In this document: one piece after another, positions 1 to 64,000 of the stretch
Layout of the letters: every line of letters begins with the position of its first letter
Numbering within the stretch: position 1 is the stretch's first letter
From: Thainema sp.
Lineage (GTDB): Bacteria > Cyanobacteriota > Cyanobacteriia > Phormidesmidales > Phormidesmidaceae
Length of the DNA: 64,000 nucleotides
Direction of reading: 5' to 3'
Assembly: GCA_052168235.1 (NCBI GenBank)
Contig: JBQLZK010000001.1
Coordinates: 32,001-96,000, forward strand
Notes under the pieces: model-generated
Database searches by the model: none
What the model was told of the DNA's origin: nothing
What the model saw: the letters and a program-made list of their open reading frames with translations, nothing else
Position numbers and translations under genes: made by a program

Positions 1-2
1 CA

Positions 3-965
3 GGTTTTACGATTTTCTTTGTTCTGTCTACGCTGCATCAAAACTGGCAAGAGGTGACCACGCTTGAAATTAGCCAGGCCGGATGGTTGGCTTTATTTGT
101 AGCCTTTGGGGTCATTCTGTTTGCATTGATTTGGTCAGGCTGGGTGTGGAGTTGGATCTTCCTTGATTTTAATCAATTGGTGGGGGGAACGTGGAGCGTT
201 CCTGTCTATGTCAAAACAAATTTAGCGAAGTATATTCCGGGCAACGTTTGGCATTTTTATGGTCGAATTACGGCGGCAAAGGCTGTGGGGATTCCGCTTG
301 GGACATCAATGTTGAGTGTTCTCTTTGAACCAATGTTGATGGCTGCGGCTGCGCTATTGGTTGCCTCTAGTATTCACGCAAGCAAGATTGGCCTGTGGTA
401 TCTGGTCTCGATTGGCATCTTAGTCGGGCTGCATCCTAAAATTGTTAATCATGTTCTTTTTTATCTAAAGCGGGTAAAAGAGCGGAAGTCGCCGATTCAG
501 GGTGATTTCGACAACTTTATCCGACTTCACCGTTATCCTTGGCGTCCACTGTTGGGAGAAGTGGGCTTTATCGTGCTGCGGGGAGTAGGATTTTGTTTGA
601 TCTTTATTTCGCTGTATTCGGTTGAATGGGATCAGTTTCCTGTCTTGCTGGCTAGTTTTAGTTTGGCTTGGCTAGTCGGATTTATTGTGCCAGGTGCGCC
701 GGGTGGAATTGGTGTATTTGAGGCCATATCGATTTGGTTGCTGAGGCCGATATTTCCCATTGGTACAATCTTAGGCGCGATCGCACTTCATCGATTTATC
801 AGCGTCATGGCCGAGATTTGTGGTGCGGGTATAGTTTTCCTTGATGAATACTGGAATGACCGTACAACACAAATCTCATCTCAGATTCCAATTAACCCGA
901 TCAAGCGGCCTGATCTTTCCGCTGAATCACCTGACTCGGATAATCCCAATCGACCACTTCCCTGA
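3..965 (+). CDS. Lysylphosphatidylglycerol synthase TM / UPF0104 (YbhN-like flippase-like) membrane protein, 5'-truncated by the window edge
   Basis: Frame is open from position 3. Multiple TM segments; family motifs 'NLAKYIPGNVWH' and 'PGAPGGIGVFEA'; adjacent to a GT2 gene. Confidence 0.75.
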   Translation, partial: GFTIFFVLSTLHQNWQEVTTLEISQAGWLALFVAFGVILFALIWSGWVWSWIFLDFNQLVGGTWSVPVYVKTNLAKYIPGNVWHFYGRITAAKAVGIPLGTSMLSVLFEPMLMAAAALLVASSIHASKIGLWYLVSIGILVGLHPKIVNHVLFYLKRVKERKSPIQGDFDNFIRLHRYPWRPLLGEVGFIVLRGVGFCLIFISLYSVEWDQFPVLLASFSLAWLVGFIVPGAPGGIGVFEAISIWLLRPIFPIGTILGAIALHRFISVMAEICGAGIVFLDEYWNDRTTQISSQIPINPIKRPDLSAESPDSDNPNRPLP

Positions 966-1267
966 GGCGAACTTTGTTCTGCCGTCATTCTGCTTTGTCC
1001 TTTGTAAGAAGGAGTTTGGGACGATCAGAGTTGATTACGTTTTGTCGAACTGATGCGATCGCATCCTTCTCACATCAGTACTCTCGCAGCAATCTTCTAC
1101 GTAGTTGTTCCCGATCGGTCTACTAGTTATAGCTTAAGCATATAAAAACAATGTAATTTGGCAATGGGTGGACTTAAAGGAACTGTAATTTTACAGAGAT
1201 TCTCCTTTGCAGGTCTGAAAGTTACATGCATATATAGGAGAAGTCTACCTACACAAGTTGTAATAGC

Positions 1268-2251
1268 ATGCTGGCTCCTAATCTTATGCGGCCCGATATC
1301 TCGATTGTCGTTCCGATTTATAACGAAGTTGAAAGTATTCCACATCTTGTTGATGCGATCGCATCCAGTGTACGAAACCAGAATATTAGTTACGAAATTG
1401 TCTGTGTAGATGACGGTTCATCTGATGGTTCAACGGAAGTGTTGCGCTCGATGGCACGGGAGCGGGATGACCTCCGAGCCATCCTGTTGCGGCGTAATTA
1501 CGGTCAAACGCCTGCAATGGCGGCTGGATTTCAATACGCTCAGGGCAACATCATTGTCACAATGGACGGTGATTTGCAGAACGACCCAACCGACATTCCC
1601 CGCCTACTAGACAAGATTTATGAAGGTTACGATTTAGTTAGCGGCTGGCGCAAAGAGCGTCAGGACGATGCGTTGACGCGTCTGTTGCCTTCTAAAATTG
1701 CCAACTGGATTATTGGTCGCGTTACCGGCGTCAAGCTGCATGACTATGGCTGTTCTCTGAAAGCCTATCGTGCCGAACTCGTTGCAGACATGAATCTCTA
1801 TGGAGAGCTACACCGCTTTTTGCCAGCGCTAGCCTTCATTGAAGGAGCAAGAATTACGGAAATGCCCGTGCGCCACCATGCCCGTCGATTTGGCAGCAGC
1901 AAATATGGCCTCGGTCGCACGTTCCGCGTGGTCATGGACTTGCTGACCATCTTCTTCATGAAGAAGTTTTTAACCCGTCCCATGCACGTCTTTGGTATTG
2001 CAGGTTTAGGATCGCTGGTGGTGGGTACGCTAATTGGTATTTATCTCACTATCCTCAAATTGGGCTTTGGCCAGTCGATTGGCGATCGCCCCTTACTGAT
2101 CTTGGCCGTTTTGATGGTTGTAGCTGGTATCCAAATTTTCTGTTTTGGCTTACTGGCAGAATTGCTTATGCGGACCTATCACGAGTCCCAGAATCGCCCG
2201 ATTTATCGCGTGCGTGAGGTGATTGAAGGTGTCCGGACATCTGTTAAGTAG
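1268..2251 (+). CDS. Glycosyltransferase family 2, polyprenol-phosphate glycosyltransferase (ArnC/GtrB-like)
   Basis: 'SIVVPIYNE', 'VDDGSSDG', 'RNYGQ', 'MDGDLQNDP' motifs and two C-terminal TM helices. Confidence 0.9.
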   Translation: MLAPNLMRPDISIVVPIYNEVESIPHLVDAIASSVRNQNISYEIVCVDDGSSDGSTEVLRSMARERDDLRAILLRRNYGQTPAMAAGFQYAQGNIIVTMDGDLQNDPTDIPRLLDKIYEGYDLVSGWRKERQDDALTRLLPSKIANWIIGRVTGVKLHDYGCSLKAYRAELVADMNLYGELHRFLPALAFIEGARITEMPVRHHARRFGSSKYGLGRTFRVVMDLLTIFFMKKFLTRPMHVFGIAGLGSLVVGTLIGIYLTILKLGFGQSIGDRPLLILAVLMVVAGIQIFCFGLLAELLMRTYHESQNRPIYRVREVIEGVRTSVK

Positions 2252-2349
2252 CAGCTTGGTGGGCACATCTTGAGCAGCTACAGCATCCTATTGCAACAAC
2301 CAACCTGACAGACACTAGATTTTTGCAGCTAACTGCTAATCTACCTGGG

Positions 2350-2385
2350 GAGCCTGGCGAGGACGTTGAACTCGCAGGCTCTTTT
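2350..2385 (+). terminator. Possible intrinsic terminator after the GT2 gene
   Basis: GAGCCTG-GCGAG...CTCGCAGGCTC stem followed by TTTT. Confidence 0.4.
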
Positions 2386-2519
2386 ACTGCATTAATGGCG
2401 AATTGATAGCGATGTTCAAGGTTCTAACCGTATCGTAAGGAGCGAATTGAATCTGGGAAGACTAAGAGAACTTACTGAGAAACCTGCTTCTCTGTGTTCC
2501 CATACGTTACGTCTTCATC

Positions 2520-3929
2520 ATGAATATGAATCGCCGTCAATTTATTGCTTTGGCTGTATTGTCTGCGCTCCTGACAAATTGCCGCAATTCCTCTAGGCAA
2601 CTTGAGCAAAATACCAGTCCGGATCATTCAGCTAATCCAGGCACGACTCATTCAGAGGCTACAGGTTTTGATTGGCGACGCTTTGAGGGTGCAGAGATTA
2701 CGCTATTTCTTGATGATCATCCTTGGACAGATGGAGTCCGTCCCTATCTCAAGGATTTTGAGGCGTTAACTGGCATTAAACCCAACCTGCAAGTTGTGCC
2801 AGAACCAGCTTATTTCGAAGAAATGGAGACAGCAATTCGGGGAAATCCATCGCTTGCAGATGTCTATTTTCTGCCCGTTGATTCTACGGCGTTCCGGCAG
2901 TGGAAGAATGATGTGGTGCGTCCACTCACGCCGTTTATCAGTGATGCGAGCCTAACAGCCTCGGATTATGATCTACTGGATTTTCCGGAAGGATTCCGCA
3001 TTGCAGGCATGTACCCGCCAGCTAGCCCAGACGCCCAACTGTATGGGATTCCAGCTACGTTTGAAGCGTATATTCTTTTCTATAACAAGGATCTCGTTGC
3101 TCAGTATCTTGATGGTAAGGTGCCTCAAACGATGCCAGAGCTGGTTACTGCCGCGCAGCAGATCAACCGGGCTGGCAACGGGCAGGTATTTGGTGCGGTG
3201 ATGCGGGGCATCCGGTCGGATGCCATTATTGATACGGTCACTGGCTTGGTGTTGAACAGTTGGGGGCAAGACCCGACACCTCTGCCCTATAACGTTTGGT
3301 TTAACAATGACTGGTCCAAGCCTCGGCTGAATGAGCAGCGGATTACAGAGGGGCTGACGTATTATGCTCAACTAATGCAGGCTGGGCCACCGAATATTCA
3401 ATCGATTGACTGGCCAGACGCCAATCAGCTTTTCCAAGATGGCAAAGTGGCTTTTTTTATTGATGCTAGTTTGTTTGGCCCCAGCTATGAGAACTCAGAG
3501 TCATCGAAAGTTGCAGGGAAAGTTGGCTATTCAACGCTACCAGCAACCGATCGGGGGTCGCTGACTGGTCACTGGCTGTGGGGTTTGGGTATTCCAAGCG
3601 GGGCGGCTCAACCTGAGGCGGCTTGGTACTTTATCCAATGGGCCACCAGTCAAGCGATGGAACCCAAAATTGGGATGAAAACGGGTGGTGCGCCTCGTCT
3701 TTCAACTTGGCTGAATAATGTGGACTACGCCAATGCGATGAATCCAGAATATGCGCTGGCCGTACAAACGGCGATGCAAACGTCCCGACCAACAGTAGTG
3801 TTTCGAGATAACTGGAGTGAAATGGCCTTTGCGATCGCAGATGCCATTCAGTCCATCTATGCGGGTGAAGCGCCTGCAACCGTTACCCAAACCCTCCAGC
3901 AGCAAATTGCCCTACTTGCCCAAGGATAA
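2520..3929 (+). CDS. Extracellular solute-binding lipoprotein (sugar ABC SBP family 1 type) with twin-arginine signal
   Basis: 'NRRQFI' Tat motif and 'LLTNC' lipobox; SBP_bac_1-like motifs 'LFYNKDL', 'FQDGKVAF', 'AAWYFIQWATS'. Confidence 0.85.
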   Translation: MNMNRRQFIALAVLSALLTNCRNSSRQLEQNTSPDHSANPGTTHSEATGFDWRRFEGAEITLFLDDHPWTDGVRPYLKDFEALTGIKPNLQVVPEPAYFEEMETAIRGNPSLADVYFLPVDSTAFRQWKNDVVRPLTPFISDASLTASDYDLLDFPEGFRIAGMYPPASPDAQLYGIPATFEAYILFYNKDLVAQYLDGKVPQTMPELVTAAQQINRAGNGQVFGAVMRGIRSDAIIDTVTGLVLNSWGQDPTPLPYNVWFNNDWSKPRLNEQRITEGLTYYAQLMQAGPPNIQSIDWPDANQLFQDGKVAFFIDASLFGPSYENSESSKVAGKVGYSTLPATDRGSLTGHWLWGLGIPSGAAQPEAAWYFIQWATSQAMEPKIGMKTGGAPRLSTWLNNVDYANAMNPEYALAVQTAMQTSRPTVVFRDNWSEMAFAIADAIQSIYAGEAPATVTQTLQQQIALLAQG

Positions 3930-6016
3930 TGAAAGCCCTCTTCTATCAATTGCGAGCCTTGACTTCGATTCGGACTCAAATGCTGTTGGGGTTTGGGGCG
4001 ATTCTGCTGTTTAACGGCATTAGCACTGCCATTGGCTACCTGAGCCTCCAGCGTTTGAAAACCAGTGCCCAAACCAATCTGGAATACGCCGCCCAGATCC
4101 GAGAACTCAGCCTGGAAATTCGTAATGAATTTCTGATTGCCCGCCAGTATGAAGAATCGTTTTTGAACCGCTGGCGCACGGCAGAATTTCAAGAGCAAGC
4201 CAGCAGCTTTGTAGACACCAATCAGCAATATTTGAGTCAGTCTAGAGACAAGATCGATCAGTTAGAAGCAATTTCCCACGACACCGAGGCGTTTGCCGCT
4301 GAAATTGATCAGTTACGGTCACTCCTCAACAACTACGAATCTGCTTTTCAGGCCACTTTGGCGCGGATTAAAACCGACCATACCAATCTTGGATTTGAAC
4401 AGAGTCTAGACGATAGGGCGCAAGCCATCCAGCGCCAAATCCAGAGCCAAAATAATCCGCAACTGCAAAGTTTGTTCTGGCAAATTGTGGCTAGCGAACA
4501 AGCTTACTTCAATACGGGCGATCAGCAGCATGTGGATAATGTGCGGCTAGTGGGTAATCGGCTCAAACGGTTGGCGACTACGACGGGTGATCCGGCCACA
4601 GGCCAACTGGTTGAAAGTATCAATCGCTATCTTGCCGATTTTGATCAGATTGTGACGCTGGATCAGCGAGTGCAGGTCAATACGCTGCTGTCGCAAAGTG
4701 TGACCCAGGAAATTGACCAGCTAACCCAGCAGATTAGCGATCAAAGTCAGCTCGGTGTTGAACAGGCCCGCAACCAGCTCCAGCAAATTGCCATTCAAAG
4801 CCGCATTGCGCTGCTGACGACCGCAGTGTTAGCCTTTACAGTGGCCGGACTAGCGAGCTTGCTGCTGACGCGGCGGATTCTGCGTCCGCTGAACCAACTT
4901 GCGATCGCAGCTCAGCAGATGGGCGAGGGCAAACTGCACACTCGGGTTGACATGGCCGGAGATGATGAATTTGCCGTGGTGGCGCAAATCTTTAACCAGA
5001 TGGCGGCTCAGCTCCAGAGTACGCTGGAAGATTTGGAGCAGCGCGTTCGCGATCGCACCCTCCAGCTATCGCAGACCAATCATGCTCTGAAAGAGAAAAC
5101 TGAGTATTTAGAAAAGACACTGCATGAACTGCAGCAGATTCAACTGCAGCTAATTCAAAGCGAAAAAATGTCGAGTTTGGGACAGTTAGTCGCCGGGGTG
5201 GCCCACGAAATCAATAACCCGGTCAACTTTATCCACGGCAATCTAGCGTATTTGGATGAATATGCCAATAATCTGGCCTTTGTCTTGAATCGCTATCAGG
5301 AGCGGTTTCCAGATCCAGGCGAAGATATTGCCCAACTCTTAGATGAATATGACGTAGAGTTCATTCAGCAGGATTTGAATAAACTGTTAACATCCATGCA
5401 GGTTGGCACCGATCGGATCAAAGAAATTGTCTTGTCTCTGCGCAATTTTTCTCGCTTGGATGAATCTGAATCCAAATCTGTTGATCTACATCAGGGCTTA
5501 GATAGCACACTCCTCATTCTGCAAAACCGCCTAAAGGGCAACTCTCATCGTCCCCAAATTGAGGTGATCAAAGAATACGGTAATCTGCCAGCAATTAGCT
5601 GCTATCCTGGTCCGCTGAATCAGGTGTTTATGAATCTCCTCGCCAACGCGATCGATGCGCTAGACGAAAAATTTGCCGAGACGCAGGCTCCAGATCCCAG
5701 TTCAGAACCACCGACTATTCGCATTTATACATCCGTTATCCATGAGCATCAGGGCAATCAGCCGTCGCAGCCTTTTGTGCTGATTCAAATGGCCGACAAT
5801 GCAGGTGGCATGCCGCCCCACGTTCAGGCTCACCTGTTCGATCCGTTCTTCACCACTAAACCCGTGGGACAGGGCACAGGTTTGGGATTATCAATTAGCT
5901 ATCAAATCATTACCGAGCAGCATCATGGTCAGCTCCGCTGTCAGTCAACCGTTGGTGAAGGTACACAGTTTAGTATCTTGCTACCCTTTGAGGACAGTGG
6001 GTCTGACGTTGGCTAA
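3929..6016 (+). CDS. Membrane sensor histidine kinase (2 TM, large helical periplasmic domain, HAMP, HisKA, HATPase)
   Basis: H-box 'AGVAHEINNP', N-box 'NLLANAIDA', 'FDPFFTTKPVGQGTGLGL'; HAMP 'RPLNQL...DDEFAVVAQIFNQM'. ATG overlaps the upstream stop (TAATG). Confidence 0.92.
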   Translation: MKALFYQLRALTSIRTQMLLGFGAILLFNGISTAIGYLSLQRLKTSAQTNLEYAAQIRELSLEIRNEFLIARQYEESFLNRWRTAEFQEQASSFVDTNQQYLSQSRDKIDQLEAISHDTEAFAAEIDQLRSLLNNYESAFQATLARIKTDHTNLGFEQSLDDRAQAIQRQIQSQNNPQLQSLFWQIVASEQAYFNTGDQQHVDNVRLVGNRLKRLATTTGDPATGQLVESINRYLADFDQIVTLDQRVQVNTLLSQSVTQEIDQLTQQISDQSQLGVEQARNQLQQIAIQSRIALLTTAVLAFTVAGLASLLLTRRILRPLNQLAIAAQQMGEGKLHTRVDMAGDDEFAVVAQIFNQMAAQLQSTLEDLEQRVRDRTLQLSQTNHALKEKTEYLEKTLHELQQIQLQLIQSEKMSSLGQLVAGVAHEINNPVNFIHGNLAYLDEYANNLAFVLNRYQERFPDPGEDIAQLLDEYDVEFIQQDLNKLLTSMQVGTDRIKEIVLSLRNFSRLDESESKSVDLHQGLDSTLLILQNRLKGNSHRPQIEVIKEYGNLPAISCYPGPLNQVFMNLLANAIDALDEKFAETQAPDPSSEPPTIRIYTSVIHEHQGNQPSQPFVLIQMADNAGGMPPHVQAHLFDPFFTTKPVGQGTGLGLSISYQIITEQHHGQLRCQSTVGEGTQFSILLPFEDSGSDVG

Positions 6017-8215
6017 CAACGCTTCAGCTTCGGCAACGTTGAGGGGACGAGCAAATAGATAACCCTGGCCAAATTCGCAGCCCAACTGCTGGAGTTGCTG
6101 AAGCTGTTCATCAAGCTCGATTCCTTCTGCGGTCACGTCCATCCCTAGCGTATGCGCAAGGGCCGTAATCGCTCGCACAATCTCAAAGCTGTCGGGATCA
6201 ACGTGCATCCGACTGACAAAGGAACGGTCGATTTTGAGGTTATTAATTGGAAATCGACTTAGGTAGCCAAGAGACGAATAGCCAGTGCCAAAGTCGTCAA
6301 TACTGATTTGAATATGTCGCTGGCGAATTTGCTGCAGCGTTGCGATAGTCGCTTCTGTATGCTGCATGAGCGTACTTTCGGTAATCTCCAGCCGCAGCGT
6401 TTCTCCCGATAGACCAACATCTTGCAAAATTGCATCCAGTGTTTTGACCAGTGTGGGTTCGCATACTTGCTGACTGGCAACATTGATGTTGAGTTTGAGC
6501 TGATGATAGCCGTTAAACTGCTGTTGCCACTGATGAATCTGACGGCAAGCCTGCTGCAAAATCCAATTTCCTAATGGGATAATCAAACCTGTTTCTTCGG
6601 CAATGGTAATAAATTCGTCCGGTCGGATCATGCCTTCTAGCGGATGCTGCCAGCGCACCAGCGCCTCGAATCCCAAGATAGACTGGTCGTTGAGCGAGAT
6701 AATCGGTTGGTAGTGGAGCTGAAATTCCTGGCGTTCTAGGCCAAGCCGCAGATCATTTTCAAGCTGTAGCCGCCGCATGGTTTGGGCATACATCTCTTGG
6801 TTAAACAGCTCGTAGCCGGACAGGTGAGTTTCTTTGGCTCGATACATGGCAATATCTGCATCGCGCAGTAAATCGGAGGCAGAGGGGTATCGATCTGTCG
6901 CCATTACAATGCCAATACTAGAGCGGATAAAAACGGTATTGCCATTAATCTCGATGGGTTGACTCAATTCGGCCCGAATCCGCTCAACCCAGTGAATTGC
7001 GTCAGAGGTACTGCGAATTTCGTCTAATAAAATGGTGAATTCGTCCCCTCCCAAGCGAGCCACAGTATCGGCTGGTCGAATGCACTGCAGCAGCCGATTC
7101 GCTACTTCGATTAACAGACAGTCTCCGGCTCTGTGCCCCAAGCTGTCATTTACAACTTTGAACCGATCCAAATCAATGAACAGGATGGCGAAGGTGTAAT
7201 CTGGATGGCTCTTTTTGCGGCGGAGGGCCCGTTCAATGCGCTCGATAAAAAGCGTGCGATTGGGGAGTTGGGTCAACGCATCGTGGAGTGCATCGTGGAT
7301 GAGCTGCTGTTCGACTCGTTTGCGATCGCTAATATCAGAAATAATCCCCTCGATTCGAATGGGCGTTTCGCTATCGGCGATCACCAGTCGGCTCCGATTT
7401 CTGACCCAGCGAATTCCGCCATCGGAGCCGAGAATGCGATGTTCAATATCAAGATTGCCTCGCACGGTGAGGGCTTTGATAGATTCCTGCACCTCGGCTC
7501 GGTCATCCGGATGGATCACCTCGAACCAGAGAGCGGGATTCGTCAGGAAGTCTTTGACTGGACGTTGATAGACCGTGGCGGCAGCGGGATTGAGATAGAG
7601 TACGTGAAACGGCTCAAAGGAGGCCGACCAGATTACGTCCTGAAGCGTGTTTAAGATTCCCTCGAGTCGTTCTTCGCTGGCCTTGAGCTGCTGATTGACC
7701 GCTTGAAGCTGCTGCGTGCGCTGCTGCACACGTTGCTCTAGTTCGTTGTTTAGCTGATCGAGTTTGGTTTGAGCCAGTTTTAGCTCAAGTTGGTTTTTGA
7801 TGCGAGCCAGGACTTCCTCCACTTGAAACGGTTTAGTGATGTAGTCTGCGCCACCGACCGAAAACGCTTTGACTTTGTCAAATGCAGCATCTGACGCACT
7901 AATGAAGATCACAGGAACGGCTTGAGTTCTGGGATCAGCCTTCAACCGCTGACAAATGGTATAGCCGTCCATATCCGGCATCCGGATATCCAGCAGAATC
8001 AAATCGGGCATTTCTGCTGCCATTGCCTGGAAGGCGATTGGCCCACTTTTAGCGCAGCGCACGTCATATTGGTGTCCGGCAAGCGCCGCCGATAAGGCCC
8101 GCAAATTGTCAGGAGAATCGTCAATGACCAGGATCTTCTGTCCGCTGGGTGCTGGGGCTAGATCGCTGTTTCCGTTTAGGTTGTGATGAGCGGTATCAGG
8201 AATGAAGTGATGCAT
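5981..8215 (-). CDS. Response-regulator diguanylate cyclase/phosphodiesterase (REC-PAS-GGDEF-EAL)
   Basis: REC 'ILVIDD...LLDIRMP...KPF', PAS 'IHPDDR', intact GGDEF with RxxD (RPAD), EAL 'FEALVRW' and 'DDFGTGYSS'. Start moved to ATG 8215 because the longer ORF overlaps the next gene. Confidence 0.9.
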   Translation of the reverse strand: MHHFIPDTAHHNLNGNSDLAPAPSGQKILVIDDSPDNLRALSAALAGHQYDVRCAKSGPIAFQAMAAEMPDLILLDIRMPDMDGYTICQRLKADPRTQAVPVIFISASDAAFDKVKAFSVGGADYITKPFQVEEVLARIKNQLELKLAQTKLDQLNNELEQRVQQRTQQLQAVNQQLKASEERLEGILNTLQDVIWSASFEPFHVLYLNPAAATVYQRPVKDFLTNPALWFEVIHPDDRAEVQESIKALTVRGNLDIEHRILGSDGGIRWVRNRSRLVIADSETPIRIEGIISDISDRKRVEQQLIHDALHDALTQLPNRTLFIERIERALRRKKSHPDYTFAILFIDLDRFKVVNDSLGHRAGDCLLIEVANRLLQCIRPADTVARLGGDEFTILLDEIRSTSDAIHWVERIRAELSQPIEINGNTVFIRSSIGIVMATDRYPSASDLLRDADIAMYRAKETHLSGYELFNQEMYAQTMRRLQLENDLRLGLERQEFQLHYQPIISLNDQSILGFEALVRWQHPLEGMIRPDEFITIAEETGLIIPLGNWILQQACRQIHQWQQQFNGYHQLKLNINVASQQVCEPTLVKTLDAILQDVGLSGETLRLEITESTLMQHTEATIATLQQIRQRHIQISIDDFGTGYSSLGYLSRFPINNLKIDRSFVSRMHVDPDSFEIVRAITALAHTLGMDVTAEGIELDEQLQQLQQLGCEFGQGYLFARPLNVAEAEALLANVRPTVLKG

Positions 8216-8342
8216 AAACCCTAATCGTGTAAGCAAAAAGTATGCCGAATTTGCTGGTGCAAGTTGTGCTGGGGAGGCGCTGAAGCTTGAGTTAGCTGGA
8301 TGATTTGTGATGATTTGTGCCCGGTTGGACGCATAGACTGGA

Positions 8343-10994
<2,652 letters not shown>

Positions 10995-11590
10995 GGTTTG
11001 ACTGTAGCCAAGAGAATTCAAGTGGCTTAGGCTTAAAATACCCTTCAGCCAAAGCAAAACGATTAAAACTGTGTAAATTTCTCTCCGCTCTTGGCGCTTA
11101 ATTGGCTGCGATATTGTGAAGATGTGTGGGGACAGGACGACAAGCGCGATCGCACCTGGAACGATCGAGACAGGACAGGGTGTATCGGGTGCCAAGATTA
11201 AAATCGGCATAGAGCAAAACAGCTCGTTTTAGGACTTCATCGCTGTCTGCATGTGGCAGTTATAAGAGTGACCCCTCTACCTGTAAATGAGGGAACTTCA
11301 GTGGTTTTGAGTGTCGTCAAACTATCTACAGGGCACGTGACGACTGCATCTACTTTTGCTCAAATCCATCGCATCTCAATGAATGATTCATATCAAGTCG
11401 AGTGAAAAACCGTCATTCGTTTTTGTGAGAAGTTGACCGATTAATTATTCACAAAAACGAGTCAAGTTCGGCACCTGTACTGGATATCAATCTCAATTTT
11501 GGTTCATCAAATAAAATCCGAGCGCCAGATATTGATTCAGCTAAACGGTTGCGATCGCATCGTTTGGGGTCAAGCTAGCACGCTTGATTC

Positions 11591-11632
11591 GGGCTGATCT
11601 GGACTAAATCCGGACTAAATCTGGACTGATCT
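11591..11632. repeat. Four imperfect 10-11 bp tandem direct repeats (GG(A/G)CT(A/G)A(A)TC(T/C)) upstream of hetF
   Basis: gggctgatct / ggactaaatcc / ggactaaatct / ggactgatct read directly from the sequence. Confidence 0.7.
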
Positions 11633-11754
11633 AGATTCACCGAGAAACGCATTCGGTATTCATACAAAGTCCGAGTAAAACCGTGCTTTATTTTCATAGA
11701 AATAAAGCGTTTTTTACACACGGACTTGATACAAGCCGTCAGGAGATCCGCATT

Positions 11755-14448
11755 GTGACCCAGGAGTTTCATCTATCCATTACCCCCGTTGGCCAAGATA
11801 CCTACTTGATTCGTACAGAGCGTATGGCGACGGGAGTGCGTATTGCTGAAGAACAAGTGACTTGGCCGATTGAGCGCTGGTTACAGCAAACTCGTCAAGG
11901 ATTGGACGATCCGATTTTGTCCATTCTTCAGCAGCCCTTTGCCCGTCCAGATGCAGATTTATCCGGTGACGCGGATGCGCCGCAGAGTCTGCTGGTTCTG
12001 GGGCAGGAACTCTATACGGCTCTTTTTCAAGGGTCGGTGCGCGATAGCTGGATGGCGGCCCAAAGTATTGCGCAGCATCGGCGTGAAGGGTTGCGGCTGC
12101 GGGTCGGCTTGCCGGAGGCACGGCTGCATCAGTTGCCCTGGGAAGTGCTGCACGATGGCGATCGTCCGCTGGCAACGGGAACGGATATTGTCTTTTCGCG
12201 CTATCAGGTAGAACGGAGCAGCCCAACCTTTAGCCCCCATCCCTGGCAAAAGCGCTCGGAGCAGCCGCTGCGTATCCTGATGGTGACTGCCGCACCGACC
12301 GATCAAGAACGGCTCCTACTGCGGCAGGAATTTCAGCAGCTTTCGCAAGAACTGGTGCGATCGCAGTCGCCCCTCTTGATTGCGGATGCGCCAACCGTAG
12401 AAATCAAGCTGCTGGAACAGCCAGGACGAGCGGAGTTGACTCAAGCTTTGGAGCAGGGTAACTATCAGGTTTTTCACTATGCTGGCCACAGCGATCCGGG
12501 GCCTTTGGGTGGCAGTCTGTATTTGGTCAATTCCAAAACCGGGCTGACCGAAATTCTCAATGGTGAAGATTTAGCAGGATTGCTCGTCAACAACGGCATT
12601 CGCATGGCGGTGCTCAATTCCTGTCGCGGCAACTATGACGCTGATCCAGGGTTGGCTGCGGAAAATGGCCAGCGGAATTTAGCGCAGGCTCTGCTGCGGC
12701 GTGGTGTTCCTGGTGTACTGGCGATGGCTGAGCGGATTCCCGACGAGGTGGCTATCACGCTGTCGCGCCTGTTCTACCGCAATTTAAAGCAGGGCTATCC
12801 GGTGGATTTGAGCCTTAGTCGAGCACGGCAGGGTTTGATCTCGGCCTATGGTTCTCAGCAGCTCTACTGGGCGCTGCCCGTTCTATATCTTCATCACCAG
12901 TTTGATGGCTATGTGGCTGCCGCAACCACTGACGCTGGCCTACCGCTGATGGCGGGCTACGACAGCCTGGATTTGGATGCGACGGCAAATTGGCATGATC
13001 CAGAGTTTGCCGATGCGATCGCAGAAGCAGGCATCCAAGTGGGTATTAACGATGAGCTATCGCAACTGGAATCTGCCCCATTTGCGTCCGAGTGGGATGA
13101 TGAGTCGCTGCGGCCTTGGCTGGATGCTCAGCCCACTCAGTCAGAGGCTGGTTCAGAAGCTGCACCTGCCGAGTGGCCTGCGACCCAGTCCGGTTTGCCC
13201 TCTGGGTCAGATGTCAGCGCATTGGCCGATGAGCTAGATCAGGACACTAGCCGCTATGCCGATGATGCCGCCACGGTTGCCAACCTGATTGAACAACTCT
13301 CACATACAGAATCCAGCGCGGCTCCTACGACTGAGCCGTCCGTTCGTGCGTCTCAAGACGAGATCTTGCTGCCGGACGCATCTTCCCAGCGGGTTTCGAC
13401 CCTTTATCGAGATTGGACACAGCCACCAGCCGTAGATCAACCTGGCGCAAACCCAGAATTACCTTATCCATCAGAATTACCTTATCCAAATGAAGCGGGT
13501 TCGGCTGCAGCTTATCCATCTGCATCACCATCCTCAGGTGAATCGAATCAGCCTCAAAATCCTAGAAATCGCGATCGCAAGTTGCTCTGGGCCGGAATTG
13601 GCGCAGGCGTGGTCAGTATTTTGGCGGCGGCATTACTCAGCACGGCAGTGCTGCATCTCGCCAGCCAGAATGGGCGATCGCCGGGAATTTTAGACGATAT
13701 TGAGCAGGTACCCGATCCCATTCAGTCCATGTCCTCCGATCAGTTAGCAGAACAGACGACAGGCGATTTGACGACGATTGCGCTCGTGCGGCTCCAAAAC
13801 GGTAATGTAGACTCCGCTGCCGATGCGGTTGAAGTGCTGCTCGATCGCGGCGCACTGCCCCAAGCCGAAACCGTTTTGGCTGAAGTTCCCTCGTCTCTGC
13901 TGAATGATCCAACGATCAACTTCCTCAAGGGACGTTTGGCCTGGCAGTTTATAGAGGTTGGTAATGCAGATTACAGCGCTAGCGATGCCCGTCGCTACTG
14001 GGAAGCTGCGGTGGCGGATGAGTCGGAAAACCCGCTCTATCAGATTGCGCTCGGTTTTGCCTATTACGCAGAAGACCGCTTTGAGGTTGCTGCCCAGACT
14101 TGGCTCAATGCTCTGTCGATGATTGAAGAACAACAAACTGCCGCGCTCAAACAGCAAATCCCTAATTATGCGCCCGATTCGGAGGAATACGCTTTGGTTG
14201 AGCCTTCGCTGACTGATGATGATCACGCCTTAACTGCCTATGCTGGACTGGCGCTGGCCTCTGCACAACTGGCTCAAAGCCAGCCCGATCCCATTCAAAC
14301 CACCATGCTCAGTAAAGCACACAAGCTTTATCGCACGGTGATTAGCAATGATGCAGAGCAGTTCCAAACCCTCAAGCTGGCGCAAAACTGGCTCTGGAGC
14401 GAATCCGCGATCGCAGACTGGCAAACCCTGCCCAATTTGTTTAACTAG
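11755..14448 (+). CDS. hetF: HetF-family CHAT (caspase-like) protease with one TM helix and a C-terminal TPR-like region
   Basis: GTG start after AGGAGA gives the typical HetF N-terminus 'MTQEFHLSITPVG'. Catalytic dyad motifs 'HYAGH' and 'LNSC'; acidic linker; TM helix. Confidence 0.8.
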   Translation: MTQEFHLSITPVGQDTYLIRTERMATGVRIAEEQVTWPIERWLQQTRQGLDDPILSILQQPFARPDADLSGDADAPQSLLVLGQELYTALFQGSVRDSWMAAQSIAQHRREGLRLRVGLPEARLHQLPWEVLHDGDRPLATGTDIVFSRYQVERSSPTFSPHPWQKRSEQPLRILMVTAAPTDQERLLLRQEFQQLSQELVRSQSPLLIADAPTVEIKLLEQPGRAELTQALEQGNYQVFHYAGHSDPGPLGGSLYLVNSKTGLTEILNGEDLAGLLVNNGIRMAVLNSCRGNYDADPGLAAENGQRNLAQALLRRGVPGVLAMAERIPDEVAITLSRLFYRNLKQGYPVDLSLSRARQGLISAYGSQQLYWALPVLYLHHQFDGYVAAATTDAGLPLMAGYDSLDLDATANWHDPEFADAIAEAGIQVGINDELSQLESAPFASEWDDESLRPWLDAQPTQSEAGSEAAPAEWPATQSGLPSGSDVSALADELDQDTSRYADDAATVANLIEQLSHTESSAAPTTEPSVRASQDEILLPDASSQRVSTLYRDWTQPPAVDQPGANPELPYPSELPYPNEAGSAAAYPSASPSSGESNQPQNPRNRDRKLLWAGIGAGVVSILAAALLSTAVLHLASQNGRSPGILDDIEQVPDPIQSMSSDQLAEQTTGDLTTIALVRLQNGNVDSAADAVEVLLDRGALPQAETVLAEVPSSLLNDPTINFLKGRLAWQFIEVGNADYSASDARRYWEAAVADESENPLYQIALGFAYYAEDRFEVAAQTWLNALSMIEEQQTAALKQQIPNYAPDSEEYALVEPSLTDDDHALTAYAGLALASAQLAQSQPDPIQTTMLSKAHKLYRTVISNDAEQFQTLKLAQNWLWSESAIADWQTLPNLFN

Positions 14449-14468
14449 GGACAAGATGGGAAGCTCTG

Positions 14469-14526
14469 AACATGTTGAAACGTTTGAGCGTTCGAACGTT
14501 CGAACGCTCCAACATTTCAACGTTGG
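14469..14526. repeat. Short tandem palindromic AACGTT-based 8-bp repeats between convergent genes
   Basis: aacatgttgaaacgtttgagcgttcgaacgttcgaacgctccaacatttcaacgttgg; a related array lies at 28392-28426. Confidence 0.7.
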
Positions 14527-14595
14527 ATCGTATCAAGATCTCCATCCCAAATAGTGAGGGTAGGCGATGGCTGTGATCGAGATGGCGATGATCGA

Positions 14596-15276
14596 TTAGC
14601 GGCGAAACTGATAGGCCGTGTCCTCCGCGCCCCAGACTTGATTTCCGTCGGCGTCAAATCCCCGATCCCAGGTATTCATTCCCTGAGCATGTAGCAGTAC
14701 CTGATTGGTAATGCGTACCGCGCCCCGGAAATCAGCCGGACAGCCGCCAATTGGCGTTTTACCGAGGTAGCCGCTCGGCACGGGGCGTAAAAACACGTCA
14801 CACACCGACTCGCCTAAGTCCGCTGCTGGCACCATCCGATTTGCTTCAGGTCGGTCACATAGACCAATCCAAGCTGCCGGATGAGACGGCTTGTAGCTGT
14901 GCGATCGCACACTCTGGCTCAGTTCGTGGGGCACAATCTGTAAAAACCGTTGCCGATAGGGCTGCTCAAGCTGGGCCATCAGCGCCTGTTCCTGGTAAAG
15001 GTACGTTCCTTGACCATCACGACTGCCTGTTTCACTCGCCTCAACTTGAATCACGCAGGTTGTCATCTGCACCGCCGCTGTTTCCTCACTGGCTGCTGCC
15101 TGTGCCGATGTATCCATCTGTCCGACCAGATACGACACAATTTCGTCTGCCTGTGACTCTAGATCCGGATTGGCCTGAACGGGCCAGCTGAACAGAATCG
15201 GCAGAAGTGCGATCGCAACTCCACTTATCTTGCTCAAACCACAACTATTCCTAGACCGTCTTATCTTTAACCCCAT
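14596..15276 (-). CDS. CpcT/CpeT-family (T-type bilin lyase-like) protein with a predicted signal peptide
   Basis: 'LYQEQA...PYRQRFL' and 'WDRGFDADGNQVWG...YQF' are CpcT/CpeT motifs. Hydrophobic N-terminus ends in VQA. Confidence 0.75.
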   Translation of the reverse strand: MGLKIRRSRNSCGLSKISGVAIALLPILFSWPVQANPDLESQADEIVSYLVGQMDTSAQAAASEETAAVQMTTCVIQVEASETGSRDGQGTYLYQEQALMAQLEQPYRQRFLQIVPHELSQSVRSHSYKPSHPAAWIGLCDRPEANRMVPAADLGESVCDVFLRPVPSGYLGKTPIGGCPADFRGAVRITNQVLLHAQGMNTWDRGFDADGNQVWGAEDTAYQFRR

Positions 15277-15513
15277 TTCAACCCCGCTTCGTCATGCTTG
15301 GTTCTCCTATCTTGCCAAAACTTTCTTACCAAAACTTGCTCGCCAAAACTTTAGAGGTAGCCGTTGCCATTGGATCTGAGGCATTAGTCAGTTTTTCGAT
15401 AAGCAGCAACCTCAGGTCATTCGCACCTACACTAGGAAGAAGCGAGTGTTGCTGCATTGCAGGCATACGCACACCGCAAGTCCGGCTTGAGCAGGGCAGC
15501 AGTAGGAGGAGGA

Positions 15514-16437
15514 ATGAAGGCTCAAATGCACCAGGAGCAGACGGTCAATATTGCATTAATCGGGGATATTCATGACCAGTGGAGTGCCGCTGACAACGAG
15601 GCGTTGACTCAGCTTGGGTTTGATTTAGCGCTGTTTGTGGGGGATTTTGGCAATGAATCGGTAGACGTTGTGCGGCAGATTGCTGAACTTGAAATTCCAA
15701 AGGCTGCAATTATGGGCAACCACGATGCGTGGTACAGTGCTTCCGACTGGGGACGGAGCAAATGCCCCTACGATCGCAGATTGGAAGACCGCGTCCAAGC
15801 TCAGTTGGATTTACTGGGAGAAGCCCACGTTGGCTACAGCAAGCTGGATTTAGCCGATCTCAAGCTTTCAATTGTGGGCGGACGCCCGTTTAGCTGGGGT
15901 GGCAGCGCCTGGAAAAACGGACAGTTTTACCAAGAGCGCTACGGAATTTCAGGGTTCGAGGAATCCATCGAGCAAATTATGAACTCCATGCAGCAAGCGG
16001 CATACGAAACGGTTTTGATGATTGGTCACTGTGGGCCAACGGGACTCGGTGATACGGCAGAAGCGCCCTGTGGTAAAGATTGGAACCCGATCGGAGGAGA
16101 CTACGGCGATCCGGATTTGGCAGTTGCGATCGCACAGGCCAGAGAACTCGGCAAAGTCATTCCTCTTGTCACCTTTGGTCACATGCACCATCGCTTGCGG
16201 CATCGTAAAGATCGACTGCGCCAAATGGTATCAGTCGATAAAGCCCATACGGTTTATGTGAACTGCGCCAGCGTGCCGCGCGTGATTGAAACGGAGCAGG
16301 GCGTACTGCGAAACTTTTCCCAGGTGACGCTGCGGGCACAGCAGGTTACAAAGGCCGCATTGATTTGGGTGAATTCTGAGTATCAAGTCGCTTCAGAAGA
16401 AATTTTGTACGAAGCTGAAACTGCGATCGCGCATTAA
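15514..16437 (+). CDS. TIGR04168-family metallophosphoesterase (DevT-like)
   Basis: Metallophosphoesterase motifs 'GDIHD', 'VGDFGNE', 'GNHD', 'GHMH'; strong RBS AGGAGGAGG before ATG 15514. Confidence 0.8.
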   Translation: MKAQMHQEQTVNIALIGDIHDQWSAADNEALTQLGFDLALFVGDFGNESVDVVRQIAELEIPKAAIMGNHDAWYSASDWGRSKCPYDRRLEDRVQAQLDLLGEAHVGYSKLDLADLKLSIVGGRPFSWGGSAWKNGQFYQERYGISGFEESIEQIMNSMQQAAYETVLMIGHCGPTGLGDTAEAPCGKDWNPIGGDYGDPDLAVAIAQARELGKVIPLVTFGHMHHRLRHRKDRLRQMVSVDKAHTVYVNCASVPRVIETEQGVLRNFSQVTLRAQQVTKAALIWVNSEYQVASEEILYEAETAIAH

Positions 16438-16484
16438 CGATATCGCGCATTGATAATACCGAATCCAATTAGAAAGAACCCGCA

Positions 16485-16531
16485 TTATTTTGTGTAAAAG
16501 TTAGGCACAGCCTGACTTTTACACAAAATAA
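16485..16531. terminator. Bidirectional terminator-like hairpin between convergent genes
   Basis: ttattttgtgtaaaagttaggc-aca-gcctgacttttacacaaaataa, a 22-bp stem with one G-U pair. Confidence 0.7.
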
Positions 16532-16553
16532 ACACTCTAGGCACGTAAAATCG

Positions 16554-16973
16554 CTAGTCCATACTCTGATTCAGATGATCGAGAGAACTCGAAACAGCCG
16601 ATTGAGACATCGAGCTTAGCGTCGGAAATACATACAGCACATCACCGTGATCGTTCGGCTCAAAATTGGCGTAAAACTCACGGGCGCGGGCATTCAGAAA
16701 CTCTCTCGCTTCTGGCCCAGTCAGGTTGGTATGCACCGCAAAATCAAACACCGTAATGCGACCCTGGTTTGCCTGGAGCAACTGGTAAAACGTTTGCTGA
16801 AGAAACGTCTGCTTAGCCTTGATGGTTCGCTGTCGTCGTCGCCAAAATCGCCATCCAATTAGCCCCAGCGTAATGGCCAGGAAAATCGGCCAGTAGCTTT
16901 TAATCAGCAGCACCAGCAGCACCAGCACAACGCCGATGCCAATTCCAGCAGCACAGCCCATTTCTAAGCCCAT
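16554..16973 (-). CDS. Hypothetical membrane protein (2 TM, C-terminal winged-helix-like segment)
   Basis: Two hydrophobic helices, then 'GRITVFDFA...EAREFLNARAREF.ANFE', a pattern I recall in cyanobacterial hypotheticals. Confidence 0.6.
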   Translation of the reverse strand: MGLEMGCAAGIGIGVVLVLLVLLIKSYWPIFLAITLGLIGWRFWRRRQRTIKAKQTFLQQTFYQLLQANQGRITVFDFAVHTNLTGPEAREFLNARAREFYANFEPNDHGDVLYVFPTLSSMSQSAVSSSLDHLNQSMD

Positions 16974-17295
16974 ACGTTCCTGTGACAGTTTTCCATACAG
17001 TAGTTTCGGCGGACGATGGCTCACATTAAAATGGTGTTCAAAGCTTAAATATTTTCAACTTTATAGTAATACCTAAGCCTAGTTGCAAATACGGACGTAT
17101 TACGAATAATCCGTATTTTCCCGGTCTTCGACACCTGCTGTTGAAATCTTGTATTGTGGAAAACCAGCACCTGACGCGAGCTAATTAACTGACTGTTGCA
17201 TCGTCCGTCGCTTCGCCCTTTTTCTAATATGAACCAAATTAACGAAATCGTAGGGTGCCTCATGCCAGTTTTATAACAGACGAACCGAGCCGTGG

Positions 17296-19359
17296 ATGCG
17301 TAGTATGAACGATTCCAATCTGCGATCGCTAACCAGCGCCATTCAGGATATTGCATCCCCGTTTCGGACGTACTTAGTGGATCTGCACGAGAAGTACCAG
17401 TCTTTCACCGAGGGTAAGCCTGCCAATCCGTTAGCCGGAATTGAACCACCCGCAGCCGACTTTTTTGGCGTGTGTATTGCCACGGTCGATGGTCAGGTGT
17501 ATGAGGTAGGCCACTGCCACCAGCCCTTTGCAATTCAAGCCCTGTCTCGTGCCCTGCTCTATGGCCTAGCACTGGAAGATCACGGACGAGAGCAGGTAAG
17601 TCACTACGTTGGCATCGAACCCTATCGCGAACTAGAAACGCTGATTGGGTTGAACAGCAATAAACATCGTCCCCATAACCCGCTGACGGACACTGGGGCA
17701 ATCGTGATTGCGGGATTGATCAAAGGTGACAGCTTGGTCAGTCGGTTTAAGCGGGTGATGGCGATGCTGAGCCGCTACGCCGGACGGGATATTTTGACCA
17801 GTCTGCCAGTTTTTCTCTCGCAAAAAGAGCAGGGTGAGCGGGAACAAGCGATCGCACATTTGATGGTGAAAATGGGGCTGGTGCAGCGCCCGATAACCGA
17901 TGTGCTCGACCTCTATTTTCAGTGCAGTTCGGTCATGGTTAACAGTCGCGACTTGGCGGTGATTGCGGCAACTCTGGCCAATGGCGGGTTGAATCCAGTT
18001 ACGGGAGAACGGGCCATTCAGGAACAGTACATTCAGGACGTAATTAGCGTTATCTTGACCTGCGGCATGCATGACTCGTCTGGGGAATGGACATATCAGG
18101 TTGGCATTCCCGCCCAGGCTGAACCGAATGGCGGCGTGATGGGAATCGTGCCCCAAAAGCAGGGAATTGGCATCTTTTCGCCTCGGCTGGATGACCACGG
18201 CAATAGCATTCGCGGCATGAAAGTCTGCCAGGATTTGGCCACCGATCACCATCTGCATGTGTTCAATATTTATGAAAAGAACCAGCAGATGGCGAAATAT
18301 ATCGAGCAGGTTGAAAAAATTACCGCTGCTGCGATCGCAGTTAAACAGGGCACGTTTGCGGCCAACAGTCTCGATAGCCTTGTCCAGCGTGCTGATGAGT
18401 TAGGCGAACTGGCGCGGGTGTTCACCAACATGGTGGAAACGATTCAGGCTCGCGAACAAGAGCTGAGTGCCGCCAATCGGCAGTTAGAGGCGCTTGTCAA
18501 TGCCTACGGGCGGTTTGTGCCCCATGAGTACCTAAAATTTCTGCATAAGGATAGCATCGTTGATGTCGATCTAGGCGACTACGTTAGTACCGAAATGGCG
18601 GTCATGTTCTCAGACATTCGCTCATTTACGGCACTGTCGGAATACATGACGCCGCAGGAAAGCTTTGACTTTATCAATGCCTATCTGGGGCACGTCGGCC
18701 CAGAAATTCACAGATATCACGGCATCACGATTAAGTATCTGGGAGATGGACTAATGGCCGTTTTCCCCAGTGGAGTGGATGATGCGATCGCAGCCGGACT
18801 GGCTAAGCTCAAGCGCTTGCAGGACTATAATCGGCAGCGCCAAGCGGCTGGTGAACCGTCCATCAACATCGGCATCGGCGTCCACGTTGGCCACATGATG
18901 ATTGGCATTATTGGCGAATCCAATCGGATGCAGGGCGATGCCTTTTCTGGCACGATTACGCTGACTGCGCGACTGGAAGGATTAACCAAATATTACGGGG
19001 TGCATCTTTTGGTCTCAGAAGACGCACTTAATCAGCTGCAGCGCCCAACCTACCAGTTTCGCTTTCTCGATCGCGCCATTGTCAAAGGCCGGACTGAACC
19101 CATCGGCGTTTATGAAGTGCTCAATGCTGAACCAGCGCCAATTCAGCAACTGAAGCAAGAAACAGCCACGCTATTTGATGAAGGGATTCAGCACTATTGC
19201 CAAGGCGACTTTGTCAAGGCCACTGCCTGTTTTAAGCAGGTTGTCACAATTAATCCGTTTGACCAAACCGCTCGGCTCTATCTCCATCGCATTCAGCAGT
19301 TGCAGGCAGAGGGTATTCCGAACAACTGGGCGGGTATTTGGACGTTTACCCAAAAATAA
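17296..19359 (+). CDS. Degenerate glutaminase-fold domain + HAMP-like linker + class III adenylate/guanylate cyclase + TPR-like tail
   Basis: Residues ~20-325 follow glutaminase A ('ATLANGGLNPVTGE', 'TCGM.D.SGEW', 'FSPRLD..GNSIRG'). HAMP-like 'ADELGELARVFTNM'. Cyclase motifs 'MFSDIRSFT', 'KYLGDGLMAVF', 'ARLEG', 'VKGR'. Start 17296 or 17305. Confidence 0.88.
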   Translation: MRSMNDSNLRSLTSAIQDIASPFRTYLVDLHEKYQSFTEGKPANPLAGIEPPAADFFGVCIATVDGQVYEVGHCHQPFAIQALSRALLYGLALEDHGREQVSHYVGIEPYRELETLIGLNSNKHRPHNPLTDTGAIVIAGLIKGDSLVSRFKRVMAMLSRYAGRDILTSLPVFLSQKEQGEREQAIAHLMVKMGLVQRPITDVLDLYFQCSSVMVNSRDLAVIAATLANGGLNPVTGERAIQEQYIQDVISVILTCGMHDSSGEWTYQVGIPAQAEPNGGVMGIVPQKQGIGIFSPRLDDHGNSIRGMKVCQDLATDHHLHVFNIYEKNQQMAKYIEQVEKITAAAIAVKQGTFAANSLDSLVQRADELGELARVFTNMVETIQAREQELSAANRQLEALVNAYGRFVPHEYLKFLHKDSIVDVDLGDYVSTEMAVMFSDIRSFTALSEYMTPQESFDFINAYLGHVGPEIHRYHGITIKYLGDGLMAVFPSGVDDAIAAGLAKLKRLQDYNRQRQAAGEPSINIGIGVHVGHMMIGIIGESNRMQGDAFSGTITLTARLEGLTKYYGVHLLVSEDALNQLQRPTYQFRFLDRAIVKGRTEPIGVYEVLNAEPAPIQQLKQETATLFDEGIQHYCQGDFVKATACFKQVVTINPFDQTARLYLHRIQQLQAEGIPNNWAGIWTFTQK

Positions 19360-19450
19360 GTCTGCTAAAAAACCGAACTGTTCTTGTGAACGTCCGGCAT
19401 GATTCGGACAGCCACAAGAACGATTCGGTTCTTTCTCTTCAGATTTGGCA

Positions 19451-19699
19451 CTACTGGGCAACAGCCGGTGGAGCTAAGGGAATAGACGGTTCAACCGAAA
19501 TCGAATTAGATAGGGATAATTTAGCTTGAGCGGCATTCGCTGAAATCGTCTCGGACTCAATCAGAATAGATGAGAATTCTTGGCGACATGAGGTGCAAAA
19601 CAGAACAATACTGCCCTTATTGACGTGTCGTAGCAGTGGGTGATCACAAACCGGACAAAAAGCTTGCTGATTGAGTTTGGAGTTCATTAAATTGCTCAT
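19451..19699 (-). CDS. Small zinc-ribbon protein
   Basis: CPVC...LLRHV...FCTSCRQE, two CxxC pairs in 82 aa. Confidence 0.65.
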   Translation of the reverse strand: MSNLMNSKLNQQAFCPVCDHPLLRHVNKGSIVLFCTSCRQEFSSILIESETISANAAQAKLSLSNSISVEPSIPLAPPAVAQ

Positions 19700-20944
19700 A
19701 ATAGTAAAGAATTCAAAGTAGATGATTTAAGACCGCCAAGCCTTATCAGTCCTCAATCACAAAGATTTAATTATCAGTTCATCACGTTTGACGTTAAGGT
19801 TGGGCAACAGCACGTTTTATATTCGGTATTACGCTTGGTATGTGTACTGGATACCCTGTAATAAACATACCGCCGTGTCAACTGCTCCAGTTCTACAAAT
19901 ACATTGCACATCGGCTAACCACCGCTATCAGAATCTATAAAACGGTAAAACTGACTCGACATAATGTATCCAAGTGAGCAAACAATGACTTTCTTAACAG
20001 AAATAATGATGAAATGATGACTAAGTTGCGCTAGTTCAAAATGAATAGGGTTGAGGACAAGGGCTCAATACTGAATGAAGTTGAATACAGGTTTAATACA
20101 AACAACTGCAAACAGTGGGTGCAAATAATTACAGGATATTAATCGAGTTTTGTTTTTGATTTTTGTTACAGTTTTATTGCAAGTTTGTTACAGCTAAACG
20201 TTGATTGATGGGAGAAGTAGCCTGCGATCGCACATAGCTACATGTAATCAAGAGCAGATAGTTGTGGATAAGGTCTGAATCCAGCGTGAATGAGTTTTGA
20301 TTATCCCTGCGTAAGCGCCTCTAATACCGTAGGAAAAACATTTGTTTGTTATCAGGATAAAAACCGAACGCATAAAGGACGGATATTACACATTGGTCAG
20401 TGACTATTTAGGAATAAGATGAAATCATCTTATTTGCTTCAGTCTTTATCATTTCCTATTTTTGATAGTTCTGAGTCTATCTAGGGAACGATATAAGTAA
20501 GATTTAAGCCAAAGTCTTGAGCAAACTTAATCAGGATGAGGTAGCCTTGTCAGGGTGAGTTTGTTTTAGACCCATCGCAATCCACCGCAGCGATGCTAGT
20601 GCTGTCAGGCATAGCTTGCTACAGAACGACAAGCTGTTTGGCCGCTGCTAACCCCCAAATGTCCAAAATTACATCTTGTCCCCCAGCCTGAAAAGTCGTG
20701 TTGCCGCCACAGTGCCGTAGCAATATGACAGCTTTGGGTTCTAGATCGATTGGGTGCAAGATCAGGCAACCCGAAACGGTGAACGTTTGACTTTTAAGTG
20801 ATAACAGTCGGTTGTTTTGGCGTCTTCACGGTAGGAAATCGCGCGCTCAGTTTCATTTGCTTTCGTGAAACGATTTGGTTTGGGGTTAATATTCATCTTC
20901 TGTCATATGTTGATGCATTAATTTACTTTTTTCTGGAGGTTTCC

Positions 20945-21097
20945 ATGGTACAATCGCCCAACTCTCGCTCAACCCGTTCGCAATCACGTGCTGGTCAAGG
21001 TATTCATCCTCTAGATGATTCCTTTGACTTCAGCCAATGGGCTCAGCTTGTGCGTCAGCAGATGATAGCTTCTATCCAAAAGCGGAATGGACAGTAG
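20945..21097 (+). CDS. Small hypothetical protein (50 aa)
   Basis: RBS GGAGG just before ATG 20945; amphipathic 'FDFSQWAQLVRQQMIASI' helix. This is the C-terminal half of track ORF 20798..21097. Confidence 0.55.
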   Translation: MVQSPNSRSTRSQSRAGQGIHPLDDSFDFSQWAQLVRQQMIASIQKRNGQ

Positions 21098-21118
21098 ACC
21101 CTACTAACAATTAGTAGG

Positions 21119-21183
21119 ATTAAAGCCCAGCAGGGGTGATTTTGCGCAATGCGGCTGCAAAATCACCCCTGCTGGGCTTTAAT
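21119..21183. repeat. Long perfect inverted repeat (27-bp stem), REP-like element or terminator
   Basis: attaaagcccagcaggggtgattttgc (21119-21145) is the reverse complement of 21157-21183. Confidence 0.8.
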
Positions 21184-21216
21184 GCAAAGTGCAAAGATTA
21201 GCGGTACTGTTCAACG

Positions 21217-21681
21217 ATGAATCAACCCTGGCAAGATCCGTTTATTATTCACCACACGCAGCGATTGCTCTACAGTTTTCAGCACTGGACAGGTCGGCCA
21301 CTGTTGGACGTTCAGGGTTCACCGCTTGAACTAGCTGAGCAGGTCTTTCACGCTCATCTGGCAGTTTTGTCTCACGGGACAGAAGCAGATCCGATTTTTA
21401 ACTATGGCAACCAGTTGGCGCTGCAAATTTGGGAGTTGACTTGGGCTGAATTTATCCAGATGCCATCCCGTAAAACTGCTGAAGTTGTTAATCAGGAAAC
21501 GCGATCGCAACTTCTCTCGACTGCCCAAAAGCAAGGTTATACCCCCTACTCGGGTGTTCGCATCTCCAGCACGGGCCGCCGCTTTCATATTGATGATGGC
21601 ATTCTCTGGAACGTGATTGACCCACAGGGCAATCTGCATGGCCAGGCGGCGATTTTCTCGCGTTACGAATATTTGCCGTAG
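21217..21681 (+). CDS. Stand-alone MEKHLA (PAS-like) domain protein
   Basis: 'SHGTEADPIFNYGNQLALQIWE', 'PSRKTAE', 'YSGVRISSTGRRF' motifs. Confidence 0.85.
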   Translation: MNQPWQDPFIIHHTQRLLYSFQHWTGRPLLDVQGSPLELAEQVFHAHLAVLSHGTEADPIFNYGNQLALQIWELTWAEFIQMPSRKTAEVVNQETRSQLLSTAQKQGYTPYSGVRISSTGRRFHIDDGILWNVIDPQGNLHGQAAIFSRYEYLP

Positions 21682-21944
21682 TAGTCTGTCAAAGTAGAAA
21701 TTCTTCTACCCCTCAAAACACACTGGACAAAGCAGTAGGAAGCGTTGCTTAATCTGGGCAAAAAGTGAACAGAAAAGTCTGAAGTGCGATCGCATCTGAA
21801 TCAAATTTGAATCGCATCTGATTTGCTGGACGATTTTGACTGGACGATTACGAACAAATTCCGGGCGAATTTAGCGTCTCCCCCAAACAGATGCCACAAT
21901 GACTTCTGTCCAGCGTTTTCTCTTACTCACGCTTCTGAGGTCAT

Positions 21945-24047
21945 ATGCCCGGCCCGGCCATTCACCAAAACGGTATTTTTGCCAGTCACGTCTTTACCCG
22001 TCCATCAGCAAATCAAACCCTCACCTGTCCCATTTTGATTGTCGGTGGCTCAACCGCAGCCTATTCAGCCGCACTGACCGGCTTGAAATATAGCCAACTA
22101 GAGATTTATCTGGTACAGCCCCGACATATTGTAGGTGGCCAATTCACGACTCAAGGTTTACCGGCTTCGGACGATGGCAGCTTGATTCAGCAGGCGGCAA
22201 CTGGCGAAACAGTGGTGGGAGAGCGCTTTGCCCTTTCCCAGTCGCAGCGACAGTTTCGGCAGCGCCAACGCCAGCTCCAACCGCTACAGGGCGAGGTTGT
22301 TAGCAATCCAGGTGGCGGCTGGGTGAGTCCACTCTGTACAACGCCAATCGTGGCGGCTACGGCCCTGAATGATGCGATCGCACCGTTTTTGAATCAAAAT
22401 CGGCTTAAGTTAGTGCCGCATGCTGTGCCAATTCAGGTGTTGAAGACCAATTCTGCTGTGCGAGATCGCATGACAGGCGTTGTCTTCCGCGATACTCAGC
22501 GCAACTATACCTTTACAATTAGCGCGACTGTAATTATTGAAGCCACAGACTTAGGCGATTTGTTGGAACTGGGCAATATTCCGTCCCACGTTGGACAAGA
22601 ATCGCGTCAGCAAACCAATGAGCAGATTCTGCCAATGGTGCCGCATCCAGAATGTCAGCAGTCTTTCACCTACGGTGTTGCAGTCGAACGAGTGGCCGGA
22701 CGCAGTCAGGTCATGCCTGCTCCCAACACCGACTATGGCCGTGATCCATTTACGACAACCTATTACAAAAAATCAGGTGGAGAATGGAAGCTGCTCGATT
22801 TCTATCATGACTTTGGCCCCTTTCGCTATCGGCGTATGCTGCGACAGCAACCAGCCGAGAAAAAGATTAGTGACGGAGATATTACGGTACTCAACTGGGG
22901 GGTCACTCATGATCCAGCAGGCAACTTGTACTGCGGCAATGACTATCGACCCGGTTATTTAGTTGGTGTTGATGCAGCCACTCGCCAGCGCTATTTGCGA
23001 GAAGGCTACAGTCGCGCCCGCGCCTATGTCCGCTATTTGCAAACGAACGGTTTGGCCGAACTGCAGCCCCGTGGCGACGTAATGTGGTCATCTGATGGAG
23101 TTGCCCTCGACCCGTATATTCGGGAAGCTCGCCGAGGACAGGCGCTGACCACGATTCGGCACGAAGATGTGGCAGAGGCATTTTTCCCAAATGCGGCCCG
23201 AGGCACCTGTTTTGATGACAGCGTTGGGATTGGTGACTATCACTACATTGATTTACACGGCAATGACGCGAGAGGGCATGTTGCGCCATTGGGTGCATTT
23301 TTATTGGCTAAGCCTTTTTCGCTGCCGTTAGGAGCTTTGGTTCCACGACAAACGGATGGCTTGATTCTGTCGTCTAAAAGTATTGGCACGACACATTTGA
23401 CCAATGCCGTTTATCGGCTGCATCCAATTGAATGGGCCATTGGCGAGGCCAGCGGGTTTCTGGCCGTGTTCACCATTTGGACAGGACTGCAGCCGCGTGA
23501 AATTGCTCAATCGAGGGCAATGGTGCGGAAGCTCCAGGGATTTTTGACCCGCAATGGCATACCGATTTTTTGGTTTGATGATGTGGCCCATGATGATCCA
23601 GATTTTGAGCCGATTCAGGTGCTGGCTACGGCGGAAATTGTGCGGAGTGAGCTGAATGGTGCGCTGCATTTTCGGCCAGAGGCCAGCGTCAATCGGGCTG
23701 TGGTTTGTGCAGCACTGGTGAATTTGTTAGATTTAGCCATCACCGTGCCGCAGCAGCCTACTTTTGTAGATGTGCCTAGAACACACTGGGCCTACGGGGT
23801 AATTGAAACACTGGCCGATAAAAACATTGTCAGCGGGGTTGATCCGGGACTGTTTGCGCCTGATCGACCCATGATTCGAGAGCATCTCTCGTTTCTCATC
23901 GCTCGCGTATTGGAGCGCACGAATTTGGTCGTGGCCTACGATGTGTTTCAGCGCACAGGGACGCCCAAAGATAGAGCCGTGCTGAAGCGGCGAGATCTAT
24001 CGCGGATTTTCTATGAGCTGCTGAAAGCGAAACTAGACATTACCTGA
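21945..24047 (+). CDS. FAD-dependent oxidoreductase with a C-terminal S-layer homology (SLH) domain
   Basis: Rossmann motif 'ILIVGGSTAAYSAA', 'IEATDLGDL', 'PYIREARR', 'RLHPIEWAIGEA'; SLH 'FVDVPRTHWAY..IETL...IVSG'. Confidence 0.8.
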   Translation: MPGPAIHQNGIFASHVFTRPSANQTLTCPILIVGGSTAAYSAALTGLKYSQLEIYLVQPRHIVGGQFTTQGLPASDDGSLIQQAATGETVVGERFALSQSQRQFRQRQRQLQPLQGEVVSNPGGGWVSPLCTTPIVAATALNDAIAPFLNQNRLKLVPHAVPIQVLKTNSAVRDRMTGVVFRDTQRNYTFTISATVIIEATDLGDLLELGNIPSHVGQESRQQTNEQILPMVPHPECQQSFTYGVAVERVAGRSQVMPAPNTDYGRDPFTTTYYKKSGGEWKLLDFYHDFGPFRYRRMLRQQPAEKKISDGDITVLNWGVTHDPAGNLYCGNDYRPGYLVGVDAATRQRYLREGYSRARAYVRYLQTNGLAELQPRGDVMWSSDGVALDPYIREARRGQALTTIRHEDVAEAFFPNAARGTCFDDSVGIGDYHYIDLHGNDARGHVAPLGAFLLAKPFSLPLGALVPRQTDGLILSSKSIGTTHLTNAVYRLHPIEWAIGEASGFLAVFTIWTGLQPREIAQSRAMVRKLQGFLTRNGIPIFWFDDVAHDDPDFEPIQVLATAEIVRSELNGALHFRPEASVNRAVVCAALVNLLDLAITVPQQPTFVDVPRTHWAYGVIETLADKNIVSGVDPGLFAPDRPMIREHLSFLIARVLERTNLVVAYDVFQRTGTPKDRAVLKRRDLSRIFYELLKAKLDIT

Positions 24048-24241
24048 ATACCACTACCGTCCGTTTATCCAGCGGGCAAGGAAGTGACGCTTCAGAGTTG
24101 GGCTACCTAGATAGCTGGCAAACTGTTTTAAGGTGTTAGGGCTAACGGTTGCTGGAATTTCGCAGCTCAATACATCCGTGTAGATCTGCGATCGCAATGA
24201 CTGGCAACTCTCGCGACATCTATTCACAGAAGTAAAAATCC

Positions 24242-25681
24242 ATGTCTGCACCCCCTGTGTCTGCTGCAACAATTCCGGTTTCTCTGAATCTCACAACCAA
24301 GTTAGGCTACGGTGTGGGAGAGCTGAGCAAGGAAATCCCCAACAGCATCCTGGTCTTTTTCCTGCTGTTCTTTTTTACCGATGTGGTTGGCTTATCGCCA
24401 GGGTTAGCAGGCACGGTGCTGCTGGTTGGCAAAGTGTGGGACGCCATCAACGATCCGCTGATTGGTTGGCTTAGCGATCGCACTCGCTCCAAGTGGGGCC
24501 GCCGCTATCCCTGGATGATTTGGGGGGCAGTGCCCCTCGGCATTAGCTTTGGTATGCTGTGGCTGATGCCGCCACTCGCGACCCAGTGGCAGTTATTTCT
24601 GTACTACAGTGGCGTGCTGATTCTGTTTTATGCGGCGCTCACTGCCGTGGCGATTCCGCACTCCACGCTGGCGGCTGAGCTGACCCAAACCTACGATGAG
24701 CGGACACAACTGGTTAGCTTCAAATCCGCTTTTAGCATTGGTAGCAGCATCTTAGGACTGGTGATCGCCCAAATTATTTTCGCGACAGTTGCGGATGTCG
24801 GACAGCGCTATCTCTGGCTAGGAGTGATTTCGGGATTCATCGTGGTGATTTCCGTTTTTGGCTGCGTCTGGGCAACTCGCGATCGCTATTGGCAACTCCA
24901 GTCTACTCGCCCTGCTGTAGAAGCCACGTCTCATCTCCCTATCGGACAGCAGCTACGCATTGTATTTAGCTCACGCCCGTTTCTTTACGTGATGGGCGTC
25001 TACCTCTGCTCGTGGGTGGCGCTTCAGGCAACGGCAGCCATCTTGCAATATTTCGTGATCAACTGGATGGGCCTGCCCGCTCAGCATTTCACCCAAATGG
25101 TTTTGGCGGTGCAGGGAACAGCCTTGATGATGATATTTTTCTGGAGCCCAATCGGGCAGCGCATCGGCAAACGAGCCACCTACTGCTGGGGCATTCCGCT
25201 AACGGTAGCGGCTCAACTGGGTCTCTTTCTGCTGCAACCGGGACAAGTTGGCTGGATGTATGTCCTGGGCGTCCTCGCTGGATTTGGTCTATCAACTGCG
25301 TATTTGGTACCCTGGGCGATGCTGCCGGATGTGATTGATCTAGACGAATTGAACACGGGGCAGCGGCGAGAGGGCATCTTTTGTGGATTAATGGTGCAGT
25401 TACAGAAATTTGGCACAGCAATCTCGATTTTTCTAGTCGGCAAAACCCTAGAGTGGTCAGGCTATGTGACGCAAAAGAGTAGTGATGCGCTGGTCTTAAA
25501 TCAGCCCGATAGTGCGCTGGCTGCGATTCGCTGGCTGTTAGGCCCATTGCCTGCCGCTGTATTATTAACGGGCGTTGGCATTGCTGCACTCTATCCCATC
25601 ACTCGCGAAGTCCATCACGATATCCTCTTACAGCTACAGACCCGTCGCGAGCAGCAACATCAAGCATCTGCATCCGAATGA
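24242..25681 (+). CDS. MFS transporter, glycoside-pentoside-hexuronide (MelB-like) family
   Basis: 'KLGYGVG', 'WDAINDPLIGWLSDRTRSKWGRRYPW', 'PDVIDLDELNTGQRREG'; about 12 TM helices. Confidence 0.88.
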   Translation: MSAPPVSAATIPVSLNLTTKLGYGVGELSKEIPNSILVFFLLFFFTDVVGLSPGLAGTVLLVGKVWDAINDPLIGWLSDRTRSKWGRRYPWMIWGAVPLGISFGMLWLMPPLATQWQLFLYYSGVLILFYAALTAVAIPHSTLAAELTQTYDERTQLVSFKSAFSIGSSILGLVIAQIIFATVADVGQRYLWLGVISGFIVVISVFGCVWATRDRYWQLQSTRPAVEATSHLPIGQQLRIVFSSRPFLYVMGVYLCSWVALQATAAILQYFVINWMGLPAQHFTQMVLAVQGTALMMIFFWSPIGQRIGKRATYCWGIPLTVAAQLGLFLLQPGQVGWMYVLGVLAGFGLSTAYLVPWAMLPDVIDLDELNTGQRREGIFCGLMVQLQKFGTAISIFLVGKTLEWSGYVTQKSSDALVLNQPDSALAAIRWLLGPLPAAVLLTGVGIAALYPITREVHHDILLQLQTRREQQHQASASE

Positions 25682-25688
25682 CATCAGC

Positions 25689-26084
25689 ATGACCACGCCA
25701 CTTTCGCTAACCGTCTTACCTGAGCAACTCGCTATTTGCCAGCTAGCGCCAACGGCGACCATTCCTAGCTGGGCGCGATCGCAGTTTTGCTCAATTACCT
25801 ATACCGCAACCGAACTCTCGGTTGTCTGTTCGGCAGCTCAAGTTCCAGCCAATCTGACCGACATGAAAGTAGAATCCGGCTGGCGTGCACTGCAGGTAAT
25901 AGGAACATTGGACTTTGGCTTAACAGGTATCTTAGCTGAGATCGCAACTCCCCTGGCCGCAGCAGAAATCAGTATTTTTGCCATTTCCACCTATGACACC
26001 GACTATGTACTGGTGAAACAGGAAACCTGCGATCGCGCTATTGAAGTATTAACTCAGCAGGGACATCAGATCTTATGGCCGTGA
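25689..26084 (+). CDS. ACT-domain protein (CASTOR/ACT_7-like)
   Basis: 'SITYTATELSVVC', 'GTLDFGLTGILA', 'ISIFAISTYDTDYVLVK'. Confidence 0.85.
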   Translation: MTTPLSLTVLPEQLAICQLAPTATIPSWARSQFCSITYTATELSVVCSAAQVPANLTDMKVESGWRALQVIGTLDFGLTGILAEIATPLAAAEISIFAISTYDTDYVLVKQETCDRAIEVLTQQGHQILWP

Positions 26085-26104
26085 CCATTTCTCAAGTGTT
26101 CAAC

Positions 26105-26203
26105 CTAGTGGTTTGTCAACGCTGTTTTGGTGGGTTTTGATGGTTAATATATCGTGTAAAGCGCGACATATTAACCATCAAAACTAATTTGACACAGCAC
26201 TAG
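26105..26203. mobile_element. MITE-like element (99 bp) with terminal inverted repeats and an internal hairpin
   Basis: Ends CTAGTGGTTTGTCAA / TTGACACAGCACTAG (imperfect 15-bp TIR bounded by CTAG). Internal IR gttttgatggttaatat...atattaaccatcaaaac. Confidence 0.65.
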
Positions 26204-26249
26204 AGGCTTATGGCTGTAAAACGTGAGAAGGAGTGAGAGTATGGGCGCT

Positions 26250-27122
26250 CTAGCTCCGCAACTCAATTTCCGATACTAGACCGTAAACAACGTCTGGTGA
26301 CTGTACGGGAGATTCGGGCGGTATTACCGAGGGCCAAATCGTTTGCAGTTCATCCAGATTTTGCATAATCACAGCATGATCTTCTGGGCGAGTTTGGCTC
26401 ATCTCGTCCGCAATGGTTTGATAAAGCTGATCAGCGTACTGAACAAATCCGCGAGAATCTTGATATTCAATTGCTTCCACAATTTGGTTATCTACAATGG
26501 CCGCTTCATATTCCTCGGCAGCCGTACGCAGCGTGTTGACAATCACATCCATGACAAATTCGGGTGACTGTCGCTGTTCCTCTGGAATAGCTGCGATCGC
26601 ACGATCGATACTGGCCATTGAGGCTTGAAATTCTTCTTTCATCTGCGGGTCAGTGGGAGCTGACTTAGCCAAATCATGTAGCTCAGTCAAATCGCTCTTG
26701 AACTGCGGCACATTGCGCTCCGTCAGTTGACCTTCGATGCCGCCATACAGCTCCTCAACCGGGTGTCCAATGTGGGGTTCTGCTTCTGCGTAGCTACCTT
26801 CGTTAATCAGTTCCTCTGCAACGGACAGATGACCTTTCATCAGAGCTAGCGAAGTCATGTAGTCAACGTCTGGATTACCGGAGGCGCTGCCTTCGCCGCC
26901 TTCGCCACCTTCACCACCTTCACCGCCTTCGCCGCCTTCAGAGGCGTGACCTTCACCCCCCTCATGGCCCTCGCCACCTGCTGAGGCAACATCGGTTGTC
27001 TGAGCTGAATCAGATGTCTCTCCAGCTTCGCCTCCTTCCGTTGAAGCACTACCACACGCACTGACTGTTGCCGCTAAACCAAGGGCAAGAAAGAGTTCAA
27101 CTGCTTTTAACTGTTTGGCCAT
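26250..27122 (-). CDS. Acidic lipoprotein with (GGE)n repeat and His/Glu-rich helical domain, candidate metal-binding protein
   Basis: Lipobox 'VSAC'; 'GGEGHEGGEGH...EGGEGGEGGEGGEGGEG'; motifs 'MKGHL', 'HIGHPVEELY', 'EEYEAA', 'EYQDSRGF'. Confidence 0.7.
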   Translation of the reverse strand: MAKQLKAVELFLALGLAATVSACGSASTEGGEAGETSDSAQTTDVASAGGEGHEGGEGHASEGGEGGEGGEGGEGGEGSASGNPDVDYMTSLALMKGHLSVAEELINEGSYAEAEPHIGHPVEELYGGIEGQLTERNVPQFKSDLTELHDLAKSAPTDPQMKEEFQASMASIDRAIAAIPEEQRQSPEFVMDVIVNTLRTAAEEYEAAIVDNQIVEAIEYQDSRGFVQYADQLYQTIADEMSQTRPEDHAVIMQNLDELQTIWPSVIPPESPVQSPDVVYGLVSEIELRS

Positions 27123-27128
27123 GACACT

Positions 27129-27143
27129 TGAGAATCACTTTCA
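27129..27143. promoter_or_regulatory. Fur-box-like 7-1-7 site just upstream of the lipoprotein start
   Basis: TGAGAAT-C-ACTTTCA versus consensus TGATAAT-N-ATTATCA, 11 of 14 matches. Confidence 0.4.
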
Positions 27144-27209
27144 TTTAATGAGCTTGGTGACGAGCTTATGATTATTAGAAATAACTGTCAATAGATAACG
27201 CGAAAAAGT

Positions 27210-28229
27210 TTAGCTCGGTATGACATCAAAAAATCCCATACAGCCATGTTCTGCGATTTCATCCTGATGGGGATGGAACATGTATTTGCCAGGATATTTA
27301 TAGGAAAATTCGAGGATGTGGCGCTCAGCAGTGCCCATTGTGATCACGTCGGAGTCCATAGTAGGACTGAGAACGCGACCTGTGGGATAGATCTGGAACA
27401 TATTGGCGTGAATGTGAAAGGTGACGGCTGCATCAAACTCAATCATATTCAGCAGATACAGCCGAATTCTCTGATGCTGATAAATCGGAATTGCATGGTC
27501 GCGATAGTAGTTAGGAATACCGTTGAACGCGTACAGTTCATTGTGACCATCATTATTGATATCGAAACCGCCCATCACCAGCACCATCTCATCGGCAGGT
27601 GGGCGCTCCTGGGGCGGATCGACAATAAACAGGCCATACAGCCCCTTGCTGATGTGCCGCGTAACGGGGGCAATGTGACAATGATAGGGATGTACCCCGA
27701 ATGGCTCCGCATCAAACTCGTAGACTTTGGTATTGCCATGCCGCACCGGATCAACCCCGTCCATTTCGACGGGATGAGTGCCGTGAAAATGCATGCTATG
27801 CGAGTGGCCATCTTCATTGTGAAAGATAATGCGCACTCGTTCTCCCGCTTTCGCTCGCAGGGTTGGCCCTGGTACCCGACCATTGAGATTCCAGCTCACA
27901 AACGGGATGACGCTGTTAAGCTGAAGTTTTGAACTATTGGCCGTAACCTCAAACTCCCGCACGGTGCGACCTTGTTCATGCCGGATTGTGCCATGATCAA
28001 ACTCTCGCAGCACTGCCATTGGGTCAAAAGGGTTGTCAGCAGGAGCCGTGTAGTTCTCGGGTAAAGGGGGAATCCGTACGGGCTGAGTTGAATTGCCAGA
28101 GAGCCACTTGGATCGTACAGCCACAGAAGAAGCTGCCACCAACCCAATGCTCGCCGCGCCATAGCCCAAAAGTCGGCGGCGAGACCAGAGCAGTTTGCCT
28201 GATTTGGATTTGGGTAGTCGCTCAGTCAT
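27210..28229 (-). CDS. Tat-exported two-domain multicopper oxidase
   Basis: 'SRRRLL' Tat signal; copper motifs HSMHFH, HCH...H, FHIH, FHPH; only 339 aa (two cupredoxin domains). Confidence 0.88.
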   Translation of the reverse strand: MTERLPKSKSGKLLWSRRRLLGYGAASIGLVAASSVAVRSKWLSGNSTQPVRIPPLPENYTAPADNPFDPMAVLREFDHGTIRHEQGRTVREFEVTANSSKLQLNSVIPFVSWNLNGRVPGPTLRAKAGERVRIIFHNEDGHSHSMHFHGTHPVEMDGVDPVRHGNTKVYEFDAEPFGVHPYHCHIAPVTRHISKGLYGLFIVDPPQERPPADEMVLVMGGFDINNDGHNELYAFNGIPNYYRDHAIPIYQHQRIRLYLLNMIEFDAAVTFHIHANMFQIYPTGRVLSPTMDSDVITMGTAERHILEFSYKYPGKYMFHPHQDEIAEHGCMGFFDVIPS

Positions 28230-28391
28230 AAAAGGAAGTGGCTTAGCTGTTGCAATTTATTCTTAACTGATGCAGGCCACTACGCATCCTAGCATCACTT
28301 TTGCTGAAAAAGATGACTCATAAACTTATTCTGTTGGTTTAACACTGGTTTAATACAGGAGCCACATTGATTAGAAGGTTGAGAAGCCTTG

Positions 28392-28426
28392 AAAACGTTT
28401 AAACGTTCCAACGTTTAGACGTTGGA
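28392..28426. repeat. AACGTT-based short tandem repeats
   Basis: aaaacgtttaaacgttccaacgtttagacgttgga. Confidence 0.6.
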
Positions 28427-28592
28427 TTTCTGTCAGTGGCTCAAGCAAAATGGGATGGCTTGGTGACGGTACAGATCGAAAAGTCTGGTTAAAACTGTGC
28501 GGATCAGCAGGGAAATGATTTGTAGTGAGCAGAAGATAGTCTATTTATTGGCGCTAGCTGCGTTAGATTTTATACCTGTTGAGGATTGAACG

Positions 28593-29519
28593 ATGAAACG
28601 TCTCCGCTGTTGTCCTGCATCGCTATTGACTGGTTCGTTGCTCTTGAAAAGCTTCATGCTGGGACTGGGGGTAGTGACAGTTGCGATCGCATCTCCAGTT
28701 TTAACCAATACCGCATTAGCGGATACAGAGATCGAGCTCGGTCATGAGTCTGAACCCTTCACTAATCGAGAGCTATCGGCTGGGCCAGTTTCCGTTTCAG
28801 TCAGCTATACACCTTTTGATGTAGATGCAGAAGACGCTTGGGATCAGGAGAATCTGACCTATCAGTTGTTTTACGAGGGCGAACCGCAGCTAACCAATTC
28901 TGAAATGGCGTTTGGCTATGGTCGGGTTTGGCTGGAGGATTTAAACAGCGATGGTACGGCGGAAGTGTTAGTGAGTACCTACAGTGGTGGTGCCCATTGC
29001 TGCACCAACTATTCAATTTATTCCTGGCAGGACGGTGAGTTTGTCACGGCGGAAACGGGATACTTGGATGGTGGTGGCGGGTCATTTGAAGACCTGGATG
29101 GTGACGGTTTAACCGAGTTTGTCACTGTGGACAATTCCTTCCTCTATCGGTTTAGTTCCTATGCCGGCTCATTTCCACCTTCGCTGATCTATACCTTTAA
29201 AGACGGTCAACTGGAAGAGACCACTGGCCAGTACGAGGAAGAGTTGCGATCGCATGCTTGGCAAATGTATCAAGCTGTTGAAGAAAATCCCGAATTTCCC
29301 AATGGGATTCTGGCGGGTTACGTAGCACAAAAGATTTTGCTGGGCGAATACCAAGAGGGCTGGGATTACATGCTGGCGCACTATAATCCTGATGATGATT
29401 GGGGTCTGACGATCAACATGGGCGGCGAAGAAGTGGGTCGCTACTACAGTTTTCCCTTAGCACTGAAGGCATTTTTGGTAGAGCAGGGCTACCTAAACGA
29501 AATGGGAGAACCCATTTAG
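28593..29519 (+). CDS. Secreted acidic hypothetical protein with FG-GAP/DxDxDG-like Ca-binding motifs
   Basis: Signal peptide ending ALA; 'DLNSDGTAE', 'DLDGDGLTE', 'YSGGAHCC'. Confidence 0.7.
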   Translation: MKRLRCCPASLLTGSLLLKSFMLGLGVVTVAIASPVLTNTALADTEIELGHESEPFTNRELSAGPVSVSVSYTPFDVDAEDAWDQENLTYQLFYEGEPQLTNSEMAFGYGRVWLEDLNSDGTAEVLVSTYSGGAHCCTNYSIYSWQDGEFVTAETGYLDGGGGSFEDLDGDGLTEFVTVDNSFLYRFSSYAGSFPPSLIYTFKDGQLEETTGQYEEELRSHAWQMYQAVEENPEFPNGILAGYVAQKILLGEYQEGWDYMLAHYNPDDDWGLTINMGGEEVGRYYSFPLALKAFLVEQGYLNEMGEPI

Positions 29520-29522
29520 TAT

Positions 29523-29612
29523 TAGACTTTATCGGAAATTGTTTTGTAGGGCGGCGGAGCCACCCTACAAAACAATTTCCAACCCCGAAAACTTTATTTC
29601 CAATACAATCTA
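29523..29612 (+). mobile_element. MITE-like palindromic repeat, copy 1 (~90 bp)
   Basis: Nearly identical to the reverse complement of 36728-36816. Imperfect TIRs TAGACTTTATCGGAAAT / ATTTCCAATACAATCTA; internal hairpin. Confidence 0.75.
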
Positions 29613-29828
29613 ATATTCAGTTTTACGGATTAGCGCTACGGATGAGGTCAGTGCTGAGTACTAATTTGTATCCGCGATCTGGATAATCAGCTACAGATCT
29701 GAGCTTAGAGCATGTTTGCTGTTGCATCGCGGCGGCAACATGCTGTGTTAAAACTTAGTTTTCAAATCTAGAAGTCAGTCGCGAAATCTCGTACTACAGT
29801 AGACAGTGTTGCGAACTCATCTTGCTCT

Positions 29829-30527
29829 ATGGCTCAACCCAAAGCCGTTATTTTGCTATCCGGCGGATTAGACTCGGCCACTGCGGCGGCCCAAGCGATC
29901 GCAGATGGTTATGAACCGATTGCCCTATCGTTACGTTATGGTCAGCGTCACGACCGAGAACTTCAGGCAGCCCAGCAAATCGCCCAGCACTTGGGCATTG
30001 CGGAACATCAAATTATTGATGTAAACCTAGCTCAGTGGGGCGGTTCCTCATTGACCGATCGTAATCAAGCCTTACCTCAAGAGGGGGTGAAGCCCAACGA
30101 AATTCCCTCGACTTACGTACCTGGGCGCAACACAGTTTTTATTGCGATCGCACTTTCTTTGGCAGAAGCTAGGGAAGCCGACGCTATTTATCTCGGCATT
30201 AATGCTGTGGATTACTCCGGCTATCCAGACTGTCGGCCTGATTACCTCAGCGCCTTTCAGCGATTGGCCGAGCTATCGTCAAAAGCAGGTTTAGAAGGGC
30301 ATGCCCCACAACTGATTGCGCCACTGGTGAGGGACAGCAAAGTCGATATTGTAAAACGAGCCGTGCAGCTCGGTGTGCCCGTGCCCGCAACCTGGTCGTG
30401 CTATCAAGGTGGAGAGGAACCCTGTGGGCGCTGCGACTCTTGCCGGATTCGCGATCGCGCTTTAATTGAAGCTGGCTATGAGCAGTGGGCCACACCCGCT
30501 GGGCGAGCGCTATACGCAACGGCCTAA
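29829..30527 (+). CDS. queC: 7-cyano-7-deazaguanine synthase
   Basis: 'LSGGLDS', 'YGQRH', 'TYVPGRN', 'GYPDCRP', 'TWSCY...CGRCDSC'. Confidence 0.95.
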
Positions 30528-30570
30528 GTCAACCATCTGACTACAGAAGTCACATTGCGCTAATAGAGAA

Positions 30571-30601
30571 AATAGGGAGCAGGCAAGGCCTGCTCCCTAT
30601 T
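30571..30601. terminator. Bidirectional terminator between queC and the convergent gene
   Basis: aatagggagcaggc-aag-gcctgctccctatt perfect stem. Confidence 0.75.
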
Positions 30602-30632
30602 GCTTTAGCTGGAGTAATTCATCTAAGAATGT

Positions 30633-30965
30633 TTAGTTCGTAATGTTGCTTAAACCTTCTCTGACTTTCTCTTCAACCGTTGTCTCCTGCTGTGAGTTTT
30701 CAGGACGATTCATTCGGTTGGCATCAGCACTACCCTGTACCTCGTTAACACCTCTGCGTGCTTCGGTTTGCACTTTGTTGCGACCACGGGGTTCCTCTTG
30801 CAGAACCTGCTCAGACTTATTACGCACTTTGGGCAGCGAATCTGATCCCTCATGAGAGCTAGCAGCGGCTGGCAGCACATGAGAAAGCGTGAGCAAAACA
30901 CCAAAACAAACAGCGATTAAAACACGTGCGATCGCACGAAAAGACGACTTAAGTTGAATAGTCAT
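30633..30965 (-). CDS. Small exported hydrophilic protein (stress/LEA-like)
   Basis: RBS GGAGG; signal peptide ending PAAA; 'GVNEVQGSADANRMNRPENS'. Confidence 0.65.
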   Translation of the reverse strand: MTIQLKSSFRAIARVLIAVCFGVLLTLSHVLPAAASSHEGSDSLPKVRNKSEQVLQEEPRGRNKVQTEARRGVNEVQGSADANRMNRPENSQQETTVEEKVREGLSNITN

Positions 30966-31019
30966 TCATGACCTCCAATAAATATTTAAATGTAAAACAA
31001 ATGATGATCTAACTACTAA

Positions 31020-31439
31020 TTAGTCAAAGAAATCTTTGACTTGAGATTTTGCTCGCTCAGCAGCTCGCTCGGTGCGATCCATGCTACGTTCAGCTTTGCC
31101 CTGTGTCCGATTAACGGCTCGTTCTGCTTTCCGCTCTGCTCTGTTTAGGTCGCGACGAATTTTTCCTTGTGGATCTTGGACAGCCTTTTCAAGTTGCCGC
31201 CGGGCCTCAGGGCTGGTTTTATCTTCGAACTCATCTTTAGCTCGCTCTCTGACAACATCAGAAGCGGCTGCAATTTGATAGGAGGGAGACTGATTAGAAA
31301 GTGCGATCGCAGGTTGGCTAAATGCGAATAAAAAGCTACTTCCACTTACAAAAACAGCCAGCATTACACCAAAACCAACCGCCGCTTTCAGCATTGATTT
31401 CAGCAATAAATGCCCTTTACTAATTAGAAAATTAGTCAT
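31020..31439 (-). CDS. Small exported helical protein with CsbD/LEA-like repeats
   Basis: Signal-like N-terminus ending AIA; charged repeats 'QGKIRRD...QGKAERSMDRTERAAE...VKDFFD'. Confidence 0.6.
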   Translation of the reverse strand: MTNFLISKGHLLLKSMLKAAVGFGVMLAVFVSGSSFLFAFSQPAIALSNQSPSYQIAAASDVVRERAKDEFEDKTSPEARRQLEKAVQDPQGKIRRDLNRAERKAERAVNRTQGKAERSMDRTERAAERAKSQVKDFFD

Positions 31440-31729
31440 AATTTAATTCCTTCTAAGTAATGGCATCACTATTAGTATCGTGAACGGGATCAAACTCACA
31501 TCCATCTGAAGTTGATTATTTTTTTGTCAATACGATCTTTACTCTCTCTATCGATAGAGGTGTGCCCAAGATCGGGTGCGATCGCAGTTATGCATTGCAG
31601 AGGTGTATTGCAGGGGCAAAGGCTTGCGCAGATGGAATATCAAATTTCGTCAAGCGTTAGTCTACTCTCCGGAGTCGGGCACATTAGGATTGTTGGTTAC
31701 TAATAATCTTCCACCGCTGGTTTTGCCCT

Positions 31730-33271
31730 ATGTCTCTATCGGTTAGCGTGCGCGATATTCAAACCCTTGTGCAGGCGTTTCATCCCATTGTGGTGATTGA
31801 AACGGTTGAAGAAGAACGAGTGCTGGAACTCTTGCAAACGGCTACCAAAGACATGTCAATGCCGCTGTTTCAGTGGAGTATTGCCAACGGTCTGTCGAAA
31901 ACTCAAGATAGCTTCAATGCTCCCTGGAACAATCAATATGCTCCGCCCGGTTCCCTCAAGTCGGCCTCGCTCGAAAATACGACTGAACCGATTGACGTGC
32001 TGAAGCACATCAGTGGCCTCAATATTCAGGCCATTTTTTGGCTGAAGGATTTTGGTAAGCATCTAGATGAGGCAGCGGTCGCACGACAACTGCGCGAGGT
32101 AGCACAGGACTTTTCTCTCAACCGCAGCGCCATTGTGATTACAGGTGAAAATGTCTCGCTACCGCCTGAAATTGCCCATGATGCCGTGTTCTATGACCTG
32201 AAGCTGCCGGAGCGAGATGAACTGTATAAGGCTGTCTCTCAAACGGTGAAATCGCTGCAAAACCGCAACCGAATCTCAATTGAGCTACAGGAAGACGATG
32301 TGCGATCGCTGGTGCAGGCGCTTAGCGGCATGACACTTAAACAGGCTCGTCAGGTCGTCGCCTATGCAGCTCTGGAAGATGGTAAACTCTGCACCCACGA
32401 CATCAGCCGCATTTTGCATCGCAAGGCTCAGCTAATCCATGAAGGAGGACTGCTAGATTATCTGCCGATGGATCACGAAACGATTGATATCGGTGGCTTT
32501 GGTGGTCTCAAGCGGTGGCTAGCCGAAGCAAAAGTTGGATTCAGTTCCCAAGCCCAGGCACTCAATCTGCCTGCGCCCAAAGGTATTCTGATTGTGGGTA
32601 TCCAAGGCTGCGGCAAATCGCTAGCCGCTAAAAGTATTGCTCGCGGTTGGCGGATGCCTTTGCTCAAGCTGGATGCGGGGCGACTCTACGATAAGTACAT
32701 TGGTGAGTCGGAGAAAAACTTTCGGCAAGCAATTACCCTGGCAGAGTCAATGGCTCCTACCGTTTTATGGATTGATGAAATTGAAAAAAGCTTCAACGGC
32801 GGTAGCGGCGGCGATACGGATGGCGGGCTCAGCCAGCGCATGTTCGGCTCCTTTTTAACCTGGATGCAGGAGAAATCCCATGAGGTCTTTGTTGTCGCAA
32901 CGGCTAACGACATTTCTAAGATTCCACCGGAACTGCTGCGCAAAGGGCGGTTTGACGAAATCTTTTTTGTCGATTTGCCCAATGCTCAGGAACGAGCTGA
33001 TATCGTAGGCATTCACCTGACGCGGCGGCGACAAGACCCAATGCAGTTTGACATGCCAGCGTTGGTAGCGGCCACGGATGGCTTCAGCGGGGCCGAAATT
33101 GAGCAGGCGGTGATTAGTTCCCTCTATCACGCGCTGTATCTTAAGAAGCAGCCTTCAACTGAGCTAATGTTGGAAAAAATCAAAACCATGATTCCGCTTT
33201 CGGTGGCTCGCCGAGAAGACCTACAGCGGCTACGTGCGATCGCACAAGAGCGCTTTGTTAGCGTCCGTTAA
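31730..33271 (+). CDS. AAA+ ATPase (Ycf46-like)
   Basis: Walker A 'GIQGCGKS', Walker B 'LWIDEIEK', '[19 protein letters not shown]'; degenerate N-terminal AAA domain. Confidence 0.88.
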
Positions 33272-34857
33272 TCATCAGAATCGTAATCTCCACCCGAACC
33301 ATATTGCCAAGCATCCTGACGGCGATGCCAACGGTAGCGCTGTTCGGGCGGCAACTGTTCTATCCAGTTTCCGAGCGGTCTATCCAGCGAATTCAATACA
33401 CTGTACAGTGATAGTCCACCATAATGCCGCAGCCAGTCTACCAAGCTGCCAATCCCCACCTGTGGCAAAATCTGCGTTACCATCAGCGGCTGTGCCGTAG
33501 TCGCTTTGAGCAGCGTTTTTGTCAATGCGGGAAACTGCACCACATCCTGCATAAACGGCTTCAGTACATCATCCCCCAGACCAGCCATCTGCTGAAAAAC
33601 GCTAGACAGCAAGTCATTGATTTGGTTCGGTTGCAACGACTGATCAACACCGACGCTCATCGAGCGCTGAAACAGCCAGGTCACCGACAAATTCGGCTGA
33701 TAGGGCTGGAGTAGCGCCAAGTCTGCCTGGCCCACTTGATCACAGCGCAGTGCCTCGTCAATGCCCTTGGTTAATCGTTTAAGGTGCCGAATCATTGCAC
33801 CAAAGCCACCAAAGCTAAGCGGCGACTGGCTCCCGCTGCTATCTCCAATGGGCAATAGCCGATCGTAGGGATAGTGTAATGGGCTTTGCCGATAGCAAGG
33901 AAAAAAGCCAAACAGCGCTCGCTGAATATCGAGCTGATCGAGTTCAATATTTTGATAAGTCGGTAAAAGCTGAAAATACTCATTAAACAGCGTTTCCAAA
34001 CTGGGTCGCTCCGGATGGGCATCTACGTAGGTAAACATGTAGGTTGTGCGCCCATCCCGTGCTGGAAATGCTTCCCAAAAATACTGACACTGATTGCGAA
34101 TTGGCGTAAACGAGGCAATCAGATCTCCTGTTTCGTTCTGCTCATAGCCCTGAGCACAGGTGCCCACCACCAAACAAACCGCATCTGGCTTTTGGCTACC
34201 GCGTACATGGCGCACAATCGGTGAGAAATGCCCCATCGCATCCAGCAGCAGGCGAGCTGTCAGCGATTCTGCTGAAGAGACAGCGTCTTGCTGACGCAGA
34301 TATTTCACCTGCACACCGTCGGCCTGGACAATGACTGACTCAAACGAAGCATTTTCAATCAGTTCACCCCCTGCTGCCAGAAACCTTTGCTTCAGCGTTT
34401 CCAGCAAATAAACCGGATCAACGCCGACATTCAGCACATCGCGTACCCAAAAGTCCGGCCCCTGATGGAAATGAATTCGGCCTGGATTGTATTCTGTTGC
34501 GATCGCAGTTTCCAGTTCAGTCTCTGTTAGCAATCCCAAATCGACTAGCTCTCGGATTTCTCGCCGGGAAATATTCCACTCTTGGTCTCGTCCCCGTAAC
34601 TGCCCCCGTTCCAAGAGCGCCACTCGCCAACCTTGTTGTGCCAGTGCCGCACCCATCATGATGCCCAGGGTGCCACCGCAGATGACAACATCCCAATCGG
34701 GCAGGCGATCCAGGCCCTCAGCGGTAGTGGTCACAATATCCGGATGGGGTTGGGGTGAGTTTCCTTGTCGATACTGCTGCCAAACCTGATCCGCGCGGCG
34801 CAAACGCTCAAGTGTTTTATCGGGAAGCGGCGAGAGATACTGCTTAGTAAGAGACAT
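33268..34857 (-). CDS. cruP: CruA/CruP-family lycopene cyclase-like FAD oxidoreductase (CruP type by length)
   Basis: 'DVVICGGTLG', 'GRDQEWNISR', 'QYFWEAFP', 'QSPLSFGGFGAM', C-terminal 'YGSGGDY'. Confidence 0.75.
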   Translation of the reverse strand: MSLTKQYLSPLPDKTLERLRRADQVWQQYRQGNSPQPHPDIVTTTAEGLDRLPDWDVVICGGTLGIMMGAALAQQGWRVALLERGQLRGRDQEWNISRREIRELVDLGLLTETELETAIATEYNPGRIHFHQGPDFWVRDVLNVGVDPVYLLETLKQRFLAAGGELIENASFESVIVQADGVQVKYLRQQDAVSSAESLTARLLLDAMGHFSPIVRHVRGSQKPDAVCLVVGTCAQGYEQNETGDLIASFTPIRNQCQYFWEAFPARDGRTTYMFTYVDAHPERPSLETLFNEYFQLLPTYQNIELDQLDIQRALFGFFPCYRQSPLHYPYDRLLPIGDSSGSQSPLSFGGFGAMIRHLKRLTKGIDEALRCDQVGQADLALLQPYQPNLSVTWLFQRSMSVGVDQSLQPNQINDLLSSVFQQMAGLGDDVLKPFMQDVVQFPALTKTLLKATTAQPLMVTQILPQVGIGSLVDWLRHYGGLSLYSVLNSLDRPLGNWIEQLPPEQRYRWHRRQDAWQYGSGGDYDSDD

Positions 34858-35093
34858 AGGCTCAACTACAACGGCTGCTGTTCTTTTCTATGCTATAGCC
34901 CAAAAGCTAGTGCATATGCCAGTTTTCAGTTGTTCCAAGCCAGATCAGTATAAAAATGATCATGGAAACTCAAATTTATGTCTGTGGACCAAAGGCTGAG
35001 TGCTTGGGTATGGGTATGGGTATTAGGTTTTGGGTGCTGAGCTTTGAGTCTTGCAGCTTTTACAGCCCTCTACATTCCTCACGCCTCACTTCT

Positions 35094-36239
35094 TCAACTA
35101 CCAAATGGCTGTCCAACGGCTACAACTGCATTTTGGCCACCAAAGCCAAAACTGAAGCATAGGGCAGTCTTAATTGGAGCAGAGTGAGCCTGTCGAACAA
35201 AATTCAAGGAAAAATCGGGCTGTTTCAGACCTACACAAGGAGGGGCTGTCTGGTGTCGAAGTGCCAATAAGCAAAAGCTCAGTCCTAAAGCTCCAGATGC
35301 TCCCAGGCTGTGACCTGTTGCTCCTTTAGTTGAGCTGACGAGGGGGGCATGAGGAAAAAGCTGCTGGATGAGAGTGGCCTCGTTTTGATCATTCAGCCGT
35401 GTACTGGTGCCGTGTGCGTGAATATAGTCCACCTCTGGGGTACTAAGATGACTGCGCTTTAGACAGTGCTCAATAGCTGCGATCGCAGCTTGCTGATCGG
35501 GATTGGGCGCACTGACATGATGCCCATCTGCCGTGAGTCCTACACCTAAAATTTGGCCATACACCTTCGCATCGTGCTGTACTGCCGAACGAGCCGACTC
35601 CAGTACCAACACAGCCGCTGCTTCTCCAAGTACCAGTCCTTCCCGCTGCCGATCAAAAGGATAACAGCCTGTTGCTGCCAAGGCACCCATTTTGCGGAAT
35701 CCGGCCAGTGACAGTGGCGTAATGGGCGCTTCAACTGCCCCTGCTAAAACGCGATCGCACTGTCCCGTTTTGATTAATTCATATCCTTGTGCGACTGCCC
35801 ACAGCCCAGTCGCACAAGCTGCCATTGGTGCTTGTACAACCCCCGTCGCTCCAATCTGATGAGCTGCTGCGATCGCACATTGATGAGGCAGCACATTTAA
35901 CCATCTTGACAAGCTGCTTAGGGAACGTTGCTGAGCAATATACTCAATTTGCCCTTGATAGCTGCGGCTGGAGCCCATCACCACGCCACAGTCTGACAAT
36001 GGTGGTTCTAACTGAGCATCTTGTAAAGCCTCAGCCACCGCTCGATAGCGCAACTGATTTAGATCAACCGGACTATCCTGAATTAGTGCTAGAGGGAAAG
36101 ATTCTAGTGTAGGAAAAGGCTGGTGAAGTGCGATCGCAGTCTGTCCTTTTAAAGTCCGACCCCAAGTTTCCGTTAAATTTCCTAGCGCTGAAACAATCCC
36201 AATTCCGGTTACTAATACAGCTTGATCTGATGCACTCAC
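35094..36239 (-). CDS. Beta-ketoacyl-ACP synthase (FabF-like paralog)
   Basis: Catalytic 'AACATG', 'HAHGTST', 'GHSLGASG', 'SFGFGGQN'; GTG start. Confidence 0.88.
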   Translation of the reverse strand: MSASDQAVLVTGIGIVSALGNLTETWGRTLKGQTAIALHQPFPTLESFPLALIQDSPVDLNQLRYRAVAEALQDAQLEPPLSDCGVVMGSSRSYQGQIEYIAQQRSLSSLSRWLNVLPHQCAIAAAHQIGATGVVQAPMAACATGLWAVAQGYELIKTGQCDRVLAGAVEAPITPLSLAGFRKMGALAATGCYPFDRQREGLVLGEAAAVLVLESARSAVQHDAKVYGQILGVGLTADGHHVSAPNPDQQAAIAAIEHCLKRSHLSTPEVDYIHAHGTSTRLNDQNEATLIQQLFPHAPLVSSTKGATGHSLGASGALGLSFCLLALRHQTAPPCVGLKQPDFSLNFVRQAHSAPIKTALCFSFGFGGQNAVVAVGQPFGS

Positions 36240-36345
36240 CGCTCAATGTGTTGGTATGTCCGACGTTATGCTTCAGTGATGGATGGGGGATAGAAGACCA
36301 TGAAGGCTGTAGAGGGATATAAAGAGCTATGAAGGGAGCCTAGGG

Positions 36346-36496
36346 CACTGTTTATACATATCTGAATAGTTCTTCTAAATCCCGGACTAATCCCCCTTAG
36401 AAAGGAGAACTTTGAACGACTTCCCCCTTTTTTAAGGAGGGCTAGGGGGGATCTCAACGTCGGAACGAAGTCCAACAGACTTATGCATAGTAGTAG
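36346..36496. repeat. Degenerate cyanobacterial dispersed repeat / MITE-like element with CCCCC-TT-AA-GGGGG-type hairpins
   Basis: cccccttagaaaggag and ccccctttttaaggagggctagggggga cores; weakly inverted ends cactgtttatacatatct / agacttatgcatagtagtag. Confidence 0.5.
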
Positions 36497-36727
36497 GAGT
36501 CTGGGAGAGGTGGAAGTGGTCATTCGGGATTTTTGTGTGGCCGTTCGGCATGGTGGCGCTGAAGTAAATCATAACCCGCCGAATTGCAGACTAGAGTTGC
36601 ACGGTCAACCTCTTCTAATAACCATTGACTTGTAAGAAGGTGTATCTGAGTCTCCATGACTTCACAAGCCTCTACAGCCTCTACAACCCAATCCACCTTA
36701 CCTCCCAAAACCTAGAGCCTAATACTC

Positions 36728-36816
36728 TAGATTTTATTAGAAATAAAGTTTTTGGGGTTGAAAATTGTTTTGTAGCGCGGCGAAGCCGCGCTACAAAACA
36801 ATTTCCGATAAAGTCT
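36728..36816 (-). mobile_element. MITE-like palindromic repeat, copy 2
   Basis: Reverse complement aligns end to end with 29524-29612. Confidence 0.75.
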
Positions 36817-36817
36817 T

Positions 36818-37600
36818 CTACTTCTCCTCCGAGTCCGCTGCCTTCTCCACGTCAGCGTTTTTCAAGTTTTCTTCACCCTCAATTACTCGCGCCGATTCAA
36901 TCACATCTCCCTGCTGAATGGAGTCGATCACATCCATCCCAGATTGCACATAGCCAAATACGGCATAGCTACCGTCTAGAAATGGGACATCTGACAACGT
37001 GACATAAAACTGGGAGGAAGCCGAATTGGGCAGTGCAGAGCGGGCCATTGCGACAGCGCCCCGCCGATGGTTAAGCACTGGAGAGGATGAAATATTCATT
37101 TCCTCAAATGTCTGACCGTAAACGGGCTGCTCCGCTCCTTCAGGCTGGATTTCTAAGGGGATGTAGCGAGGTTCTTGAGTGTTGGGGTCGATAAAACTGC
37201 CTGTCCCAAGTTGTTGAGGAGGAAAGTTGGGATCTTTACTTTGCGGATCGCCCCCCTGGACAACAAACGGCTGCGGTTCTCGTACAACCCGATGGAACAC
37301 TAAACCGTCGTAAACACCACGCTTGACCAAATCAACAAAGTTACCCGCTGTTACTGGCGCATGTCCACCATCAACTTCAATGACAATGGGTTCACCTTTA
37401 ACAATAAGTTCTACTGTTGCGGTTCCCTCCAACACAGGTAAGTTCTGAAGCTGTGGCTGAGAGGTCTGGGCAATGGCGGGAGCACCAGCAGCGGCATTAT
37501 CGGGTTGTCCAGCTTCAGTCTGAGATGACGAACAGCTCGTTAACGTTAAAGCTGTACAAACTAAACCAATCGTGAACCAGCGGGAAAAACTTAGCTGCAT
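36818..37600 (-). CDS. Cyclophilin-type peptidyl-prolyl cis-trans isomerase (lipoprotein)
   Basis: 'APVTAGNFVDLV', 'FHRVV...QGGDP', 'AMARS', 'SQFY', 'YAVFGYV'; lipobox 'LTSC'; start at ATG 37600. Confidence 0.9.
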   Translation of the reverse strand: MQLSFSRWFTIGLVCTALTLTSCSSSQTEAGQPDNAAAGAPAIAQTSQPQLQNLPVLEGTATVELIVKGEPIVIEVDGGHAPVTAGNFVDLVKRGVYDGLVFHRVVREPQPFVVQGGDPQSKDPNFPPQQLGTGSFIDPNTQEPRYIPLEIQPEGAEQPVYGQTFEEMNISSSPVLNHRRGAVAMARSALPNSASSQFYVTLSDVPFLDGSYAVFGYVQSGMDVIDSIQQGDVIESARVIEGEENLKNADVEKAADSEEK

Positions 37601-37890
37601 GTCCAATTCAAACTCCTTGAAGATGGCAAAGATCGCCTTGCTGTGAAAGTACAGTACCGATGGATGACCAACAAGGGATCTATAGGAAAATCCAAGCAAA
37701 GGATGATTATTACATACCGACAACAGATTGCGATCGCAGATGACCGCGCTCAATCATCCGTTACTATCCATTACGTAACCCTGTTGTGTACGCTGACTTG
37801 GCGTTCTAGTTATTTAGGATGAGCCCGTTCATTGTAATCCTTAGACAGCCTAACCTAAGGCAATCTACAAATGAATCTGCACCGAACTGT

Positions 37891-38466
37891 CTACAGACCC
37901 TCAAGCGGCACTTCTAGAAAGCGGGCTAACGCTGCACCTTGGTTTTCCAATTGCGACAACGGCAAAGGCTGTCCAACTCGCGTCAAGGGAAGATCACCAC
38001 TGCCTTTTACCCGTAGATACAAGGCGCGACGAGGATTGAGACCTTCTTTGATCTCAACTCGAATAGATTGAACATCTTCCAAGCTGTGGGAAATATCAAT
38101 TTTGCGGTTTTGTCCAGGAAAGCCCCAACGAAAGACTGTTAGCTTACCGGAATTCTTATTAAATTCGTTGTAGCCACCGCCAATATCCCAGAGAATAACC
38201 AGCCACAAGTACAACGATAGCAACAAGCCAGCTACACCATAAAAGCTCATTGCAATGCCTTGGGGCACAAATACAAGCTGGGTTGGATCAGAGAACGGCA
38301 GCAGATTGACTTTGAAATAACTAGATAACCCAGCCAGCAGGAACCCGCCTGCCCCCAGTGCGATCACTGTAGCCCAGAAGTAGTTACTCAAGCGGCGAGA
38401 ACCGATAATGGTTTGCCGCAGCACTCGATCATTTTGTGTTGTCTTCGTTCTAATGGATGCAGTCAT
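37891..38466 (-). CDS. ycf4: Photosystem I assembly protein Ycf4
   Basis: 'GSRRLSNYFWA', 'FVPQGIAMSFYG', 'FRWGFPG.NR', 'LARFLEVPLEG'. Confidence 0.96.
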   Translation of the reverse strand: MTASIRTKTTQNDRVLRQTIIGSRRLSNYFWATVIALGAGGFLLAGLSSYFKVNLLPFSDPTQLVFVPQGIAMSFYGVAGLLLSLYLWLVILWDIGGGYNEFNKNSGKLTVFRWGFPGQNRKIDISHSLEDVQSIRVEIKEGLNPRRALYLRVKGSGDLPLTRVGQPLPLSQLENQGAALARFLEVPLEGL

Positions 38467-39352
38467 AAGTAGTTGTTTGTTAATGCGTTGAATCTCTTAA
38501 TGAGTCGTCTATGGGATGAATTGGATCTGAACGGATCGGAGTGCAATTGACGAATTGCCTAACTGTAAGTCTTCGTTAAAGAATTCAGTCTGAGAAAATT
38601 CTAGCGAGATTCCTTCGATCTTTAAGGTCCTGCTGGAAACGGCCAGATCTTATACCTTACAGAACTAAAGCCCCAGTTAGGCAGATTATCACTGCTCGAT
38701 AACCACAATCCAGAGAGAAAACCAAAGATGAAAATGATACGAACTATTGAAATTGGCAATCGTTACGTCGATTCCAGAGGCAAGCCAAGCCCAAAAAAAT
38801 TGATGTCCTGCACTACGAAGATACGTGTAAATATTATCTGCCGATAGGGTGATGCAGTTTGGTAAACACATCATGTTGTATCCGTGCAGGCGGTATATGG
38901 TCAATATATAGCCGATTTTGACTAAATTTAGCGATCTGGACTCATATATCGCTTCCATTATTAAAAATGCTTTGTAAACCGCGTGATTTCTGGCTTTGGC
39001 GAGACCATCTCTGTAGAGGATTTGCGCGATCGCGCGTCCGTTCAATTCGTGCTGCACCTTCGATTAGAGCAAAAAACTGCCTGAGAAATTACGTATCGGA
39101 TTGTAAAATCCGGGATCTCTCCTTATCATATAGAAACGTTAAATCCGCGAAGGCTTGGCTCTTGAGCCAACTTTCGGTTGCTGAGACTAGAACAATGTGG
39201 CCTGATCATTCTCATAATCTGAGATGATATTTCACAACACGTTCTGTCTCCGGATGCCAGAGAAGTTTCGTCTCTAGTTGCAGTAGATTCTTACTCATGT
39301 ACTGCATAAGATAGATTTCTTTGGGTAGACGCAATATTAATGAGGATTTGAG

Positions 39353-40411
39353 ATGACCATAGCAATGGGACGGGCGCAAGCCAATCGAGGATGGTTCGAC
39401 GTCCTCGATGACTGGCTCAAGCGCGACCGATTCGTCTTTATTGGCTGGTCTGGTCTTTTGCTATTCCCCTGCGCCTACATGGCGATTGGTGGATGGCTGA
39501 CCGGCACCACCTTCGTTACCTCCTGGTATACCCACGGTCTAGCCTCTTCCTACCTGGAAGGCTGTAACTTCTTGACCGTCGCGGTATCCACACCCGCTGA
39601 CAGCATGGGACACTCCCTGCTGTTCCTGTGGGGTCCTGAAGCTCAAGGTGACTTCGTACGCTGGTGTCAAATCGGCGGCTTGTGGAGCTTTGTAGCGCTG
39701 CACGGTGCCTTCGGTCTGATTGGCTTCATGCTGCGACAGTTCGAGATTGCTCGACTGGTGGGCGTACGTCCGTACAACGCGATCGCATTTTCTGCGCCGA
39801 TTGCCGTTTTCGTATCCGTCTTCTTGATGTACCCCTTGGGCCAATCGAGCTGGTTCTTTGCACCCAGCTTCGGTGTGGCGGCAATCTTCCGCTTCCTGCT
39901 GTTCCTACAGGGCTTCCACAACTGGACATTGAATCCCTTCCACATGATGGGAGTAGCTGGTGTCCTGGGCGGCGCACTGCTGTGTGCAATTCACGGTGCG
40001 ACGGTTGAGAACACGCTGTTTGAAGATGGCGACTCGTCGAACACCTTCCGAGCGTTCAACCCGACCCAGTCGGAAGAGACCTACTCGATGGTGACCGCGA
40101 ACCGATTCTGGTCGCAGATTTTCGGTATTGCCTTCTCCAACAAGCGCTGGCTGCACTTCTTCATGCTGTTTGTGCCCGTGACGGGTCTGTGGATGAGTGC
40201 GGTTGGCATTGTAGGTCTAGCATTGAACCTGCGGGCCTATGACTTCATCAGTCAGGAAGTTCGAGCTGCAGAAGACCCTGAGTTTGAGACCTTCTACACC
40301 AAGAACATCCTGCTCAACGAGGGTATCCGTGCCTGGATGGCCCCGCAAGACCAACCCCACGAAAGCTTTGTATTCCCTGAGGAGGTTCTGCCCCGTGGTA
40401 ACGCTCTCTAA
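39353..40411 (+). CDS. psbD: Photosystem II D2 protein
   Basis: 352 aa, 'MTIAMG...[11 protein letters not shown]...[10 protein letters not shown]'. Confidence 0.99.
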
Positions 40412-41774
40412 TACGATTGTGGGCGGACGCGACCAAGCAACTTCAGGTTTTGCCTGGTGGGCAGGTAATGCTCGTCTGATCAACCTGTCCGGTAAACTGC
40501 TTGGTGCTCACGTTGCTCACGCTGGTTTGATTGTTTTCTGGGCTGGTGCAATGACCCTGTTTGAGGTCGCTCACTTTGTACCCGAAAAGCCCATGTATGA
40601 GCAGGGTTTAATCCTGCTGCCTCACCTCGCGACCCTTGGCTGGGGTGTTGGCCCTGGTGGTGAAGTATTTGATACTTTCCCCTATTTCGTTGTTGGTGTT
40701 TTACACCTTATTTCCTCTGCTGTTCTTGGCTTGGGTGGTATTTACCACGCGGTGCGTGGCCCTGAAACGCTAGAAGATTACTCTGCGTTCTTTGGCTACG
40801 ACTGGAAAGACAAGAACAAGATGACCACTATCATCGGTATTCACCTGATCCTGTTGGGATGTGGTGCATTCCTGCTCGTGCTGAAGGCGATGTTCTTCGG
40901 TGGTGTTTATGACACCTGGGCACCGGGTGGTGGTGACGTGCGGTTAATTACGAACCCCACACTCAACCCAGCTATTATTTTTGGCTATCTGGCTGGCTCC
41001 CCCTTTGGTGGCGACGGCTGGATCGTTGGTGTCGACAACATGGAAGACATCATTGGTGGTCATATCTGGGTTGGACTGATCTGCATCGCAGGTGGTGTTT
41101 GGCACATTCTGACCAAGCCATTTGCTTGGGCACGCCGCGCATTCATCTGGTCGGGTGAAGCTTACCTCTCCTACAGCCTCGGTGCTTTGTCCCTGATGGG
41201 CTTCATTGCTGCTTGTATGGTTTGGTTTAACAACACTGCTTATCCCAGTGAGTTTTACGGCCCTACCAATGCTGAAGCATCTCAGGCTCAGGCTATGACC
41301 TTCTTGGTTCGTGACCAGCGTCTGGGGGCCAATATTGGTGCAGCTCAAGGTCCAACTGGTTTGGGTAAGTATCTGATGCGTTCTCCCACTGGTGAGATTA
41401 TCTTCGGTGGTGAAACCATGCGTTTTTGGGACTTCCGTGGTCCTTGGCTGGAGCCTCTACGTGGACCTAATGGTCTGGACTTAGACAAGCTCCGCAATGA
41501 TATTCAGCCTTGGCAAGTTCGTCGTGCGGCTGAATATATGACCCACGCACCCAACGCATCCATCAACTCGGTAGGTGGCATTATTACCGAGATCAACTCT
41601 GTGAACTTTGTGAACCCTCGTCAGTGGCTGGCAACGTCTCACTTTGTACTGGCGTTCTTCTTCCTGGTTGGTCACCTGTGGCATGCTGGTCGTGCTCGGG
41701 CGGCTGCGGCTGGATTCGAGCGCGGTATCAACCGTTCGACTGAGCCTGTATTGTCAATGCCTGACCTTGACTAG
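40395..41774 (+). CDS. psbC: Photosystem II CP43 protein
   Basis: GTG start overlapping the end of psbD (the usual arrangement); '[10 protein letters not shown]', 'GETMRFWD', '[16 protein letters not shown]'. Confidence 0.98.
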
Positions 41775-41815
41775 TTTTCAAGAAACTGGATTCTCTAAGG
41801 AGAGTCTTGAAGTTT

Positions 41816-41848
41816 GAAAAGGGCGACCTCATTGAGGTCGCCCTTTTC
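41816..41848. terminator. psbDC terminator, probably bidirectional
   Basis: gaaaagggcgacctc-att-gaggtcgcccttttc perfect stem. Confidence 0.85.
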
Positions 41849-41878
41849 GTTTGCTGAGTTTATCGAACTTACGTTGAA

Positions 41879-42565
41879 CTATTCGCGGACAAAGTCAGAT
41901 TCAAGCGTTAAATCCAGGTCGGTTTCAGGTTCGATAATAATCACCTCAACTTCGTCTTCATTGCCCTGATTGATCAGTATTTCTGCCAGAACGCCAACGC
42001 CTGCTCCGCCTAATACTTCCAAAATATCAATGCTGCCAAAAATTTCGGATAAGACAGCAGCAGCGGCACCGCCGACTATCGCACCACGCAGGATATCAGG
42101 ATCGGAGTCTTCGGTGATGATCTGAGTATCCGTAATCTCATCCGAAGTGGCATTGATTGTCAAAGCCTCTTCGTCATTGTCAATACTTGTGTCTGGGAAG
42201 ACAATGCTTTCGGAGACAAACTGTGTGCCATTATCGGTGGGGCGCAGTTCTCCGGTGATGACGCTATTTTCTGGAATGACGACCCGATTGGTGGAGGGCG
42301 ATCGCACATCGTCAGCAACGATCAAGTTGACTTCTGCTGTTTCGTCCGGCTTGATGATGATTCGTTCGGCCTCGTTATACTGCACGGGAATTTGCGTACC
42401 TGTGGGTAACCTGTACTCTAGCCGCTGTTCTAAAAGCTGAGCGATAGAATAGGGTTTGGGTTGAGTCTGAGCCGCGACTGCGACAGATGGCAGCGTTGTG
42501 GCAGTTGCCATGCCCAAGACTACTGTGAATGCTGTTCCGGTATGCCACCCTTTAAACCGTGTCAT
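41879..42565 (-). CDS. Exported hypothetical protein resembling the C-terminal part of cyanobacterial S-layer-associated proteins
   Basis: Signal peptide; 'LPTGTQIPV', 'GELRP...GTQFV', glycine-zipper 'GAIVGGAAAAV...VLGGAGVG'. Confidence 0.65.
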   Translation of the reverse strand: MTRFKGWHTGTAFTVVLGMATATTLPSVAVAAQTQPKPYSIAQLLEQRLEYRLPTGTQIPVQYNEAERIIIKPDETAEVNLIVADDVRSPSTNRVVIPENSVITGELRPTDNGTQFVSESIVFPDTSIDNDEEALTINATSDEITDTQIITEDSDPDILRGAIVGGAAAAVLSEIFGSIDILEVLGGAGVGVLAEILINQGNEDEVEVIIIEPETDLDLTLESDFVRE

Positions 42566-42692
42566 TGTACCCTCAGTGCTAAAAGCCTTGCGTTATGTGT
42601 GGCCGTGACCGATAGATGGCGCGAAAAGTTCCAGATTGAATATCTTTGTAATAATTTTTAGAGCGTTTGTTCACCAGAGAGGTGTGCCCAAG

Positions 42693-43868
42693 ATGAAAAT
42701 GCGAGCAATCCGTCATCAAGCTATTCATTTAGGGCTTGCGATCGCAGTGGGTGGTTCGGCTCTAGTCGGGAGTGGCTGTGCAACACAGCCAAATTCATCA
42801 GATTCTGAAGCATTTTCCGACACTTCATCTGAATCGTTTCCTCAAACCTCTGAATTCATCACCACGGATCCAGAGGCGGCGGCTGATGCTGCATCGGCAC
42901 CAGCAACGGAAGAGAAAGAGTTTAGTGATGTTCGTGATCTTTATCAAGAAGCGTTGAAAGATGGTGATAGTGCCATTTCGCTTTCGCAATCAGCTTTCAC
43001 GTCTCAAGATTGGCAGTTGGTAGTGAGTCGCTGGCAGCGTGCGATCGCACTTTTGCAGCGAATACCTGCTTCTCACGCCAACTATGGGGATGCGCAGCAA
43101 AAGCTTCAAGAGTTTCAGACTCAACTCAGCACTGCTCAGCAGAAGGTGGATCAGCCTAGCCCCAACCGTACGCTTGAACTCGATGCTGAAGCACTAGCGG
43201 CGGCTCAGCAGGCGGCTCAACAAACTAATCAAGCCGCCAGTGCGGCTACCGGCAGCGCCGCCGCCAGTAGCTTTATCGAATTATGTGATGGTCAATCATC
43301 CCTCACAGATGATGCTCAACATACGGTGCAGGCGCTGTTGGAACTGGCTGGCACTGAAAACTGTAGTGAAGCTGCAACCGCTTTGGCGACCCAAACAGTG
43401 ATTGATTTAGGTGGCAAAGAAATTGTGGACGTGCAGCCGCTGACCAGTTTGCCCCAGATGACTGAGCTACGACTGGGTTCAAATGCGATCGCAGATTTGA
43501 CGCCACTATCTTCTTTGACCCAACTTGAAACTCTACTGCTCAACAATAATCAAATTGCTGATGTTGCGCCGTTGGGGTCGTTAACGAAACTGAAAACCCT
43601 GATTTTGAACAATAATCAGATCGCCAATATTGCACCATTAGCCGCTCTTACAGCCCTAGAGCAGCTTGAACTGCGTAACAATGCGATTGACCAAGTTACT
43701 GCCCTAGCTTCGCTGACCCGTTTGCAGCAGTTAAGCCTCAGCGATAACCAAATTGAAACTGTGAAAGCGCTATCTCCTCTAACTCAGCTCAAAAATTTGA
43801 GTTTAGACGGCAATCCTCTAGCGAGTAAAAGCTGTCCGGTTGAAGATGAAGCTGTTTGCCGTTTTTAA
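42693..43868 (+). CDS. Internalin-like leucine-rich-repeat lipoprotein
   Basis: Lipobox-like 'GSGC'; about 7 22-residue LRRs (e.g. 'LTQLETLLLNNNQIADVAPL'); Cys cap 'CPVEDEAVCRF'. Confidence 0.85.
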   Translation: MKMRAIRHQAIHLGLAIAVGGSALVGSGCATQPNSSDSEAFSDTSSESFPQTSEFITTDPEAAADAASAPATEEKEFSDVRDLYQEALKDGDSAISLSQSAFTSQDWQLVVSRWQRAIALLQRIPASHANYGDAQQKLQEFQTQLSTAQQKVDQPSPNRTLELDAEALAAAQQAAQQTNQAASAATGSAAASSFIELCDGQSSLTDDAQHTVQALLELAGTENCSEAATALATQTVIDLGGKEIVDVQPLTSLPQMTELRLGSNAIADLTPLSSLTQLETLLLNNNQIADVAPLGSLTKLKTLILNNNQIANIAPLAALTALEQLELRNNAIDQVTALASLTRLQQLSLSDNQIETVKALSPLTQLKNLSLDGNPLASKSCPVEDEAVCRF

Positions 43869-44126
43869 ATCCCCGGAGGTGATTGCGCGACTGCCTAATT
43901 CGGCTGGATTAAATGGACGCTTTAAAGCTGACTCGTAAACGCCTTGCTTGGATAGAGATGCTACGTCTTCTCAGGATTAGCCGATCTCAAACGCTGCTCT
44001 TTCGTGCTACGCTCAGCGTTGTCATTATGGGATAAAGCTGTGTCACTAAAGTCCAAGCATTTTCTTGGGAAACACTAGCAGCACCAGCCATCACCAAATC
44101 ATTGGGTTCTAATCCATCGATTAAAT

Positions 44127-44909
44127 ATGAGGATTCATCCTACCGCTGTAGTTGAACCGGGAGCCGAACTGGGCGAAAGAGTAACGGTTGGCCCCTTTGC
44201 CTATATTGATACTCAGGTAAAAGTCGGGGCTGGCTGTGCGATTGGCCCTCGGGCGACGCTGCTGCGCTATACAACTTTGGGTGAAAACTGCCGAGTTCAT
44301 GCGGGGGCCGTCATTGGCGATACGCCGCAGGATTTGGCTTTTGAAGATGTCGAAACGTATGTGAAAATCGGCGATCGCTGTGATTTGCGGGAGGGTTGCA
44401 CGGTACATCGTGGGACTCAGCCCGGCTCAGTCACGGTTGTCGGCGATGACTGCTTGCTGATGGCCAATAGCCATGTGGCGCATAATGCCCAAATTGGTAA
44501 TCGGGTTATTTTAGCGAACAATGCCCTGATTGCAGGGTATGCCCAGGTGGGCGATCGCGCCTTTATCAGCGGTGGCTGCCTGGTGCATCAGTTTACTCGT
44601 GTTGGCCGACTGGTGATGATGTCAGGCGGTTCGGCCGTGCAGAAAGATGTGCCGCCTTTTTTTATGACGCGGGGCGTCACGATTAACACCATCATGGGCT
44701 TAAATGTTGTCGGTTTGCGTCGGGCTGGATTAAGTAGTGATGAGCGCCAGGTGCTCAAGCGAGCAATTCAGGTGCTTTACCAGTCGGGCCTAAGTGTTCC
44801 CAGTGCCGTTGACAAGCTAGAGCAGGAACTTGATTCACCGCTGATCGATGAAATTTGTGCGTTTATTCGCACCTCAGAGCGGGGAATTTGCAAGTTTTTT
44901 CGTCGCTAA
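44127..44909 (+). CDS. lpxA: Acyl-ACP--UDP-N-acetylglucosamine O-acyltransferase (LpxA-like, stand-alone)
   Basis: 'IHPTAVV', hexapeptide repeats, 'PQD', 'HRGT', 'SHVAHN', 'VHQF', 'GLNVVGLRR'. Confidence 0.82.
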   Translation: MRIHPTAVVEPGAELGERVTVGPFAYIDTQVKVGAGCAIGPRATLLRYTTLGENCRVHAGAVIGDTPQDLAFEDVETYVKIGDRCDLREGCTVHRGTQPGSVTVVGDDCLLMANSHVAHNAQIGNRVILANNALIAGYAQVGDRAFISGGCLVHQFTRVGRLVMMSGGSAVQKDVPPFFMTRGVTINTIMGLNVVGLRRAGLSSDERQVLKRAIQVLYQSGLSVPSAVDKLEQELDSPLIDEICAFIRTSERGICKFFRR

Positions 44910-45097
44910 TGGTTTAGTGCTTTATCCATAATTGGATCACTGAAACTAGACAAGTGACGTGGAACCGCCGAGTTGATTTACGTGTAGTTACTTAACAAAT
45001 CGTCTGTTCCGGCGCGATCGCAGCCCATGCTTTTTGGATCATGAGTCACAATAAAACGGAATCTAGTTACTGTGTTCCCCTCTGACTCTACTGAATC

Positions 45098-47911
45098 ATG
45101 AAACGACAGGGACTCTTCCTGACGATTGCGGCAGTTGTTATTCTGTTGCTGCTCTTTTCTAGCACGCTAATCCACTTACTGACGGAATCCTGGTGGTTCG
45201 ATTCCGTTGGCTTCAGCCCGGTCTTCTGGACGCGGATTCGCTGGCAGGTTGGGTTATGGCTTGCCACGTTCCTGATCTACGGTGGTTTTATCTGGTTGAA
45301 CTATCGGCTGGCGCTTCATCTCAGCCGCGATCGCAGATTTTATCTGCTAGAGCGAACAGAACTGGGCAACTATGCTGACTGGATTGTGAATGCGATCGCA
45401 CTGGCCTTTACGATTGGCATCGCCCTACTGGCGGCGTCTGCTACTGTCAGTCACTGGGAAAGCATTTTACGTTTTCTCAATCCGACCCAGTTCGAGCAGG
45501 CTGATCCAATCTACAACACCGATATCGGGTTCTATGTCTTTCAACTGCCTTTCTATCAGCAGTTTCAGTCCTGGCTACTGGCACTGCTGTTTTGGGGACT
45601 GATCATTGCTGCAGTCATCTATGTGCTGAGAGGATCGATTAATCTGGGCCGGGGCTGGACCAATCTACTCACGGGTAATGTGAAGCTGCATCTGAGCGTT
45701 TTGCTAGCTGCGATCGCGGTTGTGATTACGTTTGGCTTCTGGCTTCAGCGGTTTGAGCTGCTGTATTCACCGACCGGTGTTGTCTATGGAGCCGGGTTTA
45801 CAGATATCAATGCTCGCCTACACGCCTACTGGATTATGGGCTTTGTTACCCTAGCGCTGGGCACGCTGTTTGTGATCACCCTGTGGCGCAGTGGGTTTGT
45901 GCTGCCCACCTATGGACTAATTTTTTATATCATCGTTTTTACGGTGGTGGCAGGTCTTTACCCTTGGTTCCAGCAGCAGTTTGTTGTGGCTCCCAATGAA
46001 CTGGCTAAGGAACGGCCTTTTATCGAAAATAATATTGAATTTACGCGCAGTGCCTATCAGCTTGGTGACGTAGAGCGTGACGATTACCCAGCGGAAGACA
46101 ACCTAACGCGGGCTGACATCGAAGCGAGCAGCCCCACGATTCGCAATATTCGCCTGTGGGACTATCGCCCCCTGCTGAGTACCTACCAGCAGCTCCAGGA
46201 AATCCGCGCCTACTACCGCTTTACTGATGTAGACGTAGATCGCTACACGATTGACGGCAACTATCGTCAGGTGATGCTATCTCCCCGTGAACTGGATACG
46301 TCTCGCCTTTCTGAACAGGCGCGTAACTGGGTCAATCAGCGGCTGAAATATACTCACGGCTATGGATTCGCCATGAGTCCGGTCAACGTAGTACGTCCCG
46401 ATGGTCTGCCTCAATTTTTCGTTCAGGATATCCCCCCCCAAACCAGTGTCGATCTGGATGTGCAAGAGACGGCCATCTACTACGGTGAACTGACCGAGGA
46501 TTACATGTTCACGGGCGCAACGATTGAGGAATTTGACTATCCTCAAGGAAATACCAACGCCTCAACTCGCTATGAAGGGGCAGGTGGCGTGCCCGTCGGT
46601 AGTCTACTGCGTCAGCTTGCCTATGCCTTTGATTTTGGCGACTTCAAGCTACTCATTTCTAACTATTTGACCAGTGAGTCTAAGATTCACTACCATCGCC
46701 AAATTCGCGATCGCGTTGCTCACGTTGCCCCCTTCCTGCGCTACGACTCAGATCCTTACATTGCGATTATCGACGGGCGAGTTCAGTGGATTGTTGATGC
46801 CTATACGATTAGCGATCGCTATCCCTATTCTGAACCTGTTGCCCGTGCTTATCGTGCTTCAGCCGCTTTAGGCAATGGGGGTTCTGCTAGTGAGCTAATC
46901 CGCGATCGCACAAACTACATTCGCAACTCGGTCAAGGTGGTGGTGGATGCGTTTGACGGCACGATGCAGTTTTACGTGGTAGATGAAACTGATCCGGTGT
47001 TAGCAACCTACCGTCAGATTTTCCCTGAGTTGTTTCTAGGTGCGGATCAGGTGCCAGAGCAGGTACGTAATCACTTCCGCTATCCGCTCGATTTATTCAA
47101 AATTCAAGCGGTCATATACCTCACTTACCACATGGATACTCCAGAGGTGTTCTACAACCAAGAAGATCTCTGGCGCTTCCCAGTAGAGGTCTATGAAGGC
47201 AACCAGCAGGTGATGGAGCCGTATTACATGATCATGAGCCTGCCAGGACAGAACCAGGAAGAGTTTGTGCTGATTCTGCCGTTTACACCTGTGAATAAAG
47301 ACAACATGATTGCTTGGATGGCAGCGCGATCCGATGGTGAAGACTATGGCAAACTGCTGCTATATGAGTTTCCTAAGCAGGAACTAATTTATGGGCCGAG
47401 CCAGATCGAAGCCCGTATCGACCAAACGCCTGAGATTTCAGAACAGCTTACGCTGTGGAGCCAGCAAGGATCGCGGGTGATTCGTGGAGATTTGTTGGTG
47501 ATTCCAATTCAGGAATCGTTGCTGTATGTTGAACCGATTTATCTGCGGGCTGAACAGGGTGAACTGCCGGAACTGAAGCGAGTGATTGTGGCCTATCAGG
47601 ATGGTGTGGTCATGCGAAATACGCTCGAAGAAGCGCTGAGTGCCCTGTTCGGTGAGGGCGCTACTACATCCACACCTACGCCTGCTCCTCCGACAGCTCC
47701 GGCAGCGCCTCAGCCACCTGCTGCACCCACACCCGCTGTGCCCGATAGTGCCAACATGTCTGAGCTAATTCAATCCGCCCAAACGGCCTACGACAATGCT
47801 CAGGCTGCCCTGCAGCAGGGCAATTGGGCGGAATATGGCCGCCATCAGCAAGAGCTGGAGACAATTTTGAATCAGCTGGCTCAAGAATCAGCGGCTGAAA
47901 ACAGTGATTGA
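45098..47911 (+). CDS. UPF0182-family membrane protein
   Basis: N-terminal TM bundle; 'NIRLWD', 'YTHGYG', 'NYIRNSVK', 'LLYVEPIY'. Confidence 0.92.
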   Translation: MKRQGLFLTIAAVVILLLLFSSTLIHLLTESWWFDSVGFSPVFWTRIRWQVGLWLATFLIYGGFIWLNYRLALHLSRDRRFYLLERTELGNYADWIVNAIALAFTIGIALLAASATVSHWESILRFLNPTQFEQADPIYNTDIGFYVFQLPFYQQFQSWLLALLFWGLIIAAVIYVLRGSINLGRGWTNLLTGNVKLHLSVLLAAIAVVITFGFWLQRFELLYSPTGVVYGAGFTDINARLHAYWIMGFVTLALGTLFVITLWRSGFVLPTYGLIFYIIVFTVVAGLYPWFQQQFVVAPNELAKERPFIENNIEFTRSAYQLGDVERDDYPAEDNLTRADIEASSPTIRNIRLWDYRPLLSTYQQLQEIRAYYRFTDVDVDRYTIDGNYRQVMLSPRELDTSRLSEQARNWVNQRLKYTHGYGFAMSPVNVVRPDGLPQFFVQDIPPQTSVDLDVQETAIYYGELTEDYMFTGATIEEFDYPQGNTNASTRYEGAGGVPVGSLLRQLAYAFDFGDFKLLISNYLTSESKIHYHRQIRDRVAHVAPFLRYDSDPYIAIIDGRVQWIVDAYTISDRYPYSEPVARAYRASAALGNGGSASELIRDRTNYIRNSVKVVVDAFDGTMQFYVVDETDPVLATYRQIFPELFLGADQVPEQVRNHFRYPLDLFKIQAVIYLTYHMDTPEVFYNQEDLWRFPVEVYEGNQQVMEPYYMIMSLPGQNQEEFVLILPFTPVNKDNMIAWMAARSDGEDYGKLLLYEFPKQELIYGPSQIEARIDQTPEISEQLTLWSQQGSRVIRGDLLVIPIQESLLYVEPIYLRAEQGELPELKRVIVAYQDGVVMRNTLEEALSALFGEGATTSTPTPAPPTAPAAPQPPAAPTPAVPDSANMSELIQSAQTAYDNAQAALQQGNWAEYGRHQQELETILNQLAQESAAENSD

Positions 47912-47921
47912 GGAACAACGA

Positions 47922-47956
47922 AAAGCGGAGTTTTGTTTACAGACAAACTCCGCTTT
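47922..47956. terminator. Terminator-like hairpin after the UPF0182 gene
   Basis: aaagcggagttt...aaactccgcttt stem. Confidence 0.65.
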
Positions 47957-48108
47957 AAAACTCAACGTATAACTGAAAGAACAAAGACTTGAAGTAGCCC
48001 AAAAAGCTGCTAAATCGGTGCGTTTTACCAGCTTTTGAGGCTGCTATATGACCTGATTAGGCTAGATAGCCAAGAAAAAATCCTAGATCAACGACTGATT
48101 TCAGATCC

Positions 48109-48264
48109 TTAGCCAAGATATTGTGCTTCCTGCTCTAGCTGACGCACTAGATTTTCATCGCCTCGAGAACGAGCGGATTCCATCCTTTGCTGGAGCCGTT
48201 GGCGTAATGCTTCACGATGAGCTTCAGCGGTTTTTGTTATGATTTCACGACGTTTTCTGTTCAT
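48109..48264 (-). CDS. pirA: PII-interacting regulator of arginine synthesis PirA (Ssr0692-like), 51 aa, absent from the ORF track
   Basis: Hand translation: MNRKRREIITKTAEAHREALRQRLQQRMESARSRGDENLVRQLEQEAQYLG. Length and the 'H...L...L..R...AR..GD..L...LE.EA.Y' pattern match PirA as I recall it. NtcA box upstream. Confidence 0.85.
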   Translation of the reverse strand: MNRKRREIITKTAEAHREALRQRLQQRMESARSRGDENLVRQLEQEAQYLG

Positions 48265-48332
48265 GGTAAACATCCAATCCTTTGTTAGTGCGGTAATGAT
48301 TCTACTGCTAATCTAGCATTTTAATTTGTTTT

Positions 48333-48348
48333 TGTAGTTAATGTTACA
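48333..48348. promoter_or_regulatory. NtcA binding site upstream of pirA
   Basis: TGTA-GTTAATGT-TACA, a perfect GTA-N8-TAC, about 70 bp upstream of the pirA ATG. Confidence 0.8.
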
Positions 48349-48385
48349 GAATCATGTTTATAGTGATTCTAGCTAAGAGTGAGAA

Positions 48386-48432
48386 AACGAGAGAGGAGAG
48401 TGCCTCAAAATGAGGCACTCTCCTCTCTCGTT
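48386..48432 (-). terminator. Terminator-like hairpin downstream of prfC
   Basis: aacgagagaggagagtgcctca-aaa-tgaggcactctcctctctcgtt perfect stem. Confidence 0.7.
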
Positions 48433-48585
48433 CTTATCTAGAACCGCTATATTTCGCTTCTGGCCATTATCTTGCCCTTAACTGCAACGATCATTTGCCG
48501 CCGTGTGAGACAAATGACCGTTTGGGATGGTTGATGAGCTAAGTGGAAGAAGGTTTTGTGATTTACGCTTTTGCGATCGCGCTCA

Positions 48586-50217
48586 TCACAACTCTTCGGG
48601 TTGTTGCCCAACAACGACAGGTGCAATTGAGCTGAGTTCTAGTTCCGGGTGTTCGCCTTCCACTTGCTGGCAGTTCCATTCATTTTTGAACAGGAGAACC
48701 GGACGACCCCAGGAATCTTTTACCGTAACGGTATTGAATAAACGCCCCGCTTTTTCGAGTGCCTCCCAGCCACCGCCGACCCAGCGGGCGACGCTATAAG
48801 GTAGGGGTTCTAGCAGAGTTTCGACGTTGTACTCGTTCTGCAGTCGGAACTGGACGACTTCGAACTGAAGCTGTCCGACGGCAGCCAGAATGGGATCGCG
48901 ACGGGATTCATTGGCGGAGTACATGATTTGCACTGCCCCTTCCTCACGCAGCTCATTTACCCCTTTGCGGAACTGCTTGAACTTAGAGGGATTGGGATTG
49001 CGCAGATAAGCAAATAGCTCCGGCGAAAAACAGGGGATACCCTCGTACTCCAGCGACTGTTTGCCTGTATAAATCGTGTCGCCGATCGCAAATACGCCGG
49101 GGTTATTCAAGCCAATCACGTCGCCCGGATAGGCCTCATCCAGCGACTGACGGCCTTGAGCAAACAGCTTTTGAGGGTGAGATAGGCGGACGTTTTTCCC
49201 CGTGCGGGCATGGTTCACCACCATATCTTTTTCGAACTTGCCGGAACACACGCGGATGAAGGCGATGCGATCGCGATGTTTCGGATCCATATTGGCCTGA
49301 AGCTTGAACACGAATCCGGAGAAATCTGACTGAGTTGGCTCCACGTCACCCACGGAACTGCGGCGGGGACTCGGCGGCATAGCGTACTCTAAAAACGCAT
49401 CTAGAAACAGCTTGACGCCAAAGTTGGTCATGGCGCTGCCAAAGAATACGGGTGTCAGTTGTCCGGCATGAACCGCCTCTAAATCCAGGTCTTCACCGAT
49501 TTCTTCAATGATTTCCAGTTCATCTTTGAACTGGTAGTACAAATCGGGATCAATCAGTTCCTCAATGCGGGGATCGCCAAGTGGAATAACGTCTACCTTG
49601 GCTTCTCTGCTACCGTGCGCTGTGCGCTCAAATAGGTGAAATGACTTGGTGCGACGGTCATAAACACCCCGAAACTGGTCGCCGATGCCAATGGGATAGT
49701 TCACTGCATAGGTTTTCAGCCCCAATTCCTGCTCGATTTCGTCCATCAGTTCCAGTGGTTCGCGACCTGGACGATCCATCTTGTTGAAAAAGGTGAAGAT
49801 GGGTAGCGATCGCATTCGGCAGACTTCAAACAATTTGCGCGTTTGAGGCTCCAAACCTTTGGCCGAATCTTCCAGCATGACCGCATTATCGGCAGCCGCT
49901 AGCGTGCGATAGGTGTCTTCACTGAAGTCTTGGTGTCCGGGCGTATCCAGCAGGTTGATCCAGTAGTTGCGATAGTCAAAATGCAGCACAGTTGAGGTAA
50001 TCGAAATGCCCCGCTGCTGCTCCATCTCCATCCAGTCGGAGGTGGCATGGCGCTGGGCCCGACGAGCTTTGACGGCTCCCGCTTCGTGGATGGCTCCACC
50101 GTACAGCAATAGTTTTTCAGTTAATGTTGTCTTACCTGCATCAGGGTGAGAGATAATCGCAAAGTTGCGCCGCCAATCTACAGCACTTTGGATCTCGGCA
50201 GGAGCAGCAGAAGTCAT
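48586..50217 (-). CDS. prfC: Peptide chain release factor 3
   Basis: '[22 protein letters not shown]', '[13 protein letters not shown]', '[14 protein letters not shown]', '[11 protein letters not shown]'. Confidence 0.97.
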
Positions 50218-50706
50218 AGGCACCAAAACTCAACAAGATAGACGAAAACTACTTCAGGACAGACATTCAGCTTCTGCCTAAACGTAGACCTCTTCTAAGT
50301 AATTATAGAGACCTTTTCAGAAGCGACGCACAATCAGCCGTTTTGCTGAGTCCCTTTAACGCTGGAATTCTGCTAAAGTTTGCTCATAATTGGGCATCTT
50401 AAGTTAAATTAAGCGGCTATCAAAATTAATTGTGCGATCGCACTTTAATCGGCCACTAAATAATATTTCGCTAAATAAAATTGTAGGTTTTATTTATAGC
50501 TAAAACTTCCTCCTAAGTTGCGACGATGACGGCCTAGATTGAAACCGTCATCACAACCTTGATGGTGTTTCTTCTTTAATCTGATTGACTGAAGCCATAT
50601 TCAAATTTAGGTGTAATTAAATTTGGCGCGATCAAAATCAGGGGCACTCTAATGTTGGACAAATAATGTCATCGGAAACTCTGTACGTCGCGACTTGGAT
50701 CAACGA

Positions 50707-53700
50707 ATGACCAGTGACTTACCGGATCAGCCATCTAACCTGTCGTTTAAGGTGTCAAAGCTCAATCCCAACCATCAATCCATCTCACATCGCCCGATTC
50801 ATCAGCTGATTGAGCAGGTCAATCGAGCTGTTAGTGAGGCGATCGATAGTGAAGCTGCCTTTGAGGTGGTGCTGCAATTGATTTGCCAATTGATTAACGG
50901 AGCACTGGCCGAGATCTGGTTGCCAACTCCTCAGCAGGGTGGATTGTGCATTAGCCCAATATGGTACAGTCCGCAGCCGGAGCAGTTTCAAGCTTTCCGC
51001 AAGGTGAGTGAGCAATTTAGTGTCACCTTGGGCACGGGCTTGCCGGGACGGGTCGCTGTCACTCGCCAGCCAGAATGGATTGCAGCCATTGAAGCTGAGT
51101 CTGACCAGTCGCTGCTCCGTAAGAACGCTGCTCTCCAGGCCAATTTAAATGCTTGCCTGGGCGTTCCGATTAAGGTGGGAGATCGCGTTTTGGCGGTGCT
51201 AATTGTGTGGCTGGTCGATGCCAACTCGGTTGACCCAAGCCAAATTGAGCAGGTGCGCCAAATTCTGACCCAGCTGGGTGCAGTGCTGCGACTCAAGCAG
51301 AGCGAAGCTGTGCTAGCCGAGCAGCAGCAGCGGCTCAAGGCCCTGATGGATTCGCTGCCCGGTATTGTGTTTGTGTCCAATGATGATGCTGAGTGGTCGA
51401 TGCAGTTTCTTAGCCAAGGCTGTTACCCTCTGACGGGCTATTCTCCGTCTGAACTAGCGGGGCCAGTGCGATCGCAATCGTATAACGATATTACTCACCC
51501 CGAGGATCTGCCGCGGGTGTTACAGGCGATTGATGGTGCGATCGCACAGCAGCAGCCCTATGTCGTTGAGTACCGGATTCGAACTAAGCAGGGTGAAGAG
51601 AAATGGCTCTGGGAAAAGGGCTACGGCGTAACCAATGCCCAAGGTAAGGTGATTGGTCTTGAAGGCTTTATCACTGACATTACTGAGCGCAAGCAGACGG
51701 AGCGGACGCTGCAGGAAAAAGAGGCGTTCTTGAAGCTGATCTTGGACAATATTCCCCAGCATATTTTTTGGAAAGATCGCAACTTGACCTACCAGGGCGG
51801 CAACCAAGTTTGGTTGAACTCGATTGGCTTAACCTCGCTGGAGGACGTAATTGGCAAAACTGACTACGATCTTTGGTCCTTAGCTCAAGCCGATAATTTT
51901 CGGGATGCCGATTTAGATGTGCTGGAGCGCCACAAGCGGCGGATCCATGTTATTCGTCGCAAAATTCAGCAGAATGGGGACGAAATTTGGCAAGACGTGA
52001 GCAAAGTGCCGATTTATGATGCCGATAACAACACAATCGGCATTCTAGGCATGTTCGAAGACATCACGGAATGGCGCAAAGCAGAGGAAGCTATTGCCCG
52101 TCGTGAACAGTATTTGGCCGCACTTGTCGATCTGCAGTATCGGTTGCTCAACTTGGAATGGGATGTAAGTGCCGATCTGTATGCTGAAATTTTGCCCATC
52201 TTGGGACAGGCCGCCCAGGCGAGTCGGGCTGGGGTATTCGAAGTGGCAGTCACCAAATTGGATCAAATCCTGCCGCAATCGGATAAACCGATCACGGGCT
52301 CAACCGCGAGACCGAAAATCACCTGCTGGCAACAGTCGATGTGGGCCGATCCGGATTTTGTGTTAGAGCCGGAGCAGTGGCAACTTCAGCTCGAGCTCTA
52401 TCACCATCAGTTAAGTCACTGGTTCGAGCAGTTGCTGGCTGGAGAAGAATTGGTCTGTTTAGCTACGGCTCAGCTAGAGACCGAACTACAGGCCGTATTA
52501 GCGCCCCTTTCTATTCAGGGAGTGCTGATGCTGCCCCTAAAGCAGGGCAAGGATATTTTTGGATTTATCGTTTTAGAAAACTGTACCTACGAACTGTACT
52601 GGGAGGATTCTGAGATTGATTTGCTCAAGGCAGCGGCGGCAGCGATCTCGTTGGCCTACGAGCATCAGCAAACCAAGAGTTCTCTCAAGCAGGCCGAAGT
52701 GAAGTACCGCAGCATTTTTGAAAATGCGGTGGAGGGCATTTTTCAAACTACACCGACAGGTCAGTACCTGACGGCTAATCCGATGCTGGCCCAAATTTAT
52801 GGTTATGACTCACCGGAAGAGTTAATTCAGTCCATCACCAATATCCAAAGTCAGCTCTATGTCGATCCGCAGCGACGTCTGGAGTTTGAGCAGTTAATGG
52901 CGGCACAGGGCTCGGTGTTTAACTTTGAGTCCCAAATCTTTCGCAAAGACGGCAGCATTATCTGGATTTCGGAATCGGCGCGGACGCTCTATGACGAAAC
53001 GGGTGCGATCGCAGGTTATGAGGGCACGGTGGAGAACATCACCCCGCGTAAGCATGACGAGGCAGAACTGCTAAAGCGGGATCACCTGCTGGAGGGCGTG
53101 GCGGCGGCGGCCACCTGCCTGTTGACCCAGCCGGATTTCGCTACGGCCATTCCGAGCGTCCTGTCCATCCTGGGTGAGGCCGCTCAAGCCGATCGGGTTT
53201 ATATCTACGAGAACCATCCCCATTCTCAAACAGGGGAAATGGCGATGAGCATGCGGTTTGAGTGGACTCATGCCGACATTGTGCCCAGCATCAATCAGCC
53301 CCACTGGCAAAATCAGCCCTATCGAGAATTTGGCCTGGATCGCTGGTACCAGAATTTTCAGAAAGGTCAGCCTGTGCGCGGTTTAACGTGCGAGTTTCCC
53401 GCCAGCGAACAGCAAATTCTACTGCGCGACCAGATTCAGTCGATTTTGATGGTGCCGATTTTCATCGATCAGGTGCTGTGGGGCTATATCGGTTTCGATG
53501 CCTGTCAAGAGGCACGGGAATGGACGGCCAGCGAAGAATCGATTCTAGTTGCGATCGCAGCTAGTCTGGGCGGAGCGATCAAGCGCCAGCAAACCGAAGC
53601 CCAAATGCGCCATCAGGCCTTTCACGACAGTTTAACTGGCCTGCCCAATCGCACGTTATTCAATGAGCATTTGCCGCTGGAGATTGCCCATGCTCGCCGC

Positions 53701-54921
53701 TCAGGTGAAATGTTGGGAGTCATGTTTCTCGATCTGGATCGGTTCAAAAATATCAACGATACCCTGGGGCACGCCGTGGGCGATGAGCTGCTCCGACAGG
53801 CGACTCAGCGCCTGCAGCAGAGTTTACGCGAAGCGGACTTGATTGCCCGCTGGGGTGGCGATGAATTCACCCTGGTTTTACCCCATTTGTCCAGCCCAGA
53901 CGATGCCGCCAAAATTGCCCGTCGCATTCGGGACAGTCTCGCCACGGCTTTTCATGTTGGGGAGCATGAGCTTTACATCACGAGCAGCATGGGGCTGGCG
54001 ATCTATCCACAGGATGGAGAAGACTTAAACACGCTCCTCCAAAACGCCGATACCGCCTTGTACCGAGCCAAAGACGAAGGCCGCAACAACTACCAGTTCT
54101 ATCGGGCTACGCTCAACTCCCAGGCTTCCAGACTGCTCCAGTTGGAAAATCACCTGCATCATGCGCTGCCGCTCAATGAACTGGAACTGTACTATCAGCC
54201 CCAAGTGAATATCCAAACAGGACAAGTGATTAAAATGGAAGCGCTGTTGCGCTGGCATCACTCGCACTGGGGCAGCATTTCACCCGGCACATTCATTCCC
54301 TTAGCAGAGGAATCAGGCTTAATTGTGCCGATTGGGGAATGGGCCATCAAGACGGCCTGTGCCCAAAATCGCGCTTGGCAACTGGCAGGCATTCCGCCGT
54401 TGAAAGTTGCGGTAAATTTGTCGGCGCGCCAGTTTCAGCAACCTTCTCTGCTGGAACGGATTACGCAAATCCTGCAGACCGTTGAGCTGGCTCCAGAATT
54501 TTTGGAACTGGAAATTACTGAAACGGCGGCCATGCAGAATTTGGAACATACATCTAATGTGCTGGAGCAAATTCGGGCAATGGGCATCAGCATTTCGATG
54601 GACGACTTCGGTACAGGCTACTCCTCCCTGTCCTATTTGAAGCGATTTCCGTTGCACACAATTAAAATTGACCAGTCGTTTATCCGCGACCTGATTCATC
54701 GTCCCGCCGATAAAGCGATTGTCTCAGCGATTATTACTCTCAGCCGAGGACTCGGTTTAAGCGTTGTGGCAGAAGGGGTTGAGACTCAAGCCCACATGGA
54801 ATGTTTGCGATCGCTAAAGTGCAAGGAGATGCAGGGCTACTGGTTTAGTCGTCCCCTCACTGCAGAGCAAGCGACCCAGTTTCTGTTGGAGCATCAGCAG
54901 GATGGCAAGCTATGCGTTTAG
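50707..54921 (+). CDS. Multi-sensor diguanylate cyclase/phosphodiesterase (GAF-PAS-PAS-GAF-PAS-GAF-GGDEF-EAL)
   Basis: PAS 'THPEDL', 'IFWKD', 'IFENAVEGIFQ'; intact 'WGGDEF' with RxxD (READ); 'MEALLRW', 'DDFGTGYSS'. ATG 50707 preferred to TTG 50695. Confidence 0.92.
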   Translation: MTSDLPDQPSNLSFKVSKLNPNHQSISHRPIHQLIEQVNRAVSEAIDSEAAFEVVLQLICQLINGALAEIWLPTPQQGGLCISPIWYSPQPEQFQAFRKVSEQFSVTLGTGLPGRVAVTRQPEWIAAIEAESDQSLLRKNAALQANLNACLGVPIKVGDRVLAVLIVWLVDANSVDPSQIEQVRQILTQLGAVLRLKQSEAVLAEQQQRLKALMDSLPGIVFVSNDDAEWSMQFLSQGCYPLTGYSPSELAGPVRSQSYNDITHPEDLPRVLQAIDGAIAQQQPYVVEYRIRTKQGEEKWLWEKGYGVTNAQGKVIGLEGFITDITERKQTERTLQEKEAFLKLILDNIPQHIFWKDRNLTYQGGNQVWLNSIGLTSLEDVIGKTDYDLWSLAQADNFRDADLDVLERHKRRIHVIRRKIQQNGDEIWQDVSKVPIYDADNNTIGILGMFEDITEWRKAEEAIARREQYLAALVDLQYRLLNLEWDVSADLYAEILPILGQAAQASRAGVFEVAVTKLDQILPQSDKPITGSTARPKITCWQQSMWADPDFVLEPEQWQLQLELYHHQLSHWFEQLLAGEELVCLATAQLETELQAVLAPLSIQGVLMLPLKQGKDIFGFIVLENCTYELYWEDSEIDLLKAAAAAISLAYEHQQTKSSLKQAEVKYRSIFENAVEGIFQTTPTGQYLTANPMLAQIYGYDSPEELIQSITNIQSQLYVDPQRRLEFEQLMAAQGSVFNFESQIFRKDGSIIWISESARTLYDETGAIAGYEGTVENITPRKHDEAELLKRDHLLEGVAAAATCLLTQPDFATAIPSVLSILGEAAQADRVYIYENHPHSQTGEMAMSMRFEWTHADIVPSINQPHWQNQPYREFGLDRWYQNFQKGQPVRGLTCEFPASEQQILLRDQIQSILMVPIFIDQVLWGYIGFDACQEAREWTASEESILVAIAASLGGAIKRQQTEAQMRHQAFHDSLTGLPNRTLFNEHLPLEIAHARRSGEMLGVMFLDLDRFKNINDTLGHAVGDELLRQATQRLQQSLREADLIARWGGDEFTLVLPHLSSPDDAAKIARRIRDSLATAFHVGEHELYITSSMGLAIYPQDGEDLNTLLQNADTALYRAKDEGRNNYQFYRATLNSQASRLLQLENHLHHALPLNELELYYQPQVNIQTGQVIKMEALLRWHHSHWGSISPGTFIPLAEESGLIVPIGEWAIKTACAQNRAWQLAGIPPLKVAVNLSARQFQQPSLLERITQILQTVELAPEFLELEITETAAMQNLEHTSNVLEQIRAMGISISMDDFGTGYSSLSYLKRFPLHTIKIDQSFIRDLIHRPADKAIVSAIITLSRGLGLSVVAEGVETQAHMECLRSLKCKEMQGYWFSRPLTAEQATQFLLEHQQDGKLCV

Positions 54922-54955
54922 GGTACTGTCTTAGCCTGAATAGTAGCTTGAAATC

Positions 54956-55002
54956 AGCTTGGGAATGAACAGTACGCGGTGCACACAGCTCATTCCCAAG
55001 CT
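54956..55002. terminator. Hairpin between convergent genes
   Basis: agcttgggaatga...tcattcccaagct inverted repeat. Confidence 0.6.
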
Positions 55003-55017
55003 CAAGATAGTTTGTTT

Positions 55018-55926
55018 CTATTCGCAGTAGCTCAGAGTCCCTTGATCTCCGTCCAGGCAAACTCGTCGTCCCACAACTAGGGCAGCATTCTCGCCATCGT
55101 GACCAAAGGGTAGGTTAACCACGACTGGAATATTGAGATCACAAGTGCGATCGCGCAGTACTTCCTCCACACTAAAGCTTGGAATATCCTTGGGTGGATC
55201 ACACTGACTAAAGCGGCCCAATGCAATTCCCTTAATGCCATTCAGCGCCCCACTCATGCGCCACTGAGTCAGCATCCGATCAATTCGATACGGCGCTTCT
55301 CCCACATCTTCAAACGCCAAGATCACATCATTTAAGTGGGGTTGGGCTACGGTACCCAGCAAATGAGTCGCTACGGTCAAATTTGCGGGTAATAGATGTC
55401 CCGTCGCCTGACCACCAACCCAGCCATCACCCTGCAATGGTGCCAGTTCTGCCCGTCCAGTCACAAACTGAAACAGCCGCTCTAGAGAATGGGGCGGTTC
55501 CGCTGCAATGGTTGTTAGTAACGGACCGTGCATCCCCGCGACTCCCTGCGTCGCTAAACTCCACAGCAAACTTGTCACATCCGAAAAGCCAATCAGCCAC
55601 TTGGGAGCAAGTTGAAAATCATCCGGCCATGTCCAATTTTCCAGTAACCGCGCTCCGCCCCAGCCGCCGCGAGCGCAGAGAATGCCGCGACAATCTGGAT
55701 CACTCAATGCCTGCTGGAGCTGTTGCCGCCGCTGCTCGTCCGTTCCAGCCAAGTAGCCACTGCGGTCGTCGTATCCCGGACAAAACTCAATCTGATAACC
55801 TTGCGATCGCCAAATTTCAACGCCTTGCTCAAATGCCTGTCGCTCCCGCAGCGTCCCACTCGGCGCAATCACCCGCAGCAAGTCTCCTGGCTCTAGTGGT
55901 GGCGGCAGTTGGCAAGGCTTAAACAT
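55018..55926 (-). CDS. LD-carboxypeptidase (peptidase S66)
   Basis: 'CARGGWG', 'GFSDVT' (catalytic Ser), 'FEDVGE', 'FGH'. Confidence 0.92.
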   Translation of the reverse strand: MFKPCQLPPPLEPGDLLRVIAPSGTLRERQAFEQGVEIWRSQGYQIEFCPGYDDRSGYLAGTDEQRRQQLQQALSDPDCRGILCARGGWGGARLLENWTWPDDFQLAPKWLIGFSDVTSLLWSLATQGVAGMHGPLLTTIAAEPPHSLERLFQFVTGRAELAPLQGDGWVGGQATGHLLPANLTVATHLLGTVAQPHLNDVILAFEDVGEAPYRIDRMLTQWRMSGALNGIKGIALGRFSQCDPPKDIPSFSVEEVLRDRTCDLNIPVVVNLPFGHDGENAALVVGRRVCLDGDQGTLSYCE

Positions 55927-56111
55927 CTCAGTACATTTCTCCTTCTCTAACGTCGTTTTTATTAAGGGAGCAAGGGGAAAGGGGGAAAAGGAGCTTTCAT
56001 ATCTAGCATTATTTGAAACATGAAGCTTAAGTTACGGCTACCAACAGAACTCTCTGCTCCCCCGCTCCACTACTCCCCTGCCCCCCTCACGTCCTCTCCA
56101 TCAACTCTGAA

Positions 56112-57485
56112 TTATTGATCACTGCCCAAAATCAACTCCAGCCTCCGCTGTGCCGCTGTCAAGGCTTCCGCAGGTGGTTCACCCAACAGGGACGCTTCAA
56201 TCGCCCGACCGAAGTTTTCTGATAAATAGCGATAACCAGGGATCAAGGGTCGCGATCGCGCCCACTCCATCTGCTGCAAAAACATTTGGAGGGCCGGATT
56301 TTCAGCTACAAATGCCTGATAGTCAGGACTATTCAACACATTGGGATTGATCGGTAAGTAACCTGTTTTCAGCGCCCACTCGGTTTGAAACGATTCACTA
56401 ATCACAAAATCAAGAAACTCTAGTGCTGCTTGCTCTCGTTCTGACGTTGTTTTCATCACAAAAAAATTCTCACCGCCCACCACCGCCGCAGGCTGATCTC
56501 GCATTGGTAGTGGAAAAACATCATAGTCCACACCTGACTCCTCAAACTGCCCAATATTCCACGGCCCCGTGAACTGCATCGCCACCTGACCGCTCATAAA
56601 GCTATCGGTTTCATAACCGCGCTCTGGCGGAGAAAGCTGCACCACACCGTCTTGAACCAGGGATGATGCAAACTCCAAAGCTGCGATCGCACCTTCATTG
56701 GTTAAATCCGGCTGCCCATTTTGGACAATTTCACCGCTCGCACTATAAACAAACGGTAAATAGACAAACACATTCCATTCGCCTTTGCCCAGAGATAGCC
56801 AGAGGCCATACTGATCGGTAAAGCCATCCCCGTTGCGATCGCGAGTTAACTGGGCGACCACCTGCGCAAATTCTGACCAAGTACGGGGCAACCGTGTGAT
56901 CCCTGCTTCTTCGAACAGTGACGGACGGTAGAACACACCGACATTATTCGTGCCAAACGGCACCGACCAATAGTGATCTTCCAGCAGCATGGACTCGTGC
57001 AACGCCGGAATGATCCGCTCCAGCCGTTGGTTTTCCTGCAACCAATTATCAAGTGGCAGAATCGCCTCCAGTTCAACTAGCTGCCCTGTAAAGGTCGGAA
57101 TATACCACAAAATATCCGGCGAAGCGCCACCGACCACGCCCGTCAAAATCTTAGGAATCTGCTGATCCGGCTGACCAATATACAGCGATTCCACTTCAAT
57201 ATAGGGATGAGCCTGATTAAATTGCTCAACTAAAGACTGAAAAACATCACGATTACTAGGCGGACTGATCCCCTGCCAGAGCGTGAGGTGAACGACCTCG
57301 CTGTCCCCATTGGGGCTACCGATCCGCGCGGTATCCGTTGGGCCACTCTGACACCCCAGCAGGCCCACCGCCAAGACCAACATGCCGAATCCCAGCCCCA
57401 AGTGTGTCCACAATCGTGGCCAAATAACCTGCCAGACAACTTGCCAGAAGCGTTGCGATCGCAACCAAAACAAACAGCATCTCAT
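56112..57485 (-). CDS. Sugar-type ABC transporter substrate-binding lipoprotein (start uncertain)
   Basis: Lipobox 'LLGC'; 'FYRPSLFEEAG', 'PRTWSEF', 'GQVAMQFTGPW', 'GGENFF'. Confidence 0.85.
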   Translation of the reverse strand: MRCCLFWLRSQRFWQVVWQVIWPRLWTHLGLGFGMLVLAVGLLGCQSGPTDTARIGSPNGDSEVVHLTLWQGISPPSNRDVFQSLVEQFNQAHPYIEVESLYIGQPDQQIPKILTGVVGGASPDILWYIPTFTGQLVELEAILPLDNWLQENQRLERIIPALHESMLLEDHYWSVPFGTNNVGVFYRPSLFEEAGITRLPRTWSEFAQVVAQLTRDRNGDGFTDQYGLWLSLGKGEWNVFVYLPFVYSASGEIVQNGQPDLTNEGAIAALEFASSLVQDGVVQLSPPERGYETDSFMSGQVAMQFTGPWNIGQFEESGVDYDVFPLPMRDQPAAVVGGENFFVMKTTSEREQAALEFLDFVISESFQTEWALKTGYLPINPNVLNSPDYQAFVAENPALQMFLQQMEWARSRPLIPGYRYLSENFGRAIEASLLGEPPAEALTAAQRRLELILGSDQ

Positions 57486-57658
57486 CGTAAAGTCCTAAAG
57501 TATTAGCCCAGCGCAACCGACATTCTAATTAAGTTACTGGCAAATCGAGCGCACAATCCGGCCAGCACAATGAAGCAGCCTGGATCAGAATTGATATCAT
57601 TAAGAAATGAAACAAAGATTAACGGTCTGCTCCTGCCCACTTAGTACACCTTGTAACA

Positions 57659-58219
57659 ATGGCACGTCGCTCCTATCAGGCGGTTCTACTCGTCGATGGC
57701 TATAACATTATTGGCGCTTGGCCCCGGCTAGAGCGCGTTCGAGATCAGCATGGCTTAGAAGATGCCCGTCGTGATCTAGTAGAAGCGCTCACCGGATACA
57801 GCACATTCAAGGGATTTGATACGCGGATTGTCTTTGATGCCTATGGGCAGATTGATCCTTCAGTGCCAGAAGCCGTGACCGAGCATGTTTCCATTCACTA
57901 CACGGATTTTGGTCAAACCGCAGATTCCTATATTGAAAAAGCTTGTGCCATGTTTCGACATGATGTGCGCAAGTTTTCTCAACGGCTGATTGTCGCTACG
58001 TCTGACCGCGCCCAGCAGCTCACGGTCGTAGGCTATGGCGCAGAATGGATGTCAGCCCATCGCTTAATTAGCGATGTCGATCTGGCGCACCATCAGGTGC
58101 GTCGCCGCCAGAAGCCTGCCCGTTCCTCCAGCAAACGGTTCCTATTCAGCTCGCTCGATCCCAAGGCTCAAGCTCGTTTAGCAGAAATGCGATTGGGTTT
58201 GACAGAGCGAGAATCGTGA
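57659..58219 (+). CDS. NYN-domain ribonuclease (YacP/Rae1 family)
   Basis: 'LLVDGYNIIG', 'IVFDA', 'QTADSYIEK', 'VATSD'. Confidence 0.9.
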   Translation: MARRSYQAVLLVDGYNIIGAWPRLERVRDQHGLEDARRDLVEALTGYSTFKGFDTRIVFDAYGQIDPSVPEAVTEHVSIHYTDFGQTADSYIEKACAMFRHDVRKFSQRLIVATSDRAQQLTVVGYGAEWMSAHRLISDVDLAHHQVRRRQKPARSSSKRFLFSSLDPKAQARLAEMRLGLTERES

Positions 58220-58257
58220 ACCTGGTAAAAAGTTCAAAAAAAATTGGCTTTACCCCT

Positions 58258-58286
58258 TGTCAAACTGTCCCCTGAGTCAGTAATAT
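58258..58286 (+). promoter_or_regulatory. Sigma70-type promoter of tRNA-Asn copy 1
   Basis: TTGTCA-N17-TAATAT ending 14 nt before the tRNA. Confidence 0.65.
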
Positions 58287-58300
58287 GAAATTCGCGTCGT

Positions 58301-58372
58301 TCCTCAGTAGCTCAGCGGTAGAGCGGTCGGCTGTTAACCGATTGGTCGCAAGTTCGAATCTTGCCTGGGGAG
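58301..58372 (+). tRNA. trnN: tRNA-Asn(GTT), copy 1
   Basis: Acceptor stem TCCTCAG/CTGGGGA, D-loop AGCTCAGCGGTAGAGC, anticodon loop CTGTTAA, T-loop GTTCGAATC; CCA not encoded. Confidence 0.97.
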
Positions 58373-58482
58373 TTTAATCTATTCAGCATAAGTAAGCTTG
58401 TAAGCAGGCGTAAGTTCTGCGATCAATATGCCGCTAATAGGTTTACAATTTGTCCTGTTTTCAAGTAGGATGAAATCCGCCT

Positions 58483-58554
58483 TCCTCAGTAGCTCAGCGG
58501 TAGAGCGGTCGGCTGTTAACCGATTGGTCGCAAGTTCGAATCTTGCCTGGGGAG
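58483..58554 (+). tRNA. trnN: tRNA-Asn(GTT), copy 2
   Basis: Identical to copy 1 over 72 nt; preceded by TTTACA-N18-TAGGAT. Confidence 0.97.
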
Positions 58555-58970
58555 TTTAGTCAACTAGACTGCAACACATAGACTGCAACGTAGATTGAAG
58601 GCTCAGGTTGTGGTATGCTCGCTTAGTTTTGATTAGATCTCTGTTTTCTAAATGCAGCGTCGCCAAAGGGCTTGATCTGCTATCTCATCCGCACATGTGG
58701 TGTATACACAGCAAATTGAGGCAGGTGCGATCGCAGATTTTGTTTTGCTGGTTGTTTGGCCTGAATGGCTCAACATCGGCGAATTAATCCGCTGCTTTGG
58801 CCCGATTTTAGTATCGATCAATGCAACGAATCAGGGATTCGCCTGAAAAGATTAGGCAGACGTGCTTATAATCGGTACAGAGTTCTATATAAATCTTCGA
58901 AGTCTAAAGTATTTCGGCAATAATCGTTACAAGACGTAAGACCCTGTAGAAAAAGATATAGATTCGGAAC

Positions 58971-59717
58971 ATGCCACGAATTCTCGTTATTGATGATGAT
59001 CCTGCGATCGCAGAACTAGTCAGTGTCAACCTAGAGATGGCTGGCTATGATGTTAGCCAAGCTGCTGACGGCATCAAAGGGCAAGCCTTAGCCGTACAGT
59101 TGATGCCTGATCTGATTGTCCTGGACCTGATGCTACCGAAGGTAGACGGTTTTACAATTTGTCAGCGGCTACGGCGCGATGAGCGGACGGCAGATGTTCC
59201 AGTCTTGATGCTAACCGCATTGGGACAAACCCAAGATAAAGTAGAAGGCTTCAATGCTGGAGCTGATGACTATCTCACCAAGCCATTTGAGGTGGATGAA
59301 ATGCTGGCGCGAGTGCGGGCACTGCTCCGGCGCACCGATCGAATCCCCCAAGCGGCCAAGCATAGCGAGATTCTCAACTATGGTCCGTTAACGCTGGTGC
59401 CTGAACGCTTTGAAGCGATTTGGTTTGACAAAACCGTCAAGCTAACTCATCTTGAATTTGAGCTGCTGCACTGTCTTCTACAGCGTCACGGTCAAACCGT
59501 TTCGCCCAGTGAAATTCTCAAGGAAGTGTGGGGCTATGACCCGAACGACGATATCGAAACCATTCGAGTTCATGTTCGCCACTTACGGACAAAGCTTGAA
59601 CCCGATCCACGCCATCCGCAATACATTAAAACAGTCTATGGTGCTGGATACTGTTTGGAACTCCCGACTAGCGGAGCGGTTCCGGCAGATCTAGGGTTGT
59701 CATCAGCAGAATCTTGA
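58971..59717 (+). CDS. rpaA: OmpR-family response regulator RpaA
   Basis: '[20 protein letters not shown]', '[33 protein letters not shown]' are characteristic of RpaA. Confidence 0.92.
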
Positions 59718-59729
59718 ATGGAAATAAGC

Positions 59730-59764
59730 CGTCTATTGAATAAGTATTACTTATCCAATAGACG
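59730..59764. terminator. Hairpin downstream of rpaA
   Basis: cgtctattg-aataagta-t-tacttat-ccaatagacg imperfect palindrome. Confidence 0.5.
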
Positions 59765-59957
59765 ATAGTCTGTGTGTCTTTCATAACGAGCCTAAAGAAA
59801 ACCTTTGGGCAGATGAACCTTGCTAAAAATGTTGTCTACCCTGAAAGCAACCGCCGATGGGGTTAGGTGAGGCATTTAGGTATAGTTTACGTTATACGTA
59901 ATGTCTCACACCCCCTGTCGCAACGATTTGCGTTGTCCAGAGTAGACAGAAACCCAT

Positions 59958-61397
59958 ATGACACAGCAGAGCTTTGGCGTTATTGGTCTCGCCGTCATGG
60001 GCGAGAACCTAGCCCTAAACGTTGAACGCAATGGATTTCCCGTTGCCGTTTATAACCGTACCCGCTCCAAGACCGATGACTTTATGAAAGAGCGGGCAGA
60101 AGGTAAGAATATCAAGCCAACCTATAGCCTAGAAGAGTTTGTAGCCTCGCTTGAGCGTCCTCGTCGCATTCTGGTCATGGTCAAGGCGGGCAAACCCGTA
60201 GACTTGGTGATTGAGCAGCTCAAGCCGCTGCTCGATCCAGATGACATGATCATCGACGGTGGTAATTCCCTCTATCAAGACACCGAGCGTCGTGTCCAAG
60301 ATCTAGAATCCACGGGTCTACGCTTCATTGGTATGGGCGTCAGCGGTGGTGAAGAAGGAGCCTTAAACGGCCCAAGCATGATGCCGGGTGGCACAAAAGC
60401 TGCTTACGATTCGATTGAGCCAATCGTGACCAAAATCGCGGCTCAGGTTGATGACGGAGCTTGTGTGACCTACATTGGCCCTGGCGGCGCTGGACACTAC
60501 GTCAAAACCATACATAACGGTATTGAGTACGGCGACATGCAGCTGATTGCCGAAGCCTACGATCTGCTCAAGAATACGTTGGGCTTAGATCATACACAGC
60601 TTCATCAAGTGTTTGCCGAGTGGAATGAAACTGAAGAGCTGAACTCGTTCCTGATTGAAATTACGCGGGATGTGTTCAAGCAGATGGATGCCGACACTGG
60701 AATGCCGCTGGTTGAGGTGATTCTCGATTCTGCAGGACAGAAAGGAACCGGACGCTGGACGGTTGTTAGTGCCCTAGAAATGGGGGTTAGCATTCCAACC
60801 ATTTTTGCCGCAGTGAATGCCCGCATCATGTCGTCCATTAAAGATGAGCGAGTAGCGGCGTCGAAGGAACTATCTGGGCCATCGGGTAAGTACGATGGCG
60901 ACACACAAGCCTTCGTCAACAAAATCCGGGACGCACTCTACTGTTCTAAGATTTGCTCCTACGCTCAGGGTATGGCCCTGCTGAGTACAGCATCCGACAC
61001 CTTTAACTACGATCTGAATCTGAGCGAAATTGCCCGCATTTGGAAAGGTGGCTGCATCATCCGGGCCGGCTTCCTCGGTAAGATTCAAAACGCATTTCAG
61101 CAAAATCCGAAACTGCCGAATCTACTGCTGGCTCCAGAGTTTAAGCAAACAATCCTGGATCGCCAAGAGGCATGGCGTGAGGTCATTCAGGTGGCCGCTA
61201 AGCTGGGTATAGCCGTACCCGCATTTAGTGCATCGCTGGATTACTTTGATAGCTATCGCACGGCAAAACTGCCCCAAAATCTCACCCAGGCCCAGCGCGA
61301 CTTCTTTGGTGCCCACACCTACAAGCGAGTCGATAAGTCCGGTGTGTATCACACTGACTGGCTGGGAGATGGCAGCACGGAGCAAATGGAAGAGTAG
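59958..61397 (+). CDS. gnd: 6-phosphogluconate dehydrogenase (decarboxylating, NADP-dependent)
   Basis: 'GLAVMGENLALN', 'VSGGEEGA', 'HNGIEYGDMQ', 'QKGTG', 'QAQRDFFGAHTY'. Confidence 0.97.
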   Translation: MTQQSFGVIGLAVMGENLALNVERNGFPVAVYNRTRSKTDDFMKERAEGKNIKPTYSLEEFVASLERPRRILVMVKAGKPVDLVIEQLKPLLDPDDMIIDGGNSLYQDTERRVQDLESTGLRFIGMGVSGGEEGALNGPSMMPGGTKAAYDSIEPIVTKIAAQVDDGACVTYIGPGGAGHYVKTIHNGIEYGDMQLIAEAYDLLKNTLGLDHTQLHQVFAEWNETEELNSFLIEITRDVFKQMDADTGMPLVEVILDSAGQKGTGRWTVVSALEMGVSIPTIFAAVNARIMSSIKDERVAASKELSGPSGKYDGDTQAFVNKIRDALYCSKICSYAQGMALLSTASDTFNYDLNLSEIARIWKGGCIIRAGFLGKIQNAFQQNPKLPNLLLAPEFKQTILDRQEAWREVIQVAAKLGIAVPAFSASLDYFDSYRTAKLPQNLTQAQRDFFGAHTYKRVDKSGVYHTDWLGDGSTEQMEE

Positions 61398-61455
61398 GTT
61401 CTCAAACCGCCACTCTCGCGTTTGACACCACAACCTAGAAGATCCATCTAAACCT

Positions 61456-61502
61456 AAAAAGGTCACTTTGCTGTTGCGCGGCGGCAGCAAAGTGACCTTT
61501 TT
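61456..61502. terminator. Terminator/REP-like hairpin after gnd
   Basis: aaaaaggtcactttgctg...cagcaaagtgaccttttt stem; core similar to 29709-29744. Confidence 0.7.
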
Positions 61503-61695
61503 GAGTTTCTGTGCGATCGCAATCCAGATATCACACTATACTTGCGGTACGTTCTGAGCTTGATCTAGCGCGTCTAATATCGCTCTATGTATTAATTCTG
61601 TTAAATCCTTCTACGGTTCGGTTCAAGAGCGGCGCTTCCAAAGTTAACTGTGTTAGATTGAGCATACCGTTCCTTGCAGTGTTTTCAATATCAAT

Positions 61696-62991
61696 ATGGC
61701 AATTACAAAGCGTGGCCTTGTATTAGGCATGACCGCCGTCGCCGTAACCGCTGTAACGATTACAGGGGCTGGCTTACATTTTTCAGAGAGCCAAGCTTTT
61801 TTTCGTGACAGTCCGAAAGAACTAATTGACGAAGTTTGGCAGCTCATCGACCGGAACTACGTTGATGCGACGTTCAATCAGGTTGACTGGCGGGCGCTAC
61901 GCACGGAATATTTAGAGCGCGAATACAGCGATCGCGAAGAGGCTTACGTTGCTATTCAAGAGATGCTGGAAACCTTGAATGATCCATATACTCGCTTCAT
62001 GGATCCGCAAGAGTTCCGCAACATGCAGATCGATACCTCTGGTGAACTCACAGGTGTGGGGATTCAGCTCGCCCAGGACGAAGAGACCAATGATTTGCTG
62101 GTCGTTGCCCCCATTGAAGACACACCCGCCTTTAAAGCTGGGGTTTTGGCAAAAGACGTTATCACTGCCATCGACGGTCAATCCACTGAGGGAATGGATT
62201 TAAATGATGCCGTTAATCTAATCCGTGGCCCAGTTGGTTCCCAAGTCACGCTAACCATCCGGCGCGAAAGCGAAATTATGGACTTCCAGCTAGATCGGGA
62301 GTTAATTGAAATTCACCCGGTTCGTTATAGTCAGCAGCAAAGTCCGGCTGGAACCATCGGCTATATTCGCCTAACTCAGTTTAGTGCTAACGCAGCACAA
62401 GAAATGCAGGACGCAATCAGCACGCTGGAAGAAGAGAATGTAAACGGCTATATCTTAGATTTGCGCTCTAATCCAGGTGGTCTGCTCTATTCCAGCATTG
62501 ACATCGCGCGCATGTGGCTCGAAGACGGCACTATTGTTTCAACCGTTGATCGGCAAGGTGAATCGGATCGGCAGGTAGCCAACCATCGGGCACTAACCGA
62601 TAAGCCGCTCGTTGTCCTAGTAGATGGTGGTTCTGCCAGTGCCAGTGAAATTCTATCTGGCGCACTTCAAGACAATGAACGTGCAGTGCTTGTCGGCACT
62701 CAAACCTTTGGTAAAGGTCTAGTGCAGTCAGTTCGAGGTTTAGGAGATGGTTCTGGCATTGCCATCACGGTTGCAAAGTACCTGACGCCAAGTGGCCGAG
62801 ACATCAACAAACAGGGCATCGCGCCAGATATTGAACTTGATTTGACGGACGAGCAGCGAGAAGCACTCTCGCAAGATCGGACGCAAATTGGTACCTCGGC
62901 TGATCCACAGTTTGCCAAGGCACTGGAAATTCTGACGCAGCGAGTCATGGCTGAATCGTCAGAGCCTACGGCTGCAGTTTCTCAACCTTAG
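61696..62991 (+). CDS. ctpC: Carboxyl-terminal processing protease (S41, PDZ), CtpC-like paralog
   Basis: 'DPYTRF', 'GVGIQL', 'DLRSNPGG', 'SASASEI', 'TFGKG'. Paralog call rests on the N-terminus 'MAITKRGLVLG...SPKELIDEVWQ' and is less certain than the family. Confidence 0.75.
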   Translation: MAITKRGLVLGMTAVAVTAVTITGAGLHFSESQAFFRDSPKELIDEVWQLIDRNYVDATFNQVDWRALRTEYLEREYSDREEAYVAIQEMLETLNDPYTRFMDPQEFRNMQIDTSGELTGVGIQLAQDEETNDLLVVAPIEDTPAFKAGVLAKDVITAIDGQSTEGMDLNDAVNLIRGPVGSQVTLTIRRESEIMDFQLDRELIEIHPVRYSQQQSPAGTIGYIRLTQFSANAAQEMQDAISTLEEENVNGYILDLRSNPGGLLYSSIDIARMWLEDGTIVSTVDRQGESDRQVANHRALTDKPLVVLVDGGSASASEILSGALQDNERAVLVGTQTFGKGLVQSVRGLGDGSGIAITVAKYLTPSGRDINKQGIAPDIELDLTDEQREALSQDRTQIGTSADPQFAKALEILTQRVMAESSEPTAAVSQP

Positions 62992-63009
62992 AAATACGCG
63001 CTCTCTCTT

Positions 63010-63045
63010 ACAAAAGGACGGTTGGCACACCAACCGTCCTTTTGT
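63010..63045. terminator. Terminator after the ctp gene
   Basis: acaaaaggacggttgg-caca-ccaaccgtccttttgt perfect stem. Confidence 0.8.
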
Positions 63046-63153
63046 GTTTTATAGCTGTAACCAGCTCAGTTAAACGGACGTTTTAATAGCGCGGCAAGGC
63101 CGCGCTTGTAACACCAAATCCGACTTGGCATTACTTTGCAATACCCAATGGTG

Positions 63154-63999
63154 TTAACGTGGCTGACGACTGAGCAGATCAATAATCGCCGCATAATCTT
63201 TATCAGGATGATGTCCTTCGGCTTGTCCGCGTCGCGCGTAGTCGAGGGCATCATCAAACTCGTCATCGTGAGTCCGCTGAAAGGGATTGGCCCCAGCACT
63301 AAGCAATCGCTCTACGATATCCAGATCGCCTCTATAGGCTGCTTCTGCAATTGGCGTAAACCCAGTTCGCCATCCCAGGTTGACATCTGCACCGGCCTGA
63401 ATCAAACGATCAACAACAGCTACATTCCCGCAACCTGCTGCCGCAACCAAGGCACTGCCATCGCTGTAATTCAGGTTTGCACCTGCTTGCAATAGTTCTT
63501 CTACTTTTGCCAGATTACCGTGACTGGCGGCCTCAACCAAGGCCACATCATTGAGACCCTCTTCAGATGCACCTGCCTGACGAAGTAACTGTTGGACAGC
63601 CCAAGTCCCCATCATCAAGGCTGTATTGCCTTCATTATCTCGCAGATTAACATCCGTACCCGCATCAATCAGTGCTTTGACGGCATCGACGTTTTCTCCT
63701 GCAATGATCAGCGCAGTTTGGCCCTTATCATTTTGGGCATTCACATCGGCTCCATGCTCAACCAGCAGCCGAATCACTGCAGCTCGGTTAGAAGCAAAGA
63801 AACTGCTGGCAATATACATCAAGGCCGTTTGGCCTTCATCAAACTCTTCATCACCACGCAAGTTTGGATCGGCTCCAGCATCCAGAAGTGTAGTCATCAC
63901 CTCTTTGTGGCCGTACATCGCGGCCAGCATCAGCGGACTTTTACCGGATTTGGTAATGACATTGGGATCGGCTCCGTCTGCCAGCAGTTGCTGCACCTT
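63154..63999 (-). CDS. Ankyrin-repeat protein, 5' end outside the window
   Basis: Repeated 'G.TALM.AA..G....V..LL.AGADVN' units; frame is open to the window edge. Confidence 0.9.
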   Translation of the reverse strand, partial: KVQQLLADGADPNVITKSGKSPLMLAAMYGHKEVMTTLLDAGADPNLRGDEEFDEGQTALMYIASSFFASNRAAVIRLLVEHGADVNAQNDKGQTALIIAGENVDAVKALIDAGTDVNLRDNEGNTALMMGTWAVQQLLRQAGASEEGLNDVALVEAASHGNLAKVEELLQAGANLNYSDGSALVAAAGCGNVAVVDRLIQAGADVNLGWRTGFTPIAEAAYRGDLDIVERLLSAGANPFQRTHDDEFDDALDYARRGQAEGHHPDKDYAAIIDLLSRQPR

Positions 64000-64000
64000 G

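Follow-up and report, generated by a model that had tools for sequence, protein, structure and literature searches.

A Lys-to-Arg pseudo-glutaminase domain joined to HAMP and a class III cyclase in the cyanobacterium Thainema sp.: a candidate portable input module

Background

In this study, we report a protein of Thainema sp. in which a glutaminase A-like domain lacking its catalytic residues is joined through a HAMP domain to a class III cyclase, and we propose, at a probability of about 0.55, that this domain is a pseudoenzyme which serves a soluble adenylate cyclase as a portable, dimeric input module. The gene lies on contig JBQLZK010000001.1, within a window of 64,000 nucleotides, which is the whole stretch of DNA that was analysed and to which all coordinates below refer. 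Class III cyclases recruit many input domains. The fusion described here is rare and uncharacterised: among 44 checked of the 150 best-scoring representatives (1.84 billion searched) it was found as one 50% cluster, and our literature search found no paper on a glutaminase, HAMP and cyclase architecture, nor on a pseudoenzyme of PF04960.

Results and discussion

Organisation of the gene and its protein

The features of the gene are as follows.

17296..19359, + strand: whole ORF, 687 aa, made up of pseudo-glutaminase, HAMP, class III cyclase and TPR-like tail
17296..18285, + strand: pseudo-glutaminase domain, aa 1-330 (Pfam core aa 48-323), with a glutaminase-A fold and a dismantled active site
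17536..17550, + strand: former Q-S-x-x-K motif, now QALSR, aa 81-85, with Ala82 in place of the nucleophile Ser and Arg85 in place of the general-base Lys
18268..18285, + strand: IYEKNQ junction from the glutaminase fold to HAMP helix 1, aa 325-330, in the predicted dimer interface
18310..18447, + strand: HAMP domain (PF00672), aa 339-384, consisting of AS1, connector and AS2 with DELGxLARVF
18448..18591, + strand: aa 385-432, signalling helix or linker that connects HAMP AS2 with the cyclase
18592..19101, + strand: class III cyclase catalytic domain (PF00211), aa 433-602
18958..18960, + strand: Thr555 codon, at the position of the canonical transition-state Asn according to PDB alignments
19111..19356, + strand: TPR-like helical tail, aa 606-687, common in this cyclase subfamily

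A preliminary description of this DNA had singled out positions 17296-18280 (aa 1-328) and proposed an intact ORF running in frame from a glutaminase-like N-terminus into HAMP and a class III cyclase. Pfam searches of the 687 aa product confirmed this, with matches to Glutaminase PF04960 (aa 48-323, 295 bits, E 6.9e-88) and Guanylate_cyc PF00211 (68.3 bits against a cut-off of 21.9, E 8.7e-19), and a marginal match to PF00672 (25.0 bits at a cut-off of 25, E 2.4e-5), which is precomputed in 5 of 8 orthologue clusters. The full-length structure was predicted by AF2 with a mean pLDDT of 89.1. No transmembrane segment was found in the 687 residues, the highest 19-aa Kyte-Doolittle window being 1.39.

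The gene is solitary, its neighbours on either side being encoded on the opposite strand, and comparison of this locus with those of L086, L024 and L025 found no conserved neighbours. Those in the window are mostly on the other strand and encode CHAT, CpcT, a metallophosphoesterase, a Zn-ribbon protein and MEKHLA; those of L086 encode FtsH, REC-GGDEF-EAL, RusA, RecQ and a HAMP histidine kinase; and L024 and L025, two short forms at closely related loci, are followed by two TPS-domain exoprotein genes. Inference of function from operon context was rejected, as the neighbours are not conserved. A split-gene origin, with a short form adjoining a cyclase gene, was not seen at L024 or L025.

Three metatranscriptome runs from one study contain contigs of a relative about 91% identical, one of which (5657 nt) spans 17192-19355 with 194 differences; as these are contigs in an RNA library, they do not by themselves demonstrate transcription. 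DNA run X1 contained four pieces at 99% or above.

A glutaminase fold without its active site

The N-terminal domain is homologous to the serine-dependent glutaminase A and kidney-type glutaminases of EC 3.5.1.2 (human KGA/GAC, E. coli YbaS, B. subtilis YbgJ and Micrococcus Mglu) and shares their fold. Foldseek aligned it with human glutaminase (3vp0) at a target TM-score of 0.91, an rmsd of 2.6 A and 35% identity, the same identity as to GAC. The domain is, however, fused to signalling domains and falls below all six NCBIfam glutaminase equivalog cut-offs, among them TIGR03814 (242.9 against 255.4), NF009020 (247.7 against 395) and NF002134 (280.5 against 557).

Residues were mapped by alignment to human and mouse glutaminase C (GAC) and are given in KGA numbering. 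QSCVK is replaced by QALSR (S286 to A82, K289 to R85), NPMVNAG by NPLTDTG (N335 to D132), SERESGxRN by SQKEQGERE (E381 to Q176, N388 to E183), GMYD by GMHD (Y466 to H259) and PAKSG by PAQAE (K481 to Q274, S482 to A275, G483 to E276). The YIPQL segment reads NPLAG, placing P45 at Y249, although the alignment is uncertain in this YIPEL segment. Every motif change listed in the preliminary description was thus found to be real, residue by residue. Of the substrate contacts Y249, Q285, N335, E381, N388, Y414 and Y466, only Q285 (Q81) and Y414 (Y207) are kept, whereas S286, K289, N335, Y466 and K481 are invariant in all 139 aligned canonical glutaminase domains. Changes on this scale greatly exceed what chance would give.

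The excerpted text of PMC4929687 describes the Ser-Lys dyad of glutaminase and reports that alanine mutants of KGA at Y249, S286, K289 and Y466 were crippled in activity. The earlier claim that the domain lacks the catalytic dyad holds, and extends to most of the substrate contacts; together these losses support the view that the domain is probably catalytically dead. The contrary view, a bifunctional glutaminase-cyclase in which Arg85 and another nucleophile still hydrolyse glutamine, would draw on the retained fold, Q81 and Y207, and on short forms that keep the Ser and exceed the TIGR03814 cut-off. We regard it as very improbable: the nucleophile position of the window protein is Ala, all four positions that cripple KGA are lost (PMC4929687, excerpt), and the catalytic Lys, absent here, is present in 139/139 canonical domains. 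Two other glutaminases with an intact S-x-x-K are encoded in the same genome, so the copy described here is not needed as an enzyme.

Single origin and purifying selection

Fifteen pseudo-glutaminase domains (nine fused to a cyclase, six without one) form a single clade with an SH-aLRT support of 99.3, on which FastTree agrees, and the sister of this clade (support 99) is the canonical glutaminase A of the same genome, a protein of 343 aa. Arg has taken the place of the catalytic Lys in every one of the 14 non-redundant family members, whereas all 139 canonical domains have Lys; orthologues retaining S-x-x-K, which would have pointed to decay of this copy only, were therefore not what the family contains. 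Comparison by the Nei-Gojobori method with L005, a same-genus orthologue and the single genome pair used, gave a dN/dS of 0.036 for aa 1-330 (9 non-synonymous and 62 synonymous differences), about as low as the 0.030 of the cyclase domain and the 0.033 of HAMP plus linker. A low dN/dS was thus found, and because Arg is universal in the family and the ratio is this low, the loss of catalytic residues is best supported as ancient and selected, rather than as decay of one copy. The further expectation that orthologues would share the same substitutions was borne out in part: Arg85 is fixed, whereas positions 335, 381 and the nucleophile vary.

Constraint has moved away from the old pocket

Across the eight non-redundant fused members, the residues found are A, S, L, P, T, A, T, S where the nucleophile stood, D, T, T, T, S, T, T, A at position 335 and Q, M, S, N, S, T, S, L at position 381; Y466 has given way to H or G. 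Canonically conserved positions are retained in fused members at 0.17 in the pocket, against 0.80 outside it. With interface positions taken from the predicted dimer model described below, the mean frequency of the top residue in the family is 0.91 at the interface, 0.56 in the pocket and 0.69 elsewhere, values in which apparent conservation is inflated by five of the eight non-redundant fused rows belonging to one subclade; the 139 canonical domains give 0.60, 0.88 and 0.58 in the same order. At the interface, Q247, L254, T266, Q287 and K288 are specific to the family. Constraint has moved from the old pocket to another surface.

These data bear on the earlier suggestion that the pocket swaps (N to D, E to Q, N to E) reflect retuned specificity, which fits poorly with a pocket less conserved than any other part of the domain. 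In its full form that suggestion makes the protein a cytoplasmic one-component sensor, with the pocket retuned for a metabolite other than glutamine and its occupancy relayed via HAMP. Certain pocket changes are indeed fixed (Arg85 in 14/14, Glu183 in 8/8 and Gln274 in 7/8 fused members), so a remodelled site with a function may persist; moreover, Glu or Asp occupies the N388 position in 13/14, Tyr207 is kept, D132, Q176 and E183 of the window protein recur in P0043 and P0048, two of the short forms, purifying selection acts strongly across the domain, and the domain occupies the input position before HAMP. We nevertheless consider this reading unlikely, since the nucleophile varies even among members of a subclade that share up to 86% identity in their cyclase halves, and positions 335 (D, T, S or A) and 381 (Q, M, S, N, T or L) vary as well. 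In KGA, N335 binds the alpha-carboxylate of the ligand and E381 its amino group (PMC4929687, excerpt), and the Asp and Gln found there in the window protein would disfavour an amino acid in the canonical pose.

HAMP, linkers and the predicted dimer

HAMP domains pair two amphipathic helices through a connector and form a parallel four-helix bundle in the dimer. They usually lie directly after a transmembrane helix, and soluble HAMPs are known; here HAMP follows a globular cytoplasmic domain. The linker that leads into it, HLF-IYEKNQ-x-M-xx-YIEQVEKIT, is near-invariant in the family, as is its IYEKNQ element, which is missing from most canonical glutaminases. AF2 predicted helices at residues 322-351, 356-363 and 368-405. 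Downstream of HAMP, the linker of the window protein contains LSAANRQ, which is missing from the P0002-P0008 fusions, and the linker lengths of the two fusion lineages differ by exactly 7 residues, which equals one heptad.

A homodimer of aa 1-440 was predicted with an ipSAE of 0.49 (median of three runs) against 0.00 for the best control. Of 30 solved homo-pairs, 20 attained the mark used, as did one of 23 single chains. The partner pLDDT was at least 81 and contacts agreed by at least 54% between runs. Glutaminase dimers and HAMP bundles have already been solved, so this result may reflect likeness to them. The predicted contacts comprise a symmetric HAMP AS1/AS2 arrangement (AS1-AS2') and glutaminase residues 247-270 and 286-288. 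A symmetric a/d ladder is predicted from 376 to 407, in which self-contacts at 376, 379, 383, 386, 390 and 393, spaced by 3-4 residues, have the least expected error, and the interface continues to 407-408.

Class III cyclases need dimerisation, and a dead glutaminase might serve as a passive scaffold whose stable dimer keeps two cyclase domains paired, with no signal passing through it. The predicted dimer and HAMP interface is the most conserved surface and the pocket is not conserved, as such a scaffold would lead one to expect. That reading is nonetheless doubtful, because P0037-P0042 manage with a coiled coil of about 60 residues before the same HAMP, a 330-residue domain held at a dN/dS of 0.036 is costly for pairing alone, a HAMP domain is placed between it and the output, and the same cassette is also found without any cyclase. 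A constitutive scaffold is compatible with most of the same data.

The cyclase half and the tail

The best PDB matches of the cyclase domain were Cya2 (2w01, E 8e-17) and CyaB (3r5g), and OaPAC was also aligned. The metal-binding residues correspond to Asp440 and Asp484, and the substrate pair to Lys480 and Asp548, which is of the ATP type. A Lys/Asp pair in class III cyclases denotes ATP specificity. The excerpted text of PMC4215837 likewise assigns it to ATP.

Of the transition-state pair, Arg559 is present and Thr555 stands in place of Asn, from which cyclase output may be low. Thr occupies this position in 14 of 148 related cyclase rows with a readable motif, including seven stand-alone cyclases, and is thus a subfamily trait. 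Ma1120 is an active cyclase with Ala at the Asn position, and its A164N mutant is worse (PMC4215837, excerpt). Thr555 as proof of a dead cyclase was rejected on account of this precedent and of the subfamily trait. A protein dead in both halves, acting as a non-catalytic scaffold or as heterodimer partner of another cyclase, would be consistent with Thr555 itself and with the 18 PF00211 matches in the genome, which make partners available. It is highly unlikely given that the other five canonical residues (D440, D484, K480, D548 and R559) are intact, that the cyclase domain has a dN/dS of 0.030, and that the Thr recurs among relatives and has an active counterpart in Ma1120.

The tail resembles TPR_2 weakly, at a level under the cut-off (aa 625-654, E 0.0017), and AF2 places helices between residues 614 and 672. 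Both the tail and Thr555 had been missed by the preliminary description.

Inputs and outputs are exchanged

Elsewhere, the HAMP-cyclase-TPR module lies behind REC, GAF, dCache plus HAMP, HK plus REC, PAS, 7TMR-DISM or a short coiled coil. The proposal that the glutaminase-like domain sits in the input position ahead of HAMP and cyclase agrees with this, as related cyclases carry REC, GAF, Cache or PAS there. Conversely, the pseudo-glutaminase and HAMP occur without a cyclase, followed only by a coiled-coil tail, in P0043, P0048, P0068, P0124, L024 and L025. The C-terminal half of the window protein is nearer to the stand-alone cyclases P0037-P0041 (62-64% identity) than to other fusions, and monophyly of the fused C-terminal halves was rejected by the AU test (p 0.0012, dlnL 36.7, 9 rows against 59), the group having been set by architecture after inspection of a FastTree. 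Pseudo-glutaminase and HAMP together constitute a portable cassette whose outputs have been exchanged.

Comparison with known systems

The closest counterparts of the output half are cyanobacterial HAMP-cyclase-TPR proteins (P0106, P0065, P0145, P0132 and P0037-P0042), in which the module is 55-64% identical and the YIEQVEKIT/DELGxLARVF HAMP, the RFVPHEYL element and the TPR tail are common to both; P0037-P0042 also carry Thr at the Asn position. Ahead of that module, however, they carry REC, GAF or Cache, which are established signalling domains, or a short coiled coil, and none has a glutaminase domain. Mycobacterial proteins of the Rv3645/Rv1319c type have a 6TM-HAMP-cyclase architecture, in which HAMP immediately precedes the class III cyclase and the register of the helical linker is important. 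HAMP precedes the cyclase in both types, whereas the window protein is soluble and its HAMP is fed by a globular pseudoenzyme, not by membrane helices.

Rv1900c of M. tuberculosis has an alpha/beta-hydrolase-like domain N-terminal to a class III cyclase, with no HAMP. An enzyme-like domain thus stands ahead of the cyclase in both proteins, but the fold in Rv1900c differs and that domain is not known to be a dead paralogue of a housekeeping enzyme. The glutaminase fold is also linked to cyclic-nucleotide signalling in Glutaminase-STAS-cNMP_binding proteins such as P0211, where an intact glutaminase is the regulated output and cNMP binding is the input; in the window protein, a dead glutaminase lies upstream of cNMP synthesis. 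Tandem glutaminases carry a second glutaminase domain that is often dead. In the literature searched, no description was found of a dead housekeeping amidohydrolase feeding a soluble HAMP.

Proposed mechanism

We propose that the protein is a class III adenylate cyclase, soluble and active as a homodimer, in which the first 330 residues form a dead paralogue of the glutaminase A found in the same cell. This domain would be joined by its near-invariant linker to a HAMP four-helix bundle, from which a helix in heptad register would run into the cyclase. Acting as both input and pairing module, the dead domain may control which conformation the cyclase dimer adopts and thereby how active that dimer is. 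We infer dimerisation, relay through HAMP, regulation of cAMP synthesis and use of ATP as substrate. Selection keeps the fold and the surface predicted to face the other subunit and HAMP, and not the old glutamine pocket. Since selection acts on fold and interface rather than on the pocket, a signal by conformational change of the domain, by its oligomeric state or by binding of a partner is likelier than one conserved ligand of a retuned pocket; any ligand would at most be lineage-specific.

A more specific version of the pseudoenzyme input module is offered tentatively. The Lys-to-Arg pseudo-glutaminase with HAMP may be a hitherto unrecognised sensor cassette, cytoplasmic and portable, that arose from a beta-lactamase-fold enzyme, that reads a nitrogen-status cue through a change at the dimer interface, as oligomerisation controls true glutaminases, and that was plugged at least twice into adenylate cyclases, tying cAMP to nitrogen metabolism in some cyanobacteria. 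Candidate cues would include a glutamine-related metabolite, phosphate, pH or contact with an active glutaminase.

Conclusions

The fusions and the cyclase-less short forms are publicly named "glutaminase" or "glutaminase A" although the catalytic Lys is missing, a matter for annotation. The family provides a natural example of an enzyme turned into a signalling module, with the active paralogue still in the genome and the order of the steps visible: Lys to Arg first, then erosion of the pocket and a newly constrained surface, then exchange of the cassette between outputs. If a nitrogen-related cue is sensed, the protein would give a direct handle on the coupling of cAMP and metabolism in cyanobacteria.

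Gene organisation and predicted fold

The protein under study is encoded by a single ORF and carries the following Pfam matches.

17296..19359, +, ORF of 687 aa, pseudo-glutaminase-HAMP-cyclase-TPR-like protein
aa 48-323, Glutaminase (PF04960), E 6.9e-88
aa 339-384, HAMP (PF00672), 25.0 bits against a cut-off of 25
aa 433-602, Guanylate_cyc (PF00211), E 8.7e-19
aa 625-654, TPR_2, weak match

A scan of the protein for a transmembrane segment found none. The AF2 model of the full-length protein had a mean pLDDT of 89.1, with values above 90 across most of the glutaminase-like domain, and Foldseek gave a target TM-score of 0.91 against human glutaminase 3vp0; as modelled, the glutaminase fold is intact.

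Loss of the glutaminase active site

Residue-by-residue alignment to glutaminase C revealed QALSR in place of QSCVK (Ser286 to Ala82, Lys289 to Arg85), NPLTDTG in place of NPMVNAG (Asn335 to Asp132), SQKEQGERE in place of SERESGxRN (Glu381 to Gln176, Asn388 to Glu183), GMHD in place of GMYD (Tyr466 to His259) and PAQAE in place of PAKSG, and the YIPQL segment was absent. All motif substitutions listed in the preliminary description were thus confirmed. In human KGA (PMC4929687), the catalytic dyad is Ser286 and Lys289, the ligand is held by Tyr249, Gln285, Asn335, Glu381, Asn388, Tyr414, Tyr466 and Val484, and most activity is gone in alanine mutants of Tyr249, Ser286, Lys289 and Tyr466. All four of these last residues are substituted in the window protein, which also scored under every NCBIfam glutaminase equivalog cut-off (for example 242.9 against 255.4 for TIGR03814). 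Two further PF04960 genes were present in the same genome (7.54 Mb, 205 contigs), both with S-x-x-K and the other motifs intact.

Selection on the pseudoenzyme

Among 184 aligned glutaminase-domain segments, 139 had the canonical Ser and Lys, and in all 139 Ser286, Lys289, Asn335, Tyr466 and Lys481 were invariant. The pseudo-glutaminase family was represented by 14 non-redundant members, eight fused to the cyclase and six short forms (pseudo-glutaminase, HAMP and coiled coil). Every member had Arg for the catalytic Lys, and Glu, Asp or Ala at the Asn388 position. Low dN/dS was found throughout the gene.

dN/dS (Nei-Gojobori) of the window gene against its same-genus orthologue L005 (657/687 aa identical, dS 0.50)
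Pseudo-glutaminase, aa 1-330: 0.036 (9 non-synonymous, 62 synonymous differences)
HAMP and linker: 0.033
Cyclase: 0.030
TPR tail: 0.044

The possibility that orthologues keep S-x-x-K, this copy alone having decayed, was not borne out, because Arg is shared by the whole family and dN/dS is low. From sequence comparison, the proposal of a glutaminase-like domain without catalysis is well supported, as is its status as a selected, evolutionarily fixed pseudoenzyme rather than a decayed copy. The expectation that orthologues would conserve the same substitutions held for Lys to Arg but not for the nucleophile, 335 and 381, which varied among the eight fused proteins (A,S,L,P,T,A,T,S; D,T,T,T,S,T,T,A; and Q,M,S,N,S,T,S,L, respectively); Tyr466 was replaced by H or G. 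The short forms were less eroded than the fusions: Ser is still present in all six, Tyr466 in four and Asn335 in three.

Predicted dimer interface and shift of constraint

Of 48 canonical positions conserved at 90% or above, 33 were retained in 50% or more of the fused proteins, and the 15 lost included eight of the nine pocket positions in the set; retention was 0.17 at the nine pocket positions against 0.80 at the 39 others. A homodimer model of aa 1-440 gave a median ipSAE of 0.49 over three runs (best control 0.00), with partner pLDDT of at least 81 and contact agreement between runs of at least 54%, reaching a mark attained by 20/30 solved homo-pairs and 1/23 single chains. Since glutaminase dimers and HAMP bundles are both already solved, the model may have passed through resemblance to them. 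In the predicted interface, HAMP AS1 packs on the partner's AS2, a symmetric ladder is formed by 376, 379, 383, 386, 390 and 393 with interface residues continuing to 407-408, and residues 247-270, 286-288 and 321-330 of the glutaminase domain take part. Family-specific residues at this interface were Q247, L254, T266, Q287 and K288.

Mean top-residue frequency (interface positions are predicted; of the eight fused rows, five come from a single subclade)
Pseudo-glutaminase family, 14 rows: interface 0.91, pocket 0.56, rest 0.69
Canonical domains, 139 rows: interface 0.60, pocket 0.88, rest 0.58

On the modelled dimer, constraint is shifted from the active site to the predicted surface facing the partner subunit and HAMP. 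A pocket retuned for another ligand, as had been suggested, is not borne out by this orthologue comparison, in which the pocket is less conserved than the rest of the domain.

Cyclase half

Alignment to Cya2 (2w01), CyaB (3r5g) and OaPAC assigned Asp440 and Asp484 as the metal residues, Lys480 and Asp548 as an ATP-type pair, and Arg559, which is present. The transition-state Asn position is Thr555, unlike in the other fusions, which retain Asn. Of the 148 related rows with a readable motif (174 rows in total), 14 had Thr at this position (11 VT, 3 IT), among them the stand-alone cyclases P0037, P0038, P0040, P0041, P0042, P0046 and P0067. Ma1120, a class III cyclase that has Ala here, is active, and changing that residue to Asn (A164N) lowers its activity (PMC4215837). 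Thr555 was rejected as proof of a dead cyclase and is read as a subfamily trait, because of these relatives and the Ma1120 precedent. The cyclic-nucleotide signalling repertoire of the genome is very large, with 18 PF00211 matches in 7.5 Mb.

Distribution of the fusion

When 5.8 billion protein clusters were searched, eight of the 120 matches listed were full-length proteins of the same architecture (P0001, 96% identity to the window protein; P0002-P0008, 52-56%); three short forms of ~438 aa with a glutaminase-like domain, HAMP and a coiled-coil end were recovered too. Among 1.84 billion representatives, phmmer gave 64,022 matches, P0008 being the only collinear full-length match among the best 150, and yielded a further short form, P0124. 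In one genome per each of 185,579 species, the 80 relatives kept out of 553 included at least one full-length fusion (L086) and at least two short forms (L024, L025). A junction query (aa 230-470) matched at full length in two of the 173 genomes of the host order (that of the window and that of a congener); the remainder have separate halves only. None of 43 other top matches scanned with Pfam combined PF04960 and PF00211.

Phylogeny and exchange of outputs

In a glutaminase-domain tree (IQ-TREE, 48 rows), 15 pseudo-domains formed a single clade (SH-aLRT 99.3) whose sister was the canonical glutaminase A of the window's own genome (support 99). Short forms occupied the base of the clade, and one, P0124, was nested among the fusions; a clade of fusions alone was rejected (AU p 0.012). 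Residues 335-687 were 62-64% identical to the stand-alone cyclases P0037-P0041, ahead of the other fusions; these proteins have ~60 residues of coiled coil followed by HAMP of the same kind. Forcing nine fused C-halves together cost 36.7 log-likelihood units (AU p 0.0012; IQ-TREE, 68 rows, omitting G171 and L086, each identical to another row), the group having been defined by architecture after a FastTree had been inspected. Between the two fusion lineages, the HAMP-cyclase linker differs in length by exactly seven residues (LSAANRQ), and the window protein has the length common among stand-alone relatives. In 21 other top matches, Pfam placed REC, GAF, dCache+HAMP, HK+REC, PAS, 7TMR-DISM or kinase/GAF before the same HAMP-cyclase-TPR module. 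Occurrence of this module behind other inputs, with C-halves that are not one group, indicates that the dead glutaminase sits where input domains sit and has been joined to outputs more than once.

Related glutaminase-like proteins

The 438-aa short forms (P0043, P0048, P0068, P0124; L024:8001-9317; L025:187-1503; lengths approximate) share the HAMP of the fusions but end in a coiled coil, IEIDKTK...SFQNLKQKL, instead of a cyclase. P0043 and P0068 score 321 and 294 bits against TIGR03814 ('glutaminase A', cut-off 255.4) although the catalytic Lys is missing, and so are probably misnamed in public records. Many tandem double-glutaminases (~600-670 aa) were also seen, with a canonical first domain and Asn for the catalytic Lys in the second (S-x-x-N or A-x-x-N): P0009, P0016, P0026, P0028, P0033, P0036, P0130, P0142, P0143, P0149, P0168, P0184, P0190, P0197 and P0210. 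Dead glutaminase domains partnering live ones seem common; a literature search found no discussion of such pairs.

Gene neighbourhood

No conserved neighbourhood around fusion or short-form genes was found at the loci examined. Metatranscriptome contigs from three runs of one study cover a ~91% identical relative; being RNA-library contigs, they do not show transcription. Their similarity to the window begins at 17192 and ends at 19355, very nearly the gene's ends; therefore the relative's gene lies in a different neighbourhood and acts as a self-contained unit. After the short-form gene, two large same-strand genes with TPS (two-partner-secretion exoprotein) domains lie at L024:9671-16635 and L025:1692-8931, one carrying a PPC domain; this linkage is not established, as it rests on two closely related loci. 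Other genes in the window were as follows.

11683-14448, +, CHAT-domain protein of 921 aa (PF12770, caspase-like); its middle is long and of low complexity, a membrane helix is predicted, and the C-terminus resembles TPR
16554-17024, -, ORF of 156 aa without a Pfam match, hydrophobic in an N-terminal segment; divergently oriented to the cyclase gene, with 271 bp between them
21217-21681, +, stand-alone MEKHLA-domain protein (PF08670, E 7.5e-55)
21945-24047, +, 700-aa FAD-dependent oxidoreductase with an SLH (S-layer homology) domain, after the MEKHLA gene; an unusual pairing of flavoenzyme and cell-wall anchor

Proposed role

The proposal of a metabolite sensor controlling the cyclase retains its placement of the domain in the input position ahead of HAMP and cyclase, but its retuned pocket is not supported by the orthologue comparison. 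In the reading supported by the architecture, the HAMP, the strong constraint and a position equivalent to that of established input domains, the pseudo-glutaminase would act in a soluble adenylate cyclase as the module for input and pairing.
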